A stretch of DNA of 31,088 bases from a virus (Duplodnaviria > Caudoviricetes). A model generated the notes under the pieces. It saw only the letters and a list, made by a program, of their open reading frames with translations. It did not search any database and was not told the origin of the DNA. Position numbers and translations under genes: made by a program. The stretch lies in IMG/VR virus record IMGVR_UViG_3300005512_000209, positions 1-31,088 of that record; one strand, 5' to 3'. Of this stretch, positions 1 to 31,088 are shown in pieces (the first letter of the stretch is position 1; every line of letters starts with the position of its first letter).

Positions 1-185
1 TTGGCGATGGTGTTGATTCGGGAGCCGGTGTAGCCCCCGGAGATCAGCGCATCCTTGACCGCCTCGAGGTTGCCGCTCGACTCGAGGGCCAGGCCGGCGA
101 CGCCGAGGACTTGGATTGCGGCGGTGATGGCGTCTACGTCGGCCTTGCGGACCGGGATGTCTCTGGCGCCTGTCTGTGCGGTCAT
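1..185 (-). CDS. Hypothetical protein, truncated at window edge (MTAQTGARDIPVRKADVDAITAAIQVLG...)
   Basis: ATG at 185 preceded by GAGGT SD; frame open to base 1; follows the 214..993 gene. Not in the ORF track. Confidence 0.75.
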   Translation of the reverse strand, partial: MTAQTGARDIPVRKADVDAITAAIQVLGVAGLALESSGNLEAVKDALISGGYTGSRINTIA

Positions 186-213
186 CTCTCACCTCTCGGT
201 ATTCGTCAGTCTA

Positions 214-993
214 TCAGGTCTCGGCGACGCATGGGCCGATCCACACGCCGTGGATTCGGTGCGTCACGGTCACGCCGTCGCCCGCGCCTGCGATGGTGTG
301 GATCTCGACGAAAGCGCGATCCTTGCCCGCCGACACCAGGGGCTTGGTCCGGCCCCTGTAGTCGAGCGTGATGGTCCCGTCGGTGTCCAGGGTCCAGTGC
401 TCCGGGGCGTCAATGGCCGTGGTCCGCGTCGTGTCGGTGTCTGGGTAGGTGAAGATCCGGGCGCTGGCAGTCTTCGCGTCTGCCTCACACAGCAGCGCGC
501 CCGTTCCAGTGGCGCTGATGTCGATGTTGTAGTCGGCGTTCACGGTTCCGAGCACCTGCAGCGTAACGGCAGCGTCTCCGCCAGCGGCCGTCCCGACAGT
601 CACGGTCCCGTCAGCGGCGAGACACTGCGCGGTGACGATCTGGTTCGCGCCCGCGGCCCCACCGACCACCGCGTCGGCGAGGATGGCGTCGCGCAGCCCG
701 ATGAGCAGCGCGTCCTGGTCCGCGGGGAGGGCGAAGTTCATAGCCTGGGCGTTGACCGTGACGGTGTAGGTCGCGCCCGCGTCGAGCACGCTCATGGTCA
801 CGTCGCAGATCCTGCGGTGGACCTCGGAGCGGACGGCGATGTCGATGAGCGCCGTCACCGAGTCCTGTAGGTCGATCCCGGCCGCAGATGTGGACGGCGC
901 CCCGGTGTAGGCGTTCTGCTCGTCCCACTGCGGGTTGCGCCCCGCGAGTAGGACGGCGAGTTCGTTGGCGAGCTGGAATCCTGAGTTGGACAT
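214..993 (-). CDS. Putative virion structural protein (259 aa), beta-rich
   Basis: AGGAG SD; T/A/G/D-rich; directly downstream of the tail-tip gene; contains a TYTVTVN...LLIGLRDAI module similar to the inserts in the decoration protein. Confidence 0.75.
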   Translation of the reverse strand: MSNSGFQLANELAVLLAGRNPQWDEQNAYTGAPSTSAAGIDLQDSVTALIDIAVRSEVHRRICDVTMSVLDAGATYTVTVNAQAMNFALPADQDALLIGLRDAILADAVVGGAAGANQIVTAQCLAADGTVTVGTAAGGDAAVTLQVLGTVNADYNIDISATGTGALLCEADAKTASARIFTYPDTDTTRTTAIDAPEHWTLDTDGTITLDYRGRTKPLVSAGKDRAFVEIHTIAGAGDGVTVTHRIHGVWIGPCVAET

Positions 994-1002
994 GATCTGC
1001 TC

Positions 1003-2319
1003 CTACTCGTGCGGGATGATGAGCTGCCGCATGGGCAGGTAGTCGTCGTCAGGGTCCACGCGGAGCCAGGACGAGGGGCGGTTTCCGCGGTACAGGCGCC
1101 CGATGGTGGGCGCTGGAGCGGTGTTGCCGACGCTGCCGAAGAAGACCCTGGCGCCGTCGGTGCAGACCGCCTCGACGATATCAGCCGCCGCGTGAGGGTT
1201 GTAGTACCGCCAAGCCATCGACAGGTCTTCGCGGTCGTAGGCTCTGACCTCGTTCGGCAGGCCAGAGTTGGTGACGATGAGGACCAGTTCGTGATCGTGC
1301 GCGATCCCGGTGACAGAGTTCGCTGTCGCCACGCTCGCCATGACGGTACCGTCGGCGACAGAGCGCCTCTCGATCTCCGACGCTGCAGCAGCGGGGTACG
1401 CGATCCAGAGCGAGCGCCCGTCGGTGGTCATGCGCTGGCCCGCGGTGATGGTCGTGGCCTGGATGGCGTCCCAGGCCGTGCCCGTAGCGTCGGCCGCGGT
1501 CCCGCCCTCGTTCAGCACGTCGTTCCCGTTGGCGGCCACCAGGCAGCGCATGGTAGCGAGAGATGGGTTCGGGCTCGCCAACCCGGACACGAACAGGCGC
1601 TTGCCGTCCGTGGCGCACGAGTGCAGCGCTGCGCCGTGGGCGTAGGTCCAGACAGCAGCCCCGGCGGCGAGGGTGAAGGCCCTGGCCTCGACGCCACCGC
1701 CCGTCGCACCGACCATGTAGACGTTGGTCCCGTCGATGCAGATGTCGTAGATCGCCGCGGTGTGCCCTGTGGTCCAGATCGATGTCCCGGTGTCGCGGTC
1801 GTACACCTCGAGAGACGTCCCGCGGGCGATGGCGACGTACTTGCCGTTGCTCACGATCTGCACGTTGTTCCCGAGCGTGCCCGGGGCATAGGTCACCGAC
1901 GGCGCTCCGGTGTTGGACAGGTCCCGAAGCACGGCGTAGCTATCGACCGCGGCGTTGTAGGCATAGAACACATACTCGCCGTCCACGTCGATGGAGATGA
2001 CGTCAGAGCCGGTATCGACGGCGACGGCGAGCGACCCGGGCTCTTGGTCGGTATCCCCCTCGAGGACCATGCACGACTTCTCGACCGGGTCCCCAGCGCC
2101 GTCGGTCATGCCCTGCACGGCCGCGGCCAGGTCGTCGAAGCTCATCATGAGCCCGCGCCCGATCATGTACAGCGCCCAGTTGAACTCTTCCGCCGGTACA
2201 GGCTCGCCCTCTGGGTAGCCCTGCGCGATCTGCGTGTCGGTGGGACGGGCTGGTGCGTGGTCCGCTCCGATGGCGGTCGCGTTGGTCGCCCAGTCGAACG
2301 GGGTGTCGATTGTGGTCAT
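1003..2319 (-). CDS. Tail fibre/receptor-binding protein with PQQ-like beta-propeller (438 aa)
   Basis: ATG 2319 overlaps the upstream TGA. N-terminal W...P...GY..GE..PAEEFNW resembles baseplate-anchoring fibre N-termini; repeated blades (DGEYVF, NGKYVA, DGTNVY, DGKRLF, DGRSLW, DGARVF) with YDRDTG..IW-type turns. Confidence 0.7.
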   Translation of the reverse strand: MTTIDTPFDWATNATAIGADHAPARPTDTQIAQGYPEGEPVPAEEFNWALYMIGRGLMMSFDDLAAAVQGMTDGAGDPVEKSCMVLEGDTDQEPGSLAVAVDTGSDVISIDVDGEYVFYAYNAAVDSYAVLRDLSNTGAPSVTYAPGTLGNNVQIVSNGKYVAIARGTSLEVYDRDTGTSIWTTGHTAAIYDICIDGTNVYMVGATGGGVEARAFTLAAGAAVWTYAHGAALHSCATDGKRLFVSGLASPNPSLATMRCLVAANGNDVLNEGGTAADATGTAWDAIQATTITAGQRMTTDGRSLWIAYPAAAASEIERRSVADGTVMASVATANSVTGIAHDHELVLIVTNSGLPNEVRAYDREDLSMAWRYYNPHAAADIVEAVCTDGARVFFGSVGNTAPAPTIGRLYRGNRPSSWLRVDPDDDYLPMRQLIIPHE

Positions 2320-2903
2320 GGGTAGAGCCTCCTGGCCAGCAGCGTGGTGCCCCACGTCGTGCCCGAGCCAGCATAGCCCGGAAGCGCCTCGGTGAAGCAC
2401 CACTCGACGCCAGCGGGGATCGCGTCACCGAGCAGCCGCACAGTCGCGCTGACCTCTTCCGGCGCCATCCACGACCCCCGCACCACGGTCAGGTTCAGGC
2501 CCGCGGGGTACAGACCGAAGTAGCGCGTCTCGATGGCTTCGGTGACCTCGTGCGTGATGTCGATCAAGGCGTCGATGGGGTTGTCCTTCCCGTGCCGGTA
2601 TAGCCGCAGGACCCGGAGCCTGGCCTTGACGAAGCGACGCAGCTGGTGGTCGGTCAGCCCGTCGTAGCCCTGGCCCACCAGGTCGGCCCAGCGGCGAAGG
2701 TGGACGCCCTTGGACGCCTGCAGGGTCATGCCGTCGAGGACCGAGAAGAACACGTCCTCGGCTTCCTGGATGCCCGCGGCGAGCCCCTGCATGATGAGCG
2801 GGAGCCGAGGCTGGGCCTGCAGCGCGGTCGGGAGTTTGCGAACAGCCTGCTCGGCGTGGTTCGGGACGTACCCGGTCGCAAGCGTGGGCGTGGGCGGCGT
2901 CAT
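2316..2903 (-). CDS. Baseplate wedge protein, DUF2612/Mu gp48-like (195 aa)
   Basis: ATG 2903 overlaps the baseplate J stop; motif ASKGVHLRRWADLVG...LTDHQLRRFVKAR and C-terminal IPAGV; located between baseplate J and fibre. Confidence 0.8.
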   Translation of the reverse strand: MTPPTPTLATGYVPNHAEQAVRKLPTALQAQPRLPLIMQGLAAGIQEAEDVFFSVLDGMTLQASKGVHLRRWADLVGQGYDGLTDHQLRRFVKARLRVLRLYRHGKDNPIDALIDITHEVTEAIETRYFGLYPAGLNLTVVRGSWMAPEEVSATVRLLGDAIPAGVEWCFTEALPGYAGSGTTWGTTLLARRLYP

Positions 2904-4090
2904 GGAGACACCGTGTTCGTCCCGAGGATCGGGAACTGGACCGCGGTGGGCTCGACGAAGGCAGCGGCCCCGGTCCCGTCGTCGAGGGTCACGGTGATCC
3001 GACGGACCCCGGCGACCGCCTCGATCACAGCCGTCTCGATGTCGATGTCGTCGATGGCGGAACCGAGCGCGGCGTTGCCGGCGAACCAGGCGACCACGGT
3101 GTCGATGATGTCCTGCTCCACGTCGGCCTTGACGTACCCGGCCTCCAGCACGATGGTCGAGTCCACGTTGACCGTCAGGGTGCTGGCGTAGTACCAGCGG
3201 ACGGTCTCTTCGTATCCGTCGGTCCTGGCCACGGTCGCGGTCGATGTGCCGTTGTAGTAGATGCCCGGGTCGAGGTGCCGGTACAGCAGCTCGGCCAGTT
3301 CCTGCTCCTGCGCCGTGGTGAGCGTGGCAGGGTAGACGCACACCGCGCCCGAGTGAGGCTGCAGGGACAGTCCCGAGACCGTGGCGGTGACGTTGGTCCG
3401 GTTGTTGGCGCAAAAGGCACCCTGGACGTAATCCAGGGCCAGAACGCGTGCCTGAATCGACGCCAGGGTGCCAGAGCCTCGGTTGGCGAGGCTGGACGCC
3501 TGGCGCAGCCGATAGGCGTTGTCGCTCTCCAGGTCACGCCCGGGTGTGGCTGCCGATACATCGTTCGCCACTGCCGTCCACCCGGAAACGGGAGTGACGA
3601 TCTCGTCGATCTCACCGACCGCGGCCTCGGTGGGTCCCGTCTCGGTACAGCGGACCACGACAGAGCCAGTACCGGCGACCAGAGTCACGTTCTCGGTGGT
3701 CTCCCACTGCGCGGTGTCGTCTTCGCCCCCGCCCCTGACGATCTTCCCGCTCGGGATCACGGTGCCAGTCGTGCCGGCGAGGGTGACGGTGGCGGTCGAC
3801 GCCACGGGAGCGAGTGCCGGAACGCCCCGGATCGCGCCGATGTCGTGGAGGTGGATGCCGGTCGCGTTGTTCGGCGACCAGGCGTCGTGGATGCTCTGCG
3901 TGAGCTCGGAGACGTCCCCGAGCCGGTCCGCGAGCACGTCCACGACGATGGACAGCACCAGATCGCTGTCCCAGTCCACGGCCGCGTATCCGCCGGACAG
4001 CAGGGCCGCGTCGATGGCGTCCCGCATGATCGCCGCGAAGTCCGCAGCCCGGGGCGCGATGTAGCCGGTGGAGTCGAATCCGTAGCTCAC
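2900..4090 (-). CDS. Baseplate J/gp47 family protein (396 aa)
   Basis: Motifs NATGIHLHDIG, GTTGTVIPSG, GEIDEIVTPVSGW, GRDLESDNAYRLR; GTG start overlaps upstream TGA. Confidence 0.92.
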   Translation of the reverse strand: MSYGFDSTGYIAPRAADFAAIMRDAIDAALLSGGYAAVDWDSDLVLSIVVDVLADRLGDVSELTQSIHDAWSPNNATGIHLHDIGAIRGVPALAPVASTATVTLAGTTGTVIPSGKIVRGGGEDDTAQWETTENVTLVAGTGSVVVRCTETGPTEAAVGEIDEIVTPVSGWTAVANDVSAATPGRDLESDNAYRLRQASSLANRGSGTLASIQARVLALDYVQGAFCANNRTNVTATVSGLSLQPHSGAVCVYPATLTTAQEQELAELLYRHLDPGIYYNGTSTATVARTDGYEETVRWYYASTLTVNVDSTIVLEAGYVKADVEQDIIDTVVAWFAGNAALGSAIDDIDIETAVIEAVAGVRRITVTLDDGTGAAAFVEPTAVQFPILGTNTVSP

Positions 4091-4479
4091 GAGCCACCCC
4101 AGAAGTTGGCGGTGAAGCTCATCGTCTTCGCGTCAGGACTGGCGATGGCGGCGGAAATACTCACGGATCCCTCGTCGGTTTCGACGTCGGCGGACACGGA
4201 GATAGTACCACCCGAGGCCGAGGCTTGCACGTTGCCGACAGCGGTCACGCCTACGATCTGCCCGAACTGCTTCCGGACCCTCGAGCGGATGGAGGCGAGG
4301 GGCGGCGGCTTGGTCGAGAGCCACACCGCCCACGGGAAGCCGATGGATGTGTCGCGCAGGATCTCGCCCTCGTGCGTGGCGAGACGCAGACGGATCCGCT
4401 GGGCCACCAGGTCGCGCCCGGTGACAAGCCTTGTCCGGGCCGGGATGTCGAGTCCGTCGAGGTAGGAGTCCAGTCGCAT
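4087..4479 (-). CDS. Baseplate wedge/sheath-initiator (gp25-like) protein (130 aa)
   Basis: VAQRIRLRL....GE...DTSIGFPW motif; located between spike and baseplate J; ATG 4479 one base after the spike stop. Confidence 0.8.
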   Translation of the reverse strand: MRLDSYLDGLDIPARTRLVTGRDLVAQRIRLRLATHEGEILRDTSIGFPWAVWLSTKPPPLASIRSRVRKQFGQIVGVTAVGNVQASASGGTISVSADVETDEGSVSISAAIASPDAKTMSFTANFWGGS

Positions 4480-4480
4480 A

Positions 4481-5194
4481 CTACACCGCCTTGACCTTGG
4501 TCGCGCCCATGCTCGACGGCCACGCAGCGAGCGCGGCTGTGAGCGTGCTCTGGAACGCAGTGAACGCAACAAGTCCGCCGTCTGGGACCACGGCTGGCGG
4601 CGGCGTCACGGACAGGATGGCCGCAGAGACCGCCGACAGGATGGCCGTCTCCAGAATCGCCATCTGCGCCTGAACGTCCGGATCGAGCGCCACCGCCTTG
4701 GTAGCCGTCGAGTCCCCCAGCTTGATCCCGCCGCCCTTGTCGCGGTCCCAGATCACCACCTCGTCGTTCGGTGCCGTCCCCGTCGGGAGCGCGCGAGCTG
4801 GCAGCGGGTCAGCAGCCGGACGAACCCCGGCCAAGAACACCGCGTCGGTCACATCGAAGCGCCGGGGGTCACGCGGGTCCACGCTCTGGCTCGCTGTCGC
4901 CTTCCACTCGTCCAAGCTCCGGTCCGCGATCAGGGCCATCCCCCACTCGCCTTCCTCGAGGTCCCACGTCACCGACCCGCAGAACTGGACGGGCACGTTG
5001 GCGACAGGGGGCCTGACGCGCGCCACCAGCTCGCCCGCATCGTTGCGGACCTTGTACGCGGTCGCGATCTGGATGGTGGCCGTCTGCGTGGCCCGGTCGT
5101 AGGACAGCACCCAAGCGGGCTGAGCGACCTTGACCGGACCGCGAGCCGCCTGCTGGGCCTGCTCCTGCACCTGGGCTTGGGTGGGCTTCCTCAT
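4481..5194 (-). CDS. Baseplate central spike, Gp138-like (237 aa)
   Basis: PAWVLSYD..TQTATIQ, NVPVQF, GEWGMALIADRSLDEW, RRFDVTDAVFLAG motifs; ATG 5194 overlaps the hub stop. Confidence 0.85.
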   Translation of the reverse strand: MRKPTQAQVQEQAQQAARGPVKVAQPAWVLSYDRATQTATIQIATAYKVRNDAGELVARVRPPVANVPVQFCGSVTWDLEEGEWGMALIADRSLDEWKATASQSVDPRDPRRFDVTDAVFLAGVRPAADPLPARALPTGTAPNDEVVIWDRDKGGGIKLGDSTATKAVALDPDVQAQMAILETAILSAVSAAILSVTPPPAVVPDGGLVAFTAFQSTLTAALAAWPSSMGATKVKAV

Positions 5195-6012
5195 GCGGGC
5201 TCCAGCGCGACGCCGGACGCTTGGACGTAGAACTCCGAGCCCCGCGAGTCGCCCCTGAACTGGCACTCGGTGCAGCGGTAGTTGCCCGACACGAGCGCCG
5301 ACTCGACCCTGAACGCGCGCCCGGGGCGAAGGGACGGGTTGATCAGGGCCTTGATCTCGACCCCCTCGTCCGTCTTCGTGGGGCTGCCGATGAGCCCGGT
5401 CGTGGGCGTGAACAAGATCGCGTCCTCGCCCGTGGTCGTGCCAGTCTCCCACACCTGCAGGGTCCCGTCCCGAATCGTCCACTGGCGCCCGACCATGCCG
5501 CAGAGGTCGTCGAGGATGGTGCGCGCGGGTCCGGACAGGACACGCCCATAGGGGAAGCGCTCATCGTCGCCCAGGTCGAAGCGCCCGATGGGGATGCCGA
5601 TCTCGTCGGCGACCACATGGAACACCTGGGCCGCGGTCTGCTCGCTCGAGTAGGACACGTCCAGATAGGTCCCGGTGTAGGCCGTGCGCCCGTCCTGGGC
5701 CTCGATGACCAGCACCCGGTCAACGGCCTCGCGTCGCTCCTCGATACCGCCCGGGATGGGCTCGCCGTGGAAGATGAGGCGCGCGACCCCACCGTCAGAC
5801 GAGTAGCCGACCAGCAGCCGGACCACAGCCCCGTCCTGCTGGGCGAGTGCGATGGTGTCCGGGGCCGGGTTGGTGACCTCGATCTTGGCGCTGTTCGGGG
5901 TGCTGCCGTCGTTCATCCGAACCTCGAACCGGACGCGCAGCCCGGTCAGGTCGCGCCCCGTGTCGCCCTCGGCGCCAAGCTGCACCGTCACCAGCCGGCC
6001 AAAGGAGATCAC
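5191..6012 (-). CDS. Baseplate hub protein (273 aa)
   Basis: FGR...LRVRFEV...PNSAKIEVTN, TGLIGSP, ALINPSLRPG, GDSRG motifs; GTG 6012 overlaps the upstream TGA. Confidence 0.85.
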   Translation of the reverse strand: MISFGRLVTVQLGAEGDTGRDLTGLRVRFEVRMNDGSTPNSAKIEVTNPAPDTIALAQQDGAVVRLLVGYSSDGGVARLIFHGEPIPGGIEERREAVDRVLVIEAQDGRTAYTGTYLDVSYSSEQTAAQVFHVVADEIGIPIGRFDLGDDERFPYGRVLSGPARTILDDLCGMVGRQWTIRDGTLQVWETGTTTGEDAILFTPTTGLIGSPTKTDEGVEIKALINPSLRPGRAFRVESALVSGNYRCTECQFRGDSRGSEFYVQASGVALEPA

Positions 6013-6362
6013 ACCGACACCCTGATCCCGAGGTCGTCGTCTTCCTCGGCTGGGATCTCGCTCTCGGCGAAGTACAGCGGTCTCCCGTCCTCGGTCCCGA
6101 GGTCGTACCGCTCGCGCACGTCGCCCAGGATGAGCAACTGCCCCGGCGGCTGGTTCGCCATCCTGATCCCGGACAGCGGCGAGAACCGGCCCGAGACGCG
6201 GCGGCCCTTGGCGATGGCGGTTCCGTCCTGGGTGTAGATGTCCACGTACCAGGCCCCCTGCCGCTTGCGCCACGTCCACCGGATGCGGTAGCGGACGCCA
6301 TCGAGGGTGATGGTGTAGATGAGCGCGGGCTGCTCGTGGTACGTGGGGAGTTGGCGCGGCAT
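6009..6362 (-). CDS. Small baseplate (plug-like) protein (117 aa)
   Basis: TITLDG..Y.IRWTW......WYVDI motif; located between the Dit-like and hub genes; coupled start/stop. Confidence 0.75.
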   Translation of the reverse strand: MPRQLPTYHEQPALIYTITLDGVRYRIRWTWRKRQGAWYVDIYTQDGTAIAKGRRVSGRFSPLSGIRMANQPPGQLLILGDVRERYDLGTEDGRPLYFAESEIPAEEDDDLGIRVSV

Positions 6363-6946
6363 CAGGCTGCCTCCTCCTGCTCGTCTCCGTAGATGATCTG
6401 ATAGAGCCAGGATTCGGACAGGTCCTCCTCTGCCTCGGTGGTGTCTGGATCGTCGCCGCTCTGCTCTCCGCCGTCCACCTCGGACGCGAGCCCGTCAGCG
6501 GCCGACTCGGCGGCCTGGGTCACGGGGATCGTGACGGTCTGGGCCTCGACCACGACGATCTCGCGGAACTCGAGGGAGAACTTGGTCGCGCCGAACTTCC
6601 CGCGCTCGTGGGCCATGCTCACCAGGACGTAGTTCTCGATCTCCTCGTCGGGCCATGTGATCGTGAGCATCTGGTCCCAGCACCCCTCGAGGAAGCTCAC
6701 AGCGGCCTGCTCGCGCTCCCTGCCCGTGGGCTGGCCGTACTCGCGCCCACCGAGAGGGGAGCGGGTGACGGTGGCTGTAGCGGCGTGCCGGTCGGGCTCG
6801 CGGATGACGTGGTCGGTGATGGACGTGCCCGACTCGACGGGGTGGTCCGTGGTCCTGGCGCGCGGCCCCCTGGTGTAGCTGGTCGCAGCATCGAAGGACC
6901 AGGACTGACCATCTTCGCGGGTGACGACGAGGGGCGCGGTAGCCAT
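6362..6946 (-). CDS. Tail tube initiator/Dit-like baseplate protein (194 aa)
   Basis: TDHPVESGTSITDHVIREP motif typical of the gene following the tape measure; GGAGG SD. Confidence 0.8.
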   Translation of the reverse strand: MATAPLVVTREDGQSWSFDAATSYTRGPRARTTDHPVESGTSITDHVIREPDRHAATATVTRSPLGGREYGQPTGREREQAAVSFLEGCWDQMLTITWPDEEIENYVLVSMAHERGKFGATKFSLEFREIVVVEAQTVTIPVTQAAESAADGLASEVDGGEQSGDDPDTTEAEEDLSESWLYQIIYGDEQEEAA

Positions 6947-6948
6947 GC

Positions 6949-8592
6949 CTACACCTCCGCCCCGGCGAGGGCCGCCTGCGCGTCACGGTTGCTCTGGTAC
7001 AGCGCGTCCATGACCTTGTCCGCGATGCTCTGCCCGTCCGCGTCGCCGTTGACGGTGACCTGCACTTGGTTGCTCTGGGCCAGGCTCGTGCTGTTGTTGG
7101 CGGTCGAGGTTGGGGCCAGGCTCGCGCCGTCGGTCTGGGCCTGGACAAGGGCCGTCATGCCCTGCAGGCTGCCGAGAAGCCCGCCGAGGCTCGACCCGCC
7201 CAGCACGAGGTCGAACAGGGGTGCGAGGGAGTTGATGACTCCAACCGCGATCTCGCCAAGCCTGGACAGAGAGGCCGAGGCAATGTCGATGTAGGGGGTG
7301 ATGTGCTCCCCGAAGACCTGTGAGACGAGCGTCCCGAGCGCGGACATGAGATCGTAGAACGCCTTGCCGATCTCGATCAACTGCTCGACCTTCCGGGCCA
7401 CGACTCCGAGCACGGTGTTGGCGTCACGGTTGCGCTCGATGAAGGTCCCGATGGCTGACTCGCCTCCGCGGAAGTACGAGATCAGGTCGTCAACCACCGC
7501 GATCATGCCAACGATCCCAGCGATGAGCAGGTCGATGGGCATTAGGATGGGCCATAGGGCGAGGTGGGCCGCGATGTTGACGGCGATGATCGCGATCTTG
7601 AGCGCTTCGAACGCGCCGGACATGATGCCCCATGCTGCGGCGTTGGCGAGCACATTGACCCCGGCGAGGACCATGTCGATGGAGAACGCGAGCGCCCCGA
7701 GCACGGTCAGGAGGTCGGACATGACTGACTCGTTTTTCCCGACACCGGCGATAGCGTCCGCAATCCTATCGATCCCAGCGGCGAACCCGGCTGCCCATTC
7801 CTCGAGGTTCTGCCTGACGAGGTCCCCATTGGCCTCGTACCAGTCGAGGAAGCGGGTCAGCAGGTCGTTGACGACCGGGAGCAGTTTCTCGGCGATGGAG
7901 TTGCGCAATCCGGAGACCACGCCCGAGACCTCGCCCATGCGGTCGGTCAGGTCCGCAGACGCCTTCACGAGCTCGTCGCTCATGATGATCCCGAGCGACT
8001 GCGCCCGCTTCTCCATGGACGCGAGCCCGGCGGACCCGTTCTCCAGCATCGGGATCAGCCGCGCCCCGCCCTCCATGCCGAGGAGGCTCGTGGCGATGGT
8101 GAGCTTCTCTTCCTCGGTGGCAGCCGCCTTGACCGCGTCGGCGACGTTGGCCAGCAGCTCGAGCTGGGTCAGCGTCTCGCCGTTGGCCCCCTTGACCGCC
8201 ATGCGCGTACCGTCGAGCAGCTCGACGTAGTCGTTGCCCGCCTTGGTCGCAGCCTGGACCTTGGCGTTCATCTGCGTCATGCCCGCGCGGAGCACGTTGA
8301 TCTCGGCCCCGCCTTGGGCCGCGGCGAAGGCGAGCACCTGATACTCTCGGGCGCCAGCGGCCATCGACGCGCTGTTCTTGTCGATCTCGTCACCGCCCGC
8401 CCGGGCACTGTTGACCACGTAGGCGAACGCTCCGGTAACGGCGGCGACACCGGCGGCCAGGGCTGCGGCAGCCTTGACAGCGACGCCCATGGTAGCCTTC
8501 GCGCCATCGATGGCGGCGTCGAACTCCGAGACCTCGGCGGTGTCGGCGTCCACGCCCAGGGCTACCAGCAGCTCTCGGATCGTGGTCGCCAT
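6949..8592 (-). CDS. Tail tape measure protein (547 aa)
   Basis: N-terminal MATTIRELLVALG, Ala-rich helical composition, central hydrophobic segments, VDDLISYFRGGESAIG motif; follows the tail chaperone; AGGAGG SD. Confidence 0.9.
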   Translation of the reverse strand: MATTIRELLVALGVDADTAEVSEFDAAIDGAKATMGVAVKAAAALAAGVAAVTGAFAYVVNSARAGGDEIDKNSASMAAGAREYQVLAFAAAQGGAEINVLRAGMTQMNAKVQAATKAGNDYVELLDGTRMAVKGANGETLTQLELLANVADAVKAAATEEEKLTIATSLLGMEGGARLIPMLENGSAGLASMEKRAQSLGIIMSDELVKASADLTDRMGEVSGVVSGLRNSIAEKLLPVVNDLLTRFLDWYEANGDLVRQNLEEWAAGFAAGIDRIADAIAGVGKNESVMSDLLTVLGALAFSIDMVLAGVNVLANAAAWGIMSGAFEALKIAIIAVNIAAHLALWPILMPIDLLIAGIVGMIAVVDDLISYFRGGESAIGTFIERNRDANTVLGVVARKVEQLIEIGKAFYDLMSALGTLVSQVFGEHITPYIDIASASLSRLGEIAVGVINSLAPLFDLVLGGSSLGGLLGSLQGMTALVQAQTDGASLAPTSTANNSTSLAQSNQVQVTVNGDADGQSIADKVMDALYQSNRDAQAALAGAEV

Positions 8593-8595
8593 GCT

Positions 8596-8877
8596 CTACC
8601 GCCTCCTGTTTGCCATCTCGCGCCTGATCCGTTCTTGGTTCTGGCGCTGGATCGTGTCCATCGCGTCCTGCGCTACGTGGGCTTCGTACACCTCGCGGAA
8701 CCCGAGACTCCGAATCGACAGCATCCTGCCAGGGTCAACCCGTCCGGAGCCGTCAACACAGAGCCTCATGAGCCACCAGTCTACCCCGTCCTGGGCTGCT
8801 TGCTGGACGACTGCTCGCGCGTGGCCTGCGCCATCGCTCCCCGGACGAGTGCGCCGAAGCCATCCAGCGGCCCGAAA
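8596..8877 (-). CDS. -1 frame extension of the tail assembly chaperone (gpGT-like fusion, about 244 aa in total)
   Basis: The -1 frame is open for 93 codons from the slippery site to TAG at 8596-8598 (...DGVDWWLMRLC...EVYEAHVAQDAMD...NRRR), ending 3 nt before the TMP ATG. Confidence 0.75.
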   Translation of the reverse strand, partial: FRAAGWLRRTRPGSDGAGHARAVVQQAAQDGVDWWLMRLCVDGSGRVDPGRMLSIRSLGFREVYEAHVAQDAMDTIQRQNQERIRREMANRRR

Positions 8878-9329
8878 AAACGGTTGTGCGCCCCGACCTT
8901 CCAGACGGCCTTCATCAGTTCGCCGTAGTTGCGCTGATAGGCGGTGTCGAAGTGCAGGTCCGCAGACAGGGGCTTGCCGTCGCGGGTGGTGAACCGCAGC
9001 ACGTCCCGAACCAGGTCCAGGTCCAGCGACTCGACCGCTCGCCGGAGACCGGGGCCGGTGGACGAGAAGTCCAGCGAGCCGAGCCCGTCCATGATCTCGG
9101 GGTCGTCGAGGATGGCGTCCACGTTGAGGGACCCGTCCGACTGCCGCGCCCGCTTGAGTGCCGCGGGAACGGTCTTGACCAGGGCCGACAGCGCGGTCCC
9201 GGCCAGGGGGTCGATGATGGCTGCGGCGATGCGGGAGCAGACCCGGAAGCCGTCGGTGGGCGCGTGGGGCTGGACCTCGTAGCTGTGAGGATTGCCGTCC
9301 GCGTCCTCGAGGGTGAACTGGTGGAACAT
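8781..9329 (-). CDS. Tail assembly chaperone, gpG-like (182 aa)
   Basis: Located between tail tube and TMP; contains a slippery site; AGGA SD. Confidence 0.8.
   Translation of the reverse strand: MFHQFTLEDADGNPHSYEVQPHAPTDGFRVCSRIAAAIIDPLAGTALSALVKTVPAALKRARQSDGSLNVDAILDDPEIMDGLGSLDFSSTGPGLRRAVESLDLDLVRDVLRFTTRDGKPLSADLHFDTAYQRNYGELMKAVWKVGAHNRFFGPLDGFGALVRGAMAQATREQSSSKQPRTG
8874..8880 (-). other. Programmed -1 ribosomal frameshift heptamer T TTT TTC
   Basis: In-frame X XXY YYZ heptamer (CGT TTT TTC); a 6-T run in very GC-rich DNA at the canonical position. Confidence 0.8.
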
Positions 9330-9360
9330 GATGCGTCCTGGTCTTGCGGGTGGTCAGGGC

Positions 9361-9810
9361 CTACAGAGCAGACCCGAGGTTCTCGGTGGGGTCGGGCAGC
9401 AGGACGCGGAACTCCACGCCGTCGCGGCCCTTGCCCATGGTGATCTCGGCGCGCGAGATGATGATCGCGTGCTCGCTCTCGATGATGTCGCCGTTGCTGG
9501 GGTCGGTCAGGCGGAAGGCACGGGCGGTGAGCGCGCCCCCTTCCTCGACCTCGGCCCGCTGCTCGGCACGGATGGCGGCGAGGTACTTGTAGCCCTTGCT
9601 CTCCGGGTGCAGCGTCATGGTGACGATGTGGCGGTTGTCGTTGTTGACGTTGACCACCACGGCGCTCCCGTCCACGCTGACTTCGTGCTCGTCGTCGGCG
9701 GTGACCGGGCTGTAGGTGATGATCGTGTCCCCGGAGAATCCCTGGATGCGGTAGGGCGACAGGTAGACCTGCACAGCCCCGGGGGAATAGGCGCGGTTGG
9801 TGTCGGCCAT
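9361..9810 (-). CDS. Tail tube protein, DUF3277-like (149 aa)
   Basis: YSP..V......IQGFSGD, V.VDG, TMTLHPES motifs; directly after the sheath. Confidence 0.85.
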   Translation of the reverse strand: MADTNRAYSPGAVQVYLSPYRIQGFSGDTIITYSPVTADDEHEVSVDGSAVVVNVNNDNRHIVTMTLHPESKGYKYLAAIRAEQRAEVEEGGALTARAFRLTDPSNGDIIESEHAIIISRAEITMGKGRDGVEFRVLLPDPTENLGSAL

Positions 9811-9825
9811 GGTGGCTCCCTACGG

Positions 9826-10917
9826 TCAGACGATGGCGGTGGTGGAGAGGTTGACGGTGAGGCCGAGCTGGATGGCGCCGACCACGTTCTGCGCGCCGAC
9901 GGTGAAGCGGAGCTGCTGCGCGGCCCGGTCGGCGGCGGTGATGGTCTCGGGGGTGATGACCACCTGGCCCTTCTCGAAGTGGCCCGCGGTGACGCCCTGG
10001 AGCGCGACCTTGCCGATCTCGCCCGAGACCCGGTTCTGGCCGTCGGCGTTGATGCCGAGCTTCTCGCCGTTGGCGGACATGGTGGCGATCAGGTTGGCCA
10101 GAGCCTCGTTCAGGCGCGTCTCGAACCAGTCGGCGGTGATGATCTGGTCGAAGGCGCGGCTGTTGAGGTTGCGGCCAGGGTCGCAGTAGGCGGCATAGAT
10201 GGTGCCGAAGGGGAGCAGGGTGTTGCCGTTGTTGGTCCGGGCGAACTCCTTCTGCGCCTGGGTCGGGGAGTCGGCGGTGAAGCTGTAGACCTCGGCGACA
10301 GGGGTGTTCCAGGGCGCGGAGTCGGTGTCCGGGGAGCGGGCCAGGCGGTTACCGGCCAGGCCCTCGGCGCGCGGGGCGGCGTCAACGCCGTGGTAGACCA
10401 CGAAGATCCGCTCCTTGTCGTCGATGCTCGAGTAGCCCGCAGGCACGCCGCCCGTGGTGAGCCAGTCTGCATCGGCGCTCTGGACCACGGCGACGAACTT
10501 GGAGCCCGCCGCTTCCTGGGTGTCGATCCACCCGGAGAGGGTGACGTGGTCGGCCGCGGTCCGGTCCTCGATGAGGATGCAGTAGAAGTCGGAGTTGTCG
10601 GCCAGGGCATCGTCGATGGCGTCGGCGATGGTGTCTCCGCCCGCGTCGTCCCACTGCGCGACCAGCACGGACGCAGGGCGGGGGGACTGCCCGAAGATTT
10701 CGGTGATGGCGGCCAGGGTCCAGGTGTTGATCTCGCTCGCGTCCAGCGCGGTCTGGGCAGCTGCTACGCTGGTGAATTCGCGGGTGACGTCGGCGCCGAG
10801 GGTGATGTCCTTGCCGACGATGAGCGGCCGGAAGGTGGCCCCGCCCGTGCCGAGGGTCGCGAGGTTGATCGTGATGTCGATCCGGTCGTCGTGGGTCGAG
10901 GGGTCGAGGTAGGGCAT
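9826..10917 (-). CDS. Tail sheath protein, DUF3383-like (363 aa)
   Basis: FGQSPRP, DFY, FDQIITADWFETRL, ADRAAQ...GAI motifs; located before the tube. Confidence 0.88.
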   Translation of the reverse strand: MPYLDPSTHDDRIDITINLATLGTGGATFRPLIVGKDITLGADVTREFTSVAAAQTALDASEINTWTLAAITEIFGQSPRPASVLVAQWDDAGGDTIADAIDDALADNSDFYCILIEDRTAADHVTLSGWIDTQEAAGSKFVAVVQSADADWLTTGGVPAGYSSIDDKERIFVVYHGVDAAPRAEGLAGNRLARSPDTDSAPWNTPVAEVYSFTADSPTQAQKEFARTNNGNTLLPFGTIYAAYCDPGRNLNSRAFDQIITADWFETRLNEALANLIATMSANGEKLGINADGQNRVSGEIGKVALQGVTAGHFEKGQVVITPETITAADRAAQQLRFTVGAQNVVGAIQLGLTVNLSTTAIV

Positions 10918-10924
10918 GGGTCAC

Positions 10925-11518
10925 CTATGCGCTGACGGTGATGGTGGTCTCGAGGTCTGGGTAAGCGTCGGAGGTCTGCGTCACGGTCGCTTCGATGGTC
11001 GCGAGCTCGACCTGGGTGCGAGCCGCGCTGCTGACCGTGTAGTGGCAGGACACGTCGAGGGAGTAGCGGTCCTCGGTCGAGGTATCGAGTAGCTGATCGA
11101 TCTGCTGGACCGTGCCCTCGGTGTAGAAGCCGAGCCGGGGGTATCCGGCGGCCTCGAGGGTGTCGGCCACGTCGTCGGCCAGGGCGCAGGACAGGCGCAG
11201 CTCTTCCAGCCACTCGGCCGTGTCCTCGCCGTAGCCCTGGATGCTCACGGAGGCAGTCCGGCGCCCGTACGCGGTGTGCTGCGGGACATCGGAGCCGTCG
11301 AGGGTCACGCGCGCCTCATCGTGGCCGTCTGCGGGACCGAGGGACGTGATGCTGATGGTGAGGTAGGGCAGGTCTGGGCGCGGCGAGTCTTGGCCGGCGA
11401 AGATGACCTGGACCTGCGCCCCGGTGCCGGTTGTCACGAGCGCAACTCCGGTCGGGTTGGCGTAGGCGGCGACCCACGCGAGGACCGCTTGCCGCAGGGT
11501 CTCGGCGGGCGCGGTCAT
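10925..11518 (-). CDS. Neck/tail terminator protein (197 aa)
   Basis: VIFAGQ.SPRP..PYLTI and R.ASVSIQGYG motifs; ATG 11518 overlaps the upstream TGA. Confidence 0.8.
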   Translation of the reverse strand: MTAPAETLRQAVLAWVAAYANPTGVALVTTGTGAQVQVIFAGQDSPRPDLPYLTISITSLGPADGHDEARVTLDGSDVPQHTAYGRRTASVSIQGYGEDTAEWLEELRLSCALADDVADTLEAAGYPRLGFYTEGTVQQIDQLLDTSTEDRYSLDVSCHYTVSSAARTQVELATIEATVTQTSDAYPDLETTITVSA

Positions 11519-11865
11519 GAGTCCTGCTCCTGGACGCGGACGACCTCGATCCGGTAGTGCGGGATCGGGGCGTTGTCGAAGTAGGGTTGGGCGATCAGGC
11601 ACTTGAACCAGGTCGAACCATCGCGGCTCACCAGGTCGGCCTCGGTGTCGCCGTGCTGGTCCACGGTCCGCATCACGGTCGCGGTGTAGACCTTGGCCCG
11701 GTCCGATGCCCGCTCGCCCTCGGGGAGCATGGCGATCTCGCGACCGTTGAGGGGCTGCCAGGACCCGCTGAACGTGGAGTCTGTCGTGGTGGGCGTCGCC
11801 CGTCCGTCGGCCCATGTGACCGCGCTCGTGCGTCGCAGGTGCAGCGTCCCGATCCCGAGCATCAT
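11515..11865 (-). CDS. Head closure/head-tail joining protein (116 aa)
   Basis: GSWQPL...EIAMLPEGER....KVYT motif; ATGA overlap with the upstream gene. Confidence 0.8.
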   Translation of the reverse strand: MMLGIGTLHLRRTSAVTWADGRATPTTTDSTFSGSWQPLNGREIAMLPEGERASDRAKVYTATVMRTVDQHGDTEADLVSRDGSTWFKCLIAQPYFDNAPIPHYRIEVVRVQEQDS

Positions 11866-12422
11866 GGAGCACCCCCGCCCATGACGACCTTGTGCGAGAT
11901 GCTCTGGCGCATCCGGCCGGTGTGCTGCAGCGGAGAGTTGGCGGGGTACTTCCGCGCGAGGGTGATGTCGGCGTTCTTCGGCGTCTTGATGTCGCGGATC
12001 TTGTTCTGCACGTCGGCCTTGACCTGCAGTCCGAGCCGGCCGAATCCGCGCTCCAGCGTCCGCATTCCAGAGCCGGGCACCTTGATCGCAGAGTCGAGGA
12101 AGTCGCGGGCGATCTGCCTGATCTCGGCCTCGTACTCCGCCAGGTTGTCGGCCACGGTGGAGCGCAGGAACGAGCGCTCGGGGATGGTCACGCCTTTCGA
12201 CGTGGTGGCCCCGAACTCGTTCGCGGCGGCGTACCCGGCCAGGGTGATCTTGCTCTTCGTCACCTTGCGCCCGCCCTTCGTGTGGTACCAAGACTCGTAG
12301 TACTGCTCCCCGTCCTCCTGGAGGATGCCGACGTAGACGCGGGGATGACTGGTCTGACCGAGGGCGCGAAGCTCCCGGATCAGGCTGTCGTATCCCAGGT
12401 CTCGGTCGGTGACTCCAGGCAC
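11862..12422 (-). CDS. Neck/tail-completion protein, virion morphogenesis family (186 aa)
   Basis: VYVGI, AAANEFG, IPERSFLRST, NADITLARK, PLQHTGRMRQSI motifs; GTG 12422 with GAGGAG SD. Confidence 0.85.
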   Translation of the reverse strand: MPGVTDRDLGYDSLIRELRALGQTSHPRVYVGILQEDGEQYYESWYHTKGGRKVTKSKITLAGYAAANEFGATTSKGVTIPERSFLRSTVADNLAEYEAEIRQIARDFLDSAIKVPGSGMRTLERGFGRLGLQVKADVQNKIRDIKTPKNADITLARKYPANSPLQHTGRMRQSISHKVVMGGGAP

Positions 12423-12433
12423 ATCGGGCTCCT

Positions 12434-13531
12434 CTACGAGAACGCGTGGGTGTGGCCGGCGTCGGTGTAGGCGTTGGCGAGGGTGGCGAACACGCGCCAG
12501 TCCAGGGCACCGTTGGGGGCGGCGGAGAGGGTCAGCACCCCGGTCGCGGCGATGGTGGCGGCACCGTCCACGCCGTTGGTGCTGGTCTCGGAGGCGACCA
12601 CCAGGGTCGGGACGAGGCCGTGGGTCTGGATGGCGAGGCTCGGACCGGTCTGCACGTCGCAGGTTCCCGCGCTCGAGGCCGCGAGGTTGCGGACGCGGCT
12701 GATGGTGCCGGGGACGATGCCGTAGGTGCTCTCGACGATGGCGCCAGGTGTGGCGGTCAGGGTCTTCTCTTCGTAGGTGCCATCCGACCACAGGCCGGTC
12801 ACGCCGATGTCGCCGCCGTCCCACAGGGCCGAGGCGTCCACCTGGAGCGTGCGAGTGAAGTCGGCCTGGGTGATGTTGCCCCAGGTCGTCTCGTCGATGT
12901 CGGCGCCGCCAGCGATCTGGGCGATGACGTTCGCTGCGGCGGCGGCAGGGTTGACGAAGAACTCGCTGACCGATGCGCTGGGAGCATCCTCGGTGACGGT
13001 GGCGGTTGAGCTGTCGGACGTGTTGACGGTGAACTGTCCGGACCCCGCGGTGAGACCGGTACCAGCCATCGCGGCCACGATGTCGGCGATACTCTCGATC
13101 TTGGACTTGCTCGAGTCGTCGGCGTCCACGATGGCGAGGCTGTCGTTGGCGACGTCCACGACCGCGGCGGCGAAGGTGGACAGCATCAGGTCGATGGCGG
13201 CCTTCTTGCTGCTGCTGTCGGTCGCGTCGATGAAGGGCAGGCTGTCGGCGCTGGAGTCCATGGTCCCAGACGAGAGGTTGTCCAGGTCCACGGTCCCGGC
13301 GTCCACCGGGGAGATGGTCGCGGCGTCGCCGACCGGGTCGAAGTAGAGGTAGGCGTCGCCGCTGGAGGCGTCCAGGCGCCACCAGATCGTCGGGTAGCCG
13401 ATCCCGTCGGTGGGCACGCCCAGGCAGGGCATGAGGTAGCCGCGCTCGCCCGAGGCGAGAGTGACGACGAGAGCGCGCATGGCGACGGCGCCGTCGTAGC
13501 GAGGATCGATGATGCGGGGAGGGGTAGCCAT
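12434..13531 (-). CDS. Putative virion fibre/decoration protein (365 aa)
   Basis: A/T/D/S-rich; two tandem D-S-L-x-x-x-D-A-x-D-S-S-x-x-K repeats; lies within the neck gene cluster; GAGG SD. Confidence 0.65.
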   Translation of the reverse strand: MATPPRIIDPRYDGAVAMRALVVTLASGERGYLMPCLGVPTDGIGYPTIWWRLDASSGDAYLYFDPVGDAATISPVDAGTVDLDNLSSGTMDSSADSLPFIDATDSSSKKAAIDLMLSTFAAAVVDVANDSLAIVDADDSSKSKIESIADIVAAMAGTGLTAGSGQFTVNTSDSSTATVTEDAPSASVSEFFVNPAAAAANVIAQIAGGADIDETTWGNITQADFTRTLQVDASALWDGGDIGVTGLWSDGTYEEKTLTATPGAIVESTYGIVPGTISRVRNLAASSAGTCDVQTGPSLAIQTHGLVPTLVVASETSTNGVDGAATIAATGVLTLSAAPNGALDWRVFATLANAYTDAGHTHAFS

Positions 13532-13541
13532 GGTCAGGGCC

Positions 13542-13940
13542 TCACGTCAGGACGCACATGCCGGTCTGGTAGCGGCTGTCCCGGATCTGGAGGTAGGCCA
13601 GGCCGTGACGGCTCTGGCGGTAGTAGTCGTCCTCGTGAGACGACGCGGCAAAGGAAGGGGTTGCGTAGGACACGGACAGATCGCCCGTGCGGACGGATGA
13701 CACGCCGCCGACGCCAGCGGATCCGGCTGTCGTGCTCGTGTCGCGAGACTGCATGGTCAGTTCGTGCGCGGTCAGTCGCGCTACCGCCTCCGTCGTGCGG
13801 GCCCCGAACACGCTGGGCGTGATGGAGCCCGCTACGATCCCGACCACGTCCTCCACGTCATCGTCGCTGGTGGAGACGAACTCCGGGGCGATGACGCGGA
13901 AGACGGGCAGGACCGCGGCGATGGCGGTAGCGTCGGCCAT
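13542..13940 (-). CDS. Head-tail adaptor, DUF4054-like (132 aa)
   Basis: FR...PEF, LTAHEL, VSSV.TGDLSVSY, YYRQSRHGLAYLQ motifs. Confidence 0.88.
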   Translation of the reverse strand: MADATAIAAVLPVFRVIAPEFVSTSDDDVEDVVGIVAGSITPSVFGARTTEAVARLTAHELTMQSRDTSTTAGSAGVGGVSSVRTGDLSVSYATPSFAASSHEDDYYRQSRHGLAYLQIRDSRYQTGMCVLT

Positions 13941-14158
13941 CAGGAGAACTGCACGCCGAGGCGCTGGGCCAGGTCACCCATGGGTCCCTTGCGGAACCGG
14001 GCGACACGGTCCACGTCGGTCTGGGCGGACAGGCTGGGGGCCTTGTCCGCGCCGAGATCGTCGGAGCCGCCGAGGATGATGGGACGCACGCCGCGCCCGC
14101 CGCCAAGGACGACGCGGTTGGTGGACGTGTTGCGAACGGTGGTGGTCTTCGCGCTCAT
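13940..14158 (-). CDS. Small hypothetical protein after the major capsid (72 aa)
   Basis: ATG 14158 two nt after the capsid stop with GAGG SD; its stop overlaps the adaptor ATG. Confidence 0.7.
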   Translation of the reverse strand: MSAKTTTVRNTSTNRVVLGGGRGVRPIILGGSDDLGADKAPSLSAQTDVDRVARFRKGPMGDLAQRLGVQFS

Positions 14159-14160
14159 GA

Positions 14161-15282
14161 TCAGGCCTCGCTCTGGATGTAGACGACGAGGTTGTCGCCG
14201 ACTTCGCGGTGGTTGAGCCCGCCGAACCCGGCGACCAGGAACATCTCGGACACCAGCGCCCGACGGTCCGGGGGAAGCGGGGTCGGGGTCATGGCCATGA
14301 TCATCTCGGCGGAGGTGTCGGCAGCGCCGGTCCCGCGACGGGTGAAGGCCATGACGTGGATGTTGGCGCCGCCCTTGTCGTTGAGCTCGCGGACGGGGAG
14401 GATGGTCTTGAGGTGGGGGTTCGCGCTGAGCATCCAGTCGAACAGGCTCTTGTCCGCGTTGTCGCCGTAGCGGCGGTTCTTGAGCTTGTTGTGGAGCTTG
14501 GTCGAGATCAGCAGGGTGTCCGGCTGGAACACGCCGCCGCTCTCGTTCTCGGCGTAGTTGGCCCACTGCCCGAAGTCCTCGACGATGTCGTCGGCGGCGG
14601 TCGCGGCGATGTAGCTCACATCCGAGAGAGCGGTGTCCACGTAGGGGTGGTTCAGCAGGCCGTACAGGTTGTACTCGCTGGCCCCGGACCACGTCCACTT
14701 GTTGATCAGCTCGTCGATCACCAGGCGGGAGGCGCGCATCTTGCGGGCCTGGACATCGAGCCCGGTCAGGCCAGCACGCAGGCCCTCGAGGAAGTCGATC
14801 TCCGCCTTGCTGGCGATGTACACGACGTTGGCGCGGGTGAACGCCTGGCCGATGCCGACGGCGGGGATGTTGGCCCCGGAGCCGCCGCGGTAGACCACGG
14901 CCTCACCCGTCGAGTAGGCGCGGGTCTGCTCGTAGAACAGGGAGCCGGGCTGGACCTCGGTGTTGACCGGGAAGGCCTTGGTGGCGTTCAGGGGCGCGGT
15001 CTTCTCCTCGAGCACACGCCGGAAGCGGTGCGTGAGGTCCCTGGGTTGGAACATGCCCAGGCCGGGGTCGAAGCCGTCGTTGCGCAGGTCGGAGGCGTAC
15101 CCGTCGAGGCGGTGACCCAGGATGGTCATGGCGCGCTCGTAGGTGGGCCAGTAGCCGTGACCGTCGTCGTCGGCGCGGCGCTGCAGGCCCATGCTCACCT
15201 CGGCGATCCCCTGGGAGATGTGGCCGAAGCTCTTCATGGGCTGGACGTGGGAACCGTCCACGAGAAGGAAGTTGGCAGGCAT
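14161..15282 (-). CDS. Major capsid protein, DUF2184-like (373 aa)
   Basis: YGLLNHP, PDTLL, FPV..EV.PG, GFGG motifs; size and position after protease and decoration genes. Confidence 0.9.
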   Translation of the reverse strand: MPANFLLVDGSHVQPMKSFGHISQGIAEVSMGLQRRADDDGHGYWPTYERAMTILGHRLDGYASDLRNDGFDPGLGMFQPRDLTHRFRRVLEEKTAPLNATKAFPVNTEVQPGSLFYEQTRAYSTGEAVVYRGGSGANIPAVGIGQAFTRANVVYIASKAEIDFLEGLRAGLTGLDVQARKMRASRLVIDELINKWTWSGASEYNLYGLLNHPYVDTALSDVSYIAATAADDIVEDFGQWANYAENESGGVFQPDTLLISTKLHNKLKNRRYGDNADKSLFDWMLSANPHLKTILPVRELNDKGGANIHVMAFTRRGTGAADTSAEMIMAMTPTPLPPDRRALVSEMFLVAGFGGLNHREVGDNLVVYIQSEA

Positions 15283-15284
15283 GG

Positions 15285-16469
15285 TCAGGCTCCCATGTCG
15301 ATGTTGACGACGGCGAGACCGTCGGAGGTGGTGGAGTACTCCTGCCGCTCGGGCCGGATCTTGCTGGACCCGATCCAGACGCGGTTGGCGGCGGCGGTGT
15401 TGTAGAGGCGGCCCTTGGTGGCGCTGGCGACGCTGACATACAGGTCGTCGCTCTGGCTCCAGGTCTCGGTGGTGTCGCGCTGGATGACGCCCATGCCGCG
15501 GGTGGCCACTTCGACGCCCTGGTTGGCGGCGTAGCTGGGATCGTCGCCGTCCTGGGTGGCGTTCTCGACGTCGAGACGCCGGACGCTCATCCCGGCCATG
15601 GCGCGCATGAGGCTGGTGTCGGTGCTCGGGCCCGTGGTGTAGGCCTTCGCGACCGCGCCCGCGCCACTGACGCTGGAGGTCGCCTCGAACTCGGAGCCGG
15701 CCACGTCGCTGGTGAGCGTGATGGTGGTGGCGTCGGAGGCGAGCAGGATGGACAGGCCCGCGCCGAACTGAGCGTCGAGGACGGTGTTGAGCAGCCCGAT
15801 CAGGGCGGCCAGGGTCGCGGTCTGGCTGGTGACGTAGGTCACGCTCTCGGCCAGGCGCTTGCCCTGGAACTCCACCTCGATGAAGACCTCGTCACCCGCG
15901 CCCACGCTGCCGTAGGTGAAGGTGATGACCTGCGCGGTGAAGTCGGTGCTCACCGGCACGTAGCCCTTGGGGGTACCCTCGTCGGTGACGTAGCCGCTCC
16001 GGACCATGACCCGGCCGAAGTCCACGGCGTCCGCAGCGGCGGCGCTGGTGGTCGTGGTCGGGGTGCCGAGGTCCTGGGTGGTCTCGGAGGCGTTGACCGT
16101 GGTGGTCCAGCTGACGTTGGGCCAGTTGCCGGTCAGGGTCAGGGTGCCCGCGCTGTAGGACGGGGTGCAGAGCCGGTAGGCCGCGGCCTTGTCCTTGATG
16201 GCGGCCACGAGCCCGGCGCCGAGCTCGGCCTGGGTGGCACTGGAGTCGGTGGTGAACTCGCAGGACACGCCGTCGATCACGACCTTGTAGGTGGTCGAGT
16301 TGTCGGGGCTGGCCGGGACCGTGATGGTCTGGACCTGCGCGGCCTGGGGGTTGTCGTTGATCATCGAGATCGACCGGAAGTCGTGGCTCCGGGTGAAGTC
16401 ACCGATGAACCCGATGGGGCGACGGTCGCGAGCCTGGCTGGCCCGCTGGAAGAAGTTGCTGGCGGTCAT
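15285..16469 (-). CDS. Capsid decoration/cement protein with two inserted domains (394 aa)
   Basis: Cement-like motifs (G..GD, VDFGRVMVR, AGMSVR, Y....GVEVATRG, DDLYV......GRL) separated by two related inserts; located between protease and capsid. Confidence 0.72.
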   Translation of the reverse strand: MTASNFFQRASQARDRRPIGFIGDFTRSHDFRSISMINDNPQAAQVQTITVPASPDNSTTYKVVIDGVSCEFTTDSSATQAELGAGLVAAIKDKAAAYRLCTPSYSAGTLTLTGNWPNVSWTTTVNASETTQDLGTPTTTTSAAAADAVDFGRVMVRSGYVTDEGTPKGYVPVSTDFTAQVITFTYGSVGAGDEVFIEVEFQGKRLAESVTYVTSQTATLAALIGLLNTVLDAQFGAGLSILLASDATTITLTSDVAGSEFEATSSVSGAGAVAKAYTTGPSTDTSLMRAMAGMSVRRLDVENATQDGDDPSYAANQGVEVATRGMGVIQRDTTETWSQSDDLYVSVASATKGRLYNTAAANRVWIGSSKIRPERQEYSTTSDGLAVVNIDMGA

Positions 16470-16471
16470 GG

Positions 16472-17680
16472 TCAGGCCTCCTGACGGTTGCTGGCGAGCC
16501 AGGGATCGGAGACGGGCTTGTCGGCGCCGTCACCGCGAGTGTGGTCGTCCGAGCCGGACCGGAAGCCGTCGTAGCGGGAGTCGCTGCGGCTCGAGTCCTT
16601 CTCGATGGTGGCGATGATGCCCTCGAGGTAGCCGAGGCCGCTGTCGGCGGTCACGCTGTCCACGCGGGTCTTGGCGATGGCGATGCGGAGGTCGTCGAGG
16701 GCGACGTCCTTGTGGTCCACGTTGACCTTGGCGGCGATGGCCTGGAGTCGGGACAACTCGGCGGCGTCCTTGCGCCCCTTCTCGGCCTCCATCATCTCGT
16801 CCATCTTGGCCTTCATGGCGTCGTACTTGCCTTGCAGCTCATCGAGCTTGGCCTGGCACGCGTCCTTGTCGGCCTTCATCTGCTCGAGTTCGGCAGCCTT
16901 GGCATCGGCGTCGGTCTTGGCCTTCTCGGCCTCGCTGTCGGCCTCGGCCTTGTCGTCGGCGTCGGCGCGGAGGGTCTTGGCGCGGGCGATGCCGGTCTCG
17001 AGGGCGTGTCCCTCGTCGTCCAGCCGCTCGACGCCGAGTGCGGTCAGAAGGGCCGCGAGCTTCGGATTCATGAGCTTCTCCTTGGGGGGAGGCTTGGGGG
17101 TGACGTACTGGCCCGCGGCGTCCGCGGAGTCTGCACGGAGGGAGACGGTTGGGCCGCCACGACCGCGCTCGACCAGGGCCAGGTGGTTGCACCTGCGCCC
17201 GATCTGGCGGGCGTCGTAGGCCCCGAAGAGAGGGTGGGTCCCGGGGGTCTCGTCGAGCTGGACCGCGTACCCGCAGGACACCTCGTCCGCGCCCTTGTCG
17301 AAGGCGTCGATGGCGTCGGCGCGGCGGAGGGCGACCTTGACTCGGACGAACGCGCCCTGGTTGTCTTCCTCGACCGTGGCCTCACCGTCAACGTCGCCCA
17401 CGCCGTCGGTCTTGACTGACTCGGTGGTGACGAACCCGGACTTGGGGTGCTCGAGGGTGACGGCGGAGCGGGGCAGGGTGCGCGCGGTGTCGAGGACGGC
17501 TTCACGGGTCACGAGTTCGCGCCTGACCCCGGTCCTGGTCTTGTACTCGAGGATGCCTTCGCGAGTCGCGATCCCCTCGGCCAGCACTACGCCATCCTCG
17601 CGCCGGAACGGAGCACGGAGCTGTTCGGCGCGATCGAATCGGCGGGGCGCGGCGTCGAAGTCAGGCAGGGGACACTCCAC
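16472..17680 (-). CDS. Head maturation protease/scaffold, DUF2213-like (402 aa)
   Basis: ATREGILEY, VTLEHP, EVSCGY, YDARQ, NHLALVERGRGG motifs, followed by a charged coiled-coil scaffold. GTG start lacks an SD. Confidence 0.9.
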   Translation of the reverse strand: MECPLPDFDAAPRRFDRAEQLRAPFRREDGVVLAEGIATREGILEYKTRTGVRRELVTREAVLDTARTLPRSAVTLEHPKSGFVTTESVKTDGVGDVDGEATVEEDNQGAFVRVKVALRRADAIDAFDKGADEVSCGYAVQLDETPGTHPLFGAYDARQIGRRCNHLALVERGRGGPTVSLRADSADAAGQYVTPKPPPKEKLMNPKLAALLTALGVERLDDEGHALETGIARAKTLRADADDKAEADSEAEKAKTDADAKAAELEQMKADKDACQAKLDELQGKYDAMKAKMDEMMEAEKGRKDAAELSRLQAIAAKVNVDHKDVALDDLRIAIAKTRVDSVTADSGLGYLEGIIATIEKDSSRSDSRYDGFRSGSDDHTRGDGADKPVSDPWLASNRQEA

Positions 17681-17693
17681 GGGCTACGGACTG

Positions 17694-17722
17694 ACGATAG
17701 CGGAGACGGATCGCGGTGTCAA
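17694..17722 (-). promoter_or_regulatory. Sigma70-type promoter for the protease-capsid-tail operon
   Basis: TTGACA (17722-17717), 17-nt spacer, TATCGT (17699-17694), 13 nt upstream of the GTG. Confidence 0.75.
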
Positions 17723-17764
17723 GATATTGGGACGCGCGTGTTCCAGTTTTCGGACGCGAGCCCG

Positions 17765-17773
17765 TGCTATGGT
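17765..17773 (+). promoter_or_regulatory. Possible extended -10 promoter (divergent) for the plus-strand cassette
   Basis: TGcTATGGT; no convincing -35. Confidence 0.4.
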
Positions 17774-17840
17774 GATCGGGAGCGCGCTCCTCGCCAGCCC
17801 CGCCGCCCAGTTCGCGCTCATCATCACGACCGGCTCATGC

Positions 17841-17920
17841 CATAGACTGCGCAGCGGGCTCCCCTTCTCGGCCAGGGAACCGGACATGATCGAATGCCCG
17901 GAGGCCGAGACTCGTCTATG
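17841..17920 (+). other. Nested stem-loop in a non-coding leader
   Basis: CATAGAC 17841-47/GTCTATG 17914-20; TCTCGGCC 17866-73/GGCCGAGA 17903-10; CCGGACAT 17880-87/ATGCCCGG 17894-901 (one mismatch). Confidence 0.5.
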
Positions 17921-17964
17921 ATGTGGACGGGCGCCCCAGCCCGGCGTCAACCGAGGACCTGACC

Positions 17965-18288
17965 ATGACCAGGACGCTCTCTCTTCTCTCGCTCGCTGTC
18001 GCCGTCGGATGCCAGGAAGCCGACACCGGAACGGACACCAGCACCCCCGAGGCAGACTGCGCCATCGTCGTCATCGACACTTACGAGCCGTGGGAGGTCG
18101 TGGAGGGGGTCGAGGCGCGCGACGGGATGCCGATGGTGCGCCGGTGCCGGAACGAAGACGTGGGCGAGCGCTGCGAGTCGGTGGCGTGGGTGATGCAGGA
18201 CGGAACCCTGCACGCCTACGCGCTCGAGGTCGAGGACGGATGGGTAGAGGTGTGGTGGGTGCTGCATCCTGGGGTGATGCCGCTGTAG
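17965..18288 (+). CDS. Putative lipoprotein (107 aa)
   Basis: GAGGA SD; MTRTLSLLSLAVAVG|C signal peptide with lipobox; D/T-rich linker. Confidence 0.75.
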   Translation: MTRTLSLLSLAVAVGCQEADTGTDTSTPEADCAIVVIDTYEPWEVVEGVEARDGMPMVRRCRNEDVGERCESVAWVMQDGTLHAYALEVEDGWVEVWWVLHPGVMPL

Positions 18289-18292
18289 GGGG

Positions 18293-18321
18293 TTGACGTC
18301 CTTTCGTGGCCACGGTATGCT
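18293..18321 (+). promoter_or_regulatory. Sigma70-type promoter of the small-gene operon
   Basis: TTGACG (18293-98), 17-nt spacer, TATGCT (18316-21); AAGGAG SD downstream. Confidence 0.8.
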
Positions 18322-18342
18322 CACTGTGAACCCACGAAAGGA
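18299..18342. promoter_or_regulatory. 11-bp inverted repeat, candidate operator
   Basis: TCCTTTCGTGG 18299-309 / CCACGAAAGGA 18332-42, perfect, 22-nt gap, flanking the -10 and overlapping the SD. Confidence 0.7.
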
Positions 18343-18348
18343 GCCACG

Positions 18349-18660
18349 ATGGCCAGAATCAAGCCCCTGCGTATCCGCCTGTCCGATGACGAGCGGGCCG
18401 CTCTCGACGCCGAAGCCGAGCGTCACCACCTACCCACGGCGACGTGGGCGCGGATGGCGCTCATGTCCATGGTCGCCGTGTCGAGCAGGACGCCGATCCT
18501 GCTGCGCCCTGCGAGCACGGCGTACCTGACCGCGGCGGGGGAAGACCTCGACCGCGAGGCCGATCAGCTCGGAGTTCCGCCGCGGCAGCCTGGAGAGGCC
18601 GACTCCGATCTTCGGCAAAGGATCTGTGACAAGTACGCGGCTTGGCGGAGGGAGGGGTGA
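18349..18660 (+). CDS. Ribbon-helix-helix (CopG/MobC-like) regulator with C-terminal extension (103 aa)
   Basis: KPLRIRLSDDERAALDAEAERHHLPTATWARMAL fits the RHH strand-helix-helix pattern; strong SD and promoter. Confidence 0.75.
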   Translation: MARIKPLRIRLSDDERAALDAEAERHHLPTATWARMALMSMVAVSSRTPILLRPASTAYLTAAGEDLDREADQLGVPPRQPGEADSDLRQRICDKYAAWRREG

Positions 18661-19097
18661 TGCCTGACTTCCACGGCTACCCCCAGCACCCCGACGCCCA
18701 CCCAGAGAGGCCCTGGTGGCGGCTCGCAAACCCCTGGACCGATGGCGGTGTTTGGCGCAGGACGGATGGTCAGAGCACCGCGCGGTTCAACGTGCCCTCC
18801 ACCTATTGGGGCAGTCCAGAGCAATACCACACCCACATCATGGGGATAGCGCGCCAGCAGGATGATTATTTGGCCCGCATCGACACCACCAACCCCCTCC
18901 CTCCCCCGCACCCGCGCTGCGGTCAGGTGTGGATTTGCGACGACAACGAAGAACGCCTGGTTGTTGCTGTCCAGAACGGCTGTCCCGTGTTCGGTGGCCA
19001 TCCGCTCGGGTTTGCGCTGAACTGGCCCCCAGCAGGCGCCGTCCTCGTAGACGGCCACGGAGCACCCTGGGCTCCGATGGGAGGTTCCGATGCTTGA
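18660..19097 (+). CDS. Hypothetical protein, Trp/Pro-rich (145 aa)
   Basis: TGATG overlap; GGAGG SD. Confidence 0.7.
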   Translation: MPDFHGYPQHPDAHPERPWWRLANPWTDGGVWRRTDGQSTARFNVPSTYWGSPEQYHTHIMGIARQQDDYLARIDTTNPLPPPHPRCGQVWICDDNEERLVVAVQNGCPVFGGHPLGFALNWPPAGAVLVDGHGAPWAPMGGSDA

Positions 19098-19553
19098 CCA
19101 GCCCTGGCAAGACATCGCCCGCGAGTGGGTGGCCCCGTGGTCGTGGTGCGTCCTGTCAGACGGCCGTACGTCCGGCGTCAAGATGACAGGACGATTGGGA
19201 ACGCCAGGCGGCAAGGTCTACACCGTGCGCACGAAGCAGGGAACGAAGAACATCACCGCCAGCATGGCCTTTGTAGACCTCACCCACCCGCCCACAGCCC
19301 GCGAAGCCGTCGCCCGCCTGGCCCTGGTCCTCGGGGCCCCGGAGGAGGTGGTGGCGGAGGGGGTGGTGTTCCACTGCGACCGCAACACCGGGTGGTGGAA
19401 CCTCCTCGCTGGGCCATGGGAGACCATGGACGTGGGGACAATGCCCGGGTGGTGGGCCTACGATCTTGCGAGAGACATACCCGCCGACCAGCGCCCCCTC
19501 GCCATCGCCCTGGCCTGGCGCGAGGCGAGGATGGCGAAGGGCGCGAGGGATGA
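19090..19553 (+). CDS. Hypothetical protein (about 154 aa); 3' end uncertain because the frame stays open to 19995
   Basis: GGAGG SD, ATG 19090; protein-like to about WREAR; the expected coupled TGA (19551-53) is out of frame. Confidence 0.55.
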
Positions 19554-19735
19554 AGCAGGAAAGCCTCAACTACGACCTGGGCCTGATCCGTCCCTGGAAG
19601 AGTCGTCAGTGCGCACGATGCGGGGCAACTCCTGCTGTCGCCACGCTGAACATCGAAGCGGTCATCCACCACGGATCAAAACTGGAGTGCGTCGATCGCA
19701 AGGAATGCAAGCGTCGAGCACGGAGGACGCGATGA
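19550..19735 (+). CDS. Small Zn-finger-like protein (61 aa)
   Basis: ATG 19550; CARC...CVDRKEC; its TGA overlaps ATG 19732. Confidence 0.6.
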   Translation: MKQESLNYDLGLIRPWKSRQCARCGATPAVATLNIEAVIHHGSKLECVDRKECKRRARRTR

Positions 19736-19995
19736 AACTCACCCCCGAATCCATGCAGGCCATCCTCGACAAGCTCTGCAACGGGCCCGTTCACGAGGAC
19801 GTCCACGCTGTCGCTGGCGGCATCACGTCGAGGACCACCCATGCTCTCGGCGGTGGCCGCCTGCTCTCGATCTGCGACCCGGAGACGGGCGAGACCATCT
19901 GCAGGGCATCCGTCCAACTCGTCACCGCGCACGAGTTCCCAGCGTCGGGCGTGATGCGCGTCGAGCTGCTGGTGGTTGATGGGGGTGAGGGATGA
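19732..19995 (+). CDS. Hypothetical protein (87 aa, MKLTPESMQAILDKL...)
   Basis: GGAGG SD, ATGA overlap; in frame with the 19090 ORF. Confidence 0.65.
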   Translation: MKLTPESMQAILDKLCNGPVHEDVHAVAGGITSRTTHALGGGRLLSICDPETGETICRASVQLVTAHEFPASGVMRVELLVVDGGEG

Positions 19996-20303
19996 GGGTG
20001 GCCACTGTCTTTGCCCTTCTGTTTTCGTCAGCCTGCGCTCGACAGAACACCCAGACGGCGCAGGCCCCCGACCCTGGGCAGTCCACGCCCGTCTACGCCG
20101 ACGGGCTCGTGATGGTCGGGACCGAGCGAATCGGTGGCCACTTCGTGACCAGGTTCGTGGACTGCGACACGCGCGCCGTCTGCTACTTTTACCAGGGTGG
20201 GCTGTCTTGCGTCACCCAGCAGCCTCCGCCGGACACCATCTACCACTTGTCATCGCTTCGTGTTCGCGCGGTCGTCAATGACGTGTGCTGGGGGCCGGGA
20301 TGA
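19992..20303 (+). CDS. Putative lipoprotein (103 aa)
   Basis: MRVATVFALLFSSA|C signal/lipobox; ATGA overlaps at both ends. Confidence 0.72.
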   Translation: MRVATVFALLFSSACARQNTQTAQAPDPGQSTPVYADGLVMVGTERIGGHFVTRFVDCDTRAVCYFYQGGLSCVTQQPPPDTIYHLSSLRVRAVVNDVCWGPG

Positions 20304-20518
20304 ACCGCCAAGACCGTGGCTTCCTCGAGCGGCGCGATCTCGACTCGGCCGACTACGCCGAGTGCAAGGTCTGTTTCGCGACCGGACCCTACAACGGCGA
20401 GACGTGCTGCCCGTTGTGCGGTGGCGACCTGTGGGGGTTCGAGCCGCAGACACACGACTGGCGCTCGTATCGCTGGTGGGACGAGACCGGGAGAACCGGT
20501 GAACGGAGGACGCGATGA
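20300..20518 (+). CDS. Zn-ribbon-like protein (72 aa)
   Basis: CKVC...CPLC; ATGA overlaps. Confidence 0.7.
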   Translation: MNRQDRGFLERRDLDSADYAECKVCFATGPYNGETCCPLCGGDLWGFEPQTHDWRSYRWWDETGRTGERRTR

Positions 20519-20964
20519 GCCTCACCATCGACCGGAGCGGCGTCTACGTCTCCTGCTTCCTGTTCTCCATCCTCGCCGACAGCATGGGCGGGTGGTTCCG
20601 CTTCGGGCGCTGCGGGCCTGGGTTCGCCGTACACGACCGCAAGCGCAGCCCAGCGCCGTTCTCGGTTCGGGCGGGCGGGGTCAAAGAGTGGAGGGTAGGC
20701 AGGCTCGGGTTCCAGCGACTCGCCCGCGTCGAGCCCGAGGTCCCGTGGGCTGTCGATGGCAGCGGCTGGCCCGATCCCCTGTTCGGCAACGTGGACATCC
20801 AGGTGCTCTCGGTCGCGGCCAGGAACTCGGCGCAGACCATGGACAGGATGCTGGAGTTTGCCGAGGTGCACGGGGTCGAGTTCGCCGAGGACGTGTGCCC
20901 GGACTGCTCGCGGTGTGTGTTCGCGGATCTGTGCTCGAGGGCTGCTGTCGAGAGGGCGCGGTGA
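20515..20964 (+). CDS. Hypothetical protein with C-terminal Cys cluster (149 aa)
   Basis: GGAGG SD, ATGA overlap; CPDCSRC....LC. Confidence 0.65.
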   Translation: MSLTIDRSGVYVSCFLFSILADSMGGWFRFGRCGPGFAVHDRKRSPAPFSVRAGGVKEWRVGRLGFQRLARVEPEVPWAVDGSGWPDPLFGNVDIQVLSVAARNSAQTMDRMLEFAEVHGVEFAEDVCPDCSRCVFADLCSRAAVERAR

Positions 20965-21170
20965 TGGCCTTCCAGGTATTCCATGAGATCAGTCCGGGTT
21001 CGTGGGTTCACCGCCCGTGGTGGAAGCGAGCCATCAACACAGCCCTACGCGCTGTCCAGCACGGTCGTCCAAGGATGCTGCTGGTCTACAGCAAAACCGT
21101 CGCCGACGACAACGGGCGCCCGCTGTGGTGCTATGGCTACGGGTTTGGGTGGATCGGGATGAGATCATGA
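20964..21170 (+). CDS. Hypothetical protein (68 aa, MAFQVFHEISPG...)
   Basis: TGATG overlap, GAGG SD; stop overlaps the next ATG. Confidence 0.65.
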   Translation: MAFQVFHEISPGSWVHRPWWKRAINTALRAVQHGRPRMLLVYSKTVADDNGRPLWCYGYGFGWIGMRS

Positions 21171-21394
21171 CCCCTGAAGGCTGGCGCCGCGCGATCCTGA
21201 TGGCGGTCGCTAACCACGAGGCGGGCGATGACTCCATGCTCGACGGGTTGGCGATGGCGCTCCACGAATCCGACCGCGCCAAACAGCGGCTGCACGAAGC
21301 AGGATGTGGCTGCACGGGGGTCGGAATCCTCGACTCGGCCGCCACGGCTGCGGACATGATCGCGGACCTGCTGGGTGGGAGGGTTGGGCCATGA
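21167..21394 (+). CDS. Hypothetical protein (75 aa, MTPEGWRRAIL...)
   Basis: ATGA overlaps at both ends. Confidence 0.65.
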   Translation: MTPEGWRRAILMAVANHEAGDDSMLDGLAMALHESDRAKQRLHEAGCGCTGVGILDSAATAADMIADLLGGRVGP

Positions 21395-21654
21395 CCCACG
21401 CCGAGTGGAGAGACCTGCAAGAACTCCGCAAGCGAGCCGCGGAAGTTGCGCCCGGGCTGGTGGTCGAAAGCGTCAGGCACGAAGGTCTGGAGGCGCGCGT
21501 CGTGTTCAGCGGATGCGGGCTGGCCTACGCCTACAGCATCTCGATCATGGAATGGCACTTCTCGCCAGACGGGGCGATGAATGCGATTCTGCGCACCATT
21601 CTCGACCTGATGAGAAGAAGGGTCGATGGGCCTACAACCCCACGCTCGACCTGA
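21391..21654 (+). CDS. Hypothetical protein (87 aa, MTHAEWRDLQ...)
   Basis: GGAGG SD, ATGA overlap; 3' end overlaps the convergent gp7 gene by 23 nt. Confidence 0.65.
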   Translation: MTHAEWRDLQELRKRAAEVAPGLVVESVRHEGLEARVVFSGCGLAYAYSISIMEWHFSPDGAMNAILRTILDLMRRRVDGPTTPRST

Positions 21655-23362
21655 CGCCCTTGCGGATCTCCGAAATGCGTTTGGCGTTCCAGTCCGAGAA
21701 TTGGCTTTGATTCGGAATCTCCCCCCTCACCGTCGGGCTCGCCTGCATCCAGACCAGCTCGGCCTCCTTGCGGGCCTCGGCCTCGGCGAGCAGGCGTTGA
21801 CGTTCGGCGGCGCCCTTCTTGAGGACGGGGAGGGCGACGCATCGGCAGTTGTGCACTACCAGGCCCGCCGCCACATACCACCCGCTGTCCGTCTCCAGGT
21901 TGTAGACGTAGCCGGAGAACGGGACTTTGCGGACAGCGGACACCATGGCTGGGCGTAGAGCGCCAGGCTCACGGTTCAGCGCTACAGCGTTCAGTAGCGC
22001 CCCGTCGTCGTCGCTCACCGGGCGCGGCGGCCCTGGGTCCACCTTGGCGATCTCGACCACGCTCGGCGAGCTGTCGCCGTGGAACGCCCCTGGCGCGCAC
22101 GTGGCGGTCATGGCGTCGCCGTCAGCCCAGAACTCGGCGAACACATCGGCGATCTTGACCTTCCCGTTTCCTGTGGCGCGGAACACATCCTCACCCACCT
22201 CAACGAGATGCGCGGGGACCCATCCGCGCCGCGTGAGTATCGGATGGTTCGGTGTCGAACGAAGCGTTTCACCCGTGGCCGTGACGATCTCGGTCAGTTC
22301 ACCGCCGAACCAGCGCCGGTATCCTACTCGTGCGAGATGACAGAGCGACACGTCGGTATCACCTGGTAGGCACTGCCAAACCTCCCCCGGATGCCCCCTG
22401 CGCCCCCTGTTGTCAGCGATGGGCGGCTCGCTCCACTTGAAGATTTTGCCGTCCAGGTTCGCGTGCGCCTGCCTGACCCGGCTGTCACCCGACGTGCTCC
22501 ACTGGTACTCATCCACGCCCAGGTCTTCCATGCGCTGCTGGGCGATGCGGCTGGACAGGTTCGCGGTCTGGTCCCTGGCGATGAACGAGGCCTTGGACCA
22601 CGTCAGGTCGAAGCGCTTCTGGTACTCGCGGGCCAGGTCCAGGGTGGGTACGCCGCGCGCTACCGCCATCACGACGTCGTCCACCGTCCTCTCCAGGTCG
22701 TCGAGGCCCTGGTGCAGCAGGATGGATTCGATCTCCTTGTTCGCCGCGATCCACTCCCGGATGTCTCGCGCGGGCAGGTCGGTAGCGAGGGGCACGTTGT
22801 AGAGCTTGGACAACTCGCGGTCGGTGGCGTCGGTCGTGTCCTCGTCGATCTCGCGCCCGATCATGCCCAGGGCTTCCTCATCGCCCGCGATCAGGTCGTC
22901 GAGGATGGAGCGGACTACCTGGATGACCTCGGCAGCCGATGGGGAGTCGAGGCGGACGTTCGAGTGCATGCGCCCTGCCAGGACCTTCGCGGCCTTGGAG
23001 TCGATGCGCACGCCTTCTCTGTTGAGGGTGCCCCGGATCTCGCGAAACCTCTCGACCTCCTTTGCCTCGGCGCGGATGGACGGACCGGCGTAGCGCATGA
23101 CCAGGTCGTAGACGAGCTTCCACCGGCTCTGGAGCAGGTCGGCGTGCAGCTGCTCGAGGCGGTCGCTGTACCTCGGCACGCGCCCGGAGAACGGCCCCCC
23201 TGCCCTCTTGGCGTCCATGCGGGCTGCGGGCCAGAGCGAGTTGTCGCGGGCGAGCCTGCGCGCAGACCGGCGGCGGGCGAACTTGGCGGCCTCCTGCGGC
23301 GTCGCGTGGACGATGCGGGAGCGGCCCGAGACCCAGCCGGTGTCTACTTGGTAGAGAGGCAT
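21632..23362 (-). CDS. Head morphogenesis/minor capsid protein, SPP1 gp7/MuF family, intein-containing (576-aa precursor, about 401 aa spliced)
   Basis: FIARDQTA, YQWSTSGDSRVR..HA.LDGKIFKW, HPGEVWQ//CRCVALP motifs; GAGGA SD. Confidence 0.92.
   Translation of the reverse strand: MPLYQVDTGWVSGRSRIVHATPQEAAKFARRRSARRLARDNSLWPAARMDAKRAGGPFSGRVPRYSDRLEQLHADLLQSRWKLVYDLVMRYAGPSIRAEAKEVERFREIRGTLNREGVRIDSKAAKVLAGRMHSNVRLDSPSAAEVIQVVRSILDDLIAGDEEALGMIGREIDEDTTDATDRELSKLYNVPLATDLPARDIREWIAANKEIESILLHQGLDDLERTVDDVVMAVARGVPTLDLAREYQKRFDLTWSKASFIARDQTANLSSRIAQQRMEDLGVDEYQWSTSGDSRVRQAHANLDGKIFKWSEPPIADNRGRRGHPGEVWQCLPGDTDVSLCHLARVGYRRWFGGELTEIVTATGETLRSTPNHPILTRRGWVPAHLVEVGEDVFRATGNGKVKIADVFAEFWADGDAMTATCAPGAFHGDSSPSVVEIAKVDPGPPRPVSDDDGALLNAVALNREPGALRPAMVSAVRKVPFSGYVYNLETDSGWYVAAGLVVHNCRCVALPVLKKGAAERQRLLAEAEARKEAELVWMQASPTVRGEIPNQSQFSDWNAKRISEIRKGVRSSVGL
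21848..22372 (-). mobile_element. Mini-intein (175 aa, Hint domain, no homing endonuclease)
   Basis: Block A CLPGDT, block B LRSTPNHPILTRRGW, blocks F/G VYNLETDSGWYVAAGLVVHN followed by Cys+1; excision restores HPGEVWQCRC. Confidence 0.93.
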
Positions 23363-23550
23363 TGGTCCTCACCCGGCGGCCGGTACACCACCATATCCCC
23401 CGACGGGTGTAGCCAGATCAGCCGGGCCAGGGGCTCTCTCGACTCGCGGGGCAGGTCGGCCCACTGGACCCCGAGCGCGTCCACGGCCTCGAGGAACTCG
23501 CGGACGGGGGTCAGGTCCAGGACGAGGGCGGCGGGCTTGCGGTCACTCAC
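23344..23550 (-). CDS. Small hypothetical protein (68 aa)
   Basis: GTG overlaps the portal 3' end and the ORF fills the gap to gp7; no clear SD. Confidence 0.55.
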   Translation of the reverse strand: MSDRKPAALVLDLTPVREFLEAVDALGVQWADLPRESREPLARLIWLHPSGDMVVYRPPGEDQCLSTK

Positions 23551-25360
23551 GATTCGCCCCCACGATACCCTCGGCCCACGTCTTCGCGGTGTCTCCGCCC
23601 CAGCCCAGCCAGGCGACCAGGCCCGCGTCTTTCCACGGCTCGTCTTCGTGCTCGGGAGCGACGGTCTCGTTGCCCTCGTGGCGCGCGAACCAGGCGGCCA
23701 TCTCGATCACGTCCTGGCCCTTGACCGTGCCCCCTGCCAGTTGGCGAGCCCGACGCCATCCGGTCGCGGTCATGCCTTCGACGGCGCTTCCGTGCTTGTC
23801 TCGCCAGGCCAGCACCTTCTCGGCGTTGCCCTTGGCTCCGGCGGGGACCTTGTACTCCTTCGCGCGGAAGTCGTCGGGGTAGGCGTCGGAGCGGCCCGCC
23901 AACGCCTCCTCGACCATGCGTTGAGCGGCAGCCTCGGCCTCGGGGTCGCCTTGGGGCGCGGGTCGCTCGGGGATGTCCTCGACCGGCTGCAGGTCGATCT
24001 GGTAGCCGCCCTGCTGGCCGTAGCGCATCCGGCGGATCTCGTCGGGGGTCAGCACCCCGTCCAGGATCGCGGCGGCGTCGGCCTGGGTGTGGACCAGGCG
24101 GATGTCGGCGCGCTCGCGTTCGGACAGGTCGCCCAGCGGCGGGAACGACACACCCCACTCGTCGGGGATCGTGCCGATGGTGGAGTGGTACAGGACCGGG
24201 AGCAGCCGCTCGAGCTGGGGGCGGTAGCGGTCCTCCCACCAGTCCCCGACCGACTGATACCACAGCGCCTGCCAGCTGGACCCGTCGGTGTTGAGCCCGC
24301 CGGGGGCCTCGCCGAAGAGCAAGGTCATAGGGGCGCCGAGGACGAGGGCCAGCTCCATCTTCGCGTGGTCGCTGATGTCCCGGTAGCCGCTCGGGTTCGC
24401 GGCGATGCGCTGGAACTCCTCGCCTGGGGAGAGCAGGACGGCGTTGGCTACCGACTTCATCATGTTGAGGGTGCGGATGCGGCTGATCCACGATGCCGAC
24501 TCGTCACCGGATGCGCGAGGGGGTGCGACCTTGAACACGGCGATGGAGAGCTCTTGGGCCACCCGGGCGCCCGCGCTCCCGGTCTGCGACAGGTTGCGGC
24601 AGGCGTCCCAGATGGTCTGTCCCACCGCGTCCGCGCCCCACGCTGCGGAGTAGTCGGAGCCCGCGAAGGGCAGTTCGGACGGCGGCAGGTCGTCGCCGTA
24701 GAACCGGAGCAGGCGCGAGGCGTGGACGTTGTCGAGCTGCCACTTCTTGCCGTTGACGGTCGCCATGGCGCGACGGGGCTGGATGCTGTAGTGCGTCGGA
24801 GCGCCGAGGGTGCCTGTGGACAGGTCGGCGTTGTAGCGCAGGGGCCAGAACTCGCGGCGGTCGAAGATCTCGAGGCGGTGCAGGCGCTTGACCTTGGTCG
24901 GGTCCAGGGGCTCGGACAGGGGCGCGGGGTCGTCGGTGACCATCAGGACCATGCACTCGCCCAGGCCTCGGCCCCAGGTGTCGGCGCGGCGGAAGGTCGC
25001 GCGCACGTTCAGGGTCTTCATCTCGGCGTGCAGTGGATGCTCGCTCTTGGTGTCGTCGGTGATGATCCAGGGCTTCGTGGTCGCCCAGCTGGGATGGAGC
25101 TGGCAGATCCGGCGGTAGAGCCCACCACGGAGCAGGGCCACGAGCTCGTCGGTGGTCAGGTACTCGCGCTCGGTGTTCGGCCTCGCCTGCGCCCCGGAGT
25201 CGCGGTAGCCCCCGAGCCCGGACAGCGGGTTGCTCATCGCCGACCCGCTGTAGTTGGACTGGTTGCTGTAGCCGTCGGTCGATGACGAGTCGGTTCGGAG
25301 ATCGACGGGGGAAGGCGGGGCGCCTGCGATGGCGGTACGGATTCGGTCGCGTAGGGACAT
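23543..25360 (-). CDS. Portal protein, DUF1073-like, with an extra C-terminal domain (605 aa)
   Basis: AGGAGG SD, ATG 25360; VHASRLLRF.G, PMTLLFGEAPGGLN..G, FPPL..LSERERA, GVLTPDEIR motifs; follows terL. Confidence 0.9.
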   Translation of the reverse strand: MSLRDRIRTAIAGAPPSPVDLRTDSSSTDGYSNQSNYSGSAMSNPLSGLGGYRDSGAQARPNTEREYLTTDELVALLRGGLYRRICQLHPSWATTKPWIITDDTKSEHPLHAEMKTLNVRATFRRADTWGRGLGECMVLMVTDDPAPLSEPLDPTKVKRLHRLEIFDRREFWPLRYNADLSTGTLGAPTHYSIQPRRAMATVNGKKWQLDNVHASRLLRFYGDDLPPSELPFAGSDYSAAWGADAVGQTIWDACRNLSQTGSAGARVAQELSIAVFKVAPPRASGDESASWISRIRTLNMMKSVANAVLLSPGEEFQRIAANPSGYRDISDHAKMELALVLGAPMTLLFGEAPGGLNTDGSSWQALWYQSVGDWWEDRYRPQLERLLPVLYHSTIGTIPDEWGVSFPPLGDLSERERADIRLVHTQADAAAILDGVLTPDEIRRMRYGQQGGYQIDLQPVEDIPERPAPQGDPEAEAAAQRMVEEALAGRSDAYPDDFRAKEYKVPAGAKGNAEKVLAWRDKHGSAVEGMTATGWRRARQLAGGTVKGQDVIEMAAWFARHEGNETVAPEHEDEPWKDAGLVAWLGWGGDTAKTWAEGIVGANRE

Positions 25361-25394
25361 GGGGCCTCCTGGCCTGCTCGTCGTATGGTAGCAC

Positions 25395-26960
25395 CTAACC
25401 CAGCATGTCGAACCAGGATCGGTGAGACGCCTGACCCTGTTCCTCGAGGGTCCAGCGCATGTTGATCTGGCTGGTGGCGTCCATGTCGTCATCGTTGGCG
25501 CCCAAGGGGAACGCGACGATGTTCTCGAGCCAGTCGCCGACCCAGGGGGCGACGGACGGATCGGGCGGGATGATGGCCCCGGACTCACCGGCGCGCTCCA
25601 CGAAGCGGGCGCGGGCTCCCTTGCTCTTGTCGTCGCCGGGGGTGTCCTTGGACGGGTGGAAGCGCACGAGCGCGACGCCCATGTAGGCGGGTTCCCTGGC
25701 GTCCAGGTAGTTCGTGCCGTTCGCCGTGTCCTCGACCAAGCACCCGCCCTGGGTGCGGACGATGAACCGGCACCACTTCGCGATCATGGCGTCCATGGCC
25801 TGGAAGTACTCGATGGACCCCATACGGGCGTAGACCCGGTCGAGCGGGTAGCGCTTGCCGTCCTTCTTGGCCCAGCACTGGATGGCGTTGAAGTCAGCAA
25901 GCGCAGTGCCCTTCTTCGCAGCGTCGGCAGAGATCCAGACCTCGTCCGCGGTGGCGGCGATGTCCTCGGGTTGGCAGTGGTAGCGCTCTCGGAACCACTC
26001 GCGCTTGATCATGCCGCCCTCGAGGGGGGTTGGGCGCTGCTGGTAGAGGCTGGCCCAGACCCGCTCGCCGACGCCTGCCTTGATGCGCTCGAGGTGCTCG
26101 AGGGGGTAGCGCTCCGGGTGCAAGGCCTCGCCCTCGCGGCGGAACTCCTCGTCCTTCTCAGCGATGGCGGGGTAGCTGACGACCTCCCAGCCCTCGTCGG
26201 GCTGCCGGAGCACGAGCCCGGTCAGGTCCTCGTGGTGCCACCTGGTCGCCATGATGATGATTCCGCCGCCGGGGGCCAGGCGGGTGTAGGCGACGGACTG
26301 ATACCAGGACCACAGGCGGCGGCGCTCGGTTGGCGACTCGGCCGCGGCCATATCCTTGATTGGGTCATCGATGCACAGGACGTGAGCTCCGCGCCCGGTG
26401 AGAGGCCCGCCGACACCGACGGCCTTGTACCCGCCGCCCCCGGGCACCTTCCAGTTGTTGACCCTGTCCACGTCCGTCCGCTTGTAGTCGGCGTAATAGG
26501 TCTTCTCGGGCTTCTTGGGGCGCAGGTGCGGAAACACGTCCAAGGCGTCGCCTCGGGCCACTTCGCGGGCGTCGCGGCTGTTGTCGTCGGCGAGTTCTTG
26601 GCCGTAGGACGCGCAGACGAACTCGTGGTCAGGGTAGAGGGCCAGGTGCCAGTCCGGGTAGCGCCGGCTGACGATGTGGGTCTTGCCGTGCCGGGGCGGC
26701 ATGGCGATCACGAGCCGTGGGGACTCACCGGCCTCGACCTGGCGTGAGAAGCGGGACAGGCGGCGGCACAGGTCGCGGTGAACCCATCCGGCTTGGTAGT
26801 TGGGCGGACTGGTGTACTGCACGAACCGGAGCAGGCTGTCGGGGTGGTCGGTGCGCTCGGCCACGGTCAGGAGGTGACGACGCCACCGCTCCTCCTCCCG
26901 CGCCTCACGCTCGCGCCTGTACCGGAGCAGGGGATCGTCGCTGGTGAGGGCTTGGCGCAT
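25395..26960 (-). CDS. terL: Terminase large subunit (521 aa)
   Basis: Walker A MPPRHGKT, GGPLTGRGA, Walker B LCIDDP, TRWHHEDL, LYQQRP, nuclease FP.G.NDDDMDA. Confidence 0.96.
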   Translation of the reverse strand: MRQALTSDDPLLRYRREREAREEERWRRHLLTVAERTDHPDSLLRFVQYTSPPNYQAGWVHRDLCRRLSRFSRQVEAGESPRLVIAMPPRHGKTHIVSRRYPDWHLALYPDHEFVCASYGQELADDNSRDAREVARGDALDVFPHLRPKKPEKTYYADYKRTDVDRVNNWKVPGGGGYKAVGVGGPLTGRGAHVLCIDDPIKDMAAAESPTERRRLWSWYQSVAYTRLAPGGGIIIMATRWHHEDLTGLVLRQPDEGWEVVSYPAIAEKDEEFRREGEALHPERYPLEHLERIKAGVGERVWASLYQQRPTPLEGGMIKREWFRERYHCQPEDIAATADEVWISADAAKKGTALADFNAIQCWAKKDGKRYPLDRVYARMGSIEYFQAMDAMIAKWCRFIVRTQGGCLVEDTANGTNYLDAREPAYMGVALVRFHPSKDTPGDDKSKGARARFVERAGESGAIIPPDPSVAPWVGDWLENIVAFPLGANDDDMDATSQINMRWTLEEQGQASHRSWFDMLG

Positions 26961-26963
26961 GGG

Positions 26964-27449
26964 CTACTCGACCGGCTCGTGACGCCCGCCGCTGACCTCG
27001 CGCAGTTCGATCACCTTGCCCGCGCGCTCCCTCTCCATCCGGGCGATCTCGGCGTCGAGCTCTTCGTCGGACAAATGGCGCTCGGGGCGGGCTGTCACGT
27101 CGATGCCGCCGGAGAGGTGGAGCCGGTGCGGGGACTCGATGCCGAGGACGCGGGACTCGATGGAGAGCAGGTTGGTGTAGGTCCGCAACTCCCCCCGCTG
27201 GAGCGCGATGTTCTGTCCCAACCTGACCCTGGCCAGCCACCCGGCGCGCTCGTCCTCGATGGCGGCGGTCTTGATCGCGTCGCGCCACTGCGCCTCCACT
27301 CGCGCCCGCCATGCCTGGATGGTGCGGCGCGTGACCCCGTGCCGCTTCGCAAGCTGGCGCTGGGCCTGCCTCGACCACTTGCCAGCCATCAGCACGGCCT
27401 CGACCTCGTCCAGGCCCACGGAGCGCTGTTCCCTGGTCAGCTTGGGCAT
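26964..27449 (-). CDS. terS: Terminase small subunit, HTH-containing (161 aa)
   Basis: HTH LAKRHGVTRRTIQAW; C-terminal LSDEEL; immediately upstream of terL. Confidence 0.75.
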   Translation of the reverse strand: MPKLTREQRSVGLDEVEAVLMAGKWSRQAQRQLAKRHGVTRRTIQAWRARVEAQWRDAIKTAAIEDERAGWLARVRLGQNIALQRGELRTYTNLLSIESRVLGIESPHRLHLSGGIDVTARPERHLSDEELDAEIARMERERAGKVIELREVSGGRHEPVE

Positions 27450-27452
27450 GGG

Positions 27453-28604
27453 CTACTCCAGGGCGCCGGGGCCTGGGTCCTTGCCGTGCTCCTTCGCCCA
27501 GCGGGTCCAGCGGCGCCGGATGACGTCGCAGTAGCGGGGGTCGAGTTCGATGCAGCGGGCGACCCGACCCGTGAGCGCGCAGGCGATGAGGGTGGTGCCG
27601 GAGCCAGCGAAGGGGTCGAAGACCACCTTGGCGGCAGGCGCGAACTCCAAGCACCATAGGATGACAGGCAGCGGCTTCTGGGTGATGTGCTCCTTCTTCT
27701 CGTGGCTCCAGTGGTGGCGCAGGACGCGGACTCGTCGACCGAAGTTCGTCCATGCCAGTTCAGCCTCGGCAAAGGAGAGACCGGGTAGCTTCTTGTCCCA
27801 TACGAGCCAGTCATTGGATGTCGGTAGATCGTTGAAGTAGTTCCCGCCCCAAACGCACACCATCGGCGCCTCGGCGAGCAGCCACGCCACTCTTGGCGCC
27901 TCTCTGTCCCACTCGGTCGATCCGCGCTGACCATCAACCTTGGCGCGCGACCCCTTACGCTTACGGTCGTTTGCCCCCATTCCGAACTTCTGCGCATCGA
28001 TGCCGTATGGAGGGTCGGTGATCACTACGTCCGGGCTGGTCTCATGCAAGGCCGCCTCGACGACGGTCGAGTCTTCGCAGTCCCCGCACACCAGCCGATG
28101 CGGCCCAAGCTCGTAGACCTCGCCAGGCTGCGAGTCGGGCGGGCCTGCGTCCGGCTCGGGTGCATCATCGTCACCCTCAGACGGCTCGATGGAGGGCTCC
28201 ACTTCCGCGAGCAGGGCCTCCAACTCCTCATCATCCCAGCCCAGTCCCTCGAGCGCGTCCTCGTCGTCCAGCGACTTGAGCAGATCCGTCAGGGTGTCGG
28301 TGTCCCACTCCGCGGTCTCGGCGCTACGGTTGAGGATCAGCCCCAGGCGGGTGGCGTCCACGCCGCCCAGGTCCACCTCGGCCACCATGGCCTCCTCGAC
28401 TCCCATCGCCCGCAGCTCGGCCAGTCGGCAGTTGCCACCGATCACGCGCCCGGTGCCCTTCTGGACCACCAGCGCCTCGACCTGCCCGAACTCCTTGAGG
28501 CTGGACCGGACCGCGGCCCGGTTGCGCTCCGGGTGCTTGCGGGCGTTCGCGGGGTCCTCGTGGAGCGTGTCGATTCGCACACTCTTGAACTCGACCTGTG
28601 CCAT
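27453..28604 (-). CDS. ParB-like N-terminal domain fused to a beta-class N6A/N4C DNA methyltransferase (383 aa)
   Basis: ATG 28604 with GAGGT SD; PANARKH...SLKEFG...VIGGNCRL; LGPHRLVCGD; motif IV TDPPY precedes motif I DPFAGSGTT; HITQKP. Confidence 0.92.
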   Translation of the reverse strand: MAQVEFKSVRIDTLHEDPANARKHPERNRAAVRSSLKEFGQVEALVVQKGTGRVIGGNCRLAELRAMGVEEAMVAEVDLGGVDATRLGLILNRSAETAEWDTDTLTDLLKSLDDEDALEGLGWDDEELEALLAEVEPSIEPSEGDDDAPEPDAGPPDSQPGEVYELGPHRLVCGDCEDSTVVEAALHETSPDVVITDPPYGIDAQKFGMGANDRKRKGSRAKVDGQRGSTEWDREAPRVAWLLAEAPMVCVWGGNYFNDLPTSNDWLVWDKKLPGLSFAEAELAWTNFGRRVRVLRHHWSHEKKEHITQKPLPVILWCLEFAPAAKVVFDPFAGSGTTLIACALTGRVARCIELDPRYCDVIRRRWTRWAKEHGKDPGPGALE

Positions 28605-28797
28605 ATCACACACCTCAGTATGAAGAACTTCCTTCACCCACCCTACCACGCCCCTGCCCGCGCTCGCCACCCATTGCCAGCACGGGCGCTGTCTCCACTC
28701 CACACCCCTGCACCGCGCCCCACGCCAGCCCTCGACCTATCCCCATGGGTCCAGACGGGCGCGGAACCTCACCCCACGCTCCAACGTCACTTTTCCC

Positions 28798-29073
28798 GAA
28801 ACCGCTGATCCCGCACTGATCCCACTGCCCGGTTTCAGTTCCGCCTTGCTTCAACCTACCTTTTCGACACCTGTTACCACTGATCCCACTAGTTGAACTA
28901 GACCCTAGAGGAGATCGGCAGTAGCGCGAACGGAGCGCGACTCTGCTACAGCCCCTCTCATATACATGGCTATGCGTTTTGGTGGCTACAGTGGTAACAG
29001 GCAGCGATACGCGAGGTTCAACCTGGCCGTTCCTGAAACCAAACCTTGGTTTCACCCTGGGATCAGCGGTTTC
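28798..29073. repeat. Nested inverted and direct repeats, candidate replication origin
   Basis: GAAACCGCTGATCCC 28798-812 / 29059-73; GGTTTCAG 28831-38 / 29033-40; CCTGTTACCACTG 28870-82 / 28989-29001; direct repeat CACTGATCCCACT at 28814 and 28878; AT-richer core. Confidence 0.7.
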
Positions 29074-29090
29074 AGCAAAACGCGCCCGCA

Positions 29091-31088
29091 TCAGGACCAG
29101 TCCTCGACGATCCCGGCCTCGACCAGGGCATCTCGACGGATCGCGTACATCCTGACGGGCAGCCCATCGACTCGGCGCGTGATCTTGTTTCGCCCCTTGG
29201 TCGTCATCATCCACCCGCGCTCCATCCACCGCTCGACGATCCCGCTGACCTGATCCTCGCGGACCCCTCCCGAGGACATCGCCACGTTCAGCGCCTCGGG
29301 CTTGAGCAGGATTGCATCCCACAGTTCGTTGTCGCTCCACGAGCCGACCCATCCAAGCCCAGGAGGCCGCTCCTTGTCCTCGTCGTGCCGCCCCCAGAAC
29401 CAAGACTGGTGGGTAGCCGCCCACGCCCACACGGCCTCCAGCGCATCCCTGGGCCTGTCTGCATCCTGGCCGCCCTTGACGGCGTTGGCGTGCGCGTATC
29501 GGATCGGGTCCGCGCCCGCTGGTGGATGCGGGACACCGCAAGCGTGGACGACATCGCGCGCCACCTCGAGCAGCGCAACGATATCCCCGAGCCTGCCAGC
29601 AACAGGGGAGTGCCTGACCAGCCTGTCCCCGTGCGACTTCCTGGCCTGCTTGTAGCTCTCGATCAGCCGCTTGCGCTCGCCCGCGTTCCCCACCAGGCGC
29701 TCGAGCACGCGCGGCAGCAGGTGCCCGTAGTGCTCCGACGTGACCGCGGCGATGGCATCAGCCTGCTCCCGCGAGTCGAGCGGGTCTCCCACCAGGCACA
29801 GCGTCCGCGCCCTGGCCCCAGCGTCAGCCGTGAAGCTGGTAGCCCGCTCTTCTCCGGTAGACAGCGCGACCGACCGCCACGTCTCCGTGCTCCGGAGCCC
29901 TACGCCCTGACCCCTCGTGCCAGGCTTCCCGCGCAGTTTCCCGGTCCCTCCGCTCTGCATGTACAGGATGTTCGCCACGTTCTCCTTCTTGGGCGCGTTC
30001 TTCGTGTCGTCCAGCAGCGGCGGCAGGTTCCGCAGCAGCGAGCAGTACCCCTCGATCCCGGCCGCCGAGGTGTTCCACTTCTGGATGATGCGGCCCGGGT
30101 TGCCGACCACCGACGCGGCCAGCCGTAGGATCGTCGTCTTGCCGCCGGTCGTCTCGCTCGACCAGTCCACCGTCGAGCCGTCGCTGATGTTCAGGTACTC
30201 GAGCAGGATGGACGCGACAGGGGCGTAGACCGCGAGCCACGCGGAGTCGCACGTCCCGAGGTGCTCCACCACCCAGAGCCAACCCTCCCACGTCCCGCGA
30301 CACCCGTACTCGACCACGATCCTCGACGTGTCCTCGTCCCCGCGCCACTGCACCGGGTTTTCCTGCGACCCGTACCACCGATCCCCGAGCAGGAATCCAC
30401 CCCGGAACCAGCCCATACGCGAGGCCGTCAGCCCGGCCGGGATGATCCCCGAGTTCGCGGCCTGGCTGTCGTCCAGGTAGTGGACCAGGGCCGAGGCGTT
30501 GACGCTGGTCACCGGCGCCCCGTCGTGAGCGAGCCCCACCAACTTCCTGGCGTCCATAGCGTCGGTGGCCTGGACGACGTGGGTGGTGTAGCGCCCATCC
30601 CAACTGGGCCATGCAAGCTCGTAGGCGTGTGCGCCAGTGTCGGCGTCCACCAGCCTGCCTGTCACCCAGATCGAGGCCGTAGCCACCCTCTCGAGGCGCT
30701 CGCCTTCTCCATCGATCTTGACCTGCCAGATGCCACGGTGATCGACGTGCCACCCGTGCGGGATCTTCCACCCGTCCGGGACGCAGCGCGGCAGCTCGAG
30801 CTCTTCCCGCTCGCCAGCCACGCGCAGCTTCGGACGCTTGGCCACCAGCTTGTCCAGGCGACGGGCGCTGGCATGCAGCCCCTTCACTCCGCCGAGCCTG
30901 GCCATGCACGCAGCCCACGCCCCTGCATCCTCGGCAGCGAGCACGCGCAATGTCTCCAACGAGTCTTCCGACCCGAGGATCGCCGCGAGAGCATCGGTGG
31001 ACGCCTGCCTGTCGCCAGCCTCGACCACCCCTGAGATCAGCGCCACGGCCTGCGCTCGAACATCATCGAGCCATTCAGCGGCGCTCAT
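29091..31088 (-). CDS. DUF927-domain replicative helicase/NTPase (665 aa; true start may lie beyond the window)
   Basis: RMGW, GTWEGW, Walker A SETTGGKTT, Walker B LLDD, LSTGE, GARAR, EHYGH motifs; located upstream of the packaging module. Confidence 0.85.
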   Translation of the reverse strand: MSAAEWLDDVRAQAVALISGVVEAGDRQASTDALAAILGSEDSLETLRVLAAEDAGAWAACMARLGGVKGLHASARRLDKLVAKRPKLRVAGEREELELPRCVPDGWKIPHGWHVDHRGIWQVKIDGEGERLERVATASIWVTGRLVDADTGAHAYELAWPSWDGRYTTHVVQATDAMDARKLVGLAHDGAPVTSVNASALVHYLDDSQAANSGIIPAGLTASRMGWFRGGFLLGDRWYGSQENPVQWRGDEDTSRIVVEYGCRGTWEGWLWVVEHLGTCDSAWLAVYAPVASILLEYLNISDGSTVDWSSETTGGKTTILRLAASVVGNPGRIIQKWNTSAAGIEGYCSLLRNLPPLLDDTKNAPKKENVANILYMQSGGTGKLRGKPGTRGQGVGLRSTETWRSVALSTGEERATSFTADAGARARTLCLVGDPLDSREQADAIAAVTSEHYGHLLPRVLERLVGNAGERKRLIESYKQARKSHGDRLVRHSPVAGRLGDIVALLEVARDVVHACGVPHPPAGADPIRYAHANAVKGGQDADRPRDALEAVWAWAATHQSWFWGRHDEDKERPPGLGWVGSWSDNELWDAILLKPEALNVAMSSGGVREDQVSGIVERWMERGWMMTTKGRNKITRRVDGLPVRMYAIRRDALVEAGIVEDWS

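Follow-up and report, generated by a model that had tools for sequence, protein, structure and literature searches.

A Trp-rich helical domain exchanged among head proteins of tailed viruses, a predicted protease-released cargo of a DUF1073 portal

Introduction

The 31,088-nucleotide fragment of a GC-rich (68%) myovirus examined here (IMG/VR record IMGVR_UViG_3300005512_000209, positions 1 to 31,088; the whole stretch is referred to as the window) encodes a portal protein whose core is followed by a linker, a candidate protease site and a 113-aa Trp-rich domain. The locus thus raises the question of why a portal carries such a domain, referred to below as the cargo domain. The original prediction, made from the DNA of the window, was that the domain is delivered into the capsid by the portal, freed by the maturation protease and possibly ejected with the DNA as an anti-defence or DNA-binding effector. 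The evidence bearing on each of these steps was examined by comparison of the portal, its head module and the relatives of the domain. In the motifs given below, an arrow marks the predicted or possible scissile bond.

The portal gene and its head module

The minus-strand genes are arranged in the order terminase, portal, a 68-aa ORF, MuF/gpF, a plus-strand insert, DUF2213 protease/scaffold, a likely decoration protein, major capsid protein, and neck and contractile tail genes (Table 1). The portal scored 178.1 bits against PF06381 (Pfam cut-off 33.8), which places it in this family, and its location between the terminase and the MuF/protease/capsid genes fits a DUF1073 portal; its relatives with solved structures are the portals of Pam3, T1, E217 and Pa193. 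The protease, which precedes the capsid gene, belongs to PF09979 (74.3 bits, cut-off 22) and could be aligned with T1 gp50, E217 gp23 and Pam3 gp5.

Table 1 Features of the window bearing on the portal and its cargo domain.
Feature	Coordinates	Strand	Basis and remarks
Terminase large subunit, directly upstream of portal	25395..26960	-	Pfam, PHROG
Portal gene, DUF1073 / Phage_portal_3, with C-terminal cargo	23543..25360	-	605 aa, translated from 23546-25360; Pfam/PHROG matches
N-terminal R22-T-D24↓S motif, predicted trimming site	25286..25297	-	Motif; AlphaFold model, in low-confidence segment aa 13-41
Portal core, PF06381 match aa 76-429	24074..25135	-	E 2.7e-52
Portal linker aa 448-489, coil, then predicted helix 473-490	23894..24019	-	Sequence and AlphaFold model
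R490-S491-D492↓A493, predicted maturation-protease cut site	23882..23893	-	Motif statistics, relatives; aa 490-495 are low-pLDDT coil
Cargo domain aa 493-605, 113 aa, Trp-rich, helical	23546..23884	-	Sequence, profile, model
MuF/gpF head morphogenesis protein, three N-terminal RxD[AS] motifs and an intein-like insert	21632..23362	-	Pfam, motif counts
Intein-like insert in the MuF/gpF gene, bounded by C...HN↓C	21848-22372	-	Weak PF14890 match, E 1.4e-4, under cut-off
Block of small ORFs interrupting the head module between gpF and protease	18349-21958	+	Three scanned, without Pfam match
DUF2213 head-maturation protease/scaffold, likely cutter, 9 RxD[ASG] sites	16472..17680	-	Pfam, PHROG, shuffles; start codon uncertain
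Major capsid protein, RxD-G motifs at aa 58 and 67, just before PHROG match start (aa 76)	14161..15282	-	Pfam, PHROG, motif counts

The layout originally described for the portal was found entire in the translation: the core ends near aa 447, the last residue of GVLTPDEIRRMRY, a P/E/A-rich linker follows, and R-S-D↓A at aa 490-493 leads into the 113-aa Trp-rich domain. When the entire portal was modelled with AlphaFold, aa 490-495 came out as a coil of low confidence between the linker helix and the cargo domain. Near the other end of the protein, all of the close portals (46 of 46) have RxD inside their first 60 aa. That the cargo domain is a gene of its own was considered and is unlikely, because the reading frame runs on without a break and, by eye, no obvious ribosome-binding site precedes the in-frame starts at aa 482 and 487. 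The base composition of the domain (GC 0.70 vs 0.69 and GC3 0.86 vs 0.93) gave no sign of a recent import.

A large family of the cargo domain

No match to the cargo domain was found in Pfam and nothing near a cut-off in NCBIfam, while the sole PHROG match was phrog_2859, of unknown function; 53 of 53 aligned domain members match part of this unannotated profile, of whose 740 positions the domain makes up about 100. Single-sequence scans of viral contigs returned one locus each for the cargo domain and the portal core, and a tighter alignment (A2) was needed. With a profile of the domain, 4,944 clusters at 50% identity were matched at E<=0.001, 3,553 of them at E<=1e-10, and 6,379 proteins matched among 7,995 long candidates that were scored. 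In these proteins the domain is mostly joined to head proteins.

Across 53 sequences, with identity down to about 30%, seven positions are invariant (F66, R68, H69, V90, W95, G96 and G97, domain numbering) and 14 nearly so, among them W27, T39, R45, Q48, W92 and W103. The domain core holds 7 Trp in the window copy and 5.7 on average in the family. Its net charge ranges from -6 to +13 across members (-2 in the window copy), and this speaks against a protein that coats DNA in a generic way.

The model built from the 53-sequence alignment is helical with a short two-stranded element and has a mean pLDDT of 95.3. Foldseek gave no match to it in the PDB at E<=0.001, VIA-align gave a best Z of 4.3 over 48,161 chains, without a known relative, and the best hit of the domain profile against PDB sequences had E 0.46; the solved anti-defence proteins, nucleotide sponges included, thus gave no match at E<=0.001 and no Z above 4.3. 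The modelled domain is therefore without a known structural relative, and a new fold is not thereby proven. In BFVD 56 matches were obtained at E<=0.001, and the named ones among the matches listed (50) are tailed-virus proteins with names uninformative as to function; one match is a fusion named Dps.

Three identities were considered for the domain. A 2H/Acb1 domain is contradicted by the absence of any Pfam match, PF13563, PF02834 and PF23474 included, by a lone conserved H69 followed by E/R and then K/V/G in place of two H-x-[ST] motifs, and by the nearly all-helical model. A likeness to DUF5824, noticed by eye in G-M-[ST]-x-x-G-W, was unsupported (hhalign probability 0.8%, E 0.072, with shallow alignments; Atlas score 0.84). 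For the label 'putative DNA-binding protein' given to the copy in PaBG, no basis was found in the accessible text of the PaBG paper. A literature search, with most subscription journals outside its scope, returned no description of the cargo domain or of the RxD rule, and the family appears undescribed.

Exchange of the domain among head proteins

The search with the domain alone and the tally of its fusion partners, which had been proposed as a check, covered 58 and 81 scanned carriers and the precomputed families of 120 long matches listed. The domain was found joined to four portal families (DUF1073, Mu-type, lambda-type and HK97-type), to five protease families (XkdF, DUF2213, Mu gpI, ClpP and annotated prohead proteases), to capsid proteins and to MuF, and also standing alone. 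Of the 120 long matches, 12 have it at the N-terminus, 92 at an internal position and 16 at the C-terminus. Neighbours within the same protein included Acb1/2H, ART-PolyVal, InPase, ddrB-ParB, GNAT, topoisomerase I, ChaB, Hva1_TUDOR and DUF5824, and many carriers were without any Pfam family. The two marks of a polyvalent effector, fusion to a head protein and mobility among architectures with known polyvalent domains, were thus both found. Where the domain stands alone, its gene may belong to a head module (S-CBS4 gp19, Vibrio 1.123 gp44), frequently with gpF on one side and the protease on the other, or it may lie outside such modules (PaBG, Vibrio 150E35-1, SCTP-2).

Related portals and carriers had further peculiarities. 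A recurring unannotated module that begins with L-N-G-A-Q lies between core and cargo in many related portals, namely in the linkers of P0146, P0147, P0156, P0161, P0175, P0176, P0189 and P0134. Odd architectures (P0198, P0300, P0137, P0208, P0286) comprised a pair of copies in tandem with a K-A site between them, and fusions to TMEM65, topoisomerase I, an ATP-dependent ligase and a cytidylyltransferase. Gene 27 of Vibrio phage K389 (L184:4001-4777) is labelled 'DNA methyltransferase', yet it starts with the cargo domain, has no Pfam match at 1e-3, and on visual inspection is similar to the domain+XkdF protease of Limnohabitans DC31.

The portals themselves were then compared. Of 59 matches to the portal core, the window's own included, 30 carry a 2H phosphodiesterase only, 15 carry both domains, two the cargo domain only and 12 neither; the cargo domain is therefore present in 17 of the 59, and the contrary possibility, that it is constant in this portal family, does not hold in the near clade. 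Portals P0157 and P0158 have 665 of 685 residues in common (97%), and they are set apart by one 116-aa insert, the cargo domain, placed between two D-A sites. The three nearest portals (64-69% identity over the first 450 aa) could be aligned through the linker, and from the aligned RxD↓A onwards they carry a 2H domain. The cargo domain is a swappable cassette and not a constant part of the portal.

The predicted cut site

Taken alone, RxD is not above chance in the 605-aa portal (4 seen, 3.5 expected). RxD[ASG] was found 16 times in five head proteins of the window vs 3.86 in shuffles, with 0 of 5000 shuffles as high, and 7 times vs 5.66 in 11 non-head proteins of the window (p=0.33); the protease/scaffold holds 9 of the 16 (9 vs 1.0 in shuffles). 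The case for a site at D492 rests on this enrichment in head proteins and on the comparison of relatives, and not on the single RxD.

In 28 bacterial-type DUF1073 hosts, xD[ASG] lies <=18 aa upstream of the domain in every case (28/28, background 0.28) and RxD[ASG] at the same distance in 17 (17/28, background 0.04), and RxD was found downstream in 17 of the 18 with sequence past the domain. The motif upstream of the domain was a different one with other partners, namely K[AS] in 11 and RxD[ASG] in one of 25 XkdF carriers, and E[AS] in eight and RxD in none of 10 lambda-type or probable lambda-type portals. Out of sample and by eye, xD[ASG] was present upstream in 12/18 PF06381 hosts and RxD in 3/18, while 13 XkdF hosts (three with an N-terminal domain dropped) had K[AS] in 10/13 and RxD[ASG] in 0/13. 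The motif class found before the domain was also the one enriched (p<=0.01) in the phage's own protease/scaffold at 9 of 11 loci, in a test whose patterns were picked after the sequences were viewed; the shuffle test gave no significant protease/scaffold motif for L033 and HATV-3. All these motif counts overstate independence, because the carrier sequences are kin. The head proteins of HATV-3 (L004) and Vibrio 1.122 (L170) look rich in an Asn-based motif (p=0.059 for HATV-3, not significant), hinting at an Asn-directed protease.

In these comparisons the flanking motif tracks the protease type of the phage, whether Asp, Lys or Glu. Since the Asp result is weaker out of sample, the rule for this portal family appears in general to be an Asp with a small residue after it, Arg at -2 being specific to the clade of the window. 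The original prediction is thus upheld in part: the domain is optional and the Asp site is kept ahead of it in the near clade, but strict RxD is a feature of that clade only, and under other proteases the site is Lys- or Glu-based. Cleavage at D492↓A493 is probable on the sequence evidence.

The proteases of T1 (gp50) and E217 (gp23) are likewise DUF2213 proteases. According to the accessible text, the T1 capsid protein was modelled from residue 27 (PMC11945409), directly after the KxD of K24-Q25-D26↓A27 in its sequence, and the E217 capsid model begins at 66, where the authors allow cleavage or disorder (PMC10329688); the E217 sequence before this start reads A-M-D64↓S65. Asp-specific cleavage is claimed in neither cryo-EM paper, as far as their accessible text goes, and the missing capsid ends may be due to simple disorder. 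The first residues of stand-alone relatives of the domain are similar to the N-terminus predicted at A493. In SCTP-2 gp458-460 (L171:3270-5529), the stand-alone domain gene gp459 and both of its neighbours begin with a common propeptide-like stretch whose last residues are L-[LF]-E and which, from the T4 consensus, we take to resemble T4-type capsid-targeting peptides.

Predicted delivery and function

Fusion to the portal dodecamer would place about 12 copies of the domain at the inner side of the crown, an arrangement that can be predicted with high confidence from the geometry of the E217 and T1 structures. Inside the prohead, the DUF2213 protease would probably trim the portal N-terminus at D24 and free the domain after Asp492, leaving A493 as its N-terminus. 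The freed domain would enter the host along with the DNA, and we regard this ejection as slightly favoured; T4 IPI, about the size of the 12-kDa domain, is reported in the accessible text to pass the portal folded (PMC9026906). Once injected, it would act as an early counter-defence factor. This is the leading function because the slot-mates of the domain are predicted or known counter-defence enzymes, and Acb1/2H, ART-PolyVal, InPase, ddrB-ParB and GNAT are treated as packaged effectors by Iyer et al. in the text available (PMC5512222, PMC9503650).

The small number of copies, about 12, and the conservation of Arg, His and Trp residues would suit an enzyme, or an inhibitor directed at a host protein of low copy number, better than a bulk sponge or a DNA coat. 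Counter-defence on a nucleotide or nucleic-acid substrate, with T39/R45/Q48/R68/H69/W92/W95 as predicted participants, is a tentative assignment, and so is the combination of ejection with an anti-defence function. The complete chain, in which a swappable cassette is cut in the prohead, injected and used for early counter-defence, is likewise put forward tentatively, at somewhat less than an even chance. Against it stand the 6/18 out-of-sample PF06381 hosts without an upstream xD[ASG], and the fact that the stand-alone copies of PaBG, Vibrio 150E35-1 and SCTP-2 are encoded away from the head modules. Also against it, the designation '148' of the PaBG copy is absent from the accessible text of the PaBG paper, which has a 14-protein virion list, and a literature search for virion proteomics of carrier phages found none.

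A generic anti-defence role also does not explain the aquatic bias of the isolates. The host or source was aquatic or hypersaline in 36/37 domain phage records, the remaining one being an uncultured record with habitat unstated, and in 34/34 of a second record set; the genera tallied for 100 domain records were aquatic or hypersaline among the matches listed. A query with the DUF2213 protease returned 401 records that included Klebsiella (65), Rhizobium (18), Yersinia (16) and Escherichia (10), none of which occurs in the domain set among the matches listed. Because of this bias, two other explanations, protection within the capsid and late action, stay alive.

According to the first, the freed domain remains in the head and shields the packaged DNA in water against UV, oxidation or salt. 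The habitat counts and the lack of common DUF2213-bearing genera speak for it, as do the BFVD fusion named Dps, the average of 5.7 Trp in the core, and the origin of PaBG, which infects P. aeruginosa and yet, according to the accessible part of its description, came from the water of Lake Baikal. Twelve copies are, however, too few to coat a genome of >31 kb, and the net charge is as variable as described above. Among 185,579 prokaryotic genomes searched with narrow patterns, the domain is encoded in 9/104 pattern-matching stretches, all in MAGs, and contigs labelled Promethearchaeota and Altiarchaeales, possibly mis-binned, carry it. Both are lineages of dark habitats, which also counts against protection, and we consider this explanation unlikely.

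Marginally less likely is that the domain, co-translated with portal or protease, acts late in the producing cell, where it blunts the defences that these proteins trigger, its packaging being incidental. Portal and prohead protease, the two commonest carriers, are reported defence triggers (PMC13728456, accessible text), such an alternative was raised in the available text of Iyer et al. 2022 for head-linked ARTs (PMC9503650), and stand-alone copies of the domain exist. Flanks matched to the maturation protease nevertheless imply processing in the prohead, and the propeptide-like starts of SCTP-2 gp459 and its neighbours also speak against late action.

It is more doubtful still that the RSD motif is left uncut and the domain stays attached at the crown as an optional assembly or structural accessory, binding scaffold, the capsid interior or DNA. 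This would be consistent with nearly all partners being head proteins, with stand-alone genes often placed between gpF and protease, and with a lone RxD not above chance in the portal, but 42/59 related portals are without the domain, it takes N-terminal, internal and C-terminal positions in unrelated head proteins (12/92/16 of 120), and its flanking motif varies with the protease type. A near-neutral hitch-hiking cassette, recombining at repeated cut-site codons and degraded during maturation, would account for the clean gain or loss between the D-A sites of near-identical portals, but is very improbable in view of the 7 invariant and 14 near-invariant positions and of the thousands of clusters that come from viruses of bacteria and archaea.

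Release in the prohead followed by injection and early counter-defence is thus the preferred reading. In a wider sense, the domain could represent a large undescribed family (~4,900 clusters) of virion-delivered proteins in aquatic bacterial and archaeal tailed viruses, a cassette moving among portal, protease, capsid and MuF proteins, refitted with the local cut site and endowed with a new activity, either as an injected enzyme or inhibitor directed at a common aquatic defence or as a DNA protector in the capsid; this broader proposal is speculative, and we hold it with less assurance than the chain above. An abundant unnamed phage family with a confident, unmatched fold now has a testable life cycle, in which fusion would load it, the protease would cut it at a residue that can be predicted, and delivery would follow. 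Isolated carriers are S-CBS1, S-CBS4, HATV-3, HGTV-1 and Roseobacter CRP phages, so proteomics and deletion work are feasible; HATV-3 has the domain on its portal, S-CBS1 in a capsid/protease fusion, and S-CBS4 as a stand-alone protein together with a DUF2213 RxD module. Since the domain is swapped for an Acb1-like 2H domain at one and the same residue, the tail of the portal can be searched as a slot for new counter-defence proteins, and the Asp rule of DUF2213 proteases suggests a route for loading chosen proteins into phage heads.

Comparison with known systems

Accessory domains on the portal, MuF or capsid-processing peptidase are predicted, in the accessible text of Iyer et al. 2017 (PMC5512222) and 2022 (PMC9503650), to be packaged and injected. 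The cargo domain resembles these polyvalent proteins in its co-occurrence with their 2H, InPase, ART-PolyVal and ddrB-ParB domains. It differs in that release by embedded metallopeptidases is proposed in the available text of those studies, whereas in the present case the sequences on either side of the domain agree with the head-maturation protease of the respective phage; furthermore, it has no Pfam family, in a comparison made without the external LPD1-40 lists.

The closest parallels are the portal-Acb1 of Pam3 (PDB 8HDS) and the gp19 portal-InPase of E217 and Pa193 (8FVH, 9B41), which have in common with the window the portal family, the DUF2213 protease family and the slot of the cargo, in line with the statement in the original prediction that some DUF1073 portals carry accessory C-terminal domains. 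In both cases the extra domain is C-terminal (E217 portal InPase, L182:4125-6422; Pam3 portal Acb1, L168:1898-3763). The InPase-bearing residues 529-765 of the E217/Pa193 portal are described in the accessible text as unresolved in cryo-EM, the C-terminal barrel facing the head interior, and in the Pam3 portal T-D↓A stands just ahead of Acb1. The cargo of the window is distinguished from these by being all-helical and unrelated to 2H or InPase, and by R-x-D↓A in place of A-x-D↓S or T-D↓A.

The internal proteins IPI* and Alt of T4, processed by gp21, are comparable as small dispensable head cargo that is cut and ejected, and T4 IPI inhibits a type IV restriction enzyme according to the text available (PMC9026906). 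No likeness in sequence or fold was found between the cargo domain and the T4 internal proteins. In T4, as the same accessible text has it, an N-terminal capsid-targeting peptide is cut after Glu and about 360 copies are present (PMC9026906), whereas here a fusion to the 12-mer portal and a cut after Asp are predicted; the window copy, a C-terminal portal fusion, is without a T4-type N-terminal propeptide, and among its relatives propeptide-like starts are confined to some of the stand-alone copies. As kinds, effectors fused to portals and internal proteins released by proteases are both known.
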